Source: a virus. From it: a stretch of DNA of 64,000 nucleotides. A program made the position numbers and the translations under genes. Of this stretch, positions 1-64,000 are shown one piece after another. Positions within the stretch are counted from its first letter, which is position 1, and each line of letters starts with the position of its first letter. Location: IMG/VR virus record IMGVR_UViG_3300030329_005813, positions 64,001 through 128,000 of that record. One strand, given 5' to 3'. A model generated the notes under the pieces. It worked only from the letters and a program-made list of their open reading frames with translations, did no database searches and was not told the origin of the DNA.

Positions 1-77
1 ATCGCTTCGTTTACTTCTCTGGGCGTTTCTGATTTGTCTTCAGTGCCAGCGACAATATTTTCGTCCTCTTTTGCCAT
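1..77 (-). CDS. N-terminus of a gene running off the left edge (MAKEDENIVAGTEDKSETPREVNEA...), probably a tail/baseplate hub protein
   Basis: ATG at 77 with AAGG upstream; frame open to the window edge; follows the LysM/gp53-like gene. Confidence 0.5.
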   Translation of the reverse strand, partial: MAKEDENIVAGTEDKSETPREVNEA

Positions 78-88
78 TTAAATATACC

Positions 89-430
89 TTAATAATACCT
101 TAGATATTCCAAAACAGTTTGTAGAGGTTTTGGTATAATAATTGTGTCTCCAGTACTCAGCATATTTTCAATCGGTTTTTGATTATACCACGCTATAATC
201 CACCAATATTTTGCTTCACCATAGTGTTCCGAGGCTAGTTTCCAATAGCGATCTCCAGTTTTCCACGTATGTTTTGTACGAACTAAATTTGTGCGTTCTA
301 AGGCAGCTGGGTGTCTTAGTCTGGGAGTTTTATATTGATCTATGTGTTTCCGGTCTCTTTTTTCTAGAAACTCTTTATAGATCTTTGAAAAGTTTCTTAC
401 TACTCTTCTACCTGTATATCTGGATGGCAT
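89..430 (-). CDS. LysM-like tail/baseplate wedge protein (T4 gp53 / P2 gpX-like)
   Basis: HTWKTGDRYWKLASEHYG..YWWIIAWYN..GDTIIIP is the LysM-type pattern of myovirus gp53/tail X proteins; lies downstream of the tape measure gene. Confidence 0.75.
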   Translation of the reverse strand: MPSRYTGRRVVRNFSKIYKEFLEKRDRKHIDQYKTPRLRHPAALERTNLVRTKHTWKTGDRYWKLASEHYGEAKYWWIIAWYNQKPIENMLSTGDTIIIPKPLQTVLEYLRYY

Positions 431-440
431 ACTATACTTC

Positions 441-1259
441 CTATACGCTACCTAAAGTGCTAAATTTATCGGCATTATCATCTGCATCGGTGGTTGTGGT
501 GGCTGGTTCGGGAGCTTGATCATCATTAATTTTAGGTGTGGCATATGGCCAAGCATTGCCTGTGCCGTCTGACCATTGAAGTTCGTCTCCGTCTTCAACA
601 TCGGTCCAGCCCATCGTATGTTCGTGCAAAACATCAAAAGTAAAATTAATATTAATTGTTTTTGGGTACAAAGTGCCAGGAAGATCATAGAATCCGTCAT
701 CTAGGACTGGAGTGAAGCTAAACCCGTTCATCTTTCCTAGTAATCCGCCTCCTCCCGGGCCTCCGTTTCTTATTAGGTTTGCAAATCTAATTCTCAGCAA
801 AGGAGCACGAGCAATTGTTAAAGCGTTGTCACTTTCATTACCAGCGTAATAAGGATATAGTTTTCTTGCTAAGATGTTTATTTTGGTCAAGTTGCAGCGA
901 GCACAATCTAAATCAAATGCCGGTATTGAAAGCGCCACTGCAATTTGTCTGGTAGTGTTTTGAAAAGTATATATATCATCCATTCTGCCATAGACAGGTT
1001 CGCTATTCCAATTGGATGTAAAGCTGTCTGAATAATCCGTTAAGATGGCCTTAAATTTCCAGGTTAGACCGGATGGAAGGTGCTCAATATATAAATAATA
1101 GTCTTTAGCATTAGCATACGCTGTAGTCTGGTCCGTTGCTCCCTGGGTGGCTGAAGCTTTACGTGAGTTTGCAAACTGCGGAAAAAGATCTTCGTACTCT
1201 TCATCGACAGTACGCTCAACCGCTTCAGCGTTAAGAGCTTTTCCCGCTCCTACAGTCAT
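441..1259 (-). CDS. baseplate/tail-tube initiator protein (gp48/gp54-like)
   Basis: FKAILTDYSDSFTSNWNSEPVYGRMDDIYTFQNTTRQI and YPKTININFTFDVLH tube-like motifs; between tape measure and LysM genes. Confidence 0.6.
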   Translation of the reverse strand: MTVGAGKALNAEAVERTVDEEYEDLFPQFANSRKASATQGATDQTTAYANAKDYYLYIEHLPSGLTWKFKAILTDYSDSFTSNWNSEPVYGRMDDIYTFQNTTRQIAVALSIPAFDLDCARCNLTKINILARKLYPYYAGNESDNALTIARAPLLRIRFANLIRNGGPGGGGLLGKMNGFSFTPVLDDGFYDLPGTLYPKTININFTFDVLHEHTMGWTDVEDGDELQWSDGTGNAWPYATPKINDDQAPEPATTTTDADDNADKFSTLGSV

Positions 1260-1305
1260 TTAAACACCCTCCAAAATTAAATAGGTTAAAAAAATAAATA
1301 TATCT

Positions 1306-3204
1306 TTATATATCAAAGGCTTTAAGCTTATTGTCGATCCTTTCATCAACATACTGGCCCATCTCTCTTCCATCAAGCAGAAACTTAATATTGTTGACAA
1401 CTTTAACGTTTGATGCTTTAGTTTGACCAGTTGCTGTTGCTGTTGGTCCCAACGTGGCAGTACCTATTTGCGCGACAGACTCATATGCTGCTGCGGAATC
1501 AAACACTGTTTTTAACATAACGCTTTTGGCAACAGGTAACTCAGTTATAGCAGCTGCCAACTGGGAGACTCCAGAGCTGGCTTTTATAAATTGATCACCG
1601 GATAGTTCAGCCAAAGAACCAGTCAGGTCAGACATAGCATATACAAGAAGTGCTATAGCGCCAGTTGCAATCGCAACGCCTGCTCCAATTGCCAACATAA
1701 CAACTGCTAGTGGTCCTAAGGCTGGTGCGGCCGCACCCAATGCGGTAAGCCCCGCTGCAAGGCCCCCACCACCAGCAGCTGCTGCACCAAGGCCAAGACC
1801 AGAAAATACTTTTACAAGTAACATTCCTGCTGCACCAAGACCTAACATTACTCCAATTGTTTTCCGAATTGGTTCGGGCAGGTTATTAACAAGGTCTAAA
1901 ATAAACTTGAAACCTTGCACAACTGGTAGCATTGTTACCGCAAACGCCTTCATTGTTTGGTCTAGTTCTTCCATAACAGAATTAAATTCTCTATTTTGAT
2001 TCGCTAAATCTAAATACTGCTGTTGATTCATTTCGGCCGAGCCGGCTAGGTGATCAAAATTTCCGGCCATCACAAGAGCCAGTTCGCCGGCGTCTTTAAG
2101 GCCCATTGCCGAAGCAATTGCTTGACGCTCATAATACTCCATATCATCAAAGCTTTTTCCAGCATCCAATACTGCACCTTGAAGCATTCGCATACGCTCA
2201 ATAGGATCTGTTGTGGAAACCATCTCTATTGTATTTAAAAATGGTCCTCCCAGAAGGGCGTTTAGTTCACCAACAGATTTAGCTGCCGAATCAAACTGAT
2301 CAAACTGTTCAATAATAGATATAAGTTGACCAAGTTCTATATTGCTTTTGTGAGCCGAGACTGCTAAATCTAGAAATACGTCAACCGACTGATCACCAAA
2401 CTTCATCATTGTGCTGCGATGTTGTTCAAACTGCCCTAATATTTTTGAGGTTGGCAGGCCAGCATCCTGTAAAAAATTAAACATTCCGGCCTGGAGGTTG
2501 CTGGCTGCTTCGGCACTCATATTCATTCCAGCGGTCATTAAGCCCAAGTTTGCACTGAGGTCAAAAGCACCACCAGTAAATTTATCTAGAACCGCGTTTG
2601 TATTTGCTATAGATTCTTGCTGACTAGCACTTAAATCGGTAAATTGTCCAAAGTTATTGGCCAGATCAGTATAAGATTGGCCCACTTGTCCTACCGAAAC
2701 CCCGAGGCCTCGCAGAGCGCTTTCACTGTTGGCCATCTGATCGGCAAATTTACTAGCCATTCCAGTTGATTTATTAAAAGCTACCGTGGCCTCATCTAAA
2801 GCCGTAGTAAGACTCAAGCTTGTTTGAATCATACTTGTCGTTAGGGAGCCAAGTGTATTGACGGCAACACCAGCTGCTGCACTACTTTTTTCTATTTTTC
2901 CTATGGCATCCGAATAAAGAGCAGCACCAACGGAACCCGATTTCCATTTCGAGCTAATACCAGTAAGAGCATCTGAGACTGCTTCTAAAGTGTCTAATAG
3001 GTCTGTATTGGCTTCTGAAACTTTATTAAGGGCTTCCTCTTGTGCTTTAAGCTCTTGATTAAGTCTAAAGCTGGCTTTAGCAAAATCTTCAGCCGACATC
3101 TCAGTTTCATCATAAGTTTCTTTAAGAAGTCGTAGCTCTTTTTGAATTTCTGCTATTCTAGCAAGTCGTTGGATTTCTTGTTCTTTTTTTGGTCCGTTAG
3201 CCAT
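1306..3204 (-). CDS. tape measure protein
   Basis: 632 aa, helical and Ala/Leu/Ser-rich with Gly/Ala hydrophobic stretches near the C-terminus; downstream of tube and chaperone. Confidence 0.75.
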   Translation of the reverse strand: MANGPKKEQEIQRLARIAEIQKELRLLKETYDETEMSAEDFAKASFRLNQELKAQEEALNKVSEANTDLLDTLEAVSDALTGISSKWKSGSVGAALYSDAIGKIEKSSAAAGVAVNTLGSLTTSMIQTSLSLTTALDEATVAFNKSTGMASKFADQMANSESALRGLGVSVGQVGQSYTDLANNFGQFTDLSASQQESIANTNAVLDKFTGGAFDLSANLGLMTAGMNMSAEAASNLQAGMFNFLQDAGLPTSKILGQFEQHRSTMMKFGDQSVDVFLDLAVSAHKSNIELGQLISIIEQFDQFDSAAKSVGELNALLGGPFLNTIEMVSTTDPIERMRMLQGAVLDAGKSFDDMEYYERQAIASAMGLKDAGELALVMAGNFDHLAGSAEMNQQQYLDLANQNREFNSVMEELDQTMKAFAVTMLPVVQGFKFILDLVNNLPEPIRKTIGVMLGLGAAGMLLVKVFSGLGLGAAAAGGGGLAAGLTALGAAAPALGPLAVVMLAIGAGVAIATGAIALLVYAMSDLTGSLAELSGDQFIKASSGVSQLAAAITELPVAKSVMLKTVFDSAAAYESVAQIGTATLGPTATATGQTKASNVKVVNNIKFLLDGREMGQYVDERIDNKLKAFDI

Positions 3205-3214
3205 TTAAACTCTC

Positions 3215-3559
3215 CTATTTAAACGGCCATATGAGACCAGTAACTTTTTCAAAACTTTTAACTGCACTATCAAGTTTTGCTTTGTTTTTATAAGTTCTGG
3301 GATTGTCTAATCCATAATCTCTTGCTGTTTTAATATATTTGGCTTCGCTGCCCAAAGCATTTTGAAAAGATTTAATTTCTCTTGGTGTGCCACGAACTTT
3401 AAGATTCATAGAAATAAAATTTGTACCAAACATATTATCCAATACCAATTTAATTCTTGAACCAAAAGAAGACCAATAATCTTCATTAAGTTTATTTGAC
3501 CTCAGATCTTCGAAATCAATTACTACTTCTTCTAGCTTATCTTCATTAAGGTTTTGCAT
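3215..3559 (-). CDS. hypothetical protein
   Basis: 114-aa ORF with GGGG RBS and ACTATTTA motif upstream. Confidence 0.65.
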   Translation of the reverse strand: MQNLNEDKLEEVVIDFEDLRSNKLNEDYWSSFGSRIKLVLDNMFGTNFISMNLKVRGTPREIKSFQNALGSEAKYIKTARDYGLDNPRTYKNKAKLDSAVKSFEKVTGLIWPFK

Positions 3560-3583
3560 TGTAACAGTTCCCCTATCATATGA

Positions 3584-3591
3584 TAAATAGT
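3584..3591 (-). promoter_or_regulatory. ACTATTTA putative late promoter motif
   Basis: About 25 nt upstream of the 3559 start, just after a terminator. Confidence 0.55.
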
Positions 3592-3595
3592 TATC

Positions 3596-3631
3596 AAAAA
3601 GAAATAAGGCTGAAAGTCTTCACTTTCAGCC
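3596..3631 (-). terminator. rho-independent terminator
   Basis: GGCTGAAAGT-GAAG-ACTTTCAGCC perfect 10-bp stem followed by TTATTTCTTTTT on the minus strand. Confidence 0.8.
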
Positions 3632-3632
3632 C

Positions 3633-3869
3633 TTAGCTACCACGTTGTGGTCCGGCCGGTGGGCCGTCGCCAACTTCGTATGTTTGACTGCCCTTGGAGG
3701 CTTTTTCCATTTGTTCTTTTTCTCTTGTTAGTTGGTCGGCCAATCTTTGCAAAAACCATCTTCGGATTGTAACTGGAAGATTATAGGCTTCTGTAAAACT
3801 CCACCCACCGTGATATTTTAATAAAAAGAACTCTTCATAAACGTTTGCTATGTATTCATTGCTTAGGCC
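3633..3869 (-). CDS. unannotated 78-aa gp51-like / tail-chaperone C-terminal frame, probably expressed by ribosomal frameshift from the upstream gene
   Basis: Open frame GLSNEYIANVYEEFFLLKYHGGWSFTEAYNLPVTIRRWFLQRLADQLTREKEQMEK...GS*; no ATG/GTG/TTG before the conserved-looking core; begins right after a T7 run at 3870-3876. Confidence 0.75.
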   Translation of the reverse strand, partial: GLSNEYIANVYEEFFLLKYHGGWSFTEAYNLPVTIRRWFLQRLADQLTREKEQMEKASKGSQTYEVGDGPPAGPQRGS

Positions 3870-4704
3870 AAAAAAAGTCCGCTGTAAACGGAACGGTCAC
3901 CTCCTGCTCAAATCCACAAGAGCCGCAACTATATGTTTGCGTCATATCTACATTAGGAACAACTTTTTCATAAGCTGTCCTAAGGTATCTAGAATCTCTC
4001 GCTGGTAAGCCGTTAATGAATGTCTGGATGGACTTAGAGTCTGTATGACCGTTAACTGAAACAATTAACATTCTTAATTGATCTGTTAGGCTTGACTCTG
4101 GAAGACCTCTTTTCTTTTTATTGGCAAGATGCTTGGCCAAGTATATCTCATCTTTACTGGTTAGCAATCGCACTTCAACATCCACCTTGGTCTGTGGAAG
4201 TGTAATTAAAAACCGATCATCGGAATGCTTCTTGATGGCAAAGTCTTCCCACTCGTTGCCGGCATATACATTTAGCTTTGACAGATCATATGAAAAGTCT
4301 GAAGTTGTAGTGCAGGCTGGGCAGGTTGTTTTTGTCCTATATTCTTCGCCATATCCTGTAATGCGTGCAGCAACAAGGATTGCGTTTTTATCGCCGATAT
4401 ATAATGTATTTGTATCAATTGAACGATCAACAAATATATTTTGTAGAAAACGCTCAATCGCCAAACCTTTCTTTAAAAGTGTTTTGGACGAAAGAATGTC
4501 TTCATCTTTGGCAGTCATATACCGAATTTCAACTTGGCTTACGCCATGAAGTGGATGTCCTTCGGGATAATACTGACCACCAGTAGGCAATTCAACGAAC
4601 TCTGTTGGCGTTGAAAAAGAAAAAGTAGCCTCCGATGGGCCGGTGGTAGGAACTGGATCAGCGGCTGGACGTGCGCTGAGGCGATCCTGATTATTTCTAC
4701 TCAA
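3856..4704 (-). CDS. baseplate hub assembly / tail assembly chaperone (T4 gp26-like)
   Basis: VELPTGG.YYP, IRYMTAKDEDIL, GDKNAILVAARITGYG, two CxxC (CPAC, CGSC), C-terminal FFWP; between tube and tape measure. Confidence 0.75.
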   Translation of the reverse strand: MSRNNQDRLSARPAADPVPTTGPSEATFSFSTPTEFVELPTGGQYYPEGHPLHGVSQVEIRYMTAKDEDILSSKTLLKKGLAIERFLQNIFVDRSIDTNTLYIGDKNAILVAARITGYGEEYRTKTTCPACTTTSDFSYDLSKLNVYAGNEWEDFAIKKHSDDRFLITLPQTKVDVEVRLLTSKDEIYLAKHLANKKKRGLPESSLTDQLRMLIVSVNGHTDSKSIQTFINGLPARDSRYLRTAYEKVVPNVDMTQTYSCGSCGFEQEVTVPFTADFFWPKQ

Positions 4705-4742
4705 TGTTACCTCTAGTTTTTATAGAATTAAATTATCGCGGA

Positions 4743-5312
4743 TTATCCGGTTGGATTAAGCTTGAAGAAGTCGTTTGTCGGGCCGGCAATACCGCTAGCT
4801 GGGTTCGCCGTAACACAATCAGCCCAATCGTATCGGAAAGTTAATGTAATTTCAACCAAACCATCTTGGTCGTATGCTAGGTCCGAATAGCTTACATTAG
4901 TAATAAAAGCTCCGTTAAGAGTCCAAGATTCTATGACTGCTCCATCAGACTGAATCATCTGAATCACAACACCGCCCAAAGCACTAACAGCGCTAGCTTT
5001 TGAGATAGTGGTGGTCTCTGTAAAGTTTCCAGGCGGTTTATAGCCAGCCCCCTGAATAATTGAAAGAGTGTTGGCTAATGCATCCGGAGAAACCGGGTCG
5101 ACCATAGTAACATCCACTGTGTTCCAGGTGACACGTCCGGGATAGTAAAAAGTATGGTTTAAAAACGCATGCTCTGAATGGTTAATCTCAAAGCTAGGTT
5201 TTTGTGCGCTTTTTGCAAACCACTGGGCTCCATCTGGCAAGTTACCTATAGTGACTAGAAATCTATATTGTCTTTTCGGATCCTGTCCAGTTGAGTCAGT
5301 CCAGAATGGCAT
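4743..5312 (-). CDS. tail tube protein (T4 gp19-like)
   Basis: PKRQYRF, YYPGRVTWNTVDVT, ESWTLNGAFIT, LTFRYDWA; directly downstream of sheath. Confidence 0.85.
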   Translation of the reverse strand: MPFWTDSTGQDPKRQYRFLVTIGNLPDGAQWFAKSAQKPSFEINHSEHAFLNHTFYYPGRVTWNTVDVTMVDPVSPDALANTLSIIQGAGYKPPGNFTETTTISKASAVSALGGVVIQMIQSDGAVIESWTLNGAFITNVSYSDLAYDQDGLVEITLTFRYDWADCVTANPASGIAGPTNDFFKLNPTG

Positions 5313-5341
5313 TAGTTGTTACTCCTTACTCTTAGCTATAA

Positions 5342-5349
5342 TAAATAGT
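5342..5349 (-). promoter_or_regulatory. ACTATTTA putative late promoter motif (tube gene)
   Basis: Intergenic, about 30 nt upstream of the start. Confidence 0.55.
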
Positions 5350-5352
5350 GGT

Positions 5353-5372
5353 GGAGATAGAAAACTACCTCC
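5353..5372 (-). other. stem-loop between sheath and tube genes
   Basis: GGAGGTAG-TTTT-CTATCTCC (8 bp, one G-U); no U-tail; immediately followed by the ACTATTTA motif. Confidence 0.45.
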
Positions 5373-5378
5373 TTTTAA

Positions 5379-8300
5379 TTAGTCGTCAAAAGAAGCGCCG
5401 GTGCGAGTAATCACAAAGTCAATCGCGATGTATTCGATAGCGCGGGCTGGTTTCAAGAAGATCTTGGCGTACAAGATATTTCTATCAATTAAATCTGGGG
5501 TTGTCGTTGTCTCGTCGAGAACAATCTTATACTCCGTTATTCCAAGTCTAGTCTGCACACTGGCCAAGAACGGGTCCACCTTGTTAATGAATCGAGTCCA
5601 AGTGGCCTGCACATTTTGGTCGAACAGGATCGTTGCAGCCATATAGGAAACTTCTTTCTTCAAGAAGATCATAAGGCGCCGAACATTAATTCTGTCTAGA
5701 GCCGATGGCGTAATCTGAAGTGTCTTCTGTCCGAAGACTACGATGCCTTCGGCCGGGAACTCGGCGATGGGGTTAATATTTGCTGTGTAGAGTCTATCAC
5801 GGTCCTTTCTAATCACTCGCTCGGAGACGCGTGTGACCGGAAGTCCACCAGCGCCATCAGTCAAACCACCTCTTGTAAAGCCAGCAGGCGCAAACCAAAC
5901 TTCTGATTTGGCTTCGGAGCTAGCATATGTTCCAAGCGCGATGACAGAGGGCGGTACCCAAAGAGTCTTAGCAGTATTAGGATCACGAACCTGAACCCAA
6001 GGATAGTACGTTGCAGCGTAGCTAGAGTTTAAGTCTCTGGTTCTCAAAGAATTAATAGCGCTAGTTACAGTACCCAGGTTGGCCTGAAATGATTTTGTGT
6101 TTTCCGTGAAGGGCTCATAGACATCTTCGATATCGATGACGGCCATAGCATCAGCGCGGGCCTCGCACGTATCAATAAGGTGCTTGGTGAGGTTCTTGGC
6201 AGTCAGACCAGGGATAGTCATCAAGTTAGTCTCAACAAACTCAGGATCGGCACAAGTATCAATTGCTCGCTTAACACTATTAAATGCATAGTTGTTATAC
6301 TGAGTATCTGTGGAAACTATTCTAGTATTTCTAAAAGGCTCTGCTTCGAAGATGTCAAAGCCATCAAAACCACCATACAGAGGCGAGGTAAACCGGTCAT
6401 AACCTTCAGTTAAAATCTGCTTATAAGAAGAACTCATAGCCGTAAGCGAGTCGCCATCTCTTCTAGAACCAGACTGAAAGAACGCAGACGGCGCGATATC
6501 GCCATCAATAACAGTTCTCACGTCGTCCAATGAAAAGACCCAAGAATACGCACGGTCAGTTGGTGGGCCGGCTAAAGTATCAACCTGTCCATAACCAGCT
6601 GGAAGGCGACGAAGATAGTCAGGATAGCCAGGATCGTAGTTCGCGTCTGTGTGCGACTTGCCTGTCTGAAGGCCAAAGTAGGCCTCCTTGGGGTCGCCCA
6701 TAGTACCGTCAGAAGCTGAGATTCGGAATAAAGTTCTTGGAAACTCATAGGATGCCGTGTACTGTGAGCAGCCGGTGGCGCCTTGATCCGAATGGACAAA
6801 GCTCTGCGGTCCATGCCTATCGTTATGAGATGCAACAAAGTCCTTGTCAAAACAGACGAAAGAAGAGCCAAGCTGCACACCTGCATTAAAATCAGTATTA
6901 TAAATCTGGGTGGCAGTTGCAACGGTTTTGTCTTGATTTCCAACATTTGTTTTGATTTGAATTCCGGTAGGTCGAATGGGTCCAAAGACGCCGAACGGAA
7001 GAAGCTCAGAATCAGACATTTGGCCCTGGGCAACAGCAGGGTTCATTTCAATTCTTACATACCTGGACTGGTTGACAAACTCACCATACTCACGAAGGCG
7101 ATTTGTTGAATAATCAAAGGCCATATACATATCACCAACTTTTGCAGCAACATAGTCGGCTGAAGCCGGATTTAAACTACAGTTAGTAAATTGCTCTAAG
7201 ATATCAAGTTTGTTGTCGCGATCTGATGCTTTTCTAATTTGTACTGTAAATGAACCAAACGGGTTAGATAAACTGGTCGGAGCCTTAATGTCAGCAATAG
7301 AAATCTTAATATTATTTTGCAACCACTCTCCGCTGTCCAAGCCGTGAAACTTAAACAACTTAGTCATACGCTCGGCGGCGTAGTGTGTATTATCGGTTGA
7401 AAGATCCTGTGAGAAGAACCAACCGGTTTCAGGATTCTTGAATCCCTCGCGGTGATCTTCATACCCGACAACGATACTACCGGATGAATTTTCAAAAGAT
7501 CCACTTGACAGTGGCGCGATAAATCCATAAGATTCGCCAGAGGTACCGCAAACATTAAACAAGTGGCTTTCAAAAGTTTCACCAAGAAAGTAATTACCCC
7601 TGCCTTCCGTAACAGTCGTTGAATCAACAACACTAGTGTTGGTAAGGATTGGATCGGTGTTGAAAACCTTGCGAATGTAGTTTTCTGAGTTCCTATCAAA
7701 ATTAAATTTTGTGGTATAAAGCGGGCTATATGACGTATCTAAAATTTGAGCCTGGAAGGTGTAGCTGGAGTCTTCGGAGTTAATCATAACAGCAGCGCCC
7801 GTAACAGCAGACACATCGGACTGGGGTTGTGAAGAAGCTTGCTTACCTTTAAGAACAATTGCTCCGTCTCGTATATACCAAACAGCTGCCAGAGAGCCAG
7901 TACCTAGTGAGACATCAGGACCAATATTGCCTGATGGGACAATAAATAAACCATAAGCACCACCATTATCGCTAAGTGTTTCCGATGGATTCTTAGCAGT
8001 TCCGGCGGCTGTTTCTGTTCCGGTTGTTGTTGTCCAGCCAGCTTGACCAGCGGTCGTGGCTTGATCGTGCTCATCACCAAGAAGACGAAAAATGTTTGCA
8101 GGAGCCACGCCGGCATTCAACCAAGCAAAAGCAGCGTAAGCAGCATACGTTGGACCGGTCTTATTTCCTTCACGCCAAGTATCACCAGAAGAAGCACCAG
8201 GGATTGGATTACCAAATGTCTCAACAAATTCAGCCAAAGAGCTAACCTTGTAAGGTCTCATCGCCGGACCTTGTGCATATCGTCCGATAATCGTTGGTCC

Positions 8301-8399
8301 CATAGCATCGGGAAGTCTTGGTAACTGTGAGTTATCAACTTCGCGAAGGAAGATGCCCGGGGATACGAATCTAAACTTTCTAGCTAATGATGATGACAT
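5379..8399 (-). CDS. contractile tail sheath protein (T4 gp18-like)
   Basis: FVSPGIFLREVD N-terminus; YAATYYPWVQ, WFAPAGFTRGGL, INPIAEFP, FGQKTLQ, LDRINVRRL, KPARAIEYIAIDF C-terminal sheath motifs. Confidence 0.95.
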   Translation of the reverse strand: MSSSLARKFRFVSPGIFLREVDNSQLPRLPDAMGPTIIGRYAQGPAMRPYKVSSLAEFVETFGNPIPGASSGDTWREGNKTGPTYAAYAAFAWLNAGVAPANIFRLLGDEHDQATTAGQAGWTTTTGTETAAGTAKNPSETLSDNGGAYGLFIVPSGNIGPDVSLGTGSLAAVWYIRDGAIVLKGKQASSQPQSDVSAVTGAAVMINSEDSSYTFQAQILDTSYSPLYTTKFNFDRNSENYIRKVFNTDPILTNTSVVDSTTVTEGRGNYFLGETFESHLFNVCGTSGESYGFIAPLSSGSFENSSGSIVVGYEDHREGFKNPETGWFFSQDLSTDNTHYAAERMTKLFKFHGLDSGEWLQNNIKISIADIKAPTSLSNPFGSFTVQIRKASDRDNKLDILEQFTNCSLNPASADYVAAKVGDMYMAFDYSTNRLREYGEFVNQSRYVRIEMNPAVAQGQMSDSELLPFGVFGPIRPTGIQIKTNVGNQDKTVATATQIYNTDFNAGVQLGSSFVCFDKDFVASHNDRHGPQSFVHSDQGATGCSQYTASYEFPRTLFRISASDGTMGDPKEAYFGLQTGKSHTDANYDPGYPDYLRRLPAGYGQVDTLAGPPTDRAYSWVFSLDDVRTVIDGDIAPSAFFQSGSRRDGDSLTAMSSSYKQILTEGYDRFTSPLYGGFDGFDIFEAEPFRNTRIVSTDTQYNNYAFNSVKRAIDTCADPEFVETNLMTIPGLTAKNLTKHLIDTCEARADAMAVIDIEDVYEPFTENTKSFQANLGTVTSAINSLRTRDLNSSYAATYYPWVQVRDPNTAKTLWVPPSVIALGTYASSEAKSEVWFAPAGFTRGGLTDGAGGLPVTRVSERVIRKDRDRLYTANINPIAEFPAEGIVVFGQKTLQITPSALDRINVRRLMIFLKKEVSYMAATILFDQNVQATWTRFINKVDPFLASVQTRLGITEYKIVLDETTTTPDLIDRNILYAKIFLKPARAIEYIAIDFVITRTGASFDD

Positions 8400-8466
8400 T
8401 TATGGCTCTCCTGTTATCGTAGTCTAGCGATATAAAAATGATACTTATATTTGGCCTTTCTCAATA

Positions 8467-8474
8467 TAAATAGT
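8467..8474 (-). promoter_or_regulatory. ACTATTTA putative late promoter motif (sheath gene)
   Basis: Intergenic, upstream of sheath. Confidence 0.55.
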
Positions 8475-8497
8475 ATTTTAAAAGGCGAAAGACCAAA

Positions 8498-9424
8498 TTA
8501 GTCTTTATAAAAAGTCTTAACGCCTTTCTTGGAATTATGCTGTGGAACGTCACCCACAATTACACGTTCGCGGGGCATTCTAATCTGCACTGCATTCTCT
8601 CTAATGGCTATTTTTGGCCTCTCTTCATTAATGCCACCACCCAAGAGATATCCCAATATTTTAAACTGCATTTTTGCTTCATATGAACTCTCTTCTTCGC
8701 CAGTCACATCTAGAGACTGCTGAAACTCGTTTTGAATAAAACCCTCAAATCGATGACCTTCGTGATTAATAAAAAAGTTATTAATCTGTCCCGTAACTGT
8801 CATAAAGGGTGTTGTTATTTCATTTAACTGTTGTTGATAGTTTGTTCGAACAATAATATCATATGTAACCGATACATACACTGGCATTGGCATAGTAATA
8901 GTTTCATACACGACTTTACCAGGATTTGTAAATGGAAAGTTTTCTTGACCGTGACCAGTTGTAGCTGAACTGATTGTTCCAAACTTTCTTTTAGAATCTG
9001 CATTAACGAAGTTAGAAGTTTTTTCTTGATTGATTCTTCTTGCTACCGTTAAGGCTCCACCTCGTGGACCTCTTAGGCCATCATTCATATTTGGTATATG
9101 AGCGAAGGCCACGCCCTTAAATGCAGGATCTTTAACTATTTCTGTTCTGTTGACTATAAGTAGCGGAAGTTTAAGGACACCATTTGAATCTCTGAGGCTT
9201 TTATCGTTTTTAATTTGATAAGCTCTTTCGGCTGAGATCCAAATGACTGGGACTTTCTTAAACCCTTTGTTTGTTGTAGAGGATGGATTAATCACCTCAT
9301 CCACCCAATTAAAGAAAGCTTGGTCGATTGTTTCAATCGTGGATGGCATAAAAATAATTTCTTTTAACTTACCTGATGCGTCTTTGACCTCTGTATAATC
9401 TCTACTGTAGTTTTTACGTGGCAT
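8498..9424 (-). CDS. tail terminator / sheath stabiliser (gp15-like)
   Basis: KVPVIWISAER, KLPLLIVNRT, PMPVYVSVTYDI; position between neck genes and sheath. Confidence 0.6.
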   Translation of the reverse strand: MPRKNYSRDYTEVKDASGKLKEIIFMPSTIETIDQAFFNWVDEVINPSSTTNKGFKKVPVIWISAERAYQIKNDKSLRDSNGVLKLPLLIVNRTEIVKDPAFKGVAFAHIPNMNDGLRGPRGGALTVARRINQEKTSNFVNADSKRKFGTISSATTGHGQENFPFTNPGKVVYETITMPMPVYVSVTYDIIVRTNYQQQLNEITTPFMTVTGQINNFFINHEGHRFEGFIQNEFQQSLDVTGEEESSYEAKMQFKILGYLLGGGINEERPKIAIRENAVQIRMPRERVIVGDVPQHNSKKGVKTFYKD

Positions 9425-9911
9425 CAAATAAACCCTCTCTGGCTCTTACACATTTGGCTGTAATTTCCATCTTATGATCAACTTGACCAAAGATCTGTCT
9501 TGGCTCCGATAAAGTAACTATCTCATAGTATATACTTCCATATAGTACAAAATCCCCTTCTCTAACAAATAGATCTTGATCTTCTGTTAAACGGCGCTTA
9601 TGAAAGTGGACCGAAATTGATGCGTCTTTGTCTAATCCAATATTTGTGTCAAACTTAGTTTGTATTCCTTCATATTCAACAAGCGCATACACTCTTACCG
9701 GTGGGAGAAAAGTTTTATTGATTGCTTCTCCATATAAAGAATGATAATTTGTTTTTGCCAAGTCAATGGGATAATAAACAACTTGTTGGCCGATGACGCG
9801 CTCAATAAGTTCATCATTAACTTGTTTAACAAGATCTCGCTCTTTCTTCCCCAAAAACAAAGGAGGAGGAGGTTGATTTGGCTGTTTCCATTTCTTTTCG
9901 TTCTCGGACAT
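9414..9911 (-). CDS. neck/head-closure protein (gp14-like)
   Basis: IGQQVVYYP, LYGEA.K.F, VREGDFVLY; position. Confidence 0.7.
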   Translation of the reverse strand: MSENEKKWKQPNQPPPPLFLGKKERDLVKQVNDELIERVIGQQVVYYPIDLAKTNYHSLYGEAINKTFLPPVRVYALVEYEGIQTKFDTNIGLDKDASISVHFHKRRLTEDQDLFVREGDFVLYGSIYYEIVTLSEPRQIFGQVDHKMEITAKCVRAREGLFDAT

Positions 9912-9916
9912 TTATA

Positions 9917-11227
9917 TTATCCTTGATAAATTGGAAGTGGTATTTCTTGGTAAACAGTATCAATAGCTGAGACCATTGCTGCATCTTGTTCAGCCAAAGC
10001 TTTATATGTCATTTGATCTAAGACTGTCTTAAGCTCATCCCTTAAAAGATCTTGTTCTGCTTTTGCTTGTGATAGAAGCTCACCAGCATTTAAAGTTACC
10101 GACTCTCCTGGGATGGGAATCGTGGCAAACTTTCCTCTTACTTGTCCGAGTATTTCTTTAGTCAATGCCAAAGCGTACCTACGAATCCACTGCTTTCCTA
10201 TAGAGTTAATATACTTATATGGTACGTTGGGGAAGGGCAATGTATTCATATTATTAATGCCGGCAACACCAGTTTTACGGTCAGCATCTTCTTCCCAAGC
10301 ATCACGATGCATTGTGAACGTAACCCACATTTTCGTTGGTATCTCGGCCTGAGGTATTGGAAATAATCTTAATTTATTATTATGGACCTCAAATGAGTAA
10401 TGTGATAATCTAGTATACAGGTGATCTTCGAAAGCCATAGCTTGAAGTTTATTTTGCCAAGTAGGAATAATTTCAAATGTTGTATCATCAGCAAACTGAC
10501 CATAGTAGTTTAAGTTTCCAACAACATTAAGACCACCATAATAACCATAGAATCTCCAGACTGAGGCTGGGGTTTTATAAAATACTTTACGAATCTTATA
10601 ATTACGATTCATTCTGTCTTGCTGATTAACTGTTAGGTCCACACCAGACTTTTCAAGGCTACCAGTTCCGTATGGATTTGAATCGTTTGTTGAAGAACTG
10701 GATATGATGGTTTGCAAATCATAATCTTGTTGTCCGGCGACAATACTAAATGATGCCGAATATTCCGTCAGATTACCGCCAACTCCAGCTTCTTCGGCCA
10801 ATCCATCAGCCACTCTTTGAGCATAGCTAAACTTATGTCTTGGATACTTAAGGTTAACCAAAGAGCCACTAACAGAATCAAGCTCAGAAGTTGTTGAGTG
10901 CTCACCTTTATGATCGAAGGCGCCTGTTGCCATACCCAGAAGTGATGACAGAACATTTTTGGCTTGATGAATATTAATTTGATAAGAATATTCTAAGCAC
11001 GCTTCTTCATAAGCTGCATAGACATTATCAGCTTTAATCTCAATATCTAATACATCTCCACCAAGCTTTTTATACGTGTATGCTACCTGTGCAGCGGCGC
11101 CGGACTTGAAATCTTCATCGACATATACGCCAAATGGAAGAGCAGCTACAACATCACTTGTGCTGCCAGTAGCCGGCAATATAACAGCACTAGTGGTGCT
11201 GCTTGGAGTTAACTTGGGAGTTGACAT
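9917..11227 (-). CDS. neck/head-tail adaptor protein (gp13-like)
   Basis: LGGDVLDIEI, WIRRYALALTKEILGQVRGKF, PGESVTLNAGELLSQA. Confidence 0.75.
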   Translation of the reverse strand: MSTPKLTPSSTTSAVILPATGSTSDVVAALPFGVYVDEDFKSGAAAQVAYTYKKLGGDVLDIEIKADNVYAAYEEACLEYSYQINIHQAKNVLSSLLGMATGAFDHKGEHSTTSELDSVSGSLVNLKYPRHKFSYAQRVADGLAEEAGVGGNLTEYSASFSIVAGQQDYDLQTIISSSSTNDSNPYGTGSLEKSGVDLTVNQQDRMNRNYKIRKVFYKTPASVWRFYGYYGGLNVVGNLNYYGQFADDTTFEIIPTWQNKLQAMAFEDHLYTRLSHYSFEVHNNKLRLFPIPQAEIPTKMWVTFTMHRDAWEEDADRKTGVAGINNMNTLPFPNVPYKYINSIGKQWIRRYALALTKEILGQVRGKFATIPIPGESVTLNAGELLSQAKAEQDLLRDELKTVLDQMTYKALAEQDAAMVSAIDTVYQEIPLPIYQG

Positions 11228-11250
11228 GCATAAGGCCTCCTATTCATATG

Positions 11251-11258
11251 TAAATAGT
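11251..11258 (-). promoter_or_regulatory. ACTATTTA putative late promoter motif (neck gene)
   Basis: Intergenic, immediately after a terminator. Confidence 0.55.
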
Positions 11259-11262
11259 TCCC

Positions 11263-11299
11263 AAAAAAACAAAACCCCCAACCAATAAAGGAAGGGGGC
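11263..11299 (-). terminator. rho-independent terminator
   Basis: GCCCCCTTCC-TTTATT-GGTTGGGGG stem followed by TTTTGTTTTTTT on the minus strand. Confidence 0.6.
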
Positions 11300-11324
11300 T
11301 TGATTAATAAATATGAGTAATTTA

Positions 11325-11768
11325 TTAGCTTAGCGCGGCGTCACCGAATGAACTGTCAGTTGCATCCACGATACCACCGTGTGCCACGTATCGATCACCT
11401 AAGCACACAATTTTGACCATCTCACCAGAGGTTGCGGCGCCTTCGTCAAAACGAATAAAGTCGTTAGAAGTTCCGTTCCCGATTGATGCACCGCCGCCAT
11501 CAGCAGCAGTCAAGATACCGGTGAAAAAACTACCATCAGCAGCGGTAATATTAACGTCCTTGTCAACTGTACCACCATCCTCTTCATCAATCATAACCTC
11601 GCACCACCAGCCAGCGCCAGCCGATGCTGGGGCGGGTAGAGTTAAGGTTGTGTCTGCTGTTGGGTTGATAACATACATCGTACCACACTCTGCTACTGCG
11701 GCTGTATGATCAGCTGTCAGCTCTCTAATTTTAATTCTATTGGCAGAATATCTTCCTAATTTAGCCAT
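11325..11768 (-). CDS. putative capsid decoration / small beta-rich virion protein
   Basis: Directly downstream of MCP with its own motif, AGGAG RBS and terminator; TLTLPAP..AG pattern. Confidence 0.55.
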   Translation of the reverse strand: MAKLGRYSANRIKIRELTADHTAAVAECGTMYVINPTADTTLTLPAPASAGAGWWCEVMIDEEDGGTVDKDVNITAADGSFFTGILTAADGGGASIGNGTSNDFIRFDEGAATSGEMVKIVCLGDRYVAHGGIVDATDSSFGDAALS

Positions 11769-11854
11769 TTAATAATTCTCCTTTATTTTGACCAGTCTAG
11801 TTGGGGCATCTGCCCTTGAACTCATATATAAGTAGTTTGTTACGAATTCAAAAG

Positions 11855-11884
11855 AAAAAAAACCCCGCCTTTTTCAAGGCGGGG
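11855..11884 (-). terminator. rho-independent terminator after the major capsid gene
   Basis: CCCCGCCTT-GAAA-AAGGCGGGG followed by T8 on the minus strand. Confidence 0.9.
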
Positions 11885-11912
11885 CTACAGTCTTACTAAA
11901 ACTGTTTAGATA

Positions 11913-13778
11913 TTAGCTAGCGCCGGCTTCGCCGACAAGGCCACGACAGATAACAAGACCGTACATGTCAGGACGCACCATCTTCTTAGCGTAGCGAGTC
12001 ATGACGCCCTTACGCGGCACGAAGTCCTCGACACCAAAAATGGTCGGCGTGACCTGGAGCGGAACATACGGAGCGTAGACATAGCCCGACTCAAGGAAGC
12101 TACCACCCTTGCGACCAACGAGGATCACGTTACGCGGGAAGTAAGGATCGACGTACACGTCGAACTTCTTCGAAAGCGAACCGGTCTTAACAGCACCGAT
12201 AGAACCAGCATCGGCATCAACAGTGACGGATGCACGGAAACCAGCGGTGAACTCAAGGATAGAAGCAACCTCAGGTGAACAAATCACGAAGTTAGCACCA
12301 CCCCGCAGAGTCTTGCGGTGGATTCTCGCGGACACATCATTGATGGTCTCGATCAAGGTCTCATACCACTCTGAGACAGTACCGGTGAAATCCGGAGCGG
12401 CCGAAGACGCACCAATCTCAGCACCAGTCTCGCGGTTGACGAAAAGACCCGGCGAACGTGACCAGTAAAGAGTACCAGCAGTGGCACCCTGAATAAGGTC
12501 GTTCAGGATCTCGCGATCAATCTCAAGAGCAATCTGCTCAGAGAGAATTGACGTCAACTCAACCTCAGCGTCAAGGTTGTGGTAGGCGTTAAGGTCTTGC
12601 CCCAACTCCGGTGTCCACTTAGCCTTGAGCTTCTTGGTGACGGCGGTGACAGCAATACTGTCCACCTTGATGTCGATCTCGGGGATAAACGCTTCATCCT
12701 CAAGACCCCACTCCGACGCAGCAGCAACAACACCGACGTGATCCACCGAAGCGCGTCCAGCAGGATCGCCAGCGAAGTTATCAGCAAGCGGGAAGTGAAT
12801 AGTCAAGTCCGCAGAAACTGCGGTACCGGCGTCGCCAACCACTGTAGATCCAAACGCGGCATCAACACCAACGTAGACCAAGTAAATACGAGTCTCTGTT
12901 CCATCCCAAGAAGATTCAGCAGGGTGATGGTCCTCGCTGCCGAGCGCAGTTAATCGACGAACCTGTGTAGCACTACCAGCCTCGATAATTGTCTCGCCAT
13001 TGGACAACGTTCCAGAAACAGCAATAAGATTTCTCTTATTTAAGAACATTCCGCTAGAGGAAAGGTTCTCAAACTTAGACAGCTCGGTTGAAATAATGTA
13101 GGCAGAGTGTCCATCACCCAAGCCAAGAACATCAGGGTCATAACGAAGAACTTTCTTTGCATTTTCGCTAGGAGCATTCAGGTCAATTAATGCTGTACCT
13201 GTTCCACCACCGGGAGCGTAAGCATCAATATCCGCCTCGCCAATTGTAACAGAACCAGTCGGGGAAGAATAGCCGGTTGAAAGGTTGTAGAAACCAACAT
13301 CGATATCGGCATCGGTAATCGTACCAGCCGCGTTAATTGATTTGGAACCCTCATAACCGAGGTTAACACCACCAGTGATTTCTTGTCCAACCACGCCACC
13401 ACCGTAAACAGACTCGCCGGCGTCAACGCCGCTTCTTTGCCTATTGTGAGTGAAGTCGAGGAAAAAGATGAGGCCCGAGGGCAAGCTCATCGGCTGAACC
13501 GAGACAACATCGTTGGCCAACAGACCACCGAAAACTCGACGGACAAGGGGGAAAGCCACCGAGGCAAAACCCTCGACGTCTCCACCAGCCATTGTGGAAG
13601 CTTCTTTCAGAAGCTGTGACGCCTGATTCTCAAGCAGACGTGCCATGCCTTGACGAGTCACATCGTTGTCAAGGCCCTCAAGGAGACCAGTCTTTTCCCA
13701 CTTGGAGAGAAGCGCAGTGCCTTCCTTCTTAAGATCGCGTGCGACGATCCCTTCAGTTAATTTATCTAATACTGACAT
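11913..13778 (-). CDS. major capsid protein (T4 gp23-like)
   Basis: FPLVRRVF, VSVQPMSLPSGLIFFLDF, KLKAKWTPELGQDLNAYH, EIDREIL, YAPYVPLQ, GVMTRYA; strong AAAGGAGGTG RBS. Confidence 0.95.
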   Translation of the reverse strand: MSVLDKLTEGIVARDLKKEGTALLSKWEKTGLLEGLDNDVTRQGMARLLENQASQLLKEASTMAGGDVEGFASVAFPLVRRVFGGLLANDVVSVQPMSLPSGLIFFLDFTHNRQRSGVDAGESVYGGGVVGQEITGGVNLGYEGSKSINAAGTITDADIDVGFYNLSTGYSSPTGSVTIGEADIDAYAPGGGTGTALIDLNAPSENAKKVLRYDPDVLGLGDGHSAYIISTELSKFENLSSSGMFLNKRNLIAVSGTLSNGETIIEAGSATQVRRLTALGSEDHHPAESSWDGTETRIYLVYVGVDAAFGSTVVGDAGTAVSADLTIHFPLADNFAGDPAGRASVDHVGVVAAASEWGLEDEAFIPEIDIKVDSIAVTAVTKKLKAKWTPELGQDLNAYHNLDAEVELTSILSEQIALEIDREILNDLIQGATAGTLYWSRSPGLFVNRETGAEIGASSAAPDFTGTVSEWYETLIETINDVSARIHRKTLRGGANFVICSPEVASILEFTAGFRASVTVDADAGSIGAVKTGSLSKKFDVYVDPYFPRNVILVGRKGGSFLESGYVYAPYVPLQVTPTIFGVEDFVPRKGVMTRYAKKMVRPDMYGLVICRGLVGEAGAS

Positions 13779-13813
13779 TTTATATCACCTCCTTTATTAG
13801 TATGATTTTAGAT

Positions 13814-14917
13814 TTATAATTTATCAGTTTTTGAAATACCAGCCAAGCGTTGGAAACGCTCTTTCAAAAGGACATCCTTTTGAGTTTTACGAGTCTTCTT
13901 TCTTGGCACAGATAATGAAGGTCTTCTGATAGCTTCGCTCAGTGATTGCGGACCTCTCGAAGAGGACTCCACTGTGCTTTGAAGGGTCTCAAAAATAACC
14001 TTCGCTTCTTCAACTGAATCAGTTTTTTGAATAGATTCGACAATCTTATTTTTTTGTCGCTCATTCAGGGAGGCATTATTCAATGTCCGATTCATGTAAA
14101 GTAATTTAGCATTTGAAAGATTCACTTCTTCAAGCTTCTCTTTCATCGTAATAAGCATTTGCTTATATTTGTCATTTGACTCAGCTAACTCTTGTATAGC
14201 TGATTCAAGCTGCTCTTTCTGCTCTTTGGCTTCCGTAGCAGCAAGTTTTGCGAGTCGAATCTCTTTCGCATACTCGATATCTGAACCGGGGCGTCCAGCC
14301 CAACCGGTCAGTTCGTCGCCTGCGAGATCGACGATTAATTCCTCAACCAAGCTATCAAGATCGATACCCTCGGGAAGCATTACCTCGTCTTCTTCGACTA
14401 CTAATTCTTCTGTTTCAGAAATTTCTGTTCTTTCCTCTTCCTCAGAATCGGGGTACTCAAACAAAAGCTCCTCGTCAATTTCTATTTCCTCTTGCAATTC
14501 TAGAGGGATCTCAATATCCTCTTCCAGCATTGGAGACTCTTCATCACCTTCCTCAGCGCCAAAAACGGCTGCCAAGTCTTCTGCGCCTTCGGGGGCGACC
14601 TCTTCACCGGGCTCCAGTTCAGCAAGAGCATTTTCTAAGTCTTCTAAGTTGAACTCTAAGGTTACCACTTCTTTCTCATCCGGACAGGGACACGCGGTCT
14701 CGCCTTCAGTAGCGGCCAATGGTATTTCGTCCCCCATCATATCCTCTGTTAGTGGCGCAGCGTCGGACTCAACCTCCTCTTCTGCTTCCAATAAGCTGTT
14801 AATAGTGGTCTTTACCTCGGACGCATACTTCTCTAGTATGGCCGATTCGGCATTCTTAAGTGCTGCTTCTTTAAGCGCAGCGGCATCAATTAAAGCTTGT
14901 TCTAACATAGTTGACAT
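13814..14917 (-). CDS. prohead core/scaffolding protein (gp22-like)
   Basis: Very acidic coiled-coil protein upstream of MCP (LEEVNLSNAKLLY; C-terminal RFQRLAGI); ATG at 14917 with AGGA RBS preferred to the track's GTG at 14956. Confidence 0.7.
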   Translation of the reverse strand: MSTMLEQALIDAAALKEAALKNAESAILEKYASEVKTTINSLLEAEEEVESDAAPLTEDMMGDEIPLAATEGETACPCPDEKEVVTLEFNLEDLENALAELEPGEEVAPEGAEDLAAVFGAEEGDEESPMLEEDIEIPLELQEEIEIDEELLFEYPDSEEEERTEISETEELVVEEDEVMLPEGIDLDSLVEELIVDLAGDELTGWAGRPGSDIEYAKEIRLAKLAATEAKEQKEQLESAIQELAESNDKYKQMLITMKEKLEEVNLSNAKLLYMNRTLNNASLNERQKNKIVESIQKTDSVEEAKVIFETLQSTVESSSRGPQSLSEAIRRPSLSVPRKKTRKTQKDVLLKERFQRLAGISKTDKL

Positions 14918-15007
14918 ATTTAACATTCCTTGCAAGAAAATATAGTTTTGTCTCACTATTAAGTAGTATCTTACAAAGACAAAATCCGGTTAATTTAAAA
15001 ATGCTTA

Positions 15008-15319
15008 TTAAAGGTCTTTCTTTTGATTATCTTTTTTAATTGCCCTGAGACGCCGAATCGCTTTTCTTCTTCTCTTAACAGATGGCTTAATATAGTAATC
15101 AGTTTTTTCTCTATAAGTTTCTATGATTTTTAACTTCTTGCATTTCTTAAGAAATCTTTTAACAGTCCTTTCAGGGTGTTCGTTGTTACGTGGGACAACG
15201 GTTAGGTTGCTAGGACTTTTACCACAAGATATTGGTGGATGCTTTTGTCGATCTCTATTGCTTCTGTTGTTTCTATAATTTCTATCGTTTCTGTGTTTCT
15301 TGTTTCTATTGTATGACAT
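15008..15319 (-). CDS. rpsU: phage-encoded ribosomal protein bS21 with N-terminal Arg/Asn-rich extension
   Basis: VVPRNNEHPERTVKRFLKKCKKLKIIETYREKTDYYIKPSVKRRRK matches the bS21 pattern (V..nE..e..lrrFkk......i..e.r....y.KPS..rr.k). Confidence 0.8.
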   Translation of the reverse strand: MSYNRNKKHRNDRNYRNNRSNRDRQKHPPISCGKSPSNLTVVPRNNEHPERTVKRFLKKCKKLKIIETYREKTDYYIKPSVKRRRKAIRRLRAIKKDNQKKDL

Positions 15320-15361
15320 CAAATCTCCAAGTTATAATTAGTAAGCTAAACAACTTATATA

Positions 15362-16045
15362 CTAAACACCATTAATTTTTTCTATGTCTGCTGTTGCAAC
15401 ACCATCAACCTTCCCTATGTTGGCTGATGCAACACCATTTACATTATTTCCGTAGCCAGCAGTACCCTCGGTATAATCAATATATGGACGACGCGAAGCG
15501 TTTGTATTAGCCAGACTATTCCAGCCTGGACCAGATTTTGTCGAGGCTGCTGTTCCGTCATCATTGTAGTCTGTTATTGTAACAATGGCTAATTTAAATT
15601 CGCTTAGAGATCTCATATCTGAAAGTGCAGTAGAATTTAAAGTAATTGAGTTAAATACATTTCTTTGCCATGTGGTAGTATTAATAGTAATTTCGGCAGA
15701 ATATGCCGTACTCCAATCGATCTGATCAAAATCTCCATCAACAAAAGCGGCGCCCGAGGCACCGGTTGCACCAGCATTAACCTTCATAATAATAATATTA
15801 TTATTCACATTAAAACCGGATCCGCGCATTTTTAAAGTTGCGCTAGCGGGTGTTATAGAAATTCCACTAGTATCGTAGGCCTGCATAGAGCGATATATAT
15901 CATATGGCCCAGTTGCTGTGGCTATTTTTAAAACATGATTCGCCGTCGTAGATACAGTGGCAGAGGTAGCATCTCTGGCTGCATCCCAGCTAGCAGCATT
16001 GTCAACTTTAAAAATACCATCATTGCCTGGATTAATTGTTGGCAT
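15362..16045 (-). CDS. putative virion surface protein
   Basis: Ala/Thr/Ser-rich beta protein; C-terminal triple repeat VNGV/VDGV/INGV. Confidence 0.5.
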   Translation of the reverse strand: MPTINPGNDGIFKVDNAASWDAARDATSATVSTTANHVLKIATATGPYDIYRSMQAYDTSGISITPASATLKMRGSGFNVNNNIIIMKVNAGATGASGAAFVDGDFDQIDWSTAYSAEITINTTTWQRNVFNSITLNSTALSDMRSLSEFKLAIVTITDYNDDGTAASTKSGPGWNSLANTNASRRPYIDYTEGTAGYGNNVNGVASANIGKVDGVATADIEKINGV

Positions 16046-16304
16046 CTAATTCATTCACGGACAAGATTGTGCCGTGACCTCCTGATTCTAGTTCTTCTTC
16101 CTCGGTGAAAAAATATTCTAACAAAAATTCTCTTAGAGAATCGACACACTCAGTGGTTCTTAAAGAAATAGAATCTTGCATCAAAGTCAAAAATTCGTCC
16201 GCTGTTAGTGATCTTTGTCTCCAGTCGGGTCCAACCATATGAGGATAATACCAATGCTGGATATGGCCGTTGGCCCACTCAATTTGAACTTCGAAACGTC
16301 GCAT
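16032..16304 (-). CDS. hypothetical protein
   Basis: About 90-aa ORF coupled to both neighbours. Confidence 0.55.
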   Translation of the reverse strand: MRRFEVQIEWANGHIQHWYYPHMVGPDWRQRSLTADEFLTLMQDSISLRTTECVDSLREFLLEYFFTEEEELESGGHGTILSVNELDANN

Positions 16305-16306
16305 CA

Positions 16307-18019
16307 CTACGCAATCTCCACATGAGTTCCATCCGGATTAAAATAAATTAAAACATCGCCGCCATCGTCATCAATGGCGTATCCAACAACGCGAACAAAA
16401 TCTCCGGATGCTGATGGTGCTGTAAAGTCTAAGTGACCAGCGGTAGTAGAAACGTAAATAGGTAGTCCATCGACGGCGCCCGAGCCAGGAACATTTAAAA
16501 TTTCTGTTGATGGAATTCTTATAAATCCGCGAACAAACAATCCAATGCTCCTAGCATTTCCAATTCCAATTCCAAGTAGTTGTGTCGCCCCAGTTGCTAC
16601 TGCGTCAGCATCTGTTGAATTCCAAGTACCGTCAGTATGCAAAAAGTATAATTGGCCTGCGGTTAAAGTTTCATCGGCGCCTGGAGAATATCTTAGTATT
16701 TCGCCATTGCCCTGGCCGTCTGCAAATATGTTTTCAAAAGTTGAAGCATTAAAATCACTAACCGCTGTAAGTCCGTGCTTTGGATACTCAAAGTTAATAC
16801 CAACAGCATCTGTGCTAGCATCAACATAAATTTGATGAGTATTGTTGTCCGACTCGACGCGAAAGTCACAGTCTATGCCATCATCATTAACACACACTTC
16901 CGGTATGTCTGAGTTTGCTACATCTTCGCCACCAATTGAAAATAATGTATTTTGGCTAGCGCTCCCGGCTGTGCCGCCTGACTGAACCCTAAACTTTATC
17001 AAACCGCCTTCATCGCCGTTTGTAATGTCAGAAGCTTCTACTAGGATTGTAGCGTATACCAACTCGTTGTTACCAGAATCAACACCCTCAAATTGAATCC
17101 TGCCCAGATCCATATTATCTGCTTCTGCCGATGTATCGCTTCTTGTAAACTTTAATACAGCTTCGTTAGTAACCCCAGCATTTGTATTTTTTATTTCAAC
17201 TATGGGGCCAGTATCGGCGGCGCTAGATTCAACTAGCAGAATAGGATTATCTGATGATATTGCATCACTTTTAAGATGCATAACTGTAGTTCCGGTCGCA
17301 GCAGTATTATCGTTAGTAACTTTAACAAGAGTTCTGGTGCTTGTATCTGACGAATCAGAAACTAAGTTTAAAATACCACCTGTTGTGAGAGCATCTGCGG
17401 ACACGGACATCACGGCAGCGGTCGTTAATGCATCGGCTGTTACGCCTATAACGGCTGCATCAATGTTGGCAGCATTGATATCAAGGGCTATTTGATCTGT
17501 GTCATTTGAATTTAACTGAACAAGGGGAACGTTATATGCGCCGGCTGTCGCGTGATTCGTAACTTCTAAAGTTGCAGCGGGAGAATCTGTTGAATCCCCA
17601 ACACTAACTCTATTTGTGCTACCCTCAACAAAAATCATATGCGTTTCGTCAACCGACTCAACGCGAAAATCATTATCATTTCCACTTTCATTAAAGGTGG
17701 CTGAATCATCAACTGAAAAAGTTGTTCCATCGTATGTTATATTGGCCTCACCGTCCAGCTCGGTGGTCGTTGAGCCAATAGTTACCATACGATTTTCGGC
17801 CTGATTGTTAAGGGCAGTAATGGTGCCGCTACCGCCAGACACAGTTTGCCAACTGCAAGTGCCATCACCGTCTTCTCTTAAAAATTTAGTTCCACCAGTT
17901 TCGCCGGTTGAAGCTATTTCAGTGCCTTCAATCGGACGATAGACAGCTAGTGCTTTGGCTATTCTGGGGGCAAATACGTTAAGAGAATTGATAAATAAGT
18001 TTCGAAATTCTTTAGACAT
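16307..18019 (-). CDS. fibre/decoration-like virion protein
   Basis: Repeated DFRVES..TH.I.V modules; C-terminal IYVSTTAG..GDFVRVVGYA resembles decoration/RecA-like cement domains. Confidence 0.6.
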   Translation of the reverse strand: MSKEFRNLFINSLNVFAPRIAKALAVYRPIEGTEIASTGETGGTKFLREDGDGTCSWQTVSGGSGTITALNNQAENRMVTIGSTTTELDGEANITYDGTTFSVDDSATFNESGNDNDFRVESVDETHMIFVEGSTNRVSVGDSTDSPAATLEVTNHATAGAYNVPLVQLNSNDTDQIALDINAANIDAAVIGVTADALTTAAVMSVSADALTTGGILNLVSDSSDTSTRTLVKVTNDNTAATGTTVMHLKSDAISSDNPILLVESSAADTGPIVEIKNTNAGVTNEAVLKFTRSDTSAEADNMDLGRIQFEGVDSGNNELVYATILVEASDITNGDEGGLIKFRVQSGGTAGSASQNTLFSIGGEDVANSDIPEVCVNDDGIDCDFRVESDNNTHQIYVDASTDAVGINFEYPKHGLTAVSDFNASTFENIFADGQGNGEILRYSPGADETLTAGQLYFLHTDGTWNSTDADAVATGATQLLGIGIGNARSIGLFVRGFIRIPSTEILNVPGSGAVDGLPIYVSTTAGHLDFTAPSASGDFVRVVGYAIDDDGGDVLIYFNPDGTHVEIA

Positions 18020-18039
18020 CTGAATCCACTACCTGCCTA

Positions 18040-18047
18040 TAAATAGT
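18040..18047 (-). promoter_or_regulatory. ACTATTTA putative late promoter motif
   Basis: Intergenic, about 20 nt upstream of 18019. Confidence 0.55.
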
Positions 18048-18074
18048 TAAAACTACCTATAGAAGCTTTATTTA

Positions 18075-18920
18075 TCAATCTGCCCAGGGATCATTCGGGG
18101 TACCTGTGGTGATCAAGTGCCCTTCTACAAGCCACTTGTCGGTTCCCATAAGATAACAATGAATAACTGAACCTGCCATTCGGCCTTTATTGTTAGCATC
18201 CAGTACTATTTTATCATGAGAGGAACCATCTGCGGGAAACGCATCGGATTTTGCCGCGGCTGATATTGAATGCATGCAACCAAGGAACAGATCGTTGTCG
18301 GCTGCTGTTTGAATCGTAAGGGTACCTGTCTGGGTCGTGCCTATGAATATTGTGCAGAAAAAACCGCCGTTAGCGCCTGCGTCATCGGGCAGTGTTATGG
18401 TCATCCCAGAACTAAAGGCGTCAGCCACATGCACTATCAGCCCAGAGTGTTCGGGCTGAAGAGTGAGCGTGGTCCCACTATCGAGAATGTAACGAGGGCG
18501 GCGATGACCCCAGCCCCCCGTCGCGGTCGTGCCCACCATTGGATTCGTTCTTGCGTTTTCAAGTTCGGCGCCTGAATCGCCTTGTAACTTAGTCGTAACG
18601 ATTATCGATGCGTTTTCGGAACCATCAGTAACGTTCATGGATTCGCATCTTATTCTGGACCATCGCAGTTCATCGTCATTACTATTTCTTCCATAAAAAT
18701 CAATAGAACCTAAAACATCAGATGCCTCAACCCCCGTAGCTGGACCGAGAGAAGCGTGGACGGAACCAGAGGGGCTGGAAGAGTTTTTTGTAAACCTAAG
18801 GGAACCTGGGGTTTCATCTGCGTTTCTATTTACTATTTTTACAATTGGCTTATCAGACTTTGCTGAACGAATTGTGGCGCCACCGCGAATAGATGATTTA
18901 GAACTTTGAAACCTACCCAT
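18075..18920 (-). CDS. fibre/decoration-like virion protein
   Basis: Shares a module with 16307..18019 and a C-terminal domain with 11325..11768. Confidence 0.55.
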   Translation of the reverse strand: MGRFQSSKSSIRGGATIRSAKSDKPIVKIVNRNADETPGSLRFTKNSSSPSGSVHASLGPATGVEASDVLGSIDFYGRNSNDDELRWSRIRCESMNVTDGSENASIIVTTKLQGDSGAELENARTNPMVGTTATGGWGHRRPRYILDSGTTLTLQPEHSGLIVHVADAFSSGMTITLPDDAGANGGFFCTIFIGTTQTGTLTIQTAADNDLFLGCMHSISAAAKSDAFPADGSSHDKIVLDANNKGRMAGSVIHCYLMGTDKWLVEGHLITTGTPNDPWAD

Positions 18921-18939
18921 AGCTTACACTCCTAATATA

Positions 18940-19461
18940 TTATGTTGGCTCGTGTGAATCAGTAATACCAGAGCCAGTCAAGTGGTACATTCTGCTTGTA
19001 GAAATATTAGTCAACTCGGCTAATACTTGATAAGTGCTGCTACCTGTTGAGTTTGAAATATAAAACTGTTTACATTTTACATCAAGCGTTATGCTTCCTT
19101 GTCCATCAGGTACCGTGATAAAGTGGTAACCAGATATTACATCAGCATCATCAGTAATTGCTTGCTCTCCCGTAAGACCAGGAGTCGTAAGAGCTGTAAC
19201 CCCAGAACCACTTTGGAAATGTATACGAATATCTCCGGAGTCGGCGGCAGTCGTATTGATGACCGTAAAAGATTTACTTACGAACGGAAACTGAATCAAG
19301 TGTACTTTGTTGGCCGCTGAAAAAGTTGAACCCGTAATGAACGGGTGGCCCGAGACCTGATATGAACCAACATTTCTTAGGCCCGGTTCATTAAACGTGT
19401 GTGCATAACCCGGGGCAGTACCCTGACCGTGATTTGCAACGTAACCTGTTTTATCTCCCAT
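18940..19461 (-). CDS. hypothetical (probable virion) protein
   Basis: PGLRNVGSYQVSGHPFITGS; beta-rich; GAGGAG RBS and ACTATTTA motif. Confidence 0.55.
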   Translation of the reverse strand: MGDKTGYVANHGQGTAPGYAHTFNEPGLRNVGSYQVSGHPFITGSTFSAANKVHLIQFPFVSKSFTVINTTAADSGDIRIHFQSGSGVTALTTPGLTGEQAITDDADVISGYHFITVPDGQGSITLDVKCKQFYISNSTGSSTYQVLAELTNISTSRMYHLTGSGITDSHEPT

Positions 19462-19481
19462 AATCTACTCCTCTCTCTCTA

Positions 19482-19489
19482 TAAATAGT
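19482..19489 (-). promoter_or_regulatory. ACTATTTA putative late promoter motif
   Basis: Intergenic, about 20 nt upstream of 19461. Confidence 0.55.
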
Positions 19490-19903
19490 TCAACCCATTA
19501 AAGCTTTCCAGTTTTTTCCACCTAAAGCAACAATTCCTGAAATATCTACGCCAGGATCTCCTGGGGCGGTTGTTGCCAACGGGCTTGCGGCTTGCATTTC
19601 AGATAATTCGGCAGCTGCTGGTTTAGTGCCTTCGAATAAATCAACGCCGTTAAAAGCATCTCTTCCAATTTCATCTAATAATTTTTGTCTTTGCTCTTTC
19701 AGTGCCTGTGACTTTGCTGCAACTATATTAGGTTGCTCCACAATTGGGGCGGCAACTTCTTTCTGCTCTGATATAACTTGACCTCCCAATCCTTTTGCAA
19801 CTTCTGATACAATATTGGATAGGAGTCCGCTTTCAAGAAGAACTTCTTGTACACACTCTTTAACCATCGGTCTAATAATTTTTTTTAACTCTGCTCTTTT
19901 CAT
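19490..19903 (-). CDS. hypothetical head-associated protein
   Basis: MKRAELKKIIRPMVKECVQEVLLE N-terminus; coupled to the protease gene. Confidence 0.6.
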   Translation of the reverse strand: MKRAELKKIIRPMVKECVQEVLLESGLLSNIVSEVAKGLGGQVISEQKEVAAPIVEQPNIVAAKSQALKEQRQKLLDEIGRDAFNGVDLFEGTKPAAAELSEMQAASPLATTAPGDPGVDISGIVALGGKNWKALMG

Positions 19904-20517
19904 TTGTCTCTCAAGATATCGTTTAGTGCTCTAAAAATTTTATCTGACTTTGTAAAAATGTTTGGCTCTTTATGTTCTCGCATACCCGACTTGACTTTCA
20001 TAAAGGCGCCTGGGGTAGAGGGCTCGGAAACAAAATCAAAACAAATAAGTTGGAAATCATCTTCCACAATTGTCTGGCCCATATGCTCCCTTACAGACCC
20101 CAAACCTCTAGAGGAGATGCCAAGCGTAACGCCTGAACTGGCCAGCTGTTTGAGAATGTTACCAGAAGGAGTATCAAGAATCTCGACTTTTCCCATCAGG
20201 GCTGGTCCGTCCCACCACATATCAATGACAAGATGGGATGCATTTTTAAGATTAATAACGGAGTCATCAGGATGATCTAACTCGCCTAGGGCACGTCGCT
20301 CTCTTACAAGTTTCCAATAGTTCTCCACCTCTCTTTGAAGAATGTCTTTGGAATAGACCCTACCATTACCATTGGGCGTGTCAAACTTCTGCATACAGCC
20401 TGTCATATAGAACTTCTTGCCAGAAGCCATATCACGCTTTTCTTGCTCTGATAGCAGGTCTTGGCACACCCCTCCATCACAAAGGGCATAATATTCTCGT
20501 AATAGTTGTTTTCCCAT
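19900..20517 (-). CDS. prohead protease (T4 gp21-like)
   Basis: NGNGRVYS, ALGELDHP, ASH, GISSRGLGS, FDFVSEPSTPGAF; ATG at 20517 with GGAG RBS. Confidence 0.92.
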   Translation of the reverse strand: MGKQLLREYYALCDGGVCQDLLSEQEKRDMASGKKFYMTGCMQKFDTPNGNGRVYSKDILQREVENYWKLVRERRALGELDHPDDSVINLKNASHLVIDMWWDGPALMGKVEILDTPSGNILKQLASSGVTLGISSRGLGSVREHMGQTIVEDDFQLICFDFVSEPSTPGAFMKVKSGMREHKEPNIFTKSDKIFRALNDILRDK

Positions 20518-20559
20518 AATGATCTCCAAAACGACATATGCGGGCGCTACCCGCGTGAG

Positions 20560-20610
20560 TTAAGAACCGCTGCAACAGCGGCGAACTCTTGGAATATTTC
20601 TACGTCGCAT
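20560..20610 (-). CDS. 16-aa micro-ORF MRRRNIPRVRRCCSGS
   Basis: Strong AAAGGAG RBS about 7 nt before the ATG; too short for the ORF track. Confidence 0.5.
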   Translation of the reverse strand: MRRRNIPRVRRCCSGS

Positions 20611-20643
20611 TATTCTTCTCCTTTATTCTTTCTCTTCTTCCGC

Positions 20644-21201
20644 TTACTCTTTCTTTTCTTTTTTTGGAGCGCGGGCGGCTTGTCGGATCTTTCTAGAAAT
20701 CGCCACAGGATCATCTTCGTCGCCGGGTGCCCCACCATATGATGGCTTGCTTAGTGGCTTTGAAGTGACCTCTGCGGCCTGAAGATGTCTAATTTGATCT
20801 TCTAAGTTTAGAACTGCTCTCTCTAGTTGTGTAAATGCATCGTCGCCAAGCCCTAAAATTGATGCATCTTTCTGCACTTTTTTCAATAACACGTCAAGTT
20901 GCTTGTAAAGTTTTACAATTTTTTTACCGTGAGTTTTAGCTAAAGATCTTTTTGCTTTTTCTAAAGCAGCTTTTTCTCTTTCGCCGGCCTTGGCTGTCAT
21001 TTCACCAGCAGCTGTTTGAGCACCTAAGCCACTAGCAGCTTTGGCCCCAAGTCTTGACGCGGCAGCGCCAGCTTTAGAACCCAAACCAACTGCCCTAGCA
21101 CGCAAACGATCAAGAACTCCTTCGCTTAACTTACCTTGTTCAGCTAAAAGAATTAACTCTTCTTTGATAATTTGCTCAAGTTGTGCTTTGGTGATTTTCA
21201 C
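20644..21201 (-). CDS. MKITK..QL..IIKEE leader-family protein (putative head-internal protein)
   Basis: MKITKAQLEQIIKEEL followed by Ala/Lys-rich helical cargo. Confidence 0.7.
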   Translation of the reverse strand: MKITKAQLEQIIKEELILLAEQGKLSEGVLDRLRARAVGLGSKAGAAASRLGAKAASGLGAQTAAGEMTAKAGEREKAALEKAKRSLAKTHGKKIVKLYKQLDVLLKKVQKDASILGLGDDAFTQLERAVLNLEDQIRHLQAAEVTSKPLSKPSYGGAPGDEDDPVAISRKIRQAARAPKKEKKE

Positions 21202-21471
21202 TGTGATGTTCCTTTAAGCGATTTTAAAGTGGGACTTGGGAACATATTCATAGTTTCCATGCCCGATGACTATTTTTGCCTTGCCATCTTCACCTATTTC
21301 GAGGGTTCTTGTATCCCCGGCCTTAATTGTATTTTCGCCACCGGGTGTATCATAAGTAAAGTCTTTCGTAAACTCGATCTTTTTCTTTCCTTCGGCCAGA
21401 ACTCTTCCAAGCTCTTCTTTGATAATTTGTCTAAGTTGTGTCTTTGTGATTTTCATTGTGATGTTCCTTTA
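21157..21471 (-). repeat. imperfect ~60-bp direct repeat (RBS + leader coding) at 21157-21216 and 21412-21471
   Basis: TAAAGGAACATCACA(A/G)TGAAAATCAC is shared with 1 mismatch in 26 nt and continues through the leader codons. Confidence 0.8.
21214..21456 (-). CDS. leader-family protein
   Basis: MKITKTQLRQIIKEEL followed by a small beta (SH3-like) cargo. Confidence 0.7.
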   Translation of the reverse strand: MKITKTQLRQIIKEELGRVLAEGKKKIEFTKDFTYDTPGGENTIKAGDTRTLEIGEDGKAKIVIGHGNYEYVPKSHFKIA

Positions 21472-21767
21472 TCAATTTTTATACCTTCATCTCCGACGAT
21501 CATTGATAATAAATAAGAAGTTCCAGCTCCAACAAACCCGCAAATGAAAAAGTTTGCTATGGTGTAGTCAAAAGTAAATAGTTCTGTCCACTCGTTAATG
21601 GCAAATAAAAACCAACCTGAATGAAAACCAAAACATAGAGGGCAATGGAATAATTTTCCAAAGCCCCAAAGCCATTCTTTGCTTGGCCGTATTCTGTTAA
21701 AAATGCTTGCATATACGACAAGGAAAGTCAGGCCGTAACAAGCAAGTGTAAACCATAATAGTTCCAT
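21453..21767 (-). CDS. small membrane protein with CxxC (DUF1360-like)
   Basis: Three hydrophobic segments; KLFHCPLCFGFHSG. Confidence 0.6.
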   Translation of the reverse strand: MELLWFTLACYGLTFLVVYASIFNRIRPSKEWLWGFGKLFHCPLCFGFHSGWFLFAINEWTELFTFDYTIANFFICGFVGAGTSYLLSMIVGDEGIKIDKGTSQ

Positions 21768-21775
21768 ACTAAGTC

Positions 21776-22318
21776 CTACTCATAAGTATAGCTTTGATAA
21801 TAAGGTCCATAATTGTAGCCTGGGCGTAGTGTGCCCTTGGAATCTTCGTGTGGCACTTCGCCTAGCTCGGTCGACTCCTCTTCGGTTGGATCTGTAAGCC
21901 TATCTGTGTTCATCTCTTCATACTCTTCTATGAACTCAAAATAAGGCCGCTCTTCATCAATCCACTTACCGATATTAAGAATAGCCAAGTTTATGTTATT
22001 AAACTCTTGAGAAGGTAGAAGCTCTGCCTCAAGAGACCCGTAAATGGAGCCTCCAACTATTGAATCGATTCTAATCAAGCCTTTTTTTCTAAGAAATTTG
22101 TAAAGTCTATTCTGTGCGCCATATACCACTTCAGACATCATATCTTTTGGAAAAGAAACAATTTTTTGCTTCTCCTTCATTACTATGATGTCAATGTCAG
22201 CGTGATCAAAAATCATCACGTCACCATCTAAAGTTCTTCTCATATTTAATTCAACTTTAGATACTGGCTTGGACTCTGCTTGTGATTTATCTGATCCTAT
22301 CTTAATGGTAACGGACAT
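21776..22318 (-). CDS. hypothetical protein
   Basis: 180-aa ORF coupled to neighbours. Confidence 0.65.
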   Translation of the reverse strand: MSVTIKIGSDKSQAESKPVSKVELNMRRTLDGDVMIFDHADIDIIVMKEKQKIVSFPKDMMSEVVYGAQNRLYKFLRKKGLIRIDSIVGGSIYGSLEAELLPSQEFNNINLAILNIGKWIDEERPYFEFIEEYEEMNTDRLTDPTEEESTELGEVPHEDSKGTLRPGYNYGPYYQSYTYE

Positions 22319-23142
22319 TATTCATTCGCCTCCTTAATCAGGCTTTGAATTTTTAATACTTTACTTATTAAGTCATCATCTATTTTTTTTGCGCCGAACG
22401 ATTCCAACAGATCTTGCAACTCTTTCATTCTGCTTACCATAACATCATCAGCGGCTACATCTTCTTTTAACATAAGATTTTCAAGTTCTTCCTTAAGAGA
22501 ACTAACTTCTTCGTTCAAATACATTTTAAATTCTAATCCATTATTTGAAAAAGATAAAATATATTTATTTAATAATTTTTGTTGGTTCTCAAGTAGCACA
22601 CCTGAATACTTGTTATTGTAGTTTTTTATAAAGCTACTTAGGGTTAAGTTATTTACGTGTGGCATCTTAGTCTCCACCAAGGGCTGCTTGGTGCCAACCA
22701 TAGTGGACAACAACTTTCTTTCTAACAGAATTAATTCTTTCGTTGTGTTCTTGTTGAGAAAAATTTGATATATGGTAGCTAAGTTTTTATAGTTTGGAAC
22801 AAAGTTATTAAAAGTTTCTTTTCCAATTGACTTGTTAATCTCGTTAATTAAGCTTGTCTGCTCATTAAAAACTTGACCTCGGTCCAACGCGTCAAAATCT
22901 TTCCTAGTCTCGTTAAGTAATCTTTCGGCTGTGTACAAATCAACGGCCACGGTTTCGTTAAGATCACGATATATCTTAAGCTCTTTTCCTAAGATCTTAT
23001 TGGTGCTGAAATATTTTTTAATTGTTTCAACAATAAAGTCTTTTCTTTTTATATTAGATGAAACAACTGCTTTTGTCAACTCTTTGATTAGAACTTCATA
23101 CAAAAAAGCGGTATTTCTTTTTTTATTATGTTTGAATTTCAT
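22318..23142 (-). CDS. hypothetical protein, possible prohead core component
   Basis: MKFKHNKKRNTAFLYE; directly downstream of portal; many LxE sites. Confidence 0.6.
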   Translation of the reverse strand: MKFKHNKKRNTAFLYEVLIKELTKAVVSSNIKRKDFIVETIKKYFSTNKILGKELKIYRDLNETVAVDLYTAERLLNETRKDFDALDRGQVFNEQTSLINEINKSIGKETFNNFVPNYKNLATIYQIFLNKNTTKELILLERKLLSTMVGTKQPLVETKMPHVNNLTLSSFIKNYNNKYSGVLLENQQKLLNKYILSFSNNGLEFKMYLNEEVSSLKEELENLMLKEDVAADDVMVSRMKELQDLLESFGAKKIDDDLISKVLKIQSLIKEANE

Positions 23143-25081
23143 TCTTGTTTAACTCCGAATTATCTAAGTCTTCTATAAGGCTGGCGACTTCTTGATTAAT
23201 GCTAAGGATTTTACTTTCTTCTAACAAATCTTCTTTATCATAACTAGAATCTCGCTGCTCAAACATCCCTTTAGCCAAAGAATCTAAGCCACCATATCCT
23301 TTTTTCCCTGGAAATATTGTTCTTGGATCGACAGTTGCGCCGGCAACAGACTTTCTGTGACGTTTAACTGCTCCATTTTCGCGCTCATCCCTTTCAACTG
23401 GATAGTACACTTTTCCTTTTGCACCGGGAGTGGTGTATCCATCATCGCGACGTCCAGGTGGCGGGGTTTCAGGGGTAGCCAAAAGCATATCGTCTTCGCC
23501 TTCTGGTTCGGCGCCGGCAAGATCTTCGCCCCCTAACTCATCTCCTCCTAAATCACCACCCAGATCACCTAAGTCCTCATCGCCCAGGTCGCCAGTATCA
23601 AGACCAGCAAGGCCAGCAGCTTCTTCAGCAATAACTTCAGCGACAGCTGCCAGTTGAGCGTCGTACTTGCGATCATAGAAAAGCTCTCTTTGGTTTCTAA
23701 GGAACTCTTCATCTGACATACTAAACAAGTGCTCTGCGATCCAGCGCCGTGAGAAGAAGCCTTCTGTAGCAGAGGCTGCAACGGTAAACTTCTTATCCCA
23801 ATGTTCTAGCTCTTGTAGCTCGGCAATCTTAGATGGATTGTTAAGAGCTAGCTTAAAGTTAACAAGATCGTCTCCCCTAAACCCTAAAGTGTAAAGGTGA
23901 ATGATTCCAACTTTTTCTAGCTCTGAAATAGCCGATCTTTGAAGCCTTTGAATAGTTCTGGCAAATCTTATATCTTTTTGTGCCAAAGTAGTTTTATCTT
24001 CGTCTGCACCCTCACCACGCGACAGATAAGAAGCGGGAATTTTAAGTGCTGAGAATAGTTTATCTCTTAGATACTTAACATCGTCGATATCTCCAGTGAA
24101 TGCACCACCGGGTAAAGTTTCGACTCTAGAGCTTGTTCCGCCTCTTTGTGGAATGTAAATGTCCTCTTCGATGCTAAGAGGATTATAACGCAAATCAACT
24201 CGCCCAGTGCTTTCATCAACAATAGAGTTTCTTTTCATTTGAGTCATAACTTTTTGCATATACTGCTCAACTTCATTGGGAGGAATACTTCCCACGTCGA
24301 CGTAAAAGACTCTTCTTTCTGGAGAACGAACAATACGATATGCCATCATAGCATCTTCTAGTAAGATTAGTTGTCTCCATATTCTTCTAGCTGACTCCAA
24401 TACAGAAGTGCCATACGGGGCGTGCTTATCGTTTCCTAGAATTCTAAAGTGTGCAATCTGCCAGCTTTCAAAAGTCATGCCGGCGGTGTTCCACTGAAAC
24501 TGGACATAATCAGGATTTGTTTGGTCCTCTCCTTCCAATCTTTCAACTTCTTGAATTGGTAGACCAATACCACTTTTTATGCCGTGATTTTCGTCTAAGT
24601 CTAAGTATAAAAAGTAATCTCCGTACTTACACATTGAACGACACCAGCCAAAAAGATTAAATTCAATATTTAATACGTCGTGATACAAAGTGTCTAGTAT
24701 AGCCTTAATTTCTTCGTTCGAACACTTAATAGTTAACATTGGCTGGAGGGCTGAATGTGTGGTCATTTCGTCTGCGTAGATATCTAGGGCTGAAGCAATT
24801 TCTGGCGTATACTCCATCTGGTCAAAATCAACATACCGCTCTGTTCTGTTGTGGCCAGAGACAATTGATGGCTGCATATTGCCAAGTACATTAAACCGAC
24901 TTTTCTTAAACTCTTGGCCACTGGCAGAAAAAATACGATTTGAATACTTATCAAGTTGATGTCGCCGTAAACGACGGCCGGTTTGGCTTCTTCTATTAGT
25001 TAAAGGTCCAGATAAAAGCTTAGTTAAAGACTTAAATAACTCTGATCTTGGGTTCCTAGGATTTCTTGAATTCTTAGCCAT
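23126..25081 (-). CDS. portal protein (T4 gp20-like)
   Basis: PEIASALDIYADE, LLEDAMMAYRIVRSPERRVFYVDVG, VETLPGG, DVKYLRDKLFSALKIP, DIRFARTIQRLQ. Confidence 0.93.
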   Translation of the reverse strand: MAKNSRNPRNPRSELFKSLTKLLSGPLTNRRSQTGRRLRRHQLDKYSNRIFSASGQEFKKSRFNVLGNMQPSIVSGHNRTERYVDFDQMEYTPEIASALDIYADEMTTHSALQPMLTIKCSNEEIKAILDTLYHDVLNIEFNLFGWCRSMCKYGDYFLYLDLDENHGIKSGIGLPIQEVERLEGEDQTNPDYVQFQWNTAGMTFESWQIAHFRILGNDKHAPYGTSVLESARRIWRQLILLEDAMMAYRIVRSPERRVFYVDVGSIPPNEVEQYMQKVMTQMKRNSIVDESTGRVDLRYNPLSIEEDIYIPQRGGTSSRVETLPGGAFTGDIDDVKYLRDKLFSALKIPASYLSRGEGADEDKTTLAQKDIRFARTIQRLQRSAISELEKVGIIHLYTLGFRGDDLVNFKLALNNPSKIAELQELEHWDKKFTVAASATEGFFSRRWIAEHLFSMSDEEFLRNQRELFYDRKYDAQLAAVAEVIAEEAAGLAGLDTGDLGDEDLGDLGGDLGGDELGGEDLAGAEPEGEDDMLLATPETPPPGRRDDGYTTPGAKGKVYYPVERDERENGAVKRHRKSVAGATVDPRTIFPGKKGYGGLDSLAKGMFEQRDSSYDKEDLLEESKILSINQEVASLIEDLDNSELNKNEIQT

Positions 25082-25086
25082 CTATA

Positions 25087-26670
25087 TTACCCTTTTAAAA
25101 GCCAAACAAAATCGCCGTATTGTTTTTTAATGTTTCTCTGCTCATTGGTCAATCCTTGATGCACCACTTTGGCGCCTGGATTGTTTGTTTGAAATGTTTT
25201 GTTTTCTATCATCATTGAGTTAACCATTGCTTTTTTGTATTCTACGTCTCTTTGATTGGCTGTAAGTGCCGTGTCCCGTACCCAACAAGCTATAGCCAAG
25301 GCCATAATTAAGTCATCGTGGTATGATCTCATAGCTTGCGCTTTGTTATTATACCATATAAAAGTTTTAAACTCGTTGATAACCCTTGAAGAATATATAT
25401 TAATTAGTTTATTACGAATGAATTCTTCCAACTTAGCAATAATTAAAGGTCTAGTTTTGGTTGAAGTTGTAAAGCCGGGGACTGAATTTGATATTGATTC
25501 GGCCTGAACTTGCTCAATATATTCGTGAGTACCTTTTACAGAGTAGTATAAATTAGGATATTGCCTTTCTATTAACTTTTCTAAAATAGAAATTCCTAAA
25601 CTATTATTTTCGACAACTGCCAAGCAGCCGCCGTACTCTCTTCCTGTGCTGTCAATAGTTGAAGCAAACTGCTCTAAAGTTGGCTTCCCTTGGTATTCTA
25701 CTGCAATTTCCATAGTATTTAGATTTATAAGATGAAATACTGAAAAATCTGACCCATCGCCTCGGGCAACGTCAGCAACTAAAAAATATGTACACGATTC
25801 GTTATACTGTTCCCATATCCACAAATTTCTATCAAAGCCGGTTCTATATAGTGGATCCTTAATACTAGACACCAAATACTCTAAATCTTCAGAGTGGATG
25901 ACCGTTTCACCAGACGAGTTAAAGTTGCACTCAAGCTCTTGTGCTATTTGTCGGCGAGACATATTTTTGGTTTCTTTTTCAAACCATTCTATATCTCTCT
26001 CTGGATGCACATCCCAAGGCAAGTTAACTGGATGGAAGTCATTTGTCTGTTGTTCGGCTTCGATATATGTTTTATGAAACCAGTTTCCAACGCCGTTTGG
26101 TGTTGATAAGGCAATACAGCGACCACCAGTTGACAATGTAGGATACAGGCCGGTCCATAGCTCTTCAAGGCCATCAACGTGGGCGGCCTCATCGATAACC
26201 AATAAAGACAACGCTTCAGAACGACCAGCATCACCGGATGTTGAAGCGGCCTTAACCTCAGAGCCATTTGTTAAAACAAATGAAGTTCTATTGTCAATTT
26301 TAATCTCTGCGATTCTTAGCCAAGGAGGAACATTTTGCATAATGTTCTTTACTTTCTTGACTAAGTTAGCCGCTGTCTGAAACTTTGTCGCTATAACTAA
26401 AACGTTCTTGTCACGATGAAACAGCATTAGCCAGACAATATAGGCAGCTGTAATAGTAGAAATACCTAATTGTCTAGCTTTTAATATAACAGTAAAGCGA
26501 TAATCATTAAAATCATCCAGGAGGTCATCTTGATACGGATACGTCTTGAATGAAATTAAGCCCGAAAGAGGGTGCGAGATTTTTGTATAGTTGTTAATGA
26601 AGTAAGAAGGATCTTTACCGCATTTAACAATTTCCTTAATTGCTTCTTTTTTGGTGAGATGTCGGGACAT
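25087..26670 (-). CDS. terL: terminase large subunit (T4 gp17-like)
   Basis: YPYQ adenine motif, KARQLGIST Walker A, LLVIDEAA Walker B, STPNG, ADVARG nuclease, HDDLIMALAI. Confidence 0.95.
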   Translation of the reverse strand: MSRHLTKKEAIKEIVKCGKDPSYFINNYTKISHPLSGLISFKTYPYQDDLLDDFNDYRFTVILKARQLGISTITAAYIVWLMLFHRDKNVLVIATKFQTAANLVKKVKNIMQNVPPWLRIAEIKIDNRTSFVLTNGSEVKAASTSGDAGRSEALSLLVIDEAAHVDGLEELWTGLYPTLSTGGRCIALSTPNGVGNWFHKTYIEAEQQTNDFHPVNLPWDVHPERDIEWFEKETKNMSRRQIAQELECNFNSSGETVIHSEDLEYLVSSIKDPLYRTGFDRNLWIWEQYNESCTYFLVADVARGDGSDFSVFHLINLNTMEIAVEYQGKPTLEQFASTIDSTGREYGGCLAVVENNSLGISILEKLIERQYPNLYYSVKGTHEYIEQVQAESISNSVPGFTTSTKTRPLIIAKLEEFIRNKLINIYSSRVINEFKTFIWYNNKAQAMRSYHDDLIMALAIACWVRDTALTANQRDVEYKKAMVNSMMIENKTFQTNNPGAKVVHQGLTNEQRNIKKQYGDFVWLLKG

Positions 26671-27203
26671 TATTCCTTGCGCTTATCGTTATCTGGTCTA
26701 GAGCCCCAACCTCCCTGTCCTAAGAAGTCTTTAAACTTAGCATCAACACTATCTTTGCTGTCGCCGGCAATAACTTCAGTATCAGTGTCCACGCCACCAA
26801 TATCATAATAGCATTTGGCTTGGACGAATACTCTTACCTTGGATGTATTTTGAACAATGGCGTCCACCTCGCCGGTCTTCTTAAGAGAAAGAGCACTGCC
26901 GGTTACTTTCTTATATTCCTTTTTGATAAAAGAAGCAACACTTTCTATCATCTGCTCCAAGTCACTTTCGAAGCCGTTAGCATAAACATCTTTAAGCTTA
27001 ATCTCTGAGTGGTAGTGGATGCACAGTTGGGGACCGTGAAACGAAATTTTAAATCCGTCCATCACGCGTGAGTCTGTTATAGGGTTACCTTCTTCTCTTT
27101 TGAGGCCAACTTTAATTGGCTCCCCCTTATCATCCAAAGCTCCGTCATAGCTATTAGCCATAACTTGTGAAATGCCTCTAACGATCTCTAGTGTGGTTGC
27201 CAT
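26670..27203 (-). CDS. hypothetical protein
   Basis: 177-aa ORF coupled to terL. Confidence 0.65.
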   Translation of the reverse strand: MATTLEIVRGISQVMANSYDGALDDKGEPIKVGLKREEGNPITDSRVMDGFKISFHGPQLCIHYHSEIKLKDVYANGFESDLEQMIESVASFIKKEYKKVTGSALSLKKTGEVDAIVQNTSKVRVFVQAKCYYDIGGVDTDTEVIAGDSKDSVDAKFKDFLGQGGWGSRPDNDKRKE

Positions 27204-27605
27204 TTATTTATCTCCTGCTTGTTCAGGACGCCAGCCTGATCTCCAGCGCTCTTTACGTCCCTCGACCCATTGAATGTAGCAATTATAACAACAATCAAAT
27301 TTTTTCATATAAATATCATCCTTTAAATCAAAAGAATAAGTTTTACATACGGGACAAGTTCTGTTTACATCTTCTCTAGTAAGTAGTTTTTTAGGTATTA
27401 AAACACCATTAACTTCTATTTTCTCATTCATTTCATCCAATGAATCTTGTTTTTTATATAATTTTTGGATTTGTTCTTGATAAATTGCTTCTTTTTCATC
27501 GTTCCAAGACCCTCTTGGATTAGTTATCGTCTCTTCACCATACTTTTCAGATATAGCTTTTTCTAGTTTAGCGACGTAATTTGGATCTTTATATTTTTTT
27601 ACCAT
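27204..27605 (-). CDS. hypothetical Zn-finger protein
   Basis: CPVC...CCYNC; C-terminal W..GWRP. Confidence 0.65.
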   Translation of the reverse strand: MVKKYKDPNYVAKLEKAISEKYGEETITNPRGSWNDEKEAIYQEQIQKLYKKQDSLDEMNEKIEVNGVLIPKKLLTREDVNRTCPVCKTYSFDLKDDIYMKKFDCCYNCYIQWVEGRKERWRSGWRPEQAGDK

Positions 27606-27607
27606 AG

Positions 27608-28051
27608 CTAGTCCACTACTTGTTTAATTGCATATGCTCCAGCAAAACCTAGAGCAATACCCCCAACAACACTAGCTACTATCACGACTGGCATATTAAC
27701 TTTACGATCTTTTTTAATTATCTTTCTTAGATCTTCAAGCTCTTTATCTCGCGTGTCTACCTCAACTCGATGACGTGCCAATGTCTCTTCAAGGGATATC
27801 CGTAAATTTTGTAATTCTAAGTCATAATCTAAAGTAAGTTTTTCTTTTTCAAAGTCACACTTATGTGATAGCTCCTGGGCTAAAAATTCTTTCCAGGTTA
27901 AAAGTTTTGCCGTGGCCACGTCATCAAAACAAGTTGCTTCGAATGGAACTTGGCCTCCCTTTGGTACCAGCGTAAAACGACCATCTTGGCCATTAGCAAC
28001 TGGACATATAATAAAACTTAAAACTAATAATTTAGTGATTTTACTTAACAT
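27608..28051 (-). CDS. exported coiled-coil protein with C-terminal TM helix (spanin-like candidate)
   Basis: ATG at 28051 gives a signal-like MLSKITKLLVLSFIICP, then coiled coil and a C-terminal hydrophobic helix; overlaps the end of the upstream gene. Confidence 0.45.
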   Translation of the reverse strand: MLSKITKLLVLSFIICPVANGQDGRFTLVPKGGQVPFEATCFDDVATAKLLTWKEFLAQELSHKCDFEKEKLTLDYDLELQNLRISLEETLARHRVEVDTRDKELEDLRKIIKKDRKVNMPVVIVASVVGGIALGFAGAYAIKQVVD

Positions 28052-28418
28052 GCTGAAACCCAAACTCTTCTTCGATCCTACCAATAAGTCTTTTTGGATT
28101 TTCTGTTCGAAGAATAACCAACTCATCGACGCGTTCTTGCTTAAGGATTTCTACATTTTGCTTGTATTCTTCGTATTCTTCTTCAAGAATTTTAAGCTTT
28201 TCCTGATACTCTTGCAGGGCTAGATTTTTTCTTTGCGTTTCACGGGCGTGGCTTTCATTTAACAACCTAATTCTATCCTCATAGCTTTTTACGGACGCGT
28301 CATATGCTTTAACAAGAGACCCGTGATCCTGCCACCAAAAAAAGCTAACTACAAATAGCAAAACAGCTAATGCAACTTCTTTCCAGTGTTTAATTAAAAA
28401 AGCTAAAACGGCTTCCAT
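28041..28418 (-). CDS. N-anchored coiled-coil protein (i-spanin/Rz-like candidate)
   Basis: N-terminal TM (VALAVLLFVVSFFWW) followed by a long coiled coil. Confidence 0.5.
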   Translation of the reverse strand: MEAVLAFLIKHWKEVALAVLLFVVSFFWWQDHGSLVKAYDASVKSYEDRIRLLNESHARETQRKNLALQEYQEKLKILEEEYEEYKQNVEILKQERVDELVILRTENPKRLIGRIEEEFGFQHVK

Positions 28419-28603
28419 TAAGCACCCTTCAACTTAACAATAGCGTCTATAACAGATTGGCCACCTATATACAAAGCTGAGATCATTACCCAGTCGGCGC
28501 TATCAAGAAATCCTAGTCCGGCTAGTGCTGTCGCAGTTGCCCACACAAGAAGCTTGCGTGAAACAAGCTTTTCCATACCTTTATCTAATAATGCTTTTGC
28601 CAT
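28418..28603 (-). CDS. small two-TM membrane protein (holin-like)
   Basis: SRKLLVWATATALAGLGFL..WVMISALYIGGQSVID; ACTATTTA motif and GGAGG RBS upstream. Confidence 0.55.
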   Translation of the reverse strand: MAKALLDKGMEKLVSRKLLVWATATALAGLGFLDSADWVMISALYIGGQSVIDAIVKLKGA

Positions 28604-28625
28604 AGTCACATTACCTCCAATACTA

Positions 28626-28633
28626 TAAATAGT
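28626..28633 (-). promoter_or_regulatory. ACTATTTA putative late promoter motif (holin-like gene)
   Basis: At the junction where the DNA-processing genes end and late genes resume. Confidence 0.55.
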
Positions 28634-31600
28634 TATTGGTTTATAAAAGCATAACCCTCTTTCTTTGAAATGTCAAGAGTAGTATCTACAACATCTTTCA
28701 AAGAATCTAGATGTGAAATAAGAAGGATCGTCTTAAAATATCCCTTAATCATATCTAATAGTTGTGTAAATGCTTGCAAGTGTTCTTCATCCAGTGCAGT
28801 CCCTGGCTCGTCCAAAACCATTATATCACTGGCTGGCAGATTAGATACCGCCAGGAATGCAAGTCGAATCGCCATGGCAGCCATTGTTTTTTCTGCTCCG
28901 GATGCCATAGATAGTGGACGTGGATCATATTCAGGGTGTTTAATAAAGATGTCTAGCCTATTTCCATTCTCTTCAAAGAAGACCTCAAAGGTTGTCAGGT
29001 TAGACAGCACTTTCGCAATCTCTTGATTGATAACTGGCAATTTCTTTTTAATCACATCATAAGCAATACCGTTAGGATGCATACAACGCATATAAAGGTC
29101 GTAGGCTGCAAACTGCTCACGAAGCTCAATGTATTCGTTTTTTTGTTCTTTAATATTTAAAACTTTCTGTTCCAGTGAGCCAACCATCCTGTGGTACTTT
29201 ATAATTTTTTCTTGGCACTTTGTAAAAGATCTCTGAATGGTTTTAAGTTTACTATCTAGCTCACCTTTCTTTGCTAACAAAACTTCAAGATTTTCAATAG
29301 CTTCTTTATTGTCTTCATAAGCTGTTTCTTTGGCCCTAAGAGTTTCTAGTTCGCCAGTTAGACGATTAATGGTATTTTTGTTACGGGCAATTTGAAGCTC
29401 GGTTGCTGTGACCGTCCTAGTGGTTTCATCTTTCTTTTCTATTAGGGACTTATACTTGCGAATGTTTTCTGCCACTACATCCGAGTCCAATGCGGTTCTT
29501 TCCTGCTTCTTTTCTTCTAGCAGCTTTTCTAGTGTGGGAAGATGAGCAAGCGCTTTTTCTGCTTCGTGGAGACACTTGCACCCCTTAATAAAACCCGGGT
29601 CGTCAAGAGTATCAATTTTCTTTTGAATCTCATACATCCCGCGCTCAAAAGTTTCCACATCTTCTTGTATATCAACATACTTGTCCCACTTATTATTAAG
29701 TTCCGCAATGTCGTAATTTTCAAGGAACTCATCAATCTTTACAACAAGCGACTTTTTGTCTTTTAACTCTTTTTTATCTTCAGATAGCTTTGCTTGTGCT
29801 GTAGTTAAAACACTTTGTTTTAAACTAATGTTTGATTTAACTTGTGCAATGTCGATAACTTCTGCTGGAATGGATTCAATTTTCGTTTCGATTTCGGCGA
29901 TCTCGGCAGTTAACTTTTCTATTTTAATCTTTAAGTCTTCACAAGCATCCTTTTGCTCTTCCAAACTTTGTTCACACTCGGCGTGTTCTTCTTCGGCCTG
30001 TTCAATTTCTACATCATATTCTATGCCTTCAAGGCGCTTAAGTGCGCCTTTTGTGTCGGCAGCATCTTCTTTTGCTAGCTTAAACTTCTTTTCAAAGATT
30101 TCCAAATCAAGAAACTTTGCAAGAATTTCTTTTCTTTTTGTGCTTCCTTCGCGAATAAATGAGAGGCTATCTAGCTGACTAGACATACTTGTAAGAAGAA
30201 AATCCTCGATTGTTCCAAACACTTTTCTAATATTCTTATCAGTATCATTCCTTGTTAAACCATTTAGGCTTATCTTTTCTCCGCTTTTATCGATCTTAAA
30301 AAATTCTAAATCGGTCTTAGCTTCAAGAGTTTCCTCTCCTTTTAGCCGGCGAACATATTTTGTTGAACTTCTTCTAATGTAATATTGGTCTTCTCCAATG
30401 GAGATTACCAGTTCCCCCGTTCCCTCTTCTCTATTCTGATTAATGATGTTGACATTTTTTCTTTCATTCTTAGAGGTAGTGTTAAAAATAGTAAAGAGCA
30501 GAGAGTCAATAATAGAAGATTTGCCTGAATAGTTTTTACCGAATATTCCAACTGTTCCATTTAGGCTGGAAAAATCAATGCGATTGCCCTCGCCATAATT
30601 AAATAAGTTGTCCCAACAGAGTTCTTTAACGTTCCATTTAATGTTTCTGGAGATCTCTTCGTTTTCTTCGGCTTTCTTGATATAAAGCGAATTCAAATCC
30701 AAGACTTTTTTCATTAAAGGTTCTTCGACTTGAAAATCTGTTAAGTACTCGCGTATTAATTCTTCTTGGATTGCCGGATCTCTCATATCATCCTGGCTAA
30801 TACCATCGGTAAAGTCTTTTACATTTCCTCTTTCGCCGGCTGCACGGTTAAGAAAGGAAATAGTATCAGGCTTGAAACGATGACGTGCGACTTCTTTTGC
30901 CTTACGCATCGCTTCAAGAGACAGATTATTGTTAGACACTAATCGTAACCGTGAACCCTTTTTCACAGTCAAGCCTTTGGGCATACGCCCGGTGGGGGTT
31001 AGATTTATAGTTATAAAAGGCTTGGGGTTAGGGATTACAATGTGCTCACAAGTAAAGTCATCTTTACCCTGGATATTCCATAGTAAAAATCCTTTGTCGT
31101 CCGTCTCTCCAAAGTTTTGTTGAACTGTGGAGCCTGGATACCGAACTTTTCCTTCATCATCTAACTTTTGGTTTGTTTTGTGAATGTCACCAAGAAATGC
31201 ATAATCAAACCCCTCAAAAATCTCAATGGGATGATCTCCGTGAGTCATTACCCAGCCCGTGTCAGTTTTAACACCGGATACGGATCCGTGGTAAAGAGCA
31301 ATATTAATCTTGTTTGAATCTGTTGGCTTGGTCCAGTTATCTTCATCGAATACAGAAAGCACATTAAGTGCTAACTTGTTGTCAATGATAACTTCCCCGG
31401 CATTCTTTAGCAGATGAAGATTAGAATGATTAAGCGCTTTTGCTATAGGAGTAATTGCATCCTGCCTATGCTCGTTCTTAAGGTTTCCATCGTGGTTCCC
31501 AAGAATAATATAGGTAGGTGCAATATCCGCTAAGTTTTTTAAAAATGAAGTTGCTAGATCAAAGTATTCAGGAGAAAGTTGTGTTTTTGTATGCGCTAAA

Positions 31601-31731
31601 TCACCACAATGAACAATACAATCAACTTTTTCTTTTCTTAACCTATCATAAATCTGATCGAAAATTGCTCGATACTCTTTATGATACTTATAGTTGCGAA
31701 TATGAGTATCCGCAAGATGTGCTATTTTCAA
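28633..31731 (-). CDS. fused Mre11/SbcD nuclease + Rad50/SbcC ABC ATPase (gp47-gp46 fusion)
   Basis: DTH, GD, GNHD, HG, GDIH phosphoesterase motifs; GKNYSGKS Walker A; coiled coil; SGAE signature; MVLDEP Walker B; ISH H-loop. Confidence 0.9.
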   Translation of the reverse strand: MKIAHLADTHIRNYKYHKEYRAIFDQIYDRLRKEKVDCIVHCGDLAHTKTQLSPEYFDLATSFLKNLADIAPTYIILGNHDGNLKNEHRQDAITPIAKALNHSNLHLLKNAGEVIIDNKLALNVLSVFDEDNWTKPTDSNKINIALYHGSVSGVKTDTGWVMTHGDHPIEIFEGFDYAFLGDIHKTNQKLDDEGKVRYPGSTVQQNFGETDDKGFLLWNIQGKDDFTCEHIVIPNPKPFITINLTPTGRMPKGLTVKKGSRLRLVSNNNLSLEAMRKAKEVARHRFKPDTISFLNRAAGERGNVKDFTDGISQDDMRDPAIQEELIREYLTDFQVEEPLMKKVLDLNSLYIKKAEENEEISRNIKWNVKELCWDNLFNYGEGNRIDFSSLNGTVGIFGKNYSGKSSIIDSLLFTIFNTTSKNERKNVNIINQNREEGTGELVISIGEDQYYIRRSSTKYVRRLKGEETLEAKTDLEFFKIDKSGEKISLNGLTRNDTDKNIRKVFGTIEDFLLTSMSSQLDSLSFIREGSTKRKEILAKFLDLEIFEKKFKLAKEDAADTKGALKRLEGIEYDVEIEQAEEEHAECEQSLEEQKDACEDLKIKIEKLTAEIAEIETKIESIPAEVIDIAQVKSNISLKQSVLTTAQAKLSEDKKELKDKKSLVVKIDEFLENYDIAELNNKWDKYVDIQEDVETFERGMYEIQKKIDTLDDPGFIKGCKCLHEAEKALAHLPTLEKLLEEKKQERTALDSDVVAENIRKYKSLIEKKDETTRTVTATELQIARNKNTINRLTGELETLRAKETAYEDNKEAIENLEVLLAKKGELDSKLKTIQRSFTKCQEKIIKYHRMVGSLEQKVLNIKEQKNEYIELREQFAAYDLYMRCMHPNGIAYDVIKKKLPVINQEIAKVLSNLTTFEVFFEENGNRLDIFIKHPEYDPRPLSMASGAEKTMAAMAIRLAFLAVSNLPASDIMVLDEPGTALDEEHLQAFTQLLDMIKGYFKTILLISHLDSLKDVVDTTLDISKKEGYAFINQ

Positions 31732-31756
31732 GTTAACCCCTACTTGAATATATTAT

Positions 31757-31785
31757 AATATAGCATATATTTAATAGCTTGTCAA
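31757..31785 (-). promoter_or_regulatory. sigma70-type promoter for the Mre11-Rad50 fusion
   Basis: TTGACA-17 nt-TATATT with TGn extended -10, in an AT-rich intergenic gap. Confidence 0.65.
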
Positions 31786-31788
31786 GTA

Positions 31789-32052
31789 TTATTTGCCAGC
31801 TTTGTGCTCTTCGGCTGCTTGAACGGCGACTGCCTTAACTTCGGCCGGATCCTTTAGGCCCACTGCTCTTTTAAGGGCGGCTAATGTAATTGTGCCCAAA
31901 ACAACCGGCGTAAAGTTATAAGCTAATTGTCCTAGGGCCTGAAGGATAATACCTAATTTTTCTGCATCTGTCATCAAATCTACGTCAACCTCTTGAATGC
32001 TTTCAAGCTCTTCCTTGATAATCTGTTTAAGTTGTGTCTTTGTTAATTTCAT
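31789..32052 (-). CDS. leader-family protein with hydrophobic cargo
   Basis: MKLTKTQLKQIIKEELESIQE. Confidence 0.7.
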   Translation of the reverse strand: MKLTKTQLKQIIKEELESIQEVDVDLMTDAEKLGIILQALGQLAYNFTPVVLGTITLAALKRAVGLKDPAEVKAVAVQAAEEHKAGK

Positions 32053-32318
32053 TTTAACTCTCCTCGCTCTTCCATCGAATACGCGATGGCGGCTGCTTGT
32101 TCTTTGGATTTTCCCTCATCACCAATTAGCTTTGCAATTTTCTTGGAAACTCTTTCTTGACCGACTTTGCTTACCTTGGTCTTTTTTTCATCTTCGTCTA
32201 ACTCATTCAGCAAATCTTCAACTTCTTCGCCAAACAGTTCACCCGCCTCTTCATTGGTAAGAACAACTTCTAACTCTTCTTTGATCAGTTTTTTAAGTTG
32301 TGCTTTGGTGATCTTCAT
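32049..32318 (-). CDS. leader-family protein
   Basis: MKITKAQLKKLIKEELEVVLTNE; C-terminal GKSKEQAAAIAYSM. Confidence 0.7.
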   Translation of the reverse strand: MKITKAQLKKLIKEELEVVLTNEEAGELFGEEVEDLLNELDEDEKKTKVSKVGQERVSKKIAKLIGDEGKSKEQAAAIAYSMEERGELK

Positions 32319-32374
32319 TTTTAGTATTCTTCTCCATATTGTTCACGCTCACTGGGAGCACTCGTAAGACCCTT

Positions 32375-32608
32375 TTAGCGCCCCAGAGCAAGCACCTCAA
32401 GACGATACGCCGCAGCACCGAGATATCTATTCAATTCGCGATCATCAATGATTTCAGCTAATTTGTTCTTAATATCTCTAAGTTGTTTTAACAATTCTAC
32501 TTTTGTTGTATCGCGCCCTGCCGATGCATCAGCCGGCTGCGGACCCTCGCTTATTTTTTCTAACTCTTCTTTGATGATCTGTTTAAGTTGTGCTTTTGTA
32601 ATTTCCAT
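32375..32608 (-). CDS. leader-family protein
   Basis: MEITKAQLKQIIKEELEKISE. Confidence 0.7.
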   Translation of the reverse strand: MEITKAQLKQIIKEELEKISEGPQPADASAGRDTTKVELLKQLRDIKNKLAEIIDDRELNRYLGAAAYRLEVLALGR

Positions 32609-32611
32609 TTT

Positions 32612-32953
32612 TTACTGATCCTTTTTGTAGTCGCCCAAAGCAAGAGCCAAGGCGCCGGCCAATGAATTAAGTTCAGCTGACCTCTCTTCACGCGGCATTC
32701 CACTAAGTGTATTAAGAAGCATCATCATAATTGCCCCGCCATCAGGTCTTATTTTATTTAGGGTCGCAACAAGATCATCAATCGATATATGCGTAGGATT
32801 TTCATCTTTTTGTTCTGGTGCGGCCGTCGAAGAAAATAGATCTGGAGTTCCACTAACCGCTGGGTCTCTACCTTGTGAAAAATCCAAAGGAGATAACGCT
32901 TCTTGAACCTCTTGTATAATCATTCGCTTGACGTCTTCCATTGTTATTTTCAT
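32612..32953 (-). CDS. divergent leader-family protein
   Basis: MKITMEDVKRMIIQEVQEAL; GGAG RBS. Confidence 0.65.
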   Translation of the reverse strand: MKITMEDVKRMIIQEVQEALSPLDFSQGRDPAVSGTPDLFSSTAAPEQKDENPTHISIDDLVATLNKIRPDGGAIMMMLLNTLSGMPREERSAELNSLAGALALALGDYKKDQ

Positions 32954-32964
32954 TTGGTTATCTC

Positions 32965-33894
32965 CTAGATTGCCGAAAGCCTTTGCAGTAAATAGTTTTC
33001 TTTTTCAATAGGAGAAGCTTTTTTCTTTCTTAAATCGAACTCACTTTTTGTCATTTCGCCGACGTCTTCAAAATTAGACGTATCAACTTTATAAACCTCA
33101 ACATTATAGGACAAAAAAAGATTTGCTATTTGTCTTTCTTTGTTTTCTGCATCATCGTCAAGAGCAAGATAAACCTTTTGGCCGCTTTTAACAATGGCCT
33201 CAAATAACTTACTGTTTGGCCTAAGAGTTGAACCAAGAAGTGGTATGGCATTTCCTGCCTTAATGGCGTCAAAAACACCCTCTACAATAATAATATCCTT
33301 GTTCCAATCAATATAAAGATCATTAAAAATAATATTACGGCTAGCTGGGGGATTCTTATACCTTGGCCATTCATTTCCATACGAACGCGCAATAAAATAA
33401 TTTACATATCCATTAGAGTTGAAAGAAGGAATAACAACTCGACCAGCGTATTCTCCCTCCATACAATAGCCTATCTTCCACTTGAGAATGTCGGCTCTAT
33501 CAATTCCTCTTTTTTTAAGATAGTTTAAAGCCCTCAAAGAAGCTCGTGACGGCTTCTTATCCGTTAGGCTAGCAAACCCCTGCGGAAGTTCAACGCGTTG
33601 CTCTATGGGCGCTTCAGGCTCCTTAAAAAGGAAGTCAAAGTCAGTGATCTCAACTTGGTCTTCAAACTTGGACCATTCGTCTCGATCTTGGCGTGTGCCA
33701 AACTTTCGGACGATATAGCCTAAATTTCGTCCGGACTTATCGCAAATCCAACATTTAAAGACGCTTTTATCAACATTTACAGAAAGCTTCTTTTTGTGAT
33801 GATCGCAGAATGGACAGTGAAAAAGATACTCACCACCTGACGCGTAGCCAGATCCGAGAACGTTTTTTATGATTTTAAGCTTTTCTGCTCGCAT
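32965..33894 (-). CDS. DnaG-like primase (Zn finger + TOPRIM)
   Basis: CPFC..H..CWIC Zn ribbon; IVEGVFDA and LDDD TOPRIM motifs; GRVVIP. Confidence 0.85.
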   Translation of the reverse strand: MRAEKLKIIKNVLGSGYASGGEYLFHCPFCDHHKKKLSVNVDKSVFKCWICDKSGRNLGYIVRKFGTRQDRDEWSKFEDQVEITDFDFLFKEPEAPIEQRVELPQGFASLTDKKPSRASLRALNYLKKRGIDRADILKWKIGYCMEGEYAGRVVIPSFNSNGYVNYFIARSYGNEWPRYKNPPASRNIIFNDLYIDWNKDIIIVEGVFDAIKAGNAIPLLGSTLRPNSKLFEAIVKSGQKVYLALDDDAENKERQIANLFLSYNVEVYKVDTSNFEDVGEMTKSEFDLRKKKASPIEKENYLLQRLSAI

Positions 33895-34397
33895 ATTACC
33901 CCCGCCTTAGCAATCACAAGTGAGTCTGCTCTATCATAAGACTCAGGCTTTGGATTGCCGTGACGAGTATAATCTATCACGAAACTGGGTTCGTTGTCAA
34001 GTAAAAACTTCAAAACAACTGGTTTCGCTTTTTCGCCCCTAGGGATCTTGATGCCGCATAGTTTTCGAGCAGACGTTGCCGCGATATACTCTGGCTTAAT
34101 CTTAAAGTTATCAAAAACAAGCCAAGATATAATACCGTTAAAGCGAGACAGAGTTGAAAGAGTTTTTGCAGATGAAAAACCTGAACGGAACGATTGTAAC
34201 GATTGTTCAATATAGACTGCGACAATTTGCTTCCCATATTGCTTATGGATGTCTTCCAGGCCAGATTTAACATACATTACCTTTTCAAAAAAATCTTTAT
34301 ACTTTCTTGTATCCCAAGCACCGTTGAGGATTATTTTGTCTCCATCAAGGAGTGTATAGCCAGTTATACTGGTCGAAATGTCTAAACCTAAAATCAT
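33867..34397 (-). CDS. RuvC-like Holliday junction resolvase
   Basis: ILGLDISTSITG, VYIEQ, YDRADSLVIA catalytic pattern. Confidence 0.85.
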   Translation of the reverse strand: MILGLDISTSITGYTLLDGDKIILNGAWDTRKYKDFFEKVMYVKSGLEDIHKQYGKQIVAVYIEQSLQSFRSGFSSAKTLSTLSRFNGIISWLVFDNFKIKPEYIAATSARKLCGIKIPRGEKAKPVVLKFLLDNEPSFVIDYTRHGNPKPESYDRADSLVIAKAGVICEQKSLKS

Positions 34398-34401
34398 ATA
34401 T

Positions 34402-34432
34402 ACTATATATCAAGCTTAAGTTTAAATGTCAA
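34402..34432 (-). promoter_or_regulatory. possible sigma70-type promoter giving a leaderless RuvC mRNA
   Basis: TTGACA-17-TATATA (or -19-TATAGT) ending 4-6 nt before the ATG; no SD; the -35 overlaps the upstream CDS. Confidence 0.4.
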
Positions 34433-35617
34433 GTCTCTATCTTCAGTTTTCTTAACTGGGGTGGCGACAGTGGCAATACCAATCACATTTTTATATTGAT
34501 CATAGATGGCGACTTTACTAATATAAGTAATTTTTTGGAAACTAGCCGTTGGTTCATTATACGAAGCACTCACGGTGTTTTTAATAATTGCGTCGCGCTC
34601 CACGTACTGATACGTACCGGTCATAGGGTTAGCAAACGAAGCGCTACTTTCCTGATCAATAAAAGTTGGATTATTCGAATAGTTTAGTTCACCTCGGGGG
34701 GCGTGAGCCATCATTGTAACATTTGGAACATAGTGAGTTCCGGAGAAAGCCATATAAAAACTAGCTGATGCTCTTGTTTGTGTTGAGGCTGTTTCACCTG
34801 ACGAGCCGGTAACACCATCGTTGGCACCGACACCAAAGTGAATCCATTTGGCAGAATCGACAGTTGTTCCGCCGGTATACTTTAATTGTCGATCATTAAT
34901 CGCCCAAGCTCCTGTTAAACACAAGAACCCTTCATTATAAAGTGCAACACCAGCAACTGAACCAGAATTTGGGGCGCCGTATGGGGCAACTTGTATAAGC
35001 TCTCCGTTTCTATTTACATCTCTTAACTGCCCAACCATTGTACCGGTTACATAAAATCTTAAATCAATGCTTCCTTTTTTAATAGAGGAGCCATAAAAGA
35101 TTGATGGAATCTCAACTAAGCCAAGTGCTTGAGAAGCCTTGTTGCCCATAGATGAAGAAAATTGATAATGCTTGCTGAGGGGTGTATAATGGTTTAATGT
35201 ATTCTTTAACGCGTCGACGTGTTTTCTTGTTGCGCTGGCAGCATAATAGCTTTTCTTGATTGATGCCGTTAGAGGATAGGAGCCGGTTATTTTTGCTCCA
35301 TAAGAAAACTGTGTCCTGTAATCGGAGTCTGATATGGTGCCTTTAGCACCACGAGCTATTACCTCAACTTCTCCACCCTTTGTTATTAAAGGGTATACCA
35401 GACCAGTATCGCCCGAAAGGCGATCAACATTTAGCTCATATAAGTTTATAAACCCAGGGCTTACGTTTGGTACACTTGGAGTAAATGAGCCTGACTTAAG
35501 AGAACGGTTGTTAAAATAGACTACAGAATCATAAATAAAAAATTCGTATTGTGGATGAGTCTTGAGACGATTATAAAACAAATCATCCGAAGCGAATTTG
35601 TATAAATTCGTGGGCAT
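34403..35617 (-). CDS. putative baseplate/tail structural protein
   Basis: C-terminal NYSNNPTF...TYISKVAIYD...IATVATPVKK...FKLKLDI, paralogous to the next gene. Confidence 0.6.
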   Translation of the reverse strand: MPTNLYKFASDDLFYNRLKTHPQYEFFIYDSVVYFNNRSLKSGSFTPSVPNVSPGFINLYELNVDRLSGDTGLVYPLITKGGEVEVIARGAKGTISDSDYRTQFSYGAKITGSYPLTASIKKSYYAASATRKHVDALKNTLNHYTPLSKHYQFSSSMGNKASQALGLVEIPSIFYGSSIKKGSIDLRFYVTGTMVGQLRDVNRNGELIQVAPYGAPNSGSVAGVALYNEGFLCLTGAWAINDRQLKYTGGTTVDSAKWIHFGVGANDGVTGSSGETASTQTRASASFYMAFSGTHYVPNVTMMAHAPRGELNYSNNPTFIDQESSASFANPMTGTYQYVERDAIIKNTVSASYNEPTASFQKITYISKVAIYDQYKNVIGIATVATPVKKTEDRDLTFKLKLDI

Positions 35618-35632
35618 GCCCCACTCCTCCCT

Positions 35633-36715
35633 TTAGTAGTCCAGTCTAACGCGCAATGTAAGTTCGTTTGAAGGAGTTTTCTTAAGGGGCTCGGACAATT
35701 TGGCAACGGCTAACAATTCTTTATCAGCGGAATACAGTCCAATCGTTGTTATGTATGCAACCGGCTGATCTCTAGAAACCTCTTTTACTCTGATCTTACT
35801 TCCACTTAAATAAGTCGGATTTGAACTATAGTTAAAATCACCGTGGTTAGCACGGCAGAAGTAGATTGTACTATTAAGTTCTGTTGTATTGTTGAACTCA
35901 ATGTTAATCAGTCGTGTTCGGAAACCATCAGCAGAGGCTGAAATAGCTGTACCTGACATCACCGTATTAATATTTCTTGTGTCGGCTGATGTCGCCGAAG
36001 AGCCAAAGCTTGATCCGAAGTCGTTAGCGGCTGATGAGGTAAAAACTGATGCGGTGAGTACGCAGATTCCCGCTTGGTAATAAAGCAGCCCAACGCCAGA
36101 CTCTTCATTTGGGGTTGCAGAACTTGTATATAAAATTCCATATTCGCCAGCAGGTGAGTTGACCTTGTAAGAGGTATCCGCACCATAATCGCCAACGGTC
36201 ATAGAATTTAAGAAACGAGAGTTCCCTGCCGTACCACCAGTAGCAAATGACATTCTAAAAGTATTTTTTTGAATCTCATCTTTGGTAAGAAGACGCGCAA
36301 AAGATAAGAAAAAAGCTTCTTTAATTTTGTTGCCGCCTGTCAAGTCTCCATCACGATCAAACTGTCGGACAGCACCAGTATGGTCAAATCCGACAAGCAT
36401 CTGAGCCATCTGATTGTAGATGTTAATTTTTTTGGATTGCATCTGTTGAGCCAATGGAGATGAATTGGACATAGCAGAGTCGGCGGGGTACCCAACCGTA
36501 ATATCAAAAATATGGTTGGCTGAGGAACTTAAGTAAGGATAATCATAAACCGATTGAAACATACCATGGCTATAGTTTTTAATATTTGTTTCATTGGTTG
36601 TACCTTCGACGTAAGTACCAGAGACAATTGATCCAGTAATCGGAATCACCTCGTGCAGAAGTGTTCGCGTTGTTGCTAAATCATTATTGCTAAAAGTTTT
36701 ATATGTAGATGCCAT
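35633..36715 (-). CDS. putative baseplate/tail structural protein
   Basis: C-terminal FNYSSNPTY...YITTIGLY...LLAVAKLSEPLKK...RVRLDY, resembling tail-fibre attachment domains. Confidence 0.6.
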   Translation of the reverse strand: MASTYKTFSNNDLATTRTLLHEVIPITGSIVSGTYVEGTTNETNIKNYSHGMFQSVYDYPYLSSSANHIFDITVGYPADSAMSNSSPLAQQMQSKKINIYNQMAQMLVGFDHTGAVRQFDRDGDLTGGNKIKEAFFLSFARLLTKDEIQKNTFRMSFATGGTAGNSRFLNSMTVGDYGADTSYKVNSPAGEYGILYTSSATPNEESGVGLLYYQAGICVLTASVFTSSAANDFGSSFGSSATSADTRNINTVMSGTAISASADGFRTRLINIEFNNTTELNSTIYFCRANHGDFNYSSNPTYLSGSKIRVKEVSRDQPVAYITTIGLYSADKELLAVAKLSEPLKKTPSNELTLRVRLDY

Positions 36716-36726
36716 TACTTACCTTC

Positions 36727-37626
36727 CTATACCTTTTTAATAAATCTGACGGGAATATCAACTCTATACCCAGTTCTTTGACCGGTCACTCTTACAAACG
36801 TGTCGATTATATTACATGACACAGTTTCAATTGTTTTTGTAGAACCCAACTTAGTAAACAAATAAGTGCTTGATTCTAAATCAATTGAAGCTTTAATTTT
36901 GAATTGCAACATAGACCCTCTTGCACCAGCAATTACCTGCTGTGCTGTAACAACAGAAGTGTCTGGATTTGTTCGTACAAACCCGGGATTGCTATCAAGA
37001 GTAAGAAAATAACTGGCAATATTATCGTCGTCAATAAAAGAAACAGCAGCAGGCGATGTTCCATCTGCCGAATAAATTGTTCCCAAGCGATTATCAATCT
37101 CAATAATATATTGGGTCTCTAACAAGGAGCCGGCCAATGTTCTGTTGGCCGGTACAGCACTATTATCAATACCTTGATCTAATCTAAATCTTTTAGAATC
37201 AGCTAAATTTTCACCGTTGAAAATTCCAACGACATTATTTAAATTAGAATCATCTCTAGCTGTATTTTTGTCGACGGCGACTACAAATATATTATCTGTA
37301 GCGTAGCGCTTGCTATCGTTAGAAAATGATTCATTGAGCTTAACAACCGGCAAGTATAGAAGGCTTGGATTTGGAATTGTAATCAGCTTAGACTTCATAG
37401 AAGAAGCATTATTTGTAAAAGCCTCTAAGACCGGCGTTTGTAAAATCGATAAATCCTCATATCCACTAGAGGTAACCGCCGTATAGTTTGAGTAATCAAT
37501 CTCGTCGTCACCTAAAGCAAAAGAAACAATTCTAAAACTACCGTCACCCTTTGCTAATCTCATCCTTCCTGTGTCAGTTAATACAGCGTCCAGTATGATG
37601 TCGCCGCTATTATCTAAAAAAGCCAT
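36727..37626 (-). CDS. putative baseplate/tail structural protein
   Basis: MAFLDNSGDIILDAVLTDTGRMRLAKGDGSFRIVSFALGDDEIDY. Confidence 0.6.
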   Translation of the reverse strand: MAFLDNSGDIILDAVLTDTGRMRLAKGDGSFRIVSFALGDDEIDYSNYTAVTSSGYEDLSILQTPVLEAFTNNASSMKSKLITIPNPSLLYLPVVKLNESFSNDSKRYATDNIFVVAVDKNTARDDSNLNNVVGIFNGENLADSKRFRLDQGIDNSAVPANRTLAGSLLETQYIIEIDNRLGTIYSADGTSPAAVSFIDDDNIASYFLTLDSNPGFVRTNPDTSVVTAQQVIAGARGSMLQFKIKASIDLESSTYLFTKLGSTKTIETVSCNIIDTFVRVTGQRTGYRVDIPVRFIKKV

Positions 37627-37642
37627 AGTATTCTCCTGTATA

Positions 37643-37670
37643 TAAATAGTTCTTTCAATATCTAAATAGT
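37643..37670 (-). promoter_or_regulatory. tandem pair of ACTATTTA motifs
   Basis: Copies at 37643-37650 and 37663-37670, 20 bp apart. Confidence 0.55.
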
Positions 37671-37687
37671 CAAGTTAAATAATTTAT

Positions 37688-40600
37688 TTATGAATATCCG
37701 CCGCCGCGGGACGGTGAGCCACTAAGTCTACGCTCTTGAGCAGTTGGCTGTGTGCCCTCAGCTCTTTCAAAACCCTGCTCGGTTAGGTTTGGCCCCGCTT
37801 TAGCTTCTGTGCCCCTTTGATTTTGAAGGCGACGGCTTCGGCCAATCTCTCCTAGGGCACGATTAAATCCTAATTCTTCTAGAACTCCTGTTTTTGGAAT
37901 TACTAAACCTTCATTTTCTTTTGGCTCTTGAAAATTAGTAACTTCTGGTGAGCAAAGCACCTCGGGGTTTTCTAGATGTTCGGTCTTAAAGTTAAGGTTT
38001 ATATCTACCATTCTTTTTGTTTTGCTAGATGTTAAGCGAAGTTTAAATTTCTTGCCCCACAGTTTTTGATCTCTAGCACCCAGTTTAATATCTCCGTCAG
38101 CAGCCGTTGCGCTAAAAGCCTCAGTTAAGTTAGAGCTTTTTGTATCGACAATCGACTGCAAATATTCTGGTCTGACCTGAATTAAACGCTCGGCTGATTT
38201 ATCTAAATCAACTGGCATTGGTTCGTCCGGCTCGTATATATTTACTAATGGGTACACTGCCCCGTCTGAGTCGACCACCTCCACTTCATATATAGGAGTA
38301 GGGTTGGAAACGTGTCCATGGACATCAACAGATCTAAAAATGTAATAATATTTTGTATTCGGAAGCACTTTCTCCACAAATGAAATAGCATCAACTTGTT
38401 GGCCTGGACGATCTTTAACCCGGGCAAGAATAGTTTTTACCGATGCATTTGCAAAATCTGTATACCTCTTCGGTCTTCTAGTGAGTGTTCGGACTTCAAA
38501 TTGTTGGACTGGATCGTCAGAAGAAAATTTAATTGTGCCGTCTTTTGATTTTTGTGCTCGCATTAGCGCGCTAAAAGACCTTGTATCTTGTGGTGTAATA
38601 GGTACTGGACGGTCATAATAATCACCGAGGCCGGCGCCGACCAGAAATAATAATTCGTTATTAACTGCTCTATATGGTGCTATTTCTACATCTGGCCCAA
38701 CAGGATGAGTATCTACTGCTTTGCCGGACCACATCATGTAAGGTATTTGATGAACCTTTAACGATGGAATAGTTGTTGCCAAAAACGTTTCTCTACAAGG
38801 CTCTGGGGGTGGGCACTCACACATTATTTCTGGTGTTTCACGGCCCAAGTAAACTGCCTCTAGAGACGAATTGGCAAACTTAACTTTATCTCCCATAGTG
38901 CGAGTCGTTTGACTATAAGTTTTGCCTTGTTCCCAATGGTCTGGGCAGCTTTGAATGCCGAATCGACCAACTTTAAAATTTGTTTTATTTGTAGACGGCA
39001 ACTGTATATTAGCTTTTTTTAATTTTGCTTTGAAAAGAGCACTAGAGCGACCGGGAACAACTTGTGCCTCCAGATCTTTTCTCAAACGCGCAAAGACAGT
39101 ACAGGCTTTAGTCTTATCGGGTGGTGTTGATGGCGGGGGTACATTTTCAAAAACTTCTTCAACCGTCCAGACAGTAGAAGGAGGAAGGTAATGATCGCAA
39201 TAAGATATAAATACAAATTCATACTCGCGAGTTGTTTGAACTTGTGGATTCAGCATTGCAGGAGAATTTGGATCTGGGCTGGTTCCGGGTGGACACACCT
39301 CAACGGTACCGGTAGTATTAGGTTCTTCTATTATAACTCGCCTAGATCTTTGAGCTATAATTATACCAGTGCCCTGCGTTTTAAAAGAGGGATCAAAGCG
39401 CTTTACATACTGGGCGACGCGTTGATATTTTTCATAATCTGATAGATTTTGATTTTGTATAATGCCGCCAATTGGCCTAACTTCATCTAGCGTATAAGGC
39501 CCAGACATGTCTACATTTCCAGGCTCAACAAGATCACAAGGCACTGGTTCTGGTTTTTTACTAAACTGTGAATAGAAGTACTCTGTTCCAACAGAAAGTT
39601 CATAGGCAGTTACTAAATATGTGTATTCTTTATTATACTTAATCTGAGTGTCAACATATTCCACTATGTCAATTGTATTAGAGTTTGGAATCCAAACATT
39701 TTGTATTGGTTGAATATTTTCTTGCTCAATAATATTAAACATTTCCTCTAAATTAATTGAAACATCAGATACATCAACTGGAGTTTCGCTTAGATTAGAA
39801 CTGCCAGGTGATCGTGTTCTAAGATTATGCCCAGTCGAATTAAAAGTCTCAGTTGCTTGAAGATTGGACCCTATTGACCGAGATGTTGTTGCACCGGTAG
39901 TGGTATCATTTTGCTGGTCTAGTGTGCTTCTAGTATCAATTACAGATCTAATATCACTAGTAGAATACTTAGATATTCTATACGCAATTGTTTCTGAATG
40001 GGGCGTGTCGCCTCTCATCATCTCTTGATAAGAACGTAAGTGTAGCTTAGATATGTTATTTAATTTTCCAGATAATATTAAATAATTGGCCAAAAGAGAC
40101 ATTTTTTGCTGGTATAGATTACCTCGCAAAGCAACATCTATTGAATCATTTGTGTTTCCTAAGAATATATGATCACCAGGAAGTGGAACGACCGAAGGTG
40201 GTATATCTGGCAAGCTCATTAGCCACTGATACAGATCAAATGTAACTAAGTTTCTAGAATATGGTCCAGACGGAACAGACTGCTCTGTATCAATTGTCGA
40301 TTGAAGTCTTTTTGCAAATCTAAAATTTAATGGTGCTTGGCCTTCTTCGCGAGGAATTCTTGTATCTTTAAGTGTTGACTCTGTGTAAGCTCTAGAAGAT
40401 GTATTGCCCTCAGGCGGGGTAACCAAAACTTGACCCTCTGAGAGTCTTCTAAGCATCATAGCTTCCATCTTGGAATCTTCCAAGGAGTCGGCTACAAAAG
40501 TATTTCTATCAGTACCAAAAGAAAGCTTGGCATCCATCGGAAACGAGGTTGCGTATATATTTTGGTTTTGCATAAATGGTAGCTGCCTAGCAGATATTAA

Positions 40601-41602
40601 ATAATCTTTATAGCTTCTTTGCAAAAACAGTTTGGAAAATTCTTTAAATCTACATTTAACATTATTTTGTAAATACACTACGTAGGGCACGGTACCGTCT
40701 TGGGCAGACGTAAAGTATAGATTTGGAATTTTTACTTCTGGCACCTTTGGGCTTAGAAGCCTTTCGTACTCTTCCATAAAAAAGTTATAATTAAATGATA
40801 AATCCGACTGTAAAGCTTTTTCTTTCCCTTCAAGTTGCTGGCTTTCTATTTCTGACAGAGGGGCGGCAACTTGAAACCAGATATCTCTAAAAAGTCTAAT
40901 TCCACCTGGCACAGGAGGACGTTGAATCATATAAATACTGTCTTCGGCGGCAGAATTATTGTCTACCTGACCTATTAAAGATAATAGGCCGCTGGATGCC
41001 ATCATGCTATCTAAGTTTTGTTCTGATACTGCGCCTTGGCCCCCGCAGGAAGATCTTGCAAAAAATGGATCTCTTAATTGCTTTATAGCGCCGCTAAATA
41101 AAGCTTTTTTATAGTTTTTAACGCGACGATCTGAGATTTTTTTCAATACTTCTGTTGGGCTACCTACACTAAAATGGTCGGTAAAATATCTTTCTAGATA
41201 TGAATCCCAATCAACACAATCTCCCTCGGAACTTGCTGATTCGCCAGATGGTGGTGTTGGCATAACAGGAGAGTTAGGGTCCGGATTGGAAGTAGCGCCG
41301 TCAAGAGTTATATATTCACTGCCGGCTGAGGCGGCGGGAACTATCGGAAACGCACCCTTATTGGCAGTAATAGATACTACTTGAGTTTTAACTGGTAGTG
41401 AAATACCATGAAAATAATCTTGCTCCCATTCTATAATAGGACCATAAGCCATATTAAATGGCTTTGGGTTAACTTCGTAACCATACTGTAGGCCCATATT
41501 TCTGCTCTCAACCCAAGCTCGGCCTTGTGTATTTCGAAAATTATCAGCGGTTAATGATTCACTGCATTGATGTACATAGATATATTTTTTTGATAAGCTC
41601 AT
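37688..41602 (-). CDS. large putative virion protein with FN3-like strands
   Basis: 1304 aa; YVDTQIKYNKEYTYLVTAY and PNTKYYYIFRSVDVHG; Cys/Pro-rich inserts. Confidence 0.5.
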   Translation of the reverse strand: MSLSKKYIYVHQCSESLTADNFRNTQGRAWVESRNMGLQYGYEVNPKPFNMAYGPIIEWEQDYFHGISLPVKTQVVSITANKGAFPIVPAASAGSEYITLDGATSNPDPNSPVMPTPPSGESASSEGDCVDWDSYLERYFTDHFSVGSPTEVLKKISDRRVKNYKKALFSGAIKQLRDPFFARSSCGGQGAVSEQNLDSMMASSGLLSLIGQVDNNSAAEDSIYMIQRPPVPGGIRLFRDIWFQVAAPLSEIESQQLEGKEKALQSDLSFNYNFFMEEYERLLSPKVPEVKIPNLYFTSAQDGTVPYVVYLQNNVKCRFKEFSKLFLQRSYKDYLISARQLPFMQNQNIYATSFPMDAKLSFGTDRNTFVADSLEDSKMEAMMLRRLSEGQVLVTPPEGNTSSRAYTESTLKDTRIPREEGQAPLNFRFAKRLQSTIDTEQSVPSGPYSRNLVTFDLYQWLMSLPDIPPSVVPLPGDHIFLGNTNDSIDVALRGNLYQQKMSLLANYLILSGKLNNISKLHLRSYQEMMRGDTPHSETIAYRISKYSTSDIRSVIDTRSTLDQQNDTTTGATTSRSIGSNLQATETFNSTGHNLRTRSPGSSNLSETPVDVSDVSINLEEMFNIIEQENIQPIQNVWIPNSNTIDIVEYVDTQIKYNKEYTYLVTAYELSVGTEYFYSQFSKKPEPVPCDLVEPGNVDMSGPYTLDEVRPIGGIIQNQNLSDYEKYQRVAQYVKRFDPSFKTQGTGIIIAQRSRRVIIEEPNTTGTVEVCPPGTSPDPNSPAMLNPQVQTTREYEFVFISYCDHYLPPSTVWTVEEVFENVPPPSTPPDKTKACTVFARLRKDLEAQVVPGRSSALFKAKLKKANIQLPSTNKTNFKVGRFGIQSCPDHWEQGKTYSQTTRTMGDKVKFANSSLEAVYLGRETPEIMCECPPPEPCRETFLATTIPSLKVHQIPYMMWSGKAVDTHPVGPDVEIAPYRAVNNELLFLVGAGLGDYYDRPVPITPQDTRSFSALMRAQKSKDGTIKFSSDDPVQQFEVRTLTRRPKRYTDFANASVKTILARVKDRPGQQVDAISFVEKVLPNTKYYYIFRSVDVHGHVSNPTPIYEVEVVDSDGAVYPLVNIYEPDEPMPVDLDKSAERLIQVRPEYLQSIVDTKSSNLTEAFSATAADGDIKLGARDQKLWGKKFKLRLTSSKTKRMVDINLNFKTEHLENPEVLCSPEVTNFQEPKENEGLVIPKTGVLEELGFNRALGEIGRSRRLQNQRGTEAKAGPNLTEQGFERAEGTQPTAQERRLSGSPSRGGGYS

Positions 41603-41612
41603 CTATTTGGCC

Positions 41613-44600
41613 TTAACAACTTTCATTTACATTTGTAGTAATTTGTGATAGGTCTGTAAATTGTAAACGATTCATTTCGGTATTAATATAATTAGTTAGC
41701 TGCGCCTCTCTATCTACTACTTCTGTAGTAAAAGTTGTTTGCACAGTTGCTGGAGTGGGGCCGGCGGTCGGTGTTGGGGCGATAGACGGCGTTATTAGAA
41801 AGTTTTGATTATAAACTTCTGTCGTATCTCCCAAATCAGTTCCAATAGCAAACGTTGGATTAGTTATCGGCTGAATTCTGGCCAGTAATGGCTCACCTTC
41901 GGGGATTGACTCTAAGACCTCCAAAGTTAACGGTTCATATATCTCCATTCCACTAGAGGCGACGGTGGTTGTAGCGCCGTAGCCGACAAAATACTCTATT
42001 TGTGCTGTTTTTCCTTGATTAAAACGATAAATATTTCTTAAATCTGAGTCTTTCAACAAGTCTCTATCGTGATCCAACCAGTTTCTTGCACCACCATCTC
42101 TACTATCAAACAGAGCACGGACACCGGTTGGAATATTATCTATTTCTCTTTTCGATAAACCTGCTAATATATTGTCTTCTTTTTCTAAATCAAAGTTTTG
42201 TATCGATAAAGTAGAAGATAAATCACTATAGTTGTCTTTTACAGGTATTTCTTGATCACTATTAAAGGCGCTATCTTGAACTATGAGGCCCAAATCTAAT
42301 GCACTATCACTAATTGATGTTGCTATATTTGTGATTGTGCTAGCCACAAAAGGGTCGCTAGTATCAATTCCGCCCTCTTCGGCCAAATCAAAAGAATCTG
42401 ATATATTCCTACGATTAAAATTATTATTTCCAAATACTCCAGTAGTATCGTCAGTATAACTCTGTATTGGTTCGGACTCGTGCTCTTCATAGTAAACACT
42501 CAATCCCATATCGGCCAATAACTCTTCGGACATATCATCGACGCTAACAGCCTCACTGTGGGCTTCGTCTTTTGTCATACTAGCCTGCACAATTTTTAAT
42601 TTTATTTCATTATACTTTTCAATATTGTCTATTTCGGTATCTGCTCCAATAAGTTTCATAGAAGTTGGGCCGGCTTTTATCATAGCCGGCGTCATGAAGC
42701 TGTAGTCTCTGCCTGATGGTCGGGGTCTTCGGCGCTGATTTTGTCGCGTATTAGGCTTAGCCGAGGTGGCATCGCGAGCATAGAATTTTAATTTTTCTTC
42801 TCTAATTCTTTCTTCATACTCGGAAGCGTTAATACTTGGAAAAGATAATGTTTTTTTGGCACCAACATAATCATACCCAACATTATCTTTCTTATTACGA
42901 TTTACAAGAAAATTAAAATTCTTTTTGAACGTCAATACGCCAGAAGACGATCTTGATTTGCTTGAGATTTTTGATTTTGCATCGGCCTTAGCGCCGTGGT
43001 AAGAATCAATATTTAAGTTTCCTTCTAAAACTTTTAATAATTTTTGCTCTATTGATTCCATTATATTTACCAAGGATTCTAGGCCTTCTATGCTGCCACT
43101 TTGAAGACTAGCGATAGACATAAGGTAATAAACTGTTTTTCTTTTTTTCTTACCCTTAACAAGCTCTATAATATCGATTATTTTCATAATTGCATCGCGT
43201 ATTACTTTTAAGTGTTCCATACCCTTTTTGCTTCTATAGGAATCCCTAAATCTTTTGTTAACACGATCATAGCTTTTATTACTAATATTATAGGACACTA
43301 ACTCCTCTAGCTTATCTTTTGCTCGACAAAAACTCATTAGTTTTTGGTTCATATAATCGATAGTGGGATCTTTTACTTCTATTTCAACCGAATAATTAAA
43401 CTTGCCACTAGTAAATTTTGAAATTTCTTCGTCTGTAACGGAAAATACTCTACGATTTTTCAAATTAGCAATAGACACCTCTTCCATCGAGCCAACTGGT
43501 TCCTCGGGTACCCCATCGAAATTTTTATCTATTCTTCTGTTGTTTTTTCTTAGCTTTCCTTTAGAAGTGCGCGGTGATGACATGTTTTTTGTGCCAGAAC
43601 TTCTATCAGTTCCTGTATCTGATGAAAATACCACCAATTCTCTTTCAGCAGGCTGATTTTCTAACGTATCGTTGCTTACCTTGCTTGTTCCAAATCTAGA
43701 TTTACTTTTGGTATCTGTGCCTCTTTGTCTAAAAATTTGTATACTTTTGATTAATCCAGACTCATATATTGACCGGTCGCGAAGACCAGGAAATCTACTC
43801 TGAGATTTTATTAAATTTTCAGTATCGATGTGGAATAAAAATCTTGTTTTACCATCTGCGTCTTTAGATTCAATTGGTTCAGAAATATATGTAGCCGCTA
43901 CATTTTCAGGCGCAGCTGTTGTAAACAGATTATTGACTAAACTTGCTTGCCTGTTGACAGTAATGGGTGCCAAATTTAAATTAAGTATTTCTTTTTTTAT
44001 TGCATGATTTTTTATTTTAAGGTTTGGAACAGATTGCTTGACTAACCTAGCGTGGGAAAAAGGAGTATGCTTTGCGCCAGCCATCCAACCCATTTCCGGG
44101 TGGTAATGTACTGGTCCGTCCCAGGTAGAGCCGTCGACGACCGAACGAAAAATGTTTGATTCAATTACAGGCATACCATTCTCTATTATTTTTTCTGAGC
44201 TGGTTTTCATACTAAATAATTCTGTTCTCATACTGTTGTACAGGCTCGTCGGCATTTCAAAATCAAAATCCGATTTCATTCTTTCTATATCTAAATCCAT
44301 ATATTCTACAACTTCTAAATAATTTAAATTAGAGCCTTTAACTGGAACTGTTATGTTGTAATTAAACTTTCGAACTTGAGAGCCATCATTTTTTGTTACG
44401 ACTCTGGTATTATCTAAAGTTTTTGCAGAATGATTTCTGGGATCTATCGTATGTACTGTGGCATGTTGGTGGCGAACTGCTTCTTCTACAATGTCAGCAA
44501 TATTTGCACAATCTTCTTTTATTCGTCTTGAATACTGAGGGCTTGTAAAAGTTACTACTTTAATTTGCATATAGTTTATAGCACGATCTGTAATCGGATA

Positions 44601-45443
44601 GCAACACTCATCACAGTCATCAGAGTACCAACTAGGAGGCACCCTAGGAGGGGGTGGTTGGGGCGTCGATATCGCCGGTGGTTGGTTATTTAAAATTTCT
44701 TGAAGATTGGTTTCGAGAGTTTCATCCATCGTGTTCAAGGAAGATTGAATTGTATTTCCTATAAGGCCTCCTAAACCGGACGGTCCTGATGTTGCAGGTG
44801 GAACAAGATCTGGATCATTATAGCATACTAATTCTGTAACTTCGCCGCCGGCCGTTTCCTCTGTTGTGCGCTCTGAGGATCCAGGGCCGCCACCGGTACC
44901 GGCGGCAGCGGACATCATTCCGCCAGACATTGCAGCATCTTTTATATCACTAATTAAAACAGCCTGAAGAGTTGTTTCAAGAGTTTCCCCCATAGTTTCA
45001 ACAGATGTTGAAACAGCTGCCTCGATTAATCCACCAGCACCCAAAGGTGTTAAGCCGGTATCGTCTTCTTGTGACAATACAATTTCAAGGGTAGTCTCAA
45101 GAGTTTCGTCCATATTTTCGGCGGCGCCGGTGATTGAACTTCCTATAAGGTTTCCGAACCCAGACAGTCCTTGTTGTTCTTCTGCAACTTCTTGTAAAAT
45201 TTCCGGGTTTTCTTCTTCTGCCTGTTCAATTAATGCACGAGCTTCATCATAAGCGTCTAATGCAGCTTGAGCAGCAGCAACGGCCGCCTCAAAGTTCTCC
45301 AGGCTTTGATCAAAAGTTTCACCGCGAATGGAAAAGTCGCCGGCGATCAACCCTTCCAGGCTTTCCTGTGCGGCTTCAAGTTCTGCCAGCAGTTGATCGC
45401 GTTCGCTATAAGATGTATCATATGAAACTGATTCAACGGGCAT
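41613..45443 (-). CDS. large hypothetical protein with N-terminal repeats
   Basis: 1276-aa ORF within the baseplate cluster. Confidence 0.5.
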   Translation of the reverse strand: MPVESVSYDTSYSERDQLLAELEAAQESLEGLIAGDFSIRGETFDQSLENFEAAVAAAQAALDAYDEARALIEQAEEENPEILQEVAEEQQGLSGFGNLIGSSITGAAENMDETLETTLEIVLSQEDDTGLTPLGAGGLIEAAVSTSVETMGETLETTLQAVLISDIKDAAMSGGMMSAAAGTGGGPGSSERTTEETAGGEVTELVCYNDPDLVPPATSGPSGLGGLIGNTIQSSLNTMDETLETNLQEILNNQPPAISTPQPPPPRVPPSWYSDDCDECCYPITDRAINYMQIKVVTFTSPQYSRRIKEDCANIADIVEEAVRHQHATVHTIDPRNHSAKTLDNTRVVTKNDGSQVRKFNYNITVPVKGSNLNYLEVVEYMDLDIERMKSDFDFEMPTSLYNSMRTELFSMKTSSEKIIENGMPVIESNIFRSVVDGSTWDGPVHYHPEMGWMAGAKHTPFSHARLVKQSVPNLKIKNHAIKKEILNLNLAPITVNRQASLVNNLFTTAAPENVAATYISEPIESKDADGKTRFLFHIDTENLIKSQSRFPGLRDRSIYESGLIKSIQIFRQRGTDTKSKSRFGTSKVSNDTLENQPAERELVVFSSDTGTDRSSGTKNMSSPRTSKGKLRKNNRRIDKNFDGVPEEPVGSMEEVSIANLKNRRVFSVTDEEISKFTSGKFNYSVEIEVKDPTIDYMNQKLMSFCRAKDKLEELVSYNISNKSYDRVNKRFRDSYRSKKGMEHLKVIRDAIMKIIDIIELVKGKKKRKTVYYLMSIASLQSGSIEGLESLVNIMESIEQKLLKVLEGNLNIDSYHGAKADAKSKISSKSRSSSGVLTFKKNFNFLVNRNKKDNVGYDYVGAKKTLSFPSINASEYEERIREEKLKFYARDATSAKPNTRQNQRRRPRPSGRDYSFMTPAMIKAGPTSMKLIGADTEIDNIEKYNEIKLKIVQASMTKDEAHSEAVSVDDMSEELLADMGLSVYYEEHESEPIQSYTDDTTGVFGNNNFNRRNISDSFDLAEEGGIDTSDPFVASTITNIATSISDSALDLGLIVQDSAFNSDQEIPVKDNYSDLSSTLSIQNFDLEKEDNILAGLSKREIDNIPTGVRALFDSRDGGARNWLDHDRDLLKDSDLRNIYRFNQGKTAQIEYFVGYGATTTVASSGMEIYEPLTLEVLESIPEGEPLLARIQPITNPTFAIGTDLGDTTEVYNQNFLITPSIAPTPTAGPTPATVQTTFTTEVVDREAQLTNYINTEMNRLQFTDLSQITTNVNESC

Positions 45444-45444
45444 T

Positions 45445-46518
45445 TTATTCTTGTTCCTCGCACTTTTCAGTACCGGCTTTATCCTTGTGTGTAATAGTTG
45501 TTACAGGGCCAGTATAAATATCATAACGCGTTGAACGTCTTGTGTCCGGACAGTTAACATCCAATCCAACGCGTAATCTTTTCTTCTCAAACGTTGACTG
45601 TGCCTCGCATAAATCTGCTACATCTATTTCGTCGTCGACCAATACATTAAAATAATAATCTACCATTTTATCGTCCAAGTTAATTAAAGGCTCTGCCGGC
45701 AACTCATCTCTATCAAATAAAATATTGTTCTTTACTAAATTAGTCTTTTTCTTAAAAAATAATGGCTTAAGATTTTCTTTAATACTTCTATTTCCTGCTA
45801 AACCAGAACGAGCAGAAATCATATCTTCTTCTACTATTTCAAATATTTCCACCTCGACATTACTCTTATCGTGTTCAGTGTTTTCCTCTATAACTTCTAA
45901 CAATAAGTGATCCGGGTCAACGACAACATACGTTCCATCAGCGTAAACTTCACTGTTAAGAGCAGGATCTGGTACAATGGCTAGCTCATTTGTTGCCACT
46001 TGAGTATTAAATATGGATGTTTTATGCACTAAATCAACGTCAATTTGTGGAATCCTAAGTGTTTGATAGCTCGCTGTTAAGTGTGTGACTGAACCGCTTA
46101 TTTCGCCGTTTAATACTTTAATTGACCATTTTGGAGCAGCATCTGTTTCTGGTGAGCATGTCCCAAGCGGCTCGGTTGCTAAGAAAAGTTTCTGCTCGTG
46201 AGCCTGTTCAACTGTTGCCAACATTTGAGCTTTATCTGTGTAGGCTCCCAAAGAAATAGCCGGTTGATATATTTTTTTTAAATTATATTCACGACCAACA
46301 CGAGTGGTTACTGTTTTAAGCTGAGGGGTATTGTGTTGAATTCTGTCTTCTATGTCTTTAGAATATTCGGTTACATTAGCATAGTCACCATCGTAAAGAA
46401 TATTACTATCGTGAAAAGAATAATATACTGGACGTAGCTTGCCAATAGATAGCAAATATCTTCCGTGAGGCGTTAGTTGTATATCTAAGACTTCTTCTTT
46501 TTTGTTTGCAAAAAGCAT
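45445..46518 (-). CDS. putative baseplate structural protein
   Basis: N-terminal LDIQLTPHGRYLLSIG...YYSFHDSNILYD similar to the N-terminus of 36727..37626. Confidence 0.55.
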   Translation of the reverse strand: MLFANKKEEVLDIQLTPHGRYLLSIGKLRPVYYSFHDSNILYDGDYANVTEYSKDIEDRIQHNTPQLKTVTTRVGREYNLKKIYQPAISLGAYTDKAQMLATVEQAHEQKLFLATEPLGTCSPETDAAPKWSIKVLNGEISGSVTHLTASYQTLRIPQIDVDLVHKTSIFNTQVATNELAIVPDPALNSEVYADGTYVVVDPDHLLLEVIEENTEHDKSNVEVEIFEIVEEDMISARSGLAGNRSIKENLKPLFFKKKTNLVKNNILFDRDELPAEPLINLDDKMVDYYFNVLVDDEIDVADLCEAQSTFEKKRLRVGLDVNCPDTRRSTRYDIYTGPVTTITHKDKAGTEKCEEQE

Positions 46519-46521
46519 ATA

Positions 46522-49500
46522 CTATTTCCTTGGCGGCAATTTAGATCTTTTTTTCGAGGGGCTCGCTTTTTTTTGAACTCCTTCCGCAACCTTTTCTTCA
46601 TCCGACTTAATAACTAGTTTAGAATCAATATCTTTATCGATAGGTGAAAATTTAATTTCTGACTCTAGTTTTATAAGCTCTATTAATGAAAAGAAGTCAT
46701 ATGGCCAGTTATAACTAAAACTTGTTTCAGCTGTTGCTTCTTTACTAGAGCGGCCGGCTTGAGACCTAAATCGATATCTTGGATCAGCATCCGTATCAAA
46801 TCCTGCCACTTTAGAATAATAGTTGTTATTTGCTTTCTGCTTAACTTTGAAAACCATCCATTTAAGTTTATCATTTATTGGCTCATTTGTTCTTTCGGCC
46901 ACATTTCCAAATATTTCGTTTAATAATAGTTTGTGACTTATTTTGGTCTCAGCCATTTTTACTATCTTGCCGGTAGGGGGCATTAAGTTTTGCCACATAT
47001 GTACTAAATCATTTTGTGTAAACTCGTATTCAAATTCAAAAATATACATAGAAATTGGATCTACTTTGTCTGGGAACGAAAGGAAGTCCATTGTCGGAGG
47101 AATAACAAATTTTTGCATAGAGTTAACTAAGCTTTTAACGGACTCTCCGACTAAATCAGTGTCCGGATTTTTAACAACTGCGTTAACGAGCCTTTTATCG
47201 ATATTAAAAAACTTTCTAGTACCGGCCTTCTCAATAAATGGAACAGCAACTATTCCCTCTCGTACTACTTTCTTATTGGCTGTTTGTCCGAGTTTAATTG
47301 ATTTTTCTTCAAAAGTAATCACATCAAGTAATGAATTAATTCCGCCGCCGGCACCATAATAGCTATTATAGTTTCTGTGATCGTAAGCAGATGCGTTTTG
47401 ATCAATTGTGTGGTTAGAGTCGCCGGCTGAAGATACATAAAGCGGTACTCGACCCTCAATAAACTCTGATGGAATTTCTGTAACTTCTAAAAAGATTCCC
47501 CTGGATGGATCCGTTGGAATTACGCCAAATTGATGCCACATGCCTCTGGAGACAGATTCAGAGTTGTTTGATGGATATGTTAAAGTTCCTACACTATTTT
47601 TAATCGGATGGACTCCAGTGTCTGAAAAATTATACATTGGTGTCTCAAACTTAGGCTGAATCACCCAGCTTGAATTTTCTGCGCCTCCGGGTCGAACGGC
47701 TTTTGGATTTCCATTTTCATCAAATTCGGCAACTGGTTCAATAACCTTTTGGAAGAGGTTAAAAGATGAACTTAGCTGCATAGCAAATCTATTAATATTC
47801 ATTTCACCATATGGATGTGTATTATTTGCTAATGAAAGGCCACCAGCAGAATGATCAAAGCGCCAATATATTTTTCTAGAAGTTGACAATATATCATCCA
47901 ATGTCACGAAACTTGAACTAGGACTAAACAAAACATCACACCAAGCTTCACCATCATAATATGGAGGGGTAAATCCTGGATTTACTCCCCTTAAGGAGTC
48001 GACTACTTTAACTCTATTATAGTAGTTGGCGGCGCCAATATCTTTTCCTCTTCCAGATACCGGTGGCCCGAAAGCTGATGGGCGACTATACATTGTAAAT
48101 GTTTCGCGCAGATCTCTTATGCTATAATCTAAAAGAGTATCTTGAGGAACAAAATATTTCCCAATTCGACTTCGCTGGCGTGCAATATTGTAAGATTTAC
48201 GAATTTTAATTCTCATACCATAAATTTCACCTTCCTTGAAGGCTTTAAATTGTTTTTCTGGTTTAGATTTAAGAGTGGTAAATTCTCCATTTGGTAAAAA
48301 GAATTCTGGTACCTCGGCTAAAAAGTTACTGGCCATCATCTTGTATAGATTATCGCCGCGACCATCCCAAGAGCTTGTTAATCGCATTGAGGCTGATGGA
48401 TGAGGTTCCATATCAACAAACTGTACATATGGAATATGATCTTCCGGTCTCACCAGTGTCTCGAATGGCACACGATAATCCCAACCAGATAGCTTTCCAC
48501 CAGAGTCTTTCGGTGCATTGGAACTAGTTGCCAACAGGTAGTAATCTGTAGTTTCCCCGTCTACATCTTTAGGTCGGTTAACTCTATAGGAAGAAGTAAA
48601 TACTGGATAATCTACGGCGATACCTGATTTAATTGTGTTAAATAGAATGCCCGGGGCAAACAATGGTGCGATTAAAGGCCTAAGGCGCGCATTTGCAAAC
48701 CCTTCATCGTTTGCACTACCCGGGGATGGGTTTGTTGTAAACGCAGCGTATGATTTGGAAAATTGCGTTGCTATCTCTACAGTTCTTTCTGCTGGATAAA
48801 ATCCATTATAAGGTAGAAATTTCATTGCCGCTTTACAAGTTAGTATCAACTCGGTGGGATTTGCAATTTCCTTATGATCTTTTCGTAGAGAAGCAAAGTG
48901 CTTTAAGAAGTCAGAAGTAGAATATACTGAATAAAAACTATCTTCTGAACTGTTTTGTGGCACACTTGAGCCAGTGGGGGATCCCTCGATTGATAATAAT
49001 TTAGGATTCTTAGCTAAGAAGTTACCTTGCTGCTGCTTCATATAAAAATCAATATGCTCGCTGATTCTAAACTCTGGCACTATTGAATAATCTTTGGCCA
49101 TAACTCGCAAGTCTTCAGCATAGTCATCGTAACTATCGTAAAATGGAGCAGCTGATGCGCTTACAAAAACCCCGTCGGCGTTAATCTTACCTGCTTGTTC
49201 GCCGGCTTCCCACTTAGTAATTCCACCATAAATTTTCATTCTTCCCATAGGATGGCCGCCAATTGGCGACACTGATGAAGTTGCTGCTAAATGAGGCCCT
49301 GTCAAAGAGCGCACAGAAGAAGTAGTTTGAATTAAATGTGGTCTTGCGTATATGCAAGAAGCTGTTACTGTAGTCTTATTGCCATGATGGATAAAGCTTG
49401 ATATATCTTGTAAAATGCCCACCGAACCAGTATCTGCCAAAACAGCTTTAACGCTATCGGAGGAAGCCGTAACGTAAGATCCCTCTCTCATACCATCCAG

Positions 49501-52500
49501 GTTCCAAGAACTTCTCTTAGATCCTGGACCTACTATCGCCGCATCTGTGGCCGGGTCATTGCTATCAGCAGTTATACCGTGCCAACTTAGTTTTGATTGT
49601 CCCAAAGCTCTTCTATCGACTTCTGACGTTCTCCAAAAGTTGTTTGTATACGAGTTTCTTTTCCTTGCTTTGTAAATATAAGTGTTTGACTCTCTCGGAT
49701 AAACACACTCTTTGTAAGAAAAATTAATAAAACTTTCAATAGGAGTGGAAGGGCTCTCTAATCCGCCTCTTAAATAATATTCTGAGACTGTTTTATATCC
49801 AGCGGGAGGAGACTTGGTAAATCCTCTGTCTCTGTCAAGTTTCTTATCGGTAAAGAACACAAGATCATTTCCATACGTTGAATTAATATTAATCGGACGG
49901 GTTGCTGTTACTTCCTTGCCACGCTCTTTAAAAGTAGTTCTAGTGCCTAATCTAAATCTAGTAGGATAATATTTAGACGATACAGGAGGCTCTGTAAAAG
50001 TCCTTAAGGCGCCAAATCTTTCAACTTTTTCTTGCCTTCCTCTTCCCATATCCTCTGTAACAAGATGACGGCCGGGAGTTTCATTATAGGAAATAATATT
50101 ATTTCTTCTTAAGTAACGACCAATACGAGTTTCACCAGTACGAATCTGTTTCCAAGTAGGATATCCGTATGGGCCATTTCTATTAAGGGTAAGAGAGTTT
50201 AAGACCGTAGCATCAATTCCTGGATTTCCACTAATCCCTAATGGCGTTGAAATAACCTCACCGGTTGATGAGCCAGCAAGAGTGTTGCCATACAAGAACA
50301 CAGCCCTGTCTGTTTTGCCAGATTGTGAACTACCAGTTAAAGTCAGAGTATTTGTATCGATGACTTGGCGTATATTTAAATTTAAACCTACAAAGTCAGT
50401 ATTAAGGAATCCCGTACCATAAGTTCCGTCATTAACAGATTTATCAAAAGTATTGGCATTACCCCAAACTCTCAAACCATTACTATCAACCTTTGTAACA
50501 TAATCACTAGCGCTTACAAAGTTATAAGCGGGTATAAATCCGGGACCAATAGAAACACCATCACGATACGTAAAAGAGACTGAACTAGAGTGCATACCAT
50601 CTGGATGGGGGTGTCCCAAAACAACGGTACGCTGACTTGGCTCATTATCAACTAAAGAAGCTGTAATCCAAGCATACTGTGTATCTGATTGCGGAATTTC
50701 GTGTGATATGTAATAGTTATCGCGGACGGCTTCTCTTACAGTTGTTTCAGACACTGTTCTAGAACTTGACAACTTGTATCTTAACGCAGAGTTTCTATTT
50801 GTCTTATGGAAAGCAGCAATTCCAGTATAATCGTCGCTGCTAACAGATGACCCTGAAGCAAATCCAAACTGACCGGCGTGTTCTCTTAAAAGTATTTTTA
50901 AGGGAATCCTAACAGTTAAGTTTCTATAGTTTATACTATTGTAGGGTGAATATTGAGCCGAAGCGTAGTCTAAGGCTGGTCCACCATTTGCATCACCGGC
51001 TGTTTCAGGGCCGCCGGGTGCAGAAAATCTTTCTACAAAAATATAATCTGTTCTTCCAACCGAGCTGGACTGGATAGAAAAGTCTGGCTTGGCCACATCG
51101 GCAAACTCACCTAACTTACCAGCTGGGTTAGCTGAGGAATATCCTCTTGCGCTTTCTGCCCCGTCGCCTCCAGGATTAAATTTGCCCGTACCTTGATGTT
51201 TGATAAACGCTCTCTTGTTAGTATCGCGATCCGTAACTTGCACAATTTCATAGTGTTTTGTAAAGTTACCAATACTGTTTAGCTTGCCGGAACCAGTTAA
51301 TTGTTGAATATTTCTAATATTAACAGGTCTTTTGGCCTTAACATTTCTATAAAAATCTCCTCTAGGCTTATCTGTATCTTGGCTAAGCACTTTGATACTG
51401 GTGCTTGAAACAGAAAGCTTCCAGCCCTCCAATCGGCTAGCTAGGGAGTCTAAATCGGTATTTAAGTCGACGTGACGATGAGGCAACCCACCAACGTATT
51501 TTTCTGTAAATGGCCCCTGCATTGATGCTTCGCCAGTTTCAACGACATCTTGATGCAAGTTATTGATTTCTAAAGTTCCAGCAGTAGAAAGACCTCCAAT
51601 ACTAACACTACTAAGGGTTGAAGCATAGCCTGTAGCTACACTTGATTTATATAGCGTAAAGGGAGCTATGCCCCCCTTAGAGGTTACTGCGGAGGCGTCA
51701 GTAGCCTGAAATATAAGTGGTGTTTTGTTGTTCGGAAGAGTTGGGTATGTTCCGGCTAAGGGCAGATGACGACTTTGAACACAGCTTTGTTCATCTTTAA
51801 TGTTTGAAATTTCTATAAACTTAGATGCATCTCCCGGTGTTGTCGAATTTCTCCAATACGTATACTTAGAATTTGGCCCACCTGCTGGGTTATGACCGGC
51901 GCCAATTTGACCATTCCAGGCGCCAATAATAGAGCGACTGCTCATTCCAATGCCCATAAATAATCGATAAACTCTAGAAAATCTATTATTAGGATAATAA
52001 GAGCCTGTATAAATCGGAATGTTATTTACACCAACTTTTGTTACGCCGGCTGTGCCTTGAAGCGCGGTGTGCTGTGGAACAGAAGCGGATATAAAAGAGT
52101 AGCCTTTTTTCTTATATATTTCTCTTTGCTCATCAATAATCGCCACCTGCGCTGCACTTCTATCTACAGATGCCTTATCAGAAGTAAGCGAAGCTCCTTG
52201 TCTTTCAGCTCTTTGCTTCCACCAAAGACAATTTTTGCCTTGGGGCTGTGGATGCACAACTTTGGTACCAGGATTATTTAATGGTGCGTGACCAATACGC
52301 CAGTTATACGTATGCTCGTAAAGTCCCTTAATTTGACCTTCTATTTCTGTCTTGGGAGTCCGAAGAGTTGGTAATTTATGACGATACTTATTTCTAGTTA
52401 ATACAGTATCCTCTACCATATTTCGTATATCGTCAGAAAATCTAGATGAACCTGGGACCAACTGCTGGAGCATTTGTCCTAAGGCTGTATCGAGCCATTG

Positions 52501-55500
52501 ATAGTATGAAAGATACTTGTCTAAGTCTGGAATATTTTCGACTCTTTCGTAGAATATCTGCCTCAGCTTAGACATGTCTTTATATTCATGCCTATACCTG
52601 TTGATTGGCTCACCAATAAGATTATTAAACTCTTCAATTCCAGCAAACATATTTAACATTTCTTCTGAGATAGCTTGATACATACTCTTTTCAAATGTAA
52701 AATAATGCTTTATCGGTCTGGTTTCTCTGGTAAAAAGAAGATCGTCATCGGTTCTAATTTCAACCATATCGTGACTATTCATTTCTTCCGGAAGTTGGTA
52801 TCTAGCGGAGCTAATGTAATTTGTATCAACCGCAGCAGTGGTATTTGTTTTGAAAAAATAACCACGAGCATTATATTGATTGTTAACTATGGGATCCATA
52901 TCCGGGTCACGAAATCTTCTTTTCGTTAGTGACCCAGAGGAAAAATCCTGTACAATAAACTCTCCGTCTGCATCTGAACCAGTGACGTTAGAAAAGTCCC
53001 AGTTAAGGGCTAGAGTTTCATATTCCGGGATCCACACACCAGTTAGCGCATTTTCTAATAAATACGCACTTCTTAGAGGATGACGGGCGCCATAGTTTTC
53101 GGTATCACGGGCATGTGCTTGTATAACTTTGTTGTCCAGATACATTTGCCAGTGTCGAAGGTAACCAACTTTAACACTAGAATACTCATTAATTGTTCCG
53201 CCGGTAACATTAGTTCTACGAGCACCAACATAATATCTTCTAGGTACTGTAATGTCAGAGTGAATCGCATTACCACTTAAAGCAAACTCTTCTACAACTT
53301 GATCGTATACTGTATGTACGCCGTAAAGACTAACTTCTACATGAGTACTAGGGCCGGTATCTCCTGGGCCGCCGGTTAAATAGGTACCTATATGACCGTG
53401 AGTTGAAGATGGATCGGCTGGGGTGATGGATGAAGTTAAAACATTTCTAGTTCTTAGTGCAAAGGTCCAGCGTTGATCGTCGTATACATCCATATACATA
53501 CTAGAAGTTGCTATTGTTACGTTATTTGATCGATCAATTAAATAGAAACTAGCGTGTTTAGATTCAGAATCTGGTCGAACAGCAAGGACTTGATATCCTG
53601 AACCGCCCGAAGGTTTAATAAAGTCATCTGGGTCTGGATCAGCTTGGTCCCAACCAAATATAGAAGAGGACACAAAAGTTAACTCGACATATCCAATATC
53701 AGCTGGTGATTTAATCCGTGGAAAAATAACTTCCGATTCTGCTGTAGTAGATATATCCTTATGAGAAGCTGAGATATAAGTTACGCCAATCGAATCAGAG
53801 TTTTTGGCCCCACCAGCCTGACTAGATGTCTGGTGTGTTACAACGGCATCTTGATTATCTGTTTGGTGAAAATCAATAAAATTCTTTTTTACAGCTTTTG
53901 GTCTGAAATTATTTCTCAGTAGTTGTGTCGTATTATCCGCGTAGAGGTTAATTCTTATGAGATCTTCATCTACACCAAAGCAACGTATTAAGTTACGAAA
54001 TGATTTTTCAGTTCCCTTTGATTTAAAAATATAAACTAAGTTGTTGTAGATATTCTTATAGATTAAATTCTTAATCTTATGCAGATCTTCGCTATACTCT
54101 CTTTTTGAGTCTAAGTTTCGAATTGCAGATATTACATCAGCGTTGGCAAATATCTCTGAATTTATGAAACCTTTGGATTCCAAGAGACGATTTGCAAACG
54201 GCAGTGGTTTTCCACTTGAAGTTTGATACGTGGTAGAATGTAGTGATGGTATTGCCTCTATCTGAAGATAAAGCGTATCAAAGTAATTACCAATAATCTG
54301 GGTTAGGTTTTTAAGCTGGCCGCCGGACTCTGTATCTTCATCAATAATCCAACTTGGAAGAGAATGATAAATAGAATTGCTATTTCTAATATCGTGATAG
54401 CTAGCTGAGGCCGCAAGATTATTTCTCAGTGTTTGTATATCTGGATGCGTATGGTATACTACAGGATCTTTGTACTCTGATTTATTAGAGCCGCTGGACT
54501 CTATGATAGCCGAGCCCGTGCTTCTTGCATCGGATGCATAACCAACCCAAATACCGTTTGACGTGCGACCAGAGTAGTCCAACACAACGGAGTCTAAAGT
54601 AGAATCAGTTGTAATCCCTTCGTTGAATTTATAATATACGCCCAGCTCAGCGTTTGATATGTCTGTATTTGTTCCGCCGCGAACTTGTGTAAAATAATTG
54701 TCTCTAATTTGTTTACTAGTTCTTTGCACTTTCCAATATCTAAACTCATCGATAGAGCCAGATAACTTGCCCCAGCCAACCATATTGTCGGATGGAGTAG
54801 TTGTAGACACTGGCAGATTAGGATGCGTCTGAAGGGCGCCGATAAATCCAATCAAAGAGCCTGTAACTTCGCCAGTTGTAGAGCCGGTGGCTACTGTATT
54901 GACAAGTTGGCCGTCGCGATAAAACTTAACGACGTTATTGGAGGCACCTTTTACAATTGAAAAAGCATAATGGTGCCATTTATTATCGGCCACTTTTGAA
55001 GTAGTTATAGTTGCGCCACCTAGCGGCAGGTTTTGGAAGCCAGCACCTGCACCGGTTGCAATTGCCCCGGAAACAAAAGTAAGGCGAAAAGGGTTCTCAT
55101 TAGATTCGGCAGGACCGGAAGCGGTAAGCTCAATTCTTAAACGGCCGTGCCTAGCATCCGAAGAAGTGACTTGGTTCCATAGATCAAAAATAACTTCCTT
55201 TTGTGTTTTGCTAGCGATAAAAGATTCTTTTTTAAGCCAAAATTCGACCGTGATACCATCGTCAAGGTTCATACGAAGGTTTGATTCATAAGTGCCGTCG
55301 CGGCCCGCTGGAGACGCCTTAGCGGCGCTGTAAATGTCTGTACTGTAATAGTTTGAACCAGTAAATGAAACTCCGAGCGAACCTGAGGGCATACCATACG
55401 ATGCGGTATGAGGGCCACCACGAACTTCAATATACTCTTTATTTGTGGGCTCACCATAGTATTGGTTTGCTGCTGCTGGAGATGTATCATTTGCACCCCA

Positions 55501-55875
55501 GCCGCCATTATCATCGGAAGTATCGTGAGGTGAGAAAGTAATATATCCTGTTGTTCTAGGATATAAGTTGTCAAATATATACCTATCAATATAATTTGAC
55601 TCATTGTGGTATTCGTTTATTTCAGCTTCTGAACCATCGTAAGGATAAGATCTAAGAATCCTATCAACAGCATCTACATAATACTTCTCTGCTAATCCGA
55701 ATCTGGCAAAGTTCTCAGGATTTGAAAAATCAACTTGAGGGATATAACGGTCGATATCGATAAATCTTTGTTTTATGTTTCTTTCTGATTCAGCGCCAGC
55801 ATCTAGGCTCTGGAGGTCAGTAGACGTAACAACTTTATCGGTCTTACCCTTGTCAAAAAGTTTCTTAATAGCCAT
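46522..55875 (-). CDS. giant baseplate wedge-like protein with LamG/ConA-like domains
   Basis: 3117 aa; TVEFWLK..DNKWHHYAF..KFYRDG..GSIDEFRYWK LamG; IYNNLVYIFKSKGTEKSFRNLIRCFG (gp7/P2 gpI-like KGT motif); follows the gp6-like gene. Confidence 0.65.
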   Translation of the reverse strand: MAIKKLFDKGKTDKVVTSTDLQSLDAGAESERNIKQRFIDIDRYIPQVDFSNPENFARFGLAEKYYVDAVDRILRSYPYDGSEAEINEYHNESNYIDRYIFDNLYPRTTGYITFSPHDTSDDNGGWGANDTSPAAANQYYGEPTNKEYIEVRGGPHTASYGMPSGSLGVSFTGSNYYSTDIYSAAKASPAGRDGTYESNLRMNLDDGITVEFWLKKESFIASKTQKEVIFDLWNQVTSSDARHGRLRIELTASGPAESNENPFRLTFVSGAIATGAGAGFQNLPLGGATITTSKVADNKWHHYAFSIVKGASNNVVKFYRDGQLVNTVATGSTTGEVTGSLIGFIGALQTHPNLPVSTTTPSDNMVGWGKLSGSIDEFRYWKVQRTSKQIRDNYFTQVRGGTNTDISNAELGVYYKFNEGITTDSTLDSVVLDYSGRTSNGIWVGYASDARSTGSAIIESSGSNKSEYKDPVVYHTHPDIQTLRNNLAASASYHDIRNSNSIYHSLPSWIIDEDTESGGQLKNLTQIIGNYFDTLYLQIEAIPSLHSTTYQTSSGKPLPFANRLLESKGFINSEIFANADVISAIRNLDSKREYSEDLHKIKNLIYKNIYNNLVYIFKSKGTEKSFRNLIRCFGVDEDLIRINLYADNTTQLLRNNFRPKAVKKNFIDFHQTDNQDAVVTHQTSSQAGGAKNSDSIGVTYISASHKDISTTAESEVIFPRIKSPADIGYVELTFVSSSIFGWDQADPDPDDFIKPSGGSGYQVLAVRPDSESKHASFYLIDRSNNVTIATSSMYMDVYDDQRWTFALRTRNVLTSSITPADPSSTHGHIGTYLTGGPGDTGPSTHVEVSLYGVHTVYDQVVEEFALSGNAIHSDITVPRRYYVGARRTNVTGGTINEYSSVKVGYLRHWQMYLDNKVIQAHARDTENYGARHPLRSAYLLENALTGVWIPEYETLALNWDFSNVTGSDADGEFIVQDFSSGSLTKRRFRDPDMDPIVNNQYNARGYFFKTNTTAAVDTNYISSARYQLPEEMNSHDMVEIRTDDDLLFTRETRPIKHYFTFEKSMYQAISEEMLNMFAGIEEFNNLIGEPINRYRHEYKDMSKLRQIFYERVENIPDLDKYLSYYQWLDTALGQMLQQLVPGSSRFSDDIRNMVEDTVLTRNKYRHKLPTLRTPKTEIEGQIKGLYEHTYNWRIGHAPLNNPGTKVVHPQPQGKNCLWWKQRAERQGASLTSDKASVDRSAAQVAIIDEQREIYKKKGYSFISASVPQHTALQGTAGVTKVGVNNIPIYTGSYYPNNRFSRVYRLFMGIGMSSRSIIGAWNGQIGAGHNPAGGPNSKYTYWRNSTTPGDASKFIEISNIKDEQSCVQSRHLPLAGTYPTLPNNKTPLIFQATDASAVTSKGGIAPFTLYKSSVATGYASTLSSVSIGGLSTAGTLEINNLHQDVVETGEASMQGPFTEKYVGGLPHRHVDLNTDLDSLASRLEGWKLSVSSTSIKVLSQDTDKPRGDFYRNVKAKRPVNIRNIQQLTGSGKLNSIGNFTKHYEIVQVTDRDTNKRAFIKHQGTGKFNPGGDGAESARGYSSANPAGKLGEFADVAKPDFSIQSSSVGRTDYIFVERFSAPGGPETAGDANGGPALDYASAQYSPYNSINYRNLTVRIPLKILLREHAGQFGFASGSSVSSDDYTGIAAFHKTNRNSALRYKLSSSRTVSETTVREAVRDNYYISHEIPQSDTQYAWITASLVDNEPSQRTVVLGHPHPDGMHSSSVSFTYRDGVSIGPGFIPAYNFVSASDYVTKVDSNGLRVWGNANTFDKSVNDGTYGTGFLNTDFVGLNLNIRQVIDTNTLTLTGSSQSGKTDRAVFLYGNTLAGSSTGEVISTPLGISGNPGIDATVLNSLTLNRNGPYGYPTWKQIRTGETRIGRYLRRNNIISYNETPGRHLVTEDMGRGRQEKVERFGALRTFTEPPVSSKYYPTRFRLGTRTTFKERGKEVTATRPININSTYGNDLVFFTDKKLDRDRGFTKSPPAGYKTVSEYYLRGGLESPSTPIESFINFSYKECVYPRESNTYIYKARKRNSYTNNFWRTSEVDRRALGQSKLSWHGITADSNDPATDAAIVGPGSKRSSWNLDGMREGSYVTASSDSVKAVLADTGSVGILQDISSFIHHGNKTTVTASCIYARPHLIQTTSSVRSLTGPHLAATSSVSPIGGHPMGRMKIYGGITKWEAGEQAGKINADGVFVSASAAPFYDSYDDYAEDLRVMAKDYSIVPEFRISEHIDFYMKQQQGNFLAKNPKLLSIEGSPTGSSVPQNSSEDSFYSVYSTSDFLKHFASLRKDHKEIANPTELILTCKAAMKFLPYNGFYPAERTVEIATQFSKSYAAFTTNPSPGSANDEGFANARLRPLIAPLFAPGILFNTIKSGIAVDYPVFTSSYRVNRPKDVDGETTDYYLLATSSNAPKDSGGKLSGWDYRVPFETLVRPEDHIPYVQFVDMEPHPSASMRLTSSWDGRGDNLYKMMASNFLAEVPEFFLPNGEFTTLKSKPEKQFKAFKEGEIYGMRIKIRKSYNIARQRSRIGKYFVPQDTLLDYSIRDLRETFTMYSRPSAFGPPVSGRGKDIGAANYYNRVKVVDSLRGVNPGFTPPYYDGEAWCDVLFSPSSSFVTLDDILSTSRKIYWRFDHSAGGLSLANNTHPYGEMNINRFAMQLSSSFNLFQKVIEPVAEFDENGNPKAVRPGGAENSSWVIQPKFETPMYNFSDTGVHPIKNSVGTLTYPSNNSESVSRGMWHQFGVIPTDPSRGIFLEVTEIPSEFIEGRVPLYVSSAGDSNHTIDQNASAYDHRNYNSYYGAGGGINSLLDVITFEEKSIKLGQTANKKVVREGIVAVPFIEKAGTRKFFNIDKRLVNAVVKNPDTDLVGESVKSLVNSMQKFVIPPTMDFLSFPDKVDPISMYIFEFEYEFTQNDLVHMWQNLMPPTGKIVKMAETKISHKLLLNEIFGNVAERTNEPINDKLKWMVFKVKQKANNNYYSKVAGFDTDADPRYRFRSQAGRSSKEATAETSFSYNWPYDFFSLIELIKLESEIKFSPIDKDIDSKLVIKSDEEKVAEGVQKKASPSKKRSKLPPRK

Positions 55876-55883
55876 TTATTAAC

Positions 55884-57485
55884 TTATTCCACTCTAAATT
55901 TAAATGTTTCCGGTTGCTCATCCCAAGACCCAACGGAGCCATTATAGTAAGCCACTTTGATAGCATATGCGTATCCTGGTTCAAACAATCGCATATCAAC
56001 GTCAAAATAGTTTCCTGAAACGTCGTATGACATTTGTGTGTGTAGCAAACTACCGGTGCCGTGTGGAATAACTTCAAGCTCATCTATGACTCTGTAAAAT
56101 CTATAAGACCCACTATCAATAATATATGGAGTTGCCTCAACAGTGGCTTTAGTGTAAATAGTTGGGCACCAATCTTTTTGTCTGACATATAATCTAAAAC
56201 GAGCTTGTTCATTCGTGGAATATATTGATTTTAAATTCGTAATGCTAGAAGCATAAGTTGTAGATGGATTTAAAGCAGGAGTATCAAACTTCTTGGGCCT
56301 AAATGATGAAGTTAAAAATTCTATTCTGCCGGTTTGATTATGAACGCCTGTGTTTGCCCAAACAGCGTATACTTTCGTTATGTCAACTGTTGAGGAAGTA
56401 ATTGCAAAAGATGCAGAGTATATTCCTGTTGAAACATAACCACCTGTAATCACTGTGTTGCCAGCCGCTTGAACGCCGCCACCTTGAGGAAGCAAAATTG
56501 ATGATGTTGATGGAGATGTATTTCCTATAGATCCTGAATAGAGTTCTACAAAAAGAGGTCCAGTGCCGATGTCTGGAATATTTCTTAGTTGCCCTCTAAC
56601 GTAGTTATACATATAAATTGTATTTAAGTTTTCTGCTTGCGGGGCCAACGAGCTACTAAAAAATATGTTGCCAGTGTCGTCTTTAGTAGCGCTATTCCAT
56701 CGAGCCTCAAGGCAGGGACGCTTAAAGAAAAACTCAGTTCCCCTTGCAAAAAACTTCTTTGTATAGAACGAAGTAGTTGACCCAGTAAGATTATTTAAGT
56801 TTCCATCGTGGTCTGTTCCGGATGGATTTCCTTGAAAGTAGGCCTCTTGTGATCCTGTTAGGCGAACTATAAAGCCATGATTCTTTTTTGTGCCGTCAAG
56901 CCATTGTTCGACTAACGTTGTCACGTTAATTTTTAAATCCGCGGTTGGGCCGCTACCAGTTACTCCTGATACACCTGCACCAAAAGATGCCGTATATGTA
57001 GGAGACTGGTGGAAATTTCCACCTTGCCTATCCCACGCAACCCGAACTCCATTGTCACCATCTTCGGCATAAACCCAGTTACAACCACCATCTCCATTAG
57101 TTAGATCTGTATAGCCTTCCATATCTAGGCCTTTGCCTTCGGACCAATCTTTTTGTAGTGCCTCGATCACTAAAATTGCATTTTTTGGAAGAGTCTGACT
57201 ATGTTCAGCGTTATACAATCTTAAATAAAAATCTACTTGGTTTGCAGCAGGTAAATCACCATTGTTTCTATCGACTTTAATGGTATTTGCGGCGCCGGAC
57301 AAATCAAACTTGATTAGGGCTCGCGCAAGCTCTTGAGACCCGGATGATTCTTGCCCATAGATAGAAAATACTTCTAGTATATCAGATAAACCCATATTAG
57401 CACCAGTAGCTCGGGTTGTTAGATTACTTTGAAAAGCGTTTGTTATTGTGTTGTCTGCACTGGCATAATATCTCTTAATAGCCAT
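55884..57485 (-). CDS. putative virion protein with a DNRLRE-like carbohydrate-binding fold
   Basis: ASADNTI, RALIKFDL, W.EG.G, INVTTLVEQWLDG.KKNHGFIVR, PCLEARW. Confidence 0.55.
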   Translation of the reverse strand: MAIKRYYASADNTITNAFQSNLTTRATGANMGLSDILEVFSIYGQESSGSQELARALIKFDLSGAANTIKVDRNNGDLPAANQVDFYLRLYNAEHSQTLPKNAILVIEALQKDWSEGKGLDMEGYTDLTNGDGGCNWVYAEDGDNGVRVAWDRQGGNFHQSPTYTASFGAGVSGVTGSGPTADLKINVTTLVEQWLDGTKKNHGFIVRLTGSQEAYFQGNPSGTDHDGNLNNLTGSTTSFYTKKFFARGTEFFFKRPCLEARWNSATKDDTGNIFFSSSLAPQAENLNTIYMYNYVRGQLRNIPDIGTGPLFVELYSGSIGNTSPSTSSILLPQGGGVQAAGNTVITGGYVSTGIYSASFAITSSTVDITKVYAVWANTGVHNQTGRIEFLTSSFRPKKFDTPALNPSTTYASSITNLKSIYSTNEQARFRLYVRQKDWCPTIYTKATVEATPYIIDSGSYRFYRVIDELEVIPHGTGSLLHTQMSYDVSGNYFDVDMRLFEPGYAYAIKVAYYNGSVGSWDEQPETFKFRVE

Positions 57486-59281
57486 TATTCAATCGTTCCT
57501 TTGATATCAGCATCAGGATATTTAAGTTCCATACACACATTGTCTGGCACACTTACAAATCTACCGTCCGCTGATAACTGCTGATTAAAATTCATAGATG
57601 TGCTTGAGTAAGCACCCGTGGTGCGAGGCATTATTTTTACGTTTTTAACATCGATGATTCCAGGCACGTCTTTATTTAAAATATTGTATATATCAGTAAT
57701 ATATAATCTTTCTCCCATGTATAGAGGCTGAGCATACATCGCGGCAATTGCATTCTGGGCGGCTGCCAACACTTGAAATTTATTAAAACTTGGGTCTGCT
57801 ACGGCATGAAACTCAATTGCAAAATTAACTATTTTTCCGTCTAAAATATCAATCGTATCGTGAATCATTTTGTAGTTGTTTAACCACATTTTTAAATTTT
57901 CTTTCAATGTGTTATTAGCTTGAACAAGATAACGATTCTGATTTTCGGCTAAAACATACATATTTAAGTTTCTTTTGAAAGAGTCTGGGTCTTGTACCAC
58001 CCGAATTCTTTTAATTGTTCCAAATTTTGGCGGCATAGCGTATGAAATAGCCTCAAAATCCTGTAGTGTAACAGCGCGATTTTGTGTTGCGAAATGATCA
58101 TAAGCTCTTCGCTTGATTTCATCAGCCGTTGGGAAAGACACACTACCAACAATTGGCTCTTCGTTATATACTTCTATAGACTCTCTAATTGTTCTTTGGG
58201 TTGCGGTGGGCACCTTGTCAGGACTGTTGTAAGTTACAATGGCATTATCTACCTTATCTACAGCACCAATTCTAGCATTTGTATTTCTAGTTGTATTTTC
58301 TCTATAGGTAATCGTTAATATTGTATTAGATGGACCGACGCCAAACTTGTCGGTTTCTAATAGTTTTGCGGGATCAAAACTTGTATCACTAATAAACTCT
58401 CTACCGTGCATTTTTAATGCTATATTTGTTGGCTCCGCAACTGTTGTGGTTTTTAGCTCTGAGTCCGAACCATATCCAAATTGAAGATAATACTTTCCGT
58501 CTTCTCTTTCTACCACAAATCTTCTAGCGGCAACAAAAGGTTTCATAATTGCCGGGGTCGAATCTCCGTCAGTGCCTCTATTCGTTACGGATTTATAGAT
58601 TACATTTTGTGATAAATAGTCAACCTCGTGATATTCGTGCCCCTCTTCATCGACAACTGATACTATTTCTGTCAACTGTCGCGAAGACAATGGAATTTTT
58701 CTAAATTTTATAAAGTCTCCAATGGTTATTCGCTCTCTGCTGAACCCACCGGATATTATTTTACCATAAGCTTTTATAGCGTATGACGTAGGTATACCGG
58801 TTGAGTCGTTAACTCGTGCGGCCACAACTTCATTAAATGCATTATCAAATCGAACGTCTTCATCCAATATGTATTTATTACCGGTTTGAGACGAGACTGT
58901 TGTACCTCTTTTTAAAATAGGCTTATATGTACTATTCGGACCAAGACCAACATCATTAGCTGGTACAATACAGAAAAATGCTGCGACACCCACAGCCGAT
59001 GGAACGCCCCGATATTTAAATCCGAGTTGTTTCGATAATCTAACAACATTTGTAAACTCTGCTGTTGAGTCAAGAAATGATTCATTAACCTGATAGTCTA
59101 GATAAAAAGACATAATGTCGCCAACGTAAGCAACTGTATCTAATATTAAAGACCCAAATGAAGCTTGATTAAAATCTTTATATACTTCTGGATAATAACG
59201 CTTGGCATACTGTACCAGATCACTCTTGATAGTGTCGAATTCTCTGTTTGTGTATTTAATGGGTGTTTTTAAATTAGCCAT
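57485..59281 (-). CDS. baseplate wedge protein (T4 gp6 / baseplate J-like)
   Basis: REFDTIKSDL, DFNQASFGSLILD, NESFLDSTA, LQFGYG, TQNRAVTLQDF. Confidence 0.85.
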   Translation of the reverse strand: MANLKTPIKYTNREFDTIKSDLVQYAKRYYPEVYKDFNQASFGSLILDTVAYVGDIMSFYLDYQVNESFLDSTAEFTNVVRLSKQLGFKYRGVPSAVGVAAFFCIVPANDVGLGPNSTYKPILKRGTTVSSQTGNKYILDEDVRFDNAFNEVVAARVNDSTGIPTSYAIKAYGKIISGGFSRERITIGDFIKFRKIPLSSRQLTEIVSVVDEEGHEYHEVDYLSQNVIYKSVTNRGTDGDSTPAIMKPFVAARRFVVEREDGKYYLQFGYGSDSELKTTTVAEPTNIALKMHGREFISDTSFDPAKLLETDKFGVGPSNTILTITYRENTTRNTNARIGAVDKVDNAIVTYNSPDKVPTATQRTIRESIEVYNEEPIVGSVSFPTADEIKRRAYDHFATQNRAVTLQDFEAISYAMPPKFGTIKRIRVVQDPDSFKRNLNMYVLAENQNRYLVQANNTLKENLKMWLNNYKMIHDTIDILDGKIVNFAIEFHAVADPSFNKFQVLAAAQNAIAAMYAQPLYMGERLYITDIYNILNKDVPGIIDVKNVKIMPRTTGAYSSTSMNFNQQLSADGRFVSVPDNVCMELKYPDADIKGTIE

Positions 59282-59302
59282 TCATTTCTTCCTTTCTTTT
59301 AA

Positions 59303-59310
59303 TAAATAGT
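59303..59310 (-). promoter_or_regulatory. ACTATTTA putative late promoter motif (gp6-like gene)
   Basis: Intergenic, about 22 nt upstream of 59281. Confidence 0.55.
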
Positions 59311-59313
59311 TTT

Positions 59314-59703
59314 CTAAGAAGAAACAGATAACTCTAAAACGTCTCTTTCGTTAAAAGGTACTATTTTGTACTCAATTCTTAATCCCATAAAATTTTCAGG
59401 CAGGTCTGGATTGTTCAAAGGAGAATTGATGTATAATTTTTCTATTTTAACATATGGCAGATAAGTTGCCAATTGTTCTTTTATTCTACCTTTTAAATCA
59501 TTATATGTTATTTGAGTGTTTTGCCTAAATAAATATCTTTTTATTCCCACTCCAAAATTAATATCCATTATACGTTCACCAGGATTAGTAAAGATTAGCA
59601 TCTTTATATTTTGGGCGGCGACTTGCTTAATATCCTGTAATAGTTCATATGGACCATCTTCTAAAGAAGTATTTAAAGGTAATCTTGCTCCTAAACCTGG
59701 CAT
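59314..59703 (-). CDS. baseplate wedge / sheath initiator (T4 gp25-like)
   Basis: QNIKMLIFTNPGERIMDINFGVGIKRYLF...YLPYV. Confidence 0.88.
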   Translation of the reverse strand: MPGLGARLPLNTSLEDGPYELLQDIKQVAAQNIKMLIFTNPGERIMDINFGVGIKRYLFRQNTQITYNDLKGRIKEQLATYLPYVKIEKLYINSPLNNPDLPENFMGLRIEYKIVPFNERDVLELSVSS

Positions 59704-59727
59704 TTTATTTCTCCTCTGTCTTAACTA

Positions 59728-62700
59728 TTAGTCTTCCGTAAAATCATCTTCTGGATCATAACATAAGTTTCCATCTTTATCGTATGGCCTATCAACTTTC
59801 TTTTGCCAAAGGCGCACATTAAATTTTGGCCAGGGCGGGGCCGTATCTTGCCTGAGCATTTCTTCCATCTCTGTGCTTGTCAATGACTCACTAATATATA
59901 GTGGGTTTTCTAAATTATATAGGTCCATAAAATTGTGTGCAACTATTCTTTTTGTTCTACTAAACGCGTTTTTAAATTCCCATCTCTTAAAATTAACGGC
60001 AAATGGAGACAGGTTTAATCCTCCACCATAATATTCACTAGGGGCAAATGGACCACTGGGTTTATACCAACCGTCGTTATCTTCGCCTTGGCCGGGGCGG
60101 CCATGAGTATCGACCCACGCGCCGGGAAATTCATATGGGCCTTCCATTGTTCCATCAGCACCCTCAGCCCCTGCCTTGCCAATAGAGGGCGGAAATGCGT
60201 TAATAATGTATACTGCTATGACTGACATAATTCTTGGCATATTAAAACAATATCTAAAAAGCATCTTGTACTCTGGACCACATACCAAGCCCTGTATTAA
60301 CGGGGCCATACCACCTATACCATCATATGAATCATACCAACTTGCATCAGCTAAATCTGTACCCATCGGCATAACTAACTCACTTTTTACTAGTGGTATG
60401 CTCATTGGATTTTCGTCTACATTAGAAGTACCTATGGAAAAAGCTTTATTATTTTGTCGTGTAGCAGCCGGATAATAAGAAGTTACTGTGCTGAGTAATT
60501 CTTTTAGATTAGAAGATTTTGGCAGTATGGATTCCGTACTTTTATTTGGTGGAACAAAAACAATTCTTAACCCATAGGACCAGGATTGCCATAAATCAAC
60601 TTTTTGAAGATTTAAAGGTTCAAAAATTGATGCCTTTGATGCTAACCAAGCTTGCCACTCTGAGGCCTTTACCACTCCGAATAAATGTGGGTCGCGACTC
60701 TGGACATGTTGCCGCCAAACTTTTGGTATTCCACTGGACTCAAGATCGCCATACTTAGACCTTAAACTACTAAGAACAGCCGTTGTATTTGCTGCGCCGG
60801 CGACAAGATTTACAAAATATTGCTCGTCGTAGTCCTCCACGTAAATATAACTCTCTAATACAAAAGGTGAATAACGATTTTTACTTTCATTGGAAGGTTC
60901 AAGAGCGCTTGGAGACATAGGATTTAAGCGCTCTTCGGCGTCGGGATTTGAGTATTTTTCAAAAAAGATATTAGAATCTCCCGCATAGCCCGATATCTTG
61001 GGGTTGACCGCGTTATGCACAACGGCAAAAGGATTTGCTAAACTAGATGGTTTTGCAAAAGTATTAAAATCAATATTACCATAACACCCATATGTTGAAT
61101 CACCCAAGAAAGCTTCATATAAAGTTTTGTACTCTGGTGGGATTCTTTTTGAAAACTCTCCGGAAATATAAGCCAACTCTTCTTTAATATATCTAGATAA
61201 TATTATTTCTGCGTAGGGCTCCACTTCTCTCATAAAGTAGTCCCACGATCTTTCTTTTAATTTTCTAGCTTCTTCAATACTAAGAGCATTGTCATTATTT
61301 AGTGGATTTAAAAATCCTTTTGATATATTTGCCAAGTGCTCACGAAATATACTAGGTGGCATTACTCTTTTTAGTTTTTCGCCGGTATTAGCATATGGCT
61401 TATCGCTTGTAAGTGTAGGATCTTTTTTCCATATACCTTGCAGACCGTTAATGATATCAACTGCTTCTTGTTCTTCTGTAGTGGCCTCGACCAAACCAGC
61501 GTCCAGCTTGCGACCAAAGTTTTGTACCGCTTGCTCTAAAAACTGAAAATAATACTCATCATTTTTTCTTCTGCCAAAACCCTTAACTGAGTATTGTAGA
61601 AATCCGTCTTTTAATGTCTGAGTTATATATCGAGCCAAAAGACTATCATAAACTTCATTAAAGTCGGCCTTAAACTTAACAAAACTTGGCATGCCTTTGA
61701 GGACAGCTTCAGTAATATAGATTCTTATTGTTGATTTAATCAAGCCCTCTATCATTGAAGCTGTCGATCTTCTCATTACTTTGCCGCAGGGAGGCTCCAA
61801 AACACAATGAGAACTTTGATTTATTCTTGGATCGTCAGCTATTTTTTTGTGAAACTCCATCACTTGCTTACCGATTTGTTTAAAATCAACAATATTTTTT
61901 CTTTTTGGGTCGCATGCATCAACTTCGGGTATCATTTTATCTGCTATTCCACACCATCCATTTCTATTTTGTGGCGGCTGCATATAGAATGATGGAAAAA
62001 CATCGTTTCCTCCAAATGCTATAGGGTCGATTGGTTCTGGAAGACCAGTTACTGGATGTCGATGTGTCTTGTCTAGATTGATTTTTCTAGGGGCATATCT
62101 TACTGGATCATTTCCGCTGAAGGTGCTTCCACCTTCACCATAAAGAAATGCTGTATTGTTATGTCCTATCATACTAGCTAATGAATTAAAAAGACTAGTA
62201 TTAATATAGCCATACATTTCTGTTGCACATATTTCTGCAATATTACTAAAAGATTGAGCGATTGCAGCACCTTCCATGATTGGGGTCGCTGCGGGCCACT
62301 CGTCTCTTAAGATTTTTTCTATGTATTTACCAAATACAACTCCTTGAGCCGATAGCCCAGCAGAACTAGCTATAGTATTATTTTTAATTTGATTAATTGT
62401 TTCTTTGACAGTTTTTATTACTTCGTCAATTGAAGTCTGTAGTTCGTCGCGAACATTTTGAAGTTCAGTTCGATCATAAGTTTGACCGCCAAATTGACCG
62501 GTATCTGGGGTTATTATTTGCTCTACATCTATTTCCCTAAGGGCAGGAAGTAGACCATTTTCTAAATGAGCATATTCATTTGATGGTGCATTTGAAATAT
62601 TTACTGAATGCAAATCTAAAGTTAAATTAGTTGCATCAACATAAACTTTGTTTGAGTTGTAAATCTGTGAGGCCTCACGTATTTCAACCCTTAAATTGTA

Positions 62701-63999
62701 TATTGCAGCTTCAATATCTGGATTTCCAGTTGTTTGAGTACTGGGTACCGTTGAACTATAGGGAAAGCCCGCAGTCATGACGCTTTCAATATCTAAGCCT
62801 AATTCATCTTCAATGTATTCTACTATATCTAATGGTATGCCTGGGTCTGTGTCGATTACTACTGTTTCTTTGCCCTTTTCAACTTCTTCGTCTTCTGGTG
62901 GAAGAGCGTCAAAAGAATATTTAAAACTTTCAACTAGTTCCATTCTGTATCTGTTGTTAAGTGTTGTAGCATTATAATCTGAGGCAGTGTACTTAATCTT
63001 GAAAGAATACCAGTCTCTGTTCTTCTTAGGATAGTAGTTGCTATAAGAGAGAATTAAATCCGGGTTACCATTAGCTATAAATTGACGATTCATAAATTTA
63101 TAACCTGCGTCGTGGTGGGCTTCTCCTGGATTTTTTAAGATATATTCTAAATATTTTGCTACTGTTTCTGGTAGCAACATTTCACGGGTATTTTCTCTTG
63201 GACTAAAAATACCAAATATTGCCTGAAATGCTATAAATGCGTGATGGGAGGTTAAACTACGACCATCCCTATCGGATAAAATCATATTTAAAAATCCGGC
63301 TGGTCCCATAAGATCCTGAATATATACTTGCTCAAGTATGGAATACATACCTTCAATGGCTCCAGCGGGACCAGAAGCCACAGCAATTGGGCCTGTAGGA
63401 AGCATTTCGGGCGAAGGATCGCGAGGTAGTATTCCAGGAACTGGACATGACGGATCCGAATAATCATCTAATATTGGAGGCATATCCGCAAAAAGACCAT
63501 TTTGTGCAATATTTGCTAAATCTTCTATGTCAGAGATTGCACGACATTTTAAAGATTTTATTTGAGAGTCTACCAGCGCTGGATCTAAATTTTTATTGGT
63601 TAATAGCATTCTTCTTAAATTATCAACTTCTTCCGCGCCAGAAACATCTGAACAAACTTCTGGAAAAACTGGTAGACCTGGAGAGGTTCTTGTTCTAAAT
63701 GCCGGATCGATCATCGCGCCCAATGACATAAAGAAGGCTTCTATTGCAGCATTATTTGGAAATATGCATAAAAATGATCTATGCCTTAAATTAACCAAAT
63801 GACCAATAGCGTCATACACTTCCTTTGCGGCTATTCCCTCAGTTAAATCAATAAATTCACCCTGTGTTAATACTAATCCGATTTCGTTTAGAAAAGCAGC
63901 CGATTCTTCAGCAGATGGTAAACTTTCGGCATCTGTACACGCTCTGCTAAAAGAACCAAATAAATCTGCTGCTGCCTTATTAATTGTCTCGTCATCAGC
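59728..63999 (-). CDS. large hypothetical protein, 5'-truncated by the window edge (>1420 aa)
   Basis: The frame stays open from the track's GTG at 63819 to the window end (ADDETINKAAADLFGS...). Confidence 0.65.
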   Translation of the reverse strand, partial: ADDETINKAAADLFGSFSRACTDAESLPSAEESAAFLNEIGLVLTQGEFIDLTEGIAAKEVYDAIGHLVNLRHRSFLCIFPNNAAIEAFFMSLGAMIDPAFRTRTSPGLPVFPEVCSDVSGAEEVDNLRRMLLTNKNLDPALVDSQIKSLKCRAISDIEDLANIAQNGLFADMPPILDDYSDPSCPVPGILPRDPSPEMLPTGPIAVASGPAGAIEGMYSILEQVYIQDLMGPAGFLNMILSDRDGRSLTSHHAFIAFQAIFGIFSPRENTREMLLPETVAKYLEYILKNPGEAHHDAGYKFMNRQFIANGNPDLILSYSNYYPKKNRDWYSFKIKYTASDYNATTLNNRYRMELVESFKYSFDALPPEDEEVEKGKETVVIDTDPGIPLDIVEYIEDELGLDIESVMTAGFPYSSTVPSTQTTGNPDIEAAIYNLRVEIREASQIYNSNKVYVDATNLTLDLHSVNISNAPSNEYAHLENGLLPALREIDVEQIITPDTGQFGGQTYDRTELQNVRDELQTSIDEVIKTVKETINQIKNNTIASSAGLSAQGVVFGKYIEKILRDEWPAATPIMEGAAIAQSFSNIAEICATEMYGYINTSLFNSLASMIGHNNTAFLYGEGGSTFSGNDPVRYAPRKINLDKTHRHPVTGLPEPIDPIAFGGNDVFPSFYMQPPQNRNGWCGIADKMIPEVDACDPKRKNIVDFKQIGKQVMEFHKKIADDPRINQSSHCVLEPPCGKVMRRSTASMIEGLIKSTIRIYITEAVLKGMPSFVKFKADFNEVYDSLLARYITQTLKDGFLQYSVKGFGRRKNDEYYFQFLEQAVQNFGRKLDAGLVEATTEEQEAVDIINGLQGIWKKDPTLTSDKPYANTGEKLKRVMPPSIFREHLANISKGFLNPLNNDNALSIEEARKLKERSWDYFMREVEPYAEIILSRYIKEELAYISGEFSKRIPPEYKTLYEAFLGDSTYGCYGNIDFNTFAKPSSLANPFAVVHNAVNPKISGYAGDSNIFFEKYSNPDAEERLNPMSPSALEPSNESKNRYSPFVLESYIYVEDYDEQYFVNLVAGAANTTAVLSSLRSKYGDLESSGIPKVWRQHVQSRDPHLFGVVKASEWQAWLASKASIFEPLNLQKVDLWQSWSYGLRIVFVPPNKSTESILPKSSNLKELLSTVTSYYPAATRQNNKAFSIGTSNVDENPMSIPLVKSELVMPMGTDLADASWYDSYDGIGGMAPLIQGLVCGPEYKMLFRYCFNMPRIMSVIAVYIINAFPPSIGKAGAEGADGTMEGPYEFPGAWVDTHGRPGQGEDNDGWYKPSGPFAPSEYYGGGLNLSPFAVNFKRWEFKNAFSRTKRIVAHNFMDLYNLENPLYISESLTSTEMEEMLRQDTAPPWPKFNVRLWQKKVDRPYDKDGNLCYDPEDDFTED

Positions 64000-64000
64000 T

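Follow-up and report, generated by a model that had tools for sequence, protein, structure and literature searches.

How could a frame of 78 codons be translated when it overlaps the end of a tail-assembly gene and has no start codon ahead of its core? The question is raised by a stretch of 64,000 nucleotides (IMG/VR record IMGVR_UViG_3300030329_005813, positions 64,001 to 128,000; here called the window). The source of the DNA is an uncultured marine T4-like phage. A preliminary description of the window proposed that the upstream gene and the start-less frame are counterparts of T4 gp26 and gp51, joined by programmed frameshifting into a pair of the G/GT type.

The junction and its genomic setting

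The locus contains the following features, given in gene order:

5379..8399, minus strand: tail sheath gene, a 1006-aa ORF named from its position beside the tube gene
4743..5312, minus strand: tail tube gene (phrog_4542 'tail tube protein', E 8.5e-22)
3856..4704, minus strand: short-form gene, frame 0, 282 aa (ORF list; PF12322, phrog_150, AF2 model, Cys pattern)
3878..3892, minus strand: GC-rich RNA hairpin TCCGTT-TAC-AGCGGA, ending one base 5' of the T-run
3868..3876, minus strand: proposed shift site UUU UUU UGG, Phe-Phe-Trp in frame 0 and UUU UUU GGC after the shift
3633..3869, minus strand: +1 extension, 78 codons plus TAA, with a predicted three-helix Gp51_C-like domain and a charged, disordered tail
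3596..3633, minus strand: intrinsic terminator, a 12-bp stem followed by ATTTCTTTTT, directly 3' of the extension's stop codon, with the 12-bp hairpin and its T-tract located at 3633-3606
3215-3559: 114-aa ORF between the extension and the tape measure gene
1306..3204, minus strand: tape measure protein gene (phrog_1533 and phrog_167 'tail length tape measure protein')

The genes thus run from the sheath through the tube, the chaperone with its extension and the 114-aa ORF to the tape measure. Annotations of the phages Mel-JY01, immuto, LIS04 and HSE3 give the same order, and the ORF preceding the tube gene is annotated as tail sheath in the homologous loci of the first three. An overlapping ORF pair thus lies between the tube (major tail) and tape-measure genes, as in G/GT-type systems.

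The minus-strand gene at 3856-4704 ends with GCG GAC TTT TTT TGG CCT AAG CAA TGA, where the T7 run occupies 3870-3876 and the frame-0 TGA 3856-3858. Read in the +1 frame, the junction is ..ACT TTT TTT GGC CTA AGC AAT GAA TAC.., which translates as FFGLSNEYIANVYEEFF. This frame has 78 open codons from GGC (3636-3869), stops at TAA (3633-3635) and is closed upstream by an in-frame TGA (3897-3899). Counted along the 87 open codons, its first ATG, GTG or TTG comes 48 codons in, deep within the conserved core. The -1 frame closes at once (TTG GCC TAA). A protein that passed from frame 0 into the +1 frame would have 278 + 78 = 356 residues. All of these elements, namely the gene end, the T7 run, the start-less 78-codon frame, the upstream TGA, the -1 TAA and the terminator, are as the preliminary description had reported them.

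The T7 run is genuine and not an assembly error, because contigs of two independent DNA studies span it without a gap and it is present in 62 of 67 related contigs. The concern that a homopolymer indel had created the arrangement is thereby removed. The identical TTTTTTTGGCCTAAG is found in Microcystis phage Mel-JY01; the corresponding sequence of Flavobacterium phage immuto is TTTCTTTGG. Among the assembled contigs of the sequencing runs, one RNA contig of 165 nt maps elsewhere in the chaperone gene.

The upstream protein

The product of 3856-4704 is a predicted tail/hub assembly chaperone of the gp26/gp51 family (PF12322). It matches the PF12322 (T4_baseplate) model at E 1.2e-14, with 54.9 bits against a cut-off of 24.5 and over profile positions 7-219 of 219; T4 gp26 and gp51 are likewise hits of this model. 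The gp26-like character that had been assigned to it is therefore borne out. A match to phrog_150 'baseplate hub' (E 8.5e-16) was also obtained. The 282-aa chaperone contains a split CxxC...CxxC zinc ribbon formed by the invariant residues C128, C131, C260 and C263.

The short-form protein and the extension were modelled as two separate folds. The AF2 model of the chaperone has a pLDDT of 86. Foldseek gave no match of the chaperone to the PDB at E <= 0.001. For the N-domain model, tail assembly chaperones ranked highest; the best three of 48,161 chains were 3fgx_B (Z 6.1), 2ob9_B (Z 5.5) and 3klu_A (YqbN; Z 5.2), all covering model residues ~20-128 and all at Z <8, where a match can be a mere common arrangement. 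The alignment to 2ob9_B, the HK97 tail assembly chaperone, has an rmsd of 5.5 Å over 87 residues.

The extension and its likeness to gp51

The extension was modelled with a pLDDT of 85. It had been described as gp51-like, and broad comparisons point the same way. With diverse core profiles, hhalign aligned the extension to the gp51 tail with a probability of 83%, an E value of 9.6e-6 and a score of 28.3 over 51 columns; the best of 60 column shuffles scored 14.6. The similarity spans the whole domain and stands at the same position after the FF motif. Against the BFVD, the extension model matched Gp51 of Prochlorococcus phage P-HM1 with a TM score of 0.83 and an rmsd of 1.3 Å over 50 columns; the probability was 0.99, and the E value of 0.27 is weak for a domain so short. 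In the ESM Atlas, with the homologue P0143 as the query, the nearest named cluster was Gp51_C (Pfam PF28602; 0.90, 183 features). Profile, language-model and fold comparisons together give moderate support for a resemblance to the C-terminal tail of gp51.

In a direct HMM comparison the extension did not match phrog_634 'baseplate hub assembly catalyst' at E <= 0.1, so we call the extension Gp51_C-like and not a member of that family. The T4 gp51 tail and the -1 extensions of LG08, LPCS28 and Cygsa01 match phrog_634 at 4e-8 to 9e-12. Narrow hhalign profiles (the extension against full gp51, or core against core) gave nothing above column shuffles, and the HMM of the extension had no match in 16 kb of T4. 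An early hhalign score of 29 was rejected as inflated by the charged tail. There is a weak match to Pfam DUF6760 (E 2e-4, below the cut-off), a family of which we found no mention in the literature. A scan of viral contigs with the protein of Rhizobium phage LG08 returned only LG08 itself.

Conservation of the frame and of the slip site

Aligning the junction across homologs placed the extension in the +1 frame in 69 of the 70 distinct junctions from the window's clade and in all 58 from the Flavobacterium-phage clade. The proteins of these two clades are only ~35% identical. The +1 register was also found in five phages of Firmicutes. To judge from these sequences, the junction arrangement is far beyond chance.

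The frame of selection changes at the T-run. Entropies at the three codon positions are 0.96/0.76/1.51 upstream, in frame 0, and 0.73/0.46/1.36 downstream, in frame +1. Within the 15-nt overlap, coding periodicity is seen in the +1 frame only; the substitutions GGC to GGT or GGA and CTA to CTC are silent in +1 and change Pro to Ser or Thr in frame 0. The change of selection from frame 0 to frame +1 thus coincides exactly with the T-run. Together with the position between the tube and tape-measure genes, this switch supports the proposed G/GT-type pair. In one contig, L035, a TAG immediately 5' of ACT TTT TTT GGC keeps the +1 frame closed up to that point, and the shift must therefore fall within ~20 nt.

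The extension has 13 invariant residues among 61 sequences and forms 3389 sequence clusters. Its residues G1, L2 and Y6 are invariant and all lie upstream of the frame-0 stop. A search for an in-frame fusion of both parts found none among close relatives and returned two junk matches on contigs of <1.1 kb.

The Phe codons of the slip site are fixed. At 67 junctions the second Phe codon is always TTT and the A-site codon always TGG, and TTT serves as the first Phe codon at 62 of them, with TTC at the other 5; a conserved Phe four codons upstream, taken as a control, is TTT in 37 and TTC in 17. Variants of the site (TTC TTT TGG, TTT CTT TGG, TTT CTA TGG, TTT CTT TAC and TTC TTT CGT) all keep an in-frame UUU_Y, and each junction examined in the three +1 clades has an in-frame UUU followed by a pyrimidine. 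At other places the genome does not avoid UUU-UGG (17 TTT-TGG vs 6 TTC-TGG); by itself, then, the site cannot be highly efficient.

We searched for further signals around the site. Downstream of it, no conserved RNA structure was detected (alifold energy 0.0). An SD-like GGAG occurs 28-36 nt upstream in about half of the sequences; it was rejected as a signal because it is too distant and is a product of Glu codons. A search for phage-encoded tRNA-Phe, tRNA-Trp, tRNA-Gly or an odd four-base-reading tRNA found none.

A conserved hairpin directly 5' of the T-run

A conserved GC-rich hairpin stands directly 5' of the T-run and is a new finding here. For the window's clade, the 24 nt preceding the run have a mean MFE of -5.67, compared with -2.32 +/- 0.20 after synonymous resampling and -3.55 +/- 0.25 in composition-preserving shuffles. 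In 64 of 67 junctions, 0-4 nt separate the 3' end of the hairpin from the run. The stems are of 4-8 bp and differ among subclades, and covariation within any one fixed helix register is weak. Both +1 clades share one geometry, in which the hairpin is followed by 1 nt, the E codon and UUU_Y. The hairpin is under selection in both of them; it is absent from the -1 cyanophage clade. It is kept where the run is interrupted, as in TTTCTTT (25 junctions) and TTTCTAT (3 junctions), with a mean MFE of -4.8, and in TTCTTTT junctions, with a mean MFE of -6.7. Some T7 members of the Flavobacterium-phage clade are without it.

The preliminary description had missed this hairpin, which brings with it a serious rival to a ribosomal shift, namely transcriptional slippage. 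A hairpin with a U7 run immediately after it also has the layout of intrinsic terminators and of sites at which RNA polymerase slips in a hairpin-dependent way.

Proposed mechanism

The UUU_Y tetranucleotide is a known context prone to +1 slippage in bacteria, with the UUU_Ynn sites of E. coli as an example. We consider it probable, from the arrangement of the sequences, that one gene gives a short and a long protein by a +1 slip of the ribosome at UUU_Y with the help of the hairpin. The majority of ribosomes would halt at the TGA at 3856-3858 and yield the 282-aa short form. A minority would slip +1 with peptidyl-tRNA-Phe on the second UUU of GAC UUU UUU UGG; the tRNA would re-pair with the UUU one base downstream, the next codon would be GGC, and 78 further codons would be read. 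The product would be the 356-aa long form (..ADFF-GLSNEY..), bearing the small helical Gp51_C-like domain. During the slip the E site would hold a weak UUU codon, and the hairpin would end one base 5' of this codon. We infer that the hairpin acts there like the internal Shine-Dalgarno duplex of prfB and favors the forward slip. By analogy to lambda gpG/gpGT, the two forms may each bind the tape measure; the rare long form, through its extension, may recruit a tube or hub component.

An upstream hairpin adjoining the E site of 70S ribosomes stimulated +1 slippage and attenuated -1 slippage (PMC6321510). That study's hairpin, with a stem of 12 bp, exerted its effect at CUU_UGA in the absence of RF2. 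Stimulation of this kind by an mRNA hairpin, in the manner of the prfB duplex, is so far a matter of engineered hairpins only.

A broader reading can be offered tentatively, at somewhat less than even confidence as a whole. The natural hairpin may be a +1 stimulator, an mRNA-only mimic of the prfB duplex, and lineages of this family may have switched among four ways of making the pair: +1 (UUU_Y with a hairpin), -1 (U_UUU_UUC, hairpin-less), a separate start codon, and the gp26/gp51 duplication of T4. In contig L036 a change from +1 to -1 on the same T-run appears to have been caught.

Alternative explanations

The main rival is hairpin-dependent transcriptional slippage, which we consider unlikely and yet well worth weighing. 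The nascent hairpin behind RNA polymerase would melt the weak upstream rU:dA hybrid, and the transcript would realign one base forward. A fraction of the mRNAs would then carry U6, and standard translation would give the same 356-aa form. The anatomy is indeed terminator-like, with the 3' end of a GC-rich hairpin so close to U7 in nearly all junctions (64/67). Slippage would account for all seven T being kept in 62/67, and for the direction, as a one-base deletion is equivalent to +1; an inserted U would be harmless, since the -1 frame ends immediately. There is also a precedent in the Roseiflexus IS630 element, in which, according to Penno et al. 2015 as described in a review (PMC5009743), a stem-loop is 5'-adjacent to U5C5, transcripts lack exactly one nucleotide, and the features are common to terminators. 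However, the hairpins are equally present at the interrupted runs TTTCTTT, TTTCTAT and TTCTTTT, and this argues against polymerase slippage; forward realignment there needs an rC:dA mismatch, which the review terms inviable. The T7 members of the Flavobacterium-phage clade that have no hairpin speak against it as well, and seven T are short, as polymerase slippage is described there as efficient at runs of 9 (PMC5009743).

A far less probable reading makes the extension a small gene in its own right, a short gp51 made from a non-canonical start or by reinitiation after the upstream stop, with no fusion. Some relatives do have a start (TTG in Mel-JY01, an internal ATG in HSE3 gp075, the ATG of TAATG in Cygsa01), and databases annotate a separate ORF in such relatives; the cyanophage 'gp51' is likewise annotated as a short gene (PMC3037559). 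A start codon for the downstream frame is thus present in part of the family. However, 17 of 70 junctions, the window among them, have no ATG, GTG or TTG in the +1 frame before the frame-0 stop, and the existing starts are at scattered positions. No conserved ribosome-binding site was found before the invariant residues of the extension, and G1, L2 and Y6 precede not only the frame-0 stop but also any possible restart. A free-standing gene would, moreover, need no conserved +1 register to the upstream gene.

Mu-type phages have been proposed to make their tail chaperones by a -2 shift. Such a shift had been put forward for this locus side by side with +1: tRNA-Phe would move back two bases, and the junction would read ..DFFFGL.., with one Phe more. 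The T7 run permits perfect re-pairing two bases back. TTC TTT TGG (5/67), TTT CTT TGG and TTT CTA TGG cannot re-pair in this way, yet they show the same register and keep only the in-frame UUU_Y; a forward +1 slip is therefore much likelier, and we retain it and regard the -2 shift as very improbable.

Least credible of all is that the downstream frame is unexpressed, either as a relic or with the hairpin and U7 as merely an internal terminator or pause site: a terminator scan does class the hairpin with T7 as terminator-like, but the extension is under strong purifying selection with +1 periodicity, has 13 invariant residues, 3389 sequence clusters and a confident fold, and is followed directly after its stop codon by a true terminator.

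Implications

From this locus and its relatives, the T4 lineage appears to follow the frameshift logic regarded as nearly universal among the tail chaperones of long-tailed phages. A single gene of gp26/gp51 type, extended by frameshifting, would be ancestral, and the two-gene form of T4 would be derived. This view gives the long-enigmatic gp26 and gp51 a testable function. The family is very abundant in the ocean, with 3389 clusters from the extension alone, and its long form is missed or cut by gene callers throughout. The locus also offers a natural candidate for +1 slippage at a sense codon (UUU_UGG), accompanied by an upstream hairpin under selection, and a natural comparison of +1 and -1 at the same FF motif, which should be useful for learning how flanking structure sets direction.

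Comparison with known systems

Our literature search found no published report of a frameshift in the gp26/gp51 family. A review (PMC5009743) describes the tail-assembly-chaperone frameshift as conserved in long-tailed phages 'except T4'.

As in lambda gpG/gpGT (Levin 1993; Xu, Hendrix, Duda 2004; reviewed in PMC5009743), the short and long forms would have a common N-terminal part, and the pair would work like G/GT. The signal is different: the shift here is +1 on UUU_UUU_UGG, while lambda uses -1 on G_GGA_AAG and the canonical shift is -1 on an X_XXY_YYZ heptamer. The upstream hairpin is conserved here, unlike in lambda, and the 282-aa PF12322 protein with its zinc ribbon is about twice the size of gpG.

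In prfB (RF2), and in the hairpin that mimics its duplex, slippage of the P-site tRNA by +1 onto UUU is stimulated by a duplex adjoining the E-site codon (Huang, Cho, Chang 2018, PMC6321510), as proposed here. Here, however, the A-site codon is a sense codon, UGG, in place of a stop; the duplex is an mRNA hairpin in place of SD:anti-SD; and there is no autoregulation. A UUU-UGG site has also been described for the Yersinia YopN-TyeA hybrid, but mutation of the site in yopN did not abolish the hybrid protein, so the site is unproven there; the proteins are unrelated to those here (PMC3789692).

The stable, GC-rich stem-loop directly 5' of a T-rich motif is shared with Roseiflexus IS630, in which a one-base deletion has the effect of +1; that motif is T5C5 and lies in a transposase gene (Penno et al. 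2015, as described in PMC5009743). Two further tail chaperones follow a related logic. In Bacillus phage 0305phi8-36 a two-gene tail chaperonin achieves the G/GT logic through paralogous genes (Hardies et al. 2007, PMC2147016), and haloarchaeal myovirus HSTV-2 has a +1 tail chaperone, a precedent for a +1 shift in a myovirus (PMC5009743). Their sequences are unrelated to the chaperone here, and the accessible portions of both sources mention no hairpin.

The cyanophage S-PM2 and its relatives are closer. They have a single PF12322 gene and an overlapping ~60-aa ORF homologous to the gp51 tail, and the junction is at the same FF motif as here. The extension, however, is in the -1 frame behind T_TTT_TTC (59/59), with no upstream hairpin. 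In the literature the cyanophage 'gp51' figures as a short gene and not as a frameshift product (Sullivan et al. 2010, PMC3037559).

In T4 itself, gp26 (208 aa) and gp51 (249 aa) are hub assembly chaperones (Leiman et al. 2010, PMC3004832). They are encoded by two separate, divergently transcribed genes away from the tube gene, with no frameshifting, whereas here a single gene stands between the tube and tape-measure genes. The proteins nevertheless correspond: T4 gp26 ends at ..EFFELL and gp51 (..DVFKLL..) runs on for ~48 aa, which matches the short and long forms described here.

Architecture of the junction

The phage very probably encodes a frameshifted long form of its gp26/gp51-family tail chaperone, as judged from sequence. 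The tail module lies on the minus strand of the window:

5379-8399, minus: tail sheath gene, named from its place beside the tube gene
4743-5312, minus: tail tube gene
3856-4704, minus: 282-codon chaperone gene
3636-3869, minus: +1-frame extension, 78 codons from GGC; TAA at 3633-3635
3215-3559, minus: ORF of 114 codons
1306-3204, minus: tape-measure gene

The window comes from an IMG/VR virus genome of 172 kb, ~95% complete. The 282-codon gene (frame 0) ends in GCG GAC TTT TTT TGG CCT AAG CAA TGA. In the +1 frame the junction reads ACT TTT TTT GGC CTA AGC AAT GAA TAC.. and is open for 78 codons to the TAA. Upstream, this frame is closed by TGA at 3897-3899. Its first ATG, GTG or TTG is 48 codons in, well within the conserved core. 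The -1 frame ends immediately (TTG GCC TAA). A terminator scan placed a 12-bp hairpin and T-tract directly 3' of the extension stop codon. The preliminary description had read the gene end, the T7 run (3870-3876), the 78-codon frame, both flanking stops and the terminator correctly, and its claim that the extension frame lacks a start before the core holds in the window.

The 114-aa ORF (3215-3559, minus), between this terminator and the tape-measure gene, has a promoter-like site just upstream and gave no family match (best E 0.04). A tmRNA is encoded outside the window (G000:C1:154194-154526 of the phage genome; tag ANNNNHFESVRLAA).

Conservation of the +1 register

Viral contigs were scanned with the 282-aa protein, giving more than 593 relatives; 80 loci at 49-70% identity were kept, representing 70 distinct junctions. 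Aligning the junction across homologues, as proposed in the preliminary description, placed the conserved downstream peptide (..GLxDxYIExVYExFFxLKYHGGWSFxEAYNLPVxxRxWF..) in the +1 frame in 69 of 70 junctions of this window clade. A second clade, that of Flavobacterium phage immuto (~35% identical), kept this register in 58/58. The +1 arrangement is also found in Microcystis phage Mel-JY01 (identical TTTTTTTGGCCTAAG), one uncultured 484-kb phage, and five phages of Listeria, Bacillus and Streptococcus or their relatives. At 17 of the 70 junctions, the window's among them, no canonical start precedes the frame-0 stop in the +1 frame; where starts are present, their positions are scattered. In one relative (L035), a TAG immediately 5' of ACT TTT TTT GGC keeps the +1 frame closed up to that point, and the frame change is therefore confined to ~20 nt containing the T-run. 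A homopolymer indel error, named beforehand as fatal to the proposal, is ruled out because contigs of two independent metagenome studies cross T7 without gaps.

GenBank treats the extension inconsistently. It is called from an upstream TTG in Mel-JY01 (L001:3734-3970), only after an internal ATG in HSE3 (L086:3270-3440), and is mostly unannotated in immuto (L003:3701-3943), where only a 111-nt ORF at the 3' end (3833-3943) is called.

The probable shift site

Upstream of the run, the codon-position entropies of frame 0 are 0.96/0.76/1.51; downstream, those of the +1 frame are 0.73/0.46/1.36. The 15-nt overlap past the run has a coding pattern in +1 only (0.61/0.46/1.19 versus 0.85/0.61/0.46 in frame 0). 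Here GGC to GGT/GGA and CTA to CTC are silent in +1; in frame 0, Pro becomes Ser or Thr.

In the window clade the second Phe codon of the slip site is TTT in 67/67 and the first in 62/67. Four codons further upstream, a conserved Phe is encoded by TTT in 37 and by TTC in 17, and background usage of TTT is 76-78%. The variant sites (TTC TTT TGG, TTT CTT TGG, TTT CTA TGG, TTT CTT TAC, TTC TTT CGT and AAC TTT CTA) share only an in-frame UUU and a following pyrimidine. This fits a +1 slip of tRNA-Phe. Of the +1/-2 Phe-Phe slip proposed earlier, the +1 part is retained; re-pairing after -2 is excluded at the variant sites, which makes a -2 shift very unlikely. In bacteria, UUU_Ynn is described as especially +1-prone (PMC5009743, PMC3789692). 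A shift at UUU-UGG, the window's site, has also been proposed for the Yersinia YopN-TyeA hybrid; that hybrid nevertheless persisted after the site was mutated (PMC5009743, PMC3789692).

The upstream hairpin and the proposed shift mechanism

The terminator scan revealed a new element, absent from the preliminary description: a hairpin (TCCGTT-TAC-AGCGGA, 3878-3892) one base 5' of T7. The mean MFE of the 24 nt upstream was compared with resampled synonymous codons or shuffled letters.

Mean MFE of the 24 nt upstream of the slip site (kcal/mol)
Window clade (+1): -5.67; resampled codons -2.32 +/- 0.20
Window clade (+1): -5.67; shuffled letters -3.55 +/- 0.25
Immuto clade (+1): -4.23; resampled codons -2.97 +/- 0.26
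Cyanophage clade (-1): -0.98; resampled codons -1.39

At 55% GC, against 34% downstream, the hairpin region stands out as a local GC island, and the hairpin ends 0-4 nt from the run in 64/67. Stems differ by subclade (e.g. GGCGGTT/GACCGCC, GCCC/GGGC, TCCGC/GCGGA), and in any single fixed register the stem positions covary only weakly. The immuto clade has a separate hairpin (CCCAATTGGGG and variants), present also at the interrupted runs TTTCTTT and TTTCTAT. The element is specific to the +1 clades, and both share one geometry: hairpin, 1 nt, E-site codon, UUU_Y in the P site. By metagenome contig matches, the ~33-nt island at 3862-3894 (hairpin and T-run) is the region's most conserved nucleotide stretch. 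Summed contig depth there rises 3- to 25-fold in three marine/estuary metagenomes because many other-strain contigs match only there.

In the proposed mechanism, tRNA-Phe in the P site on UUU_Y would slip +1, stimulated by the hairpin adjoining the E-site codon. With 70S ribosomes, such a hairpin raises +1 and attenuates -1 shifting by mimicking the prfB Shine-Dalgarno duplex (PMC6321510), a precedent for the hairpin of the +1 clades. A serious rival, if a less likely one, is that the hairpin makes RNA polymerase drop one nucleotide at the T-run. The position immediately 5' of the run matches a published arrangement, with terminator-like features, in which a nascent-RNA hairpin causes one nucleotide to be skipped (Penno et al. 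2015, as summarized in PMC5009743). Both precedents are compatible with the hairpin, and both predict the same long protein. The ribosomal +1 shift is favoured on comparative grounds, because the hairpin is kept at interrupted runs, where RNA polymerase could realign only through an rC:dA mismatch, and because its spacing to UUU_Y is identical in two clades with unrelated stems.

No conserved RNA structure was found downstream of the slip site in the window clade. None of the seven phage tRNAs (Lys-UUU, Ser-UGA, Leu-UAA, Met, Thr-UGU, Arg-UCU, Ile-UAU) could account for the shift, and the rest of the phage genome shows no avoidance of UUU-UGG. Together these suggest that the ribosomal shift would have low efficiency, as in lambda.

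The predicted protein products

By sequence, the 282-aa protein clearly belongs to PF12322, which also contains T4 gp26 and gp51, both described as hub assembly chaperones (PMC3004832). When its AF2 model (pLDDT 86) was compared with 48,161 chains, the top three matches were 3fgx_B (from Bacillus stearothermophilus, uncharacterised; Z 6.1), the HK97 tail assembly chaperone (Z 5.5) and YqbN (Z 5.2), all of them on residues ~20-128. This likeness of the N-domain to tail assembly chaperones is suggestive but not conclusive. Two invariant CxxC pairs (C128, C131 and C260, C263) are separated by 130 residues, and the model brings them together as a split zinc ribbon; zinc-ribbon proteins are weak structural matches (Z ~3-3.8).

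The extension is modeled as three helices (AF2, pLDDT 85). It does not directly match phrog_634 (gp51), and the gp51-like label given to it earlier stands with moderate confidence, as a probable relationship to the gp51 tail. Broadened extension profiles match gp51 tails over the whole core (E 9.6e-6; score 28.3, shuffle maximum 14.6). PF28602 Gp51_C is the nearest named ESM Atlas cluster to a close homologue, and a 53-aa Gp51 of Prochlorococcus phage P-HM1 ranks third among BFVD fold matches (TM 0.83, rmsd 1.3 Å). The bacterial DUF6760 (PF20546) is the second-nearest named Atlas cluster and a weak match to the extension (3636-3869, minus; E 2e-4); in Bacillota, this family may supply the chaperone-extension domain of prophages or tail-like particles.

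Comparison with other phages

We found no published report of a frameshift in gp26/gp51 genes. A major review describes the G-T frameshift as conserved 'except T4' (PMC5009743), and Hardies et al. (PMC2147016) describe, for another phage, a chaperonin encoded by two genes. Cyanophage gp51 is only ~20% of T4 gp51 length, and no link to gp26 was drawn (Sullivan et al. 2010, PMC3037559). Cyanophage S-PM2 has one PF12322 gene, ending CAG TCT TTT TTC GCA TAA, with its short 'gp51' in the -1 frame; TTTTTTC is present in 59/59 related junctions. Rhizobium phage LG08 and Cronobacter phage LPCS28 share this -1 arrangement. In Pseudomonas phage Cygsa01 the extension has its own ATG, in TAATG. The extensions of LG08, LPCS28 and Cygsa01 and the T4 gp51 tail match phrog_634.

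One window-clade relative alone has its extension in -1 (L036:3330-3560, IMGVR_UViG_3300025282_001407). Its run is T8 (GAT TTT TTT TGG), its -1 TAA is lost through CCA in place of CCT, its core is preceded by a net +7 nt, and its hairpin is weakened. Either the shift direction appears to have changed here from +1 to -1 at one and the same run, or this lone contig carries a sequence error.

Thus one family would appear to make the same protein pair by four routes: +1, -1, a separate start and two genes. In T4, gp26 ends at ..EFFELL, and gp51 (..DVFKLL..) runs on at that point into a tail of ~48 aa.
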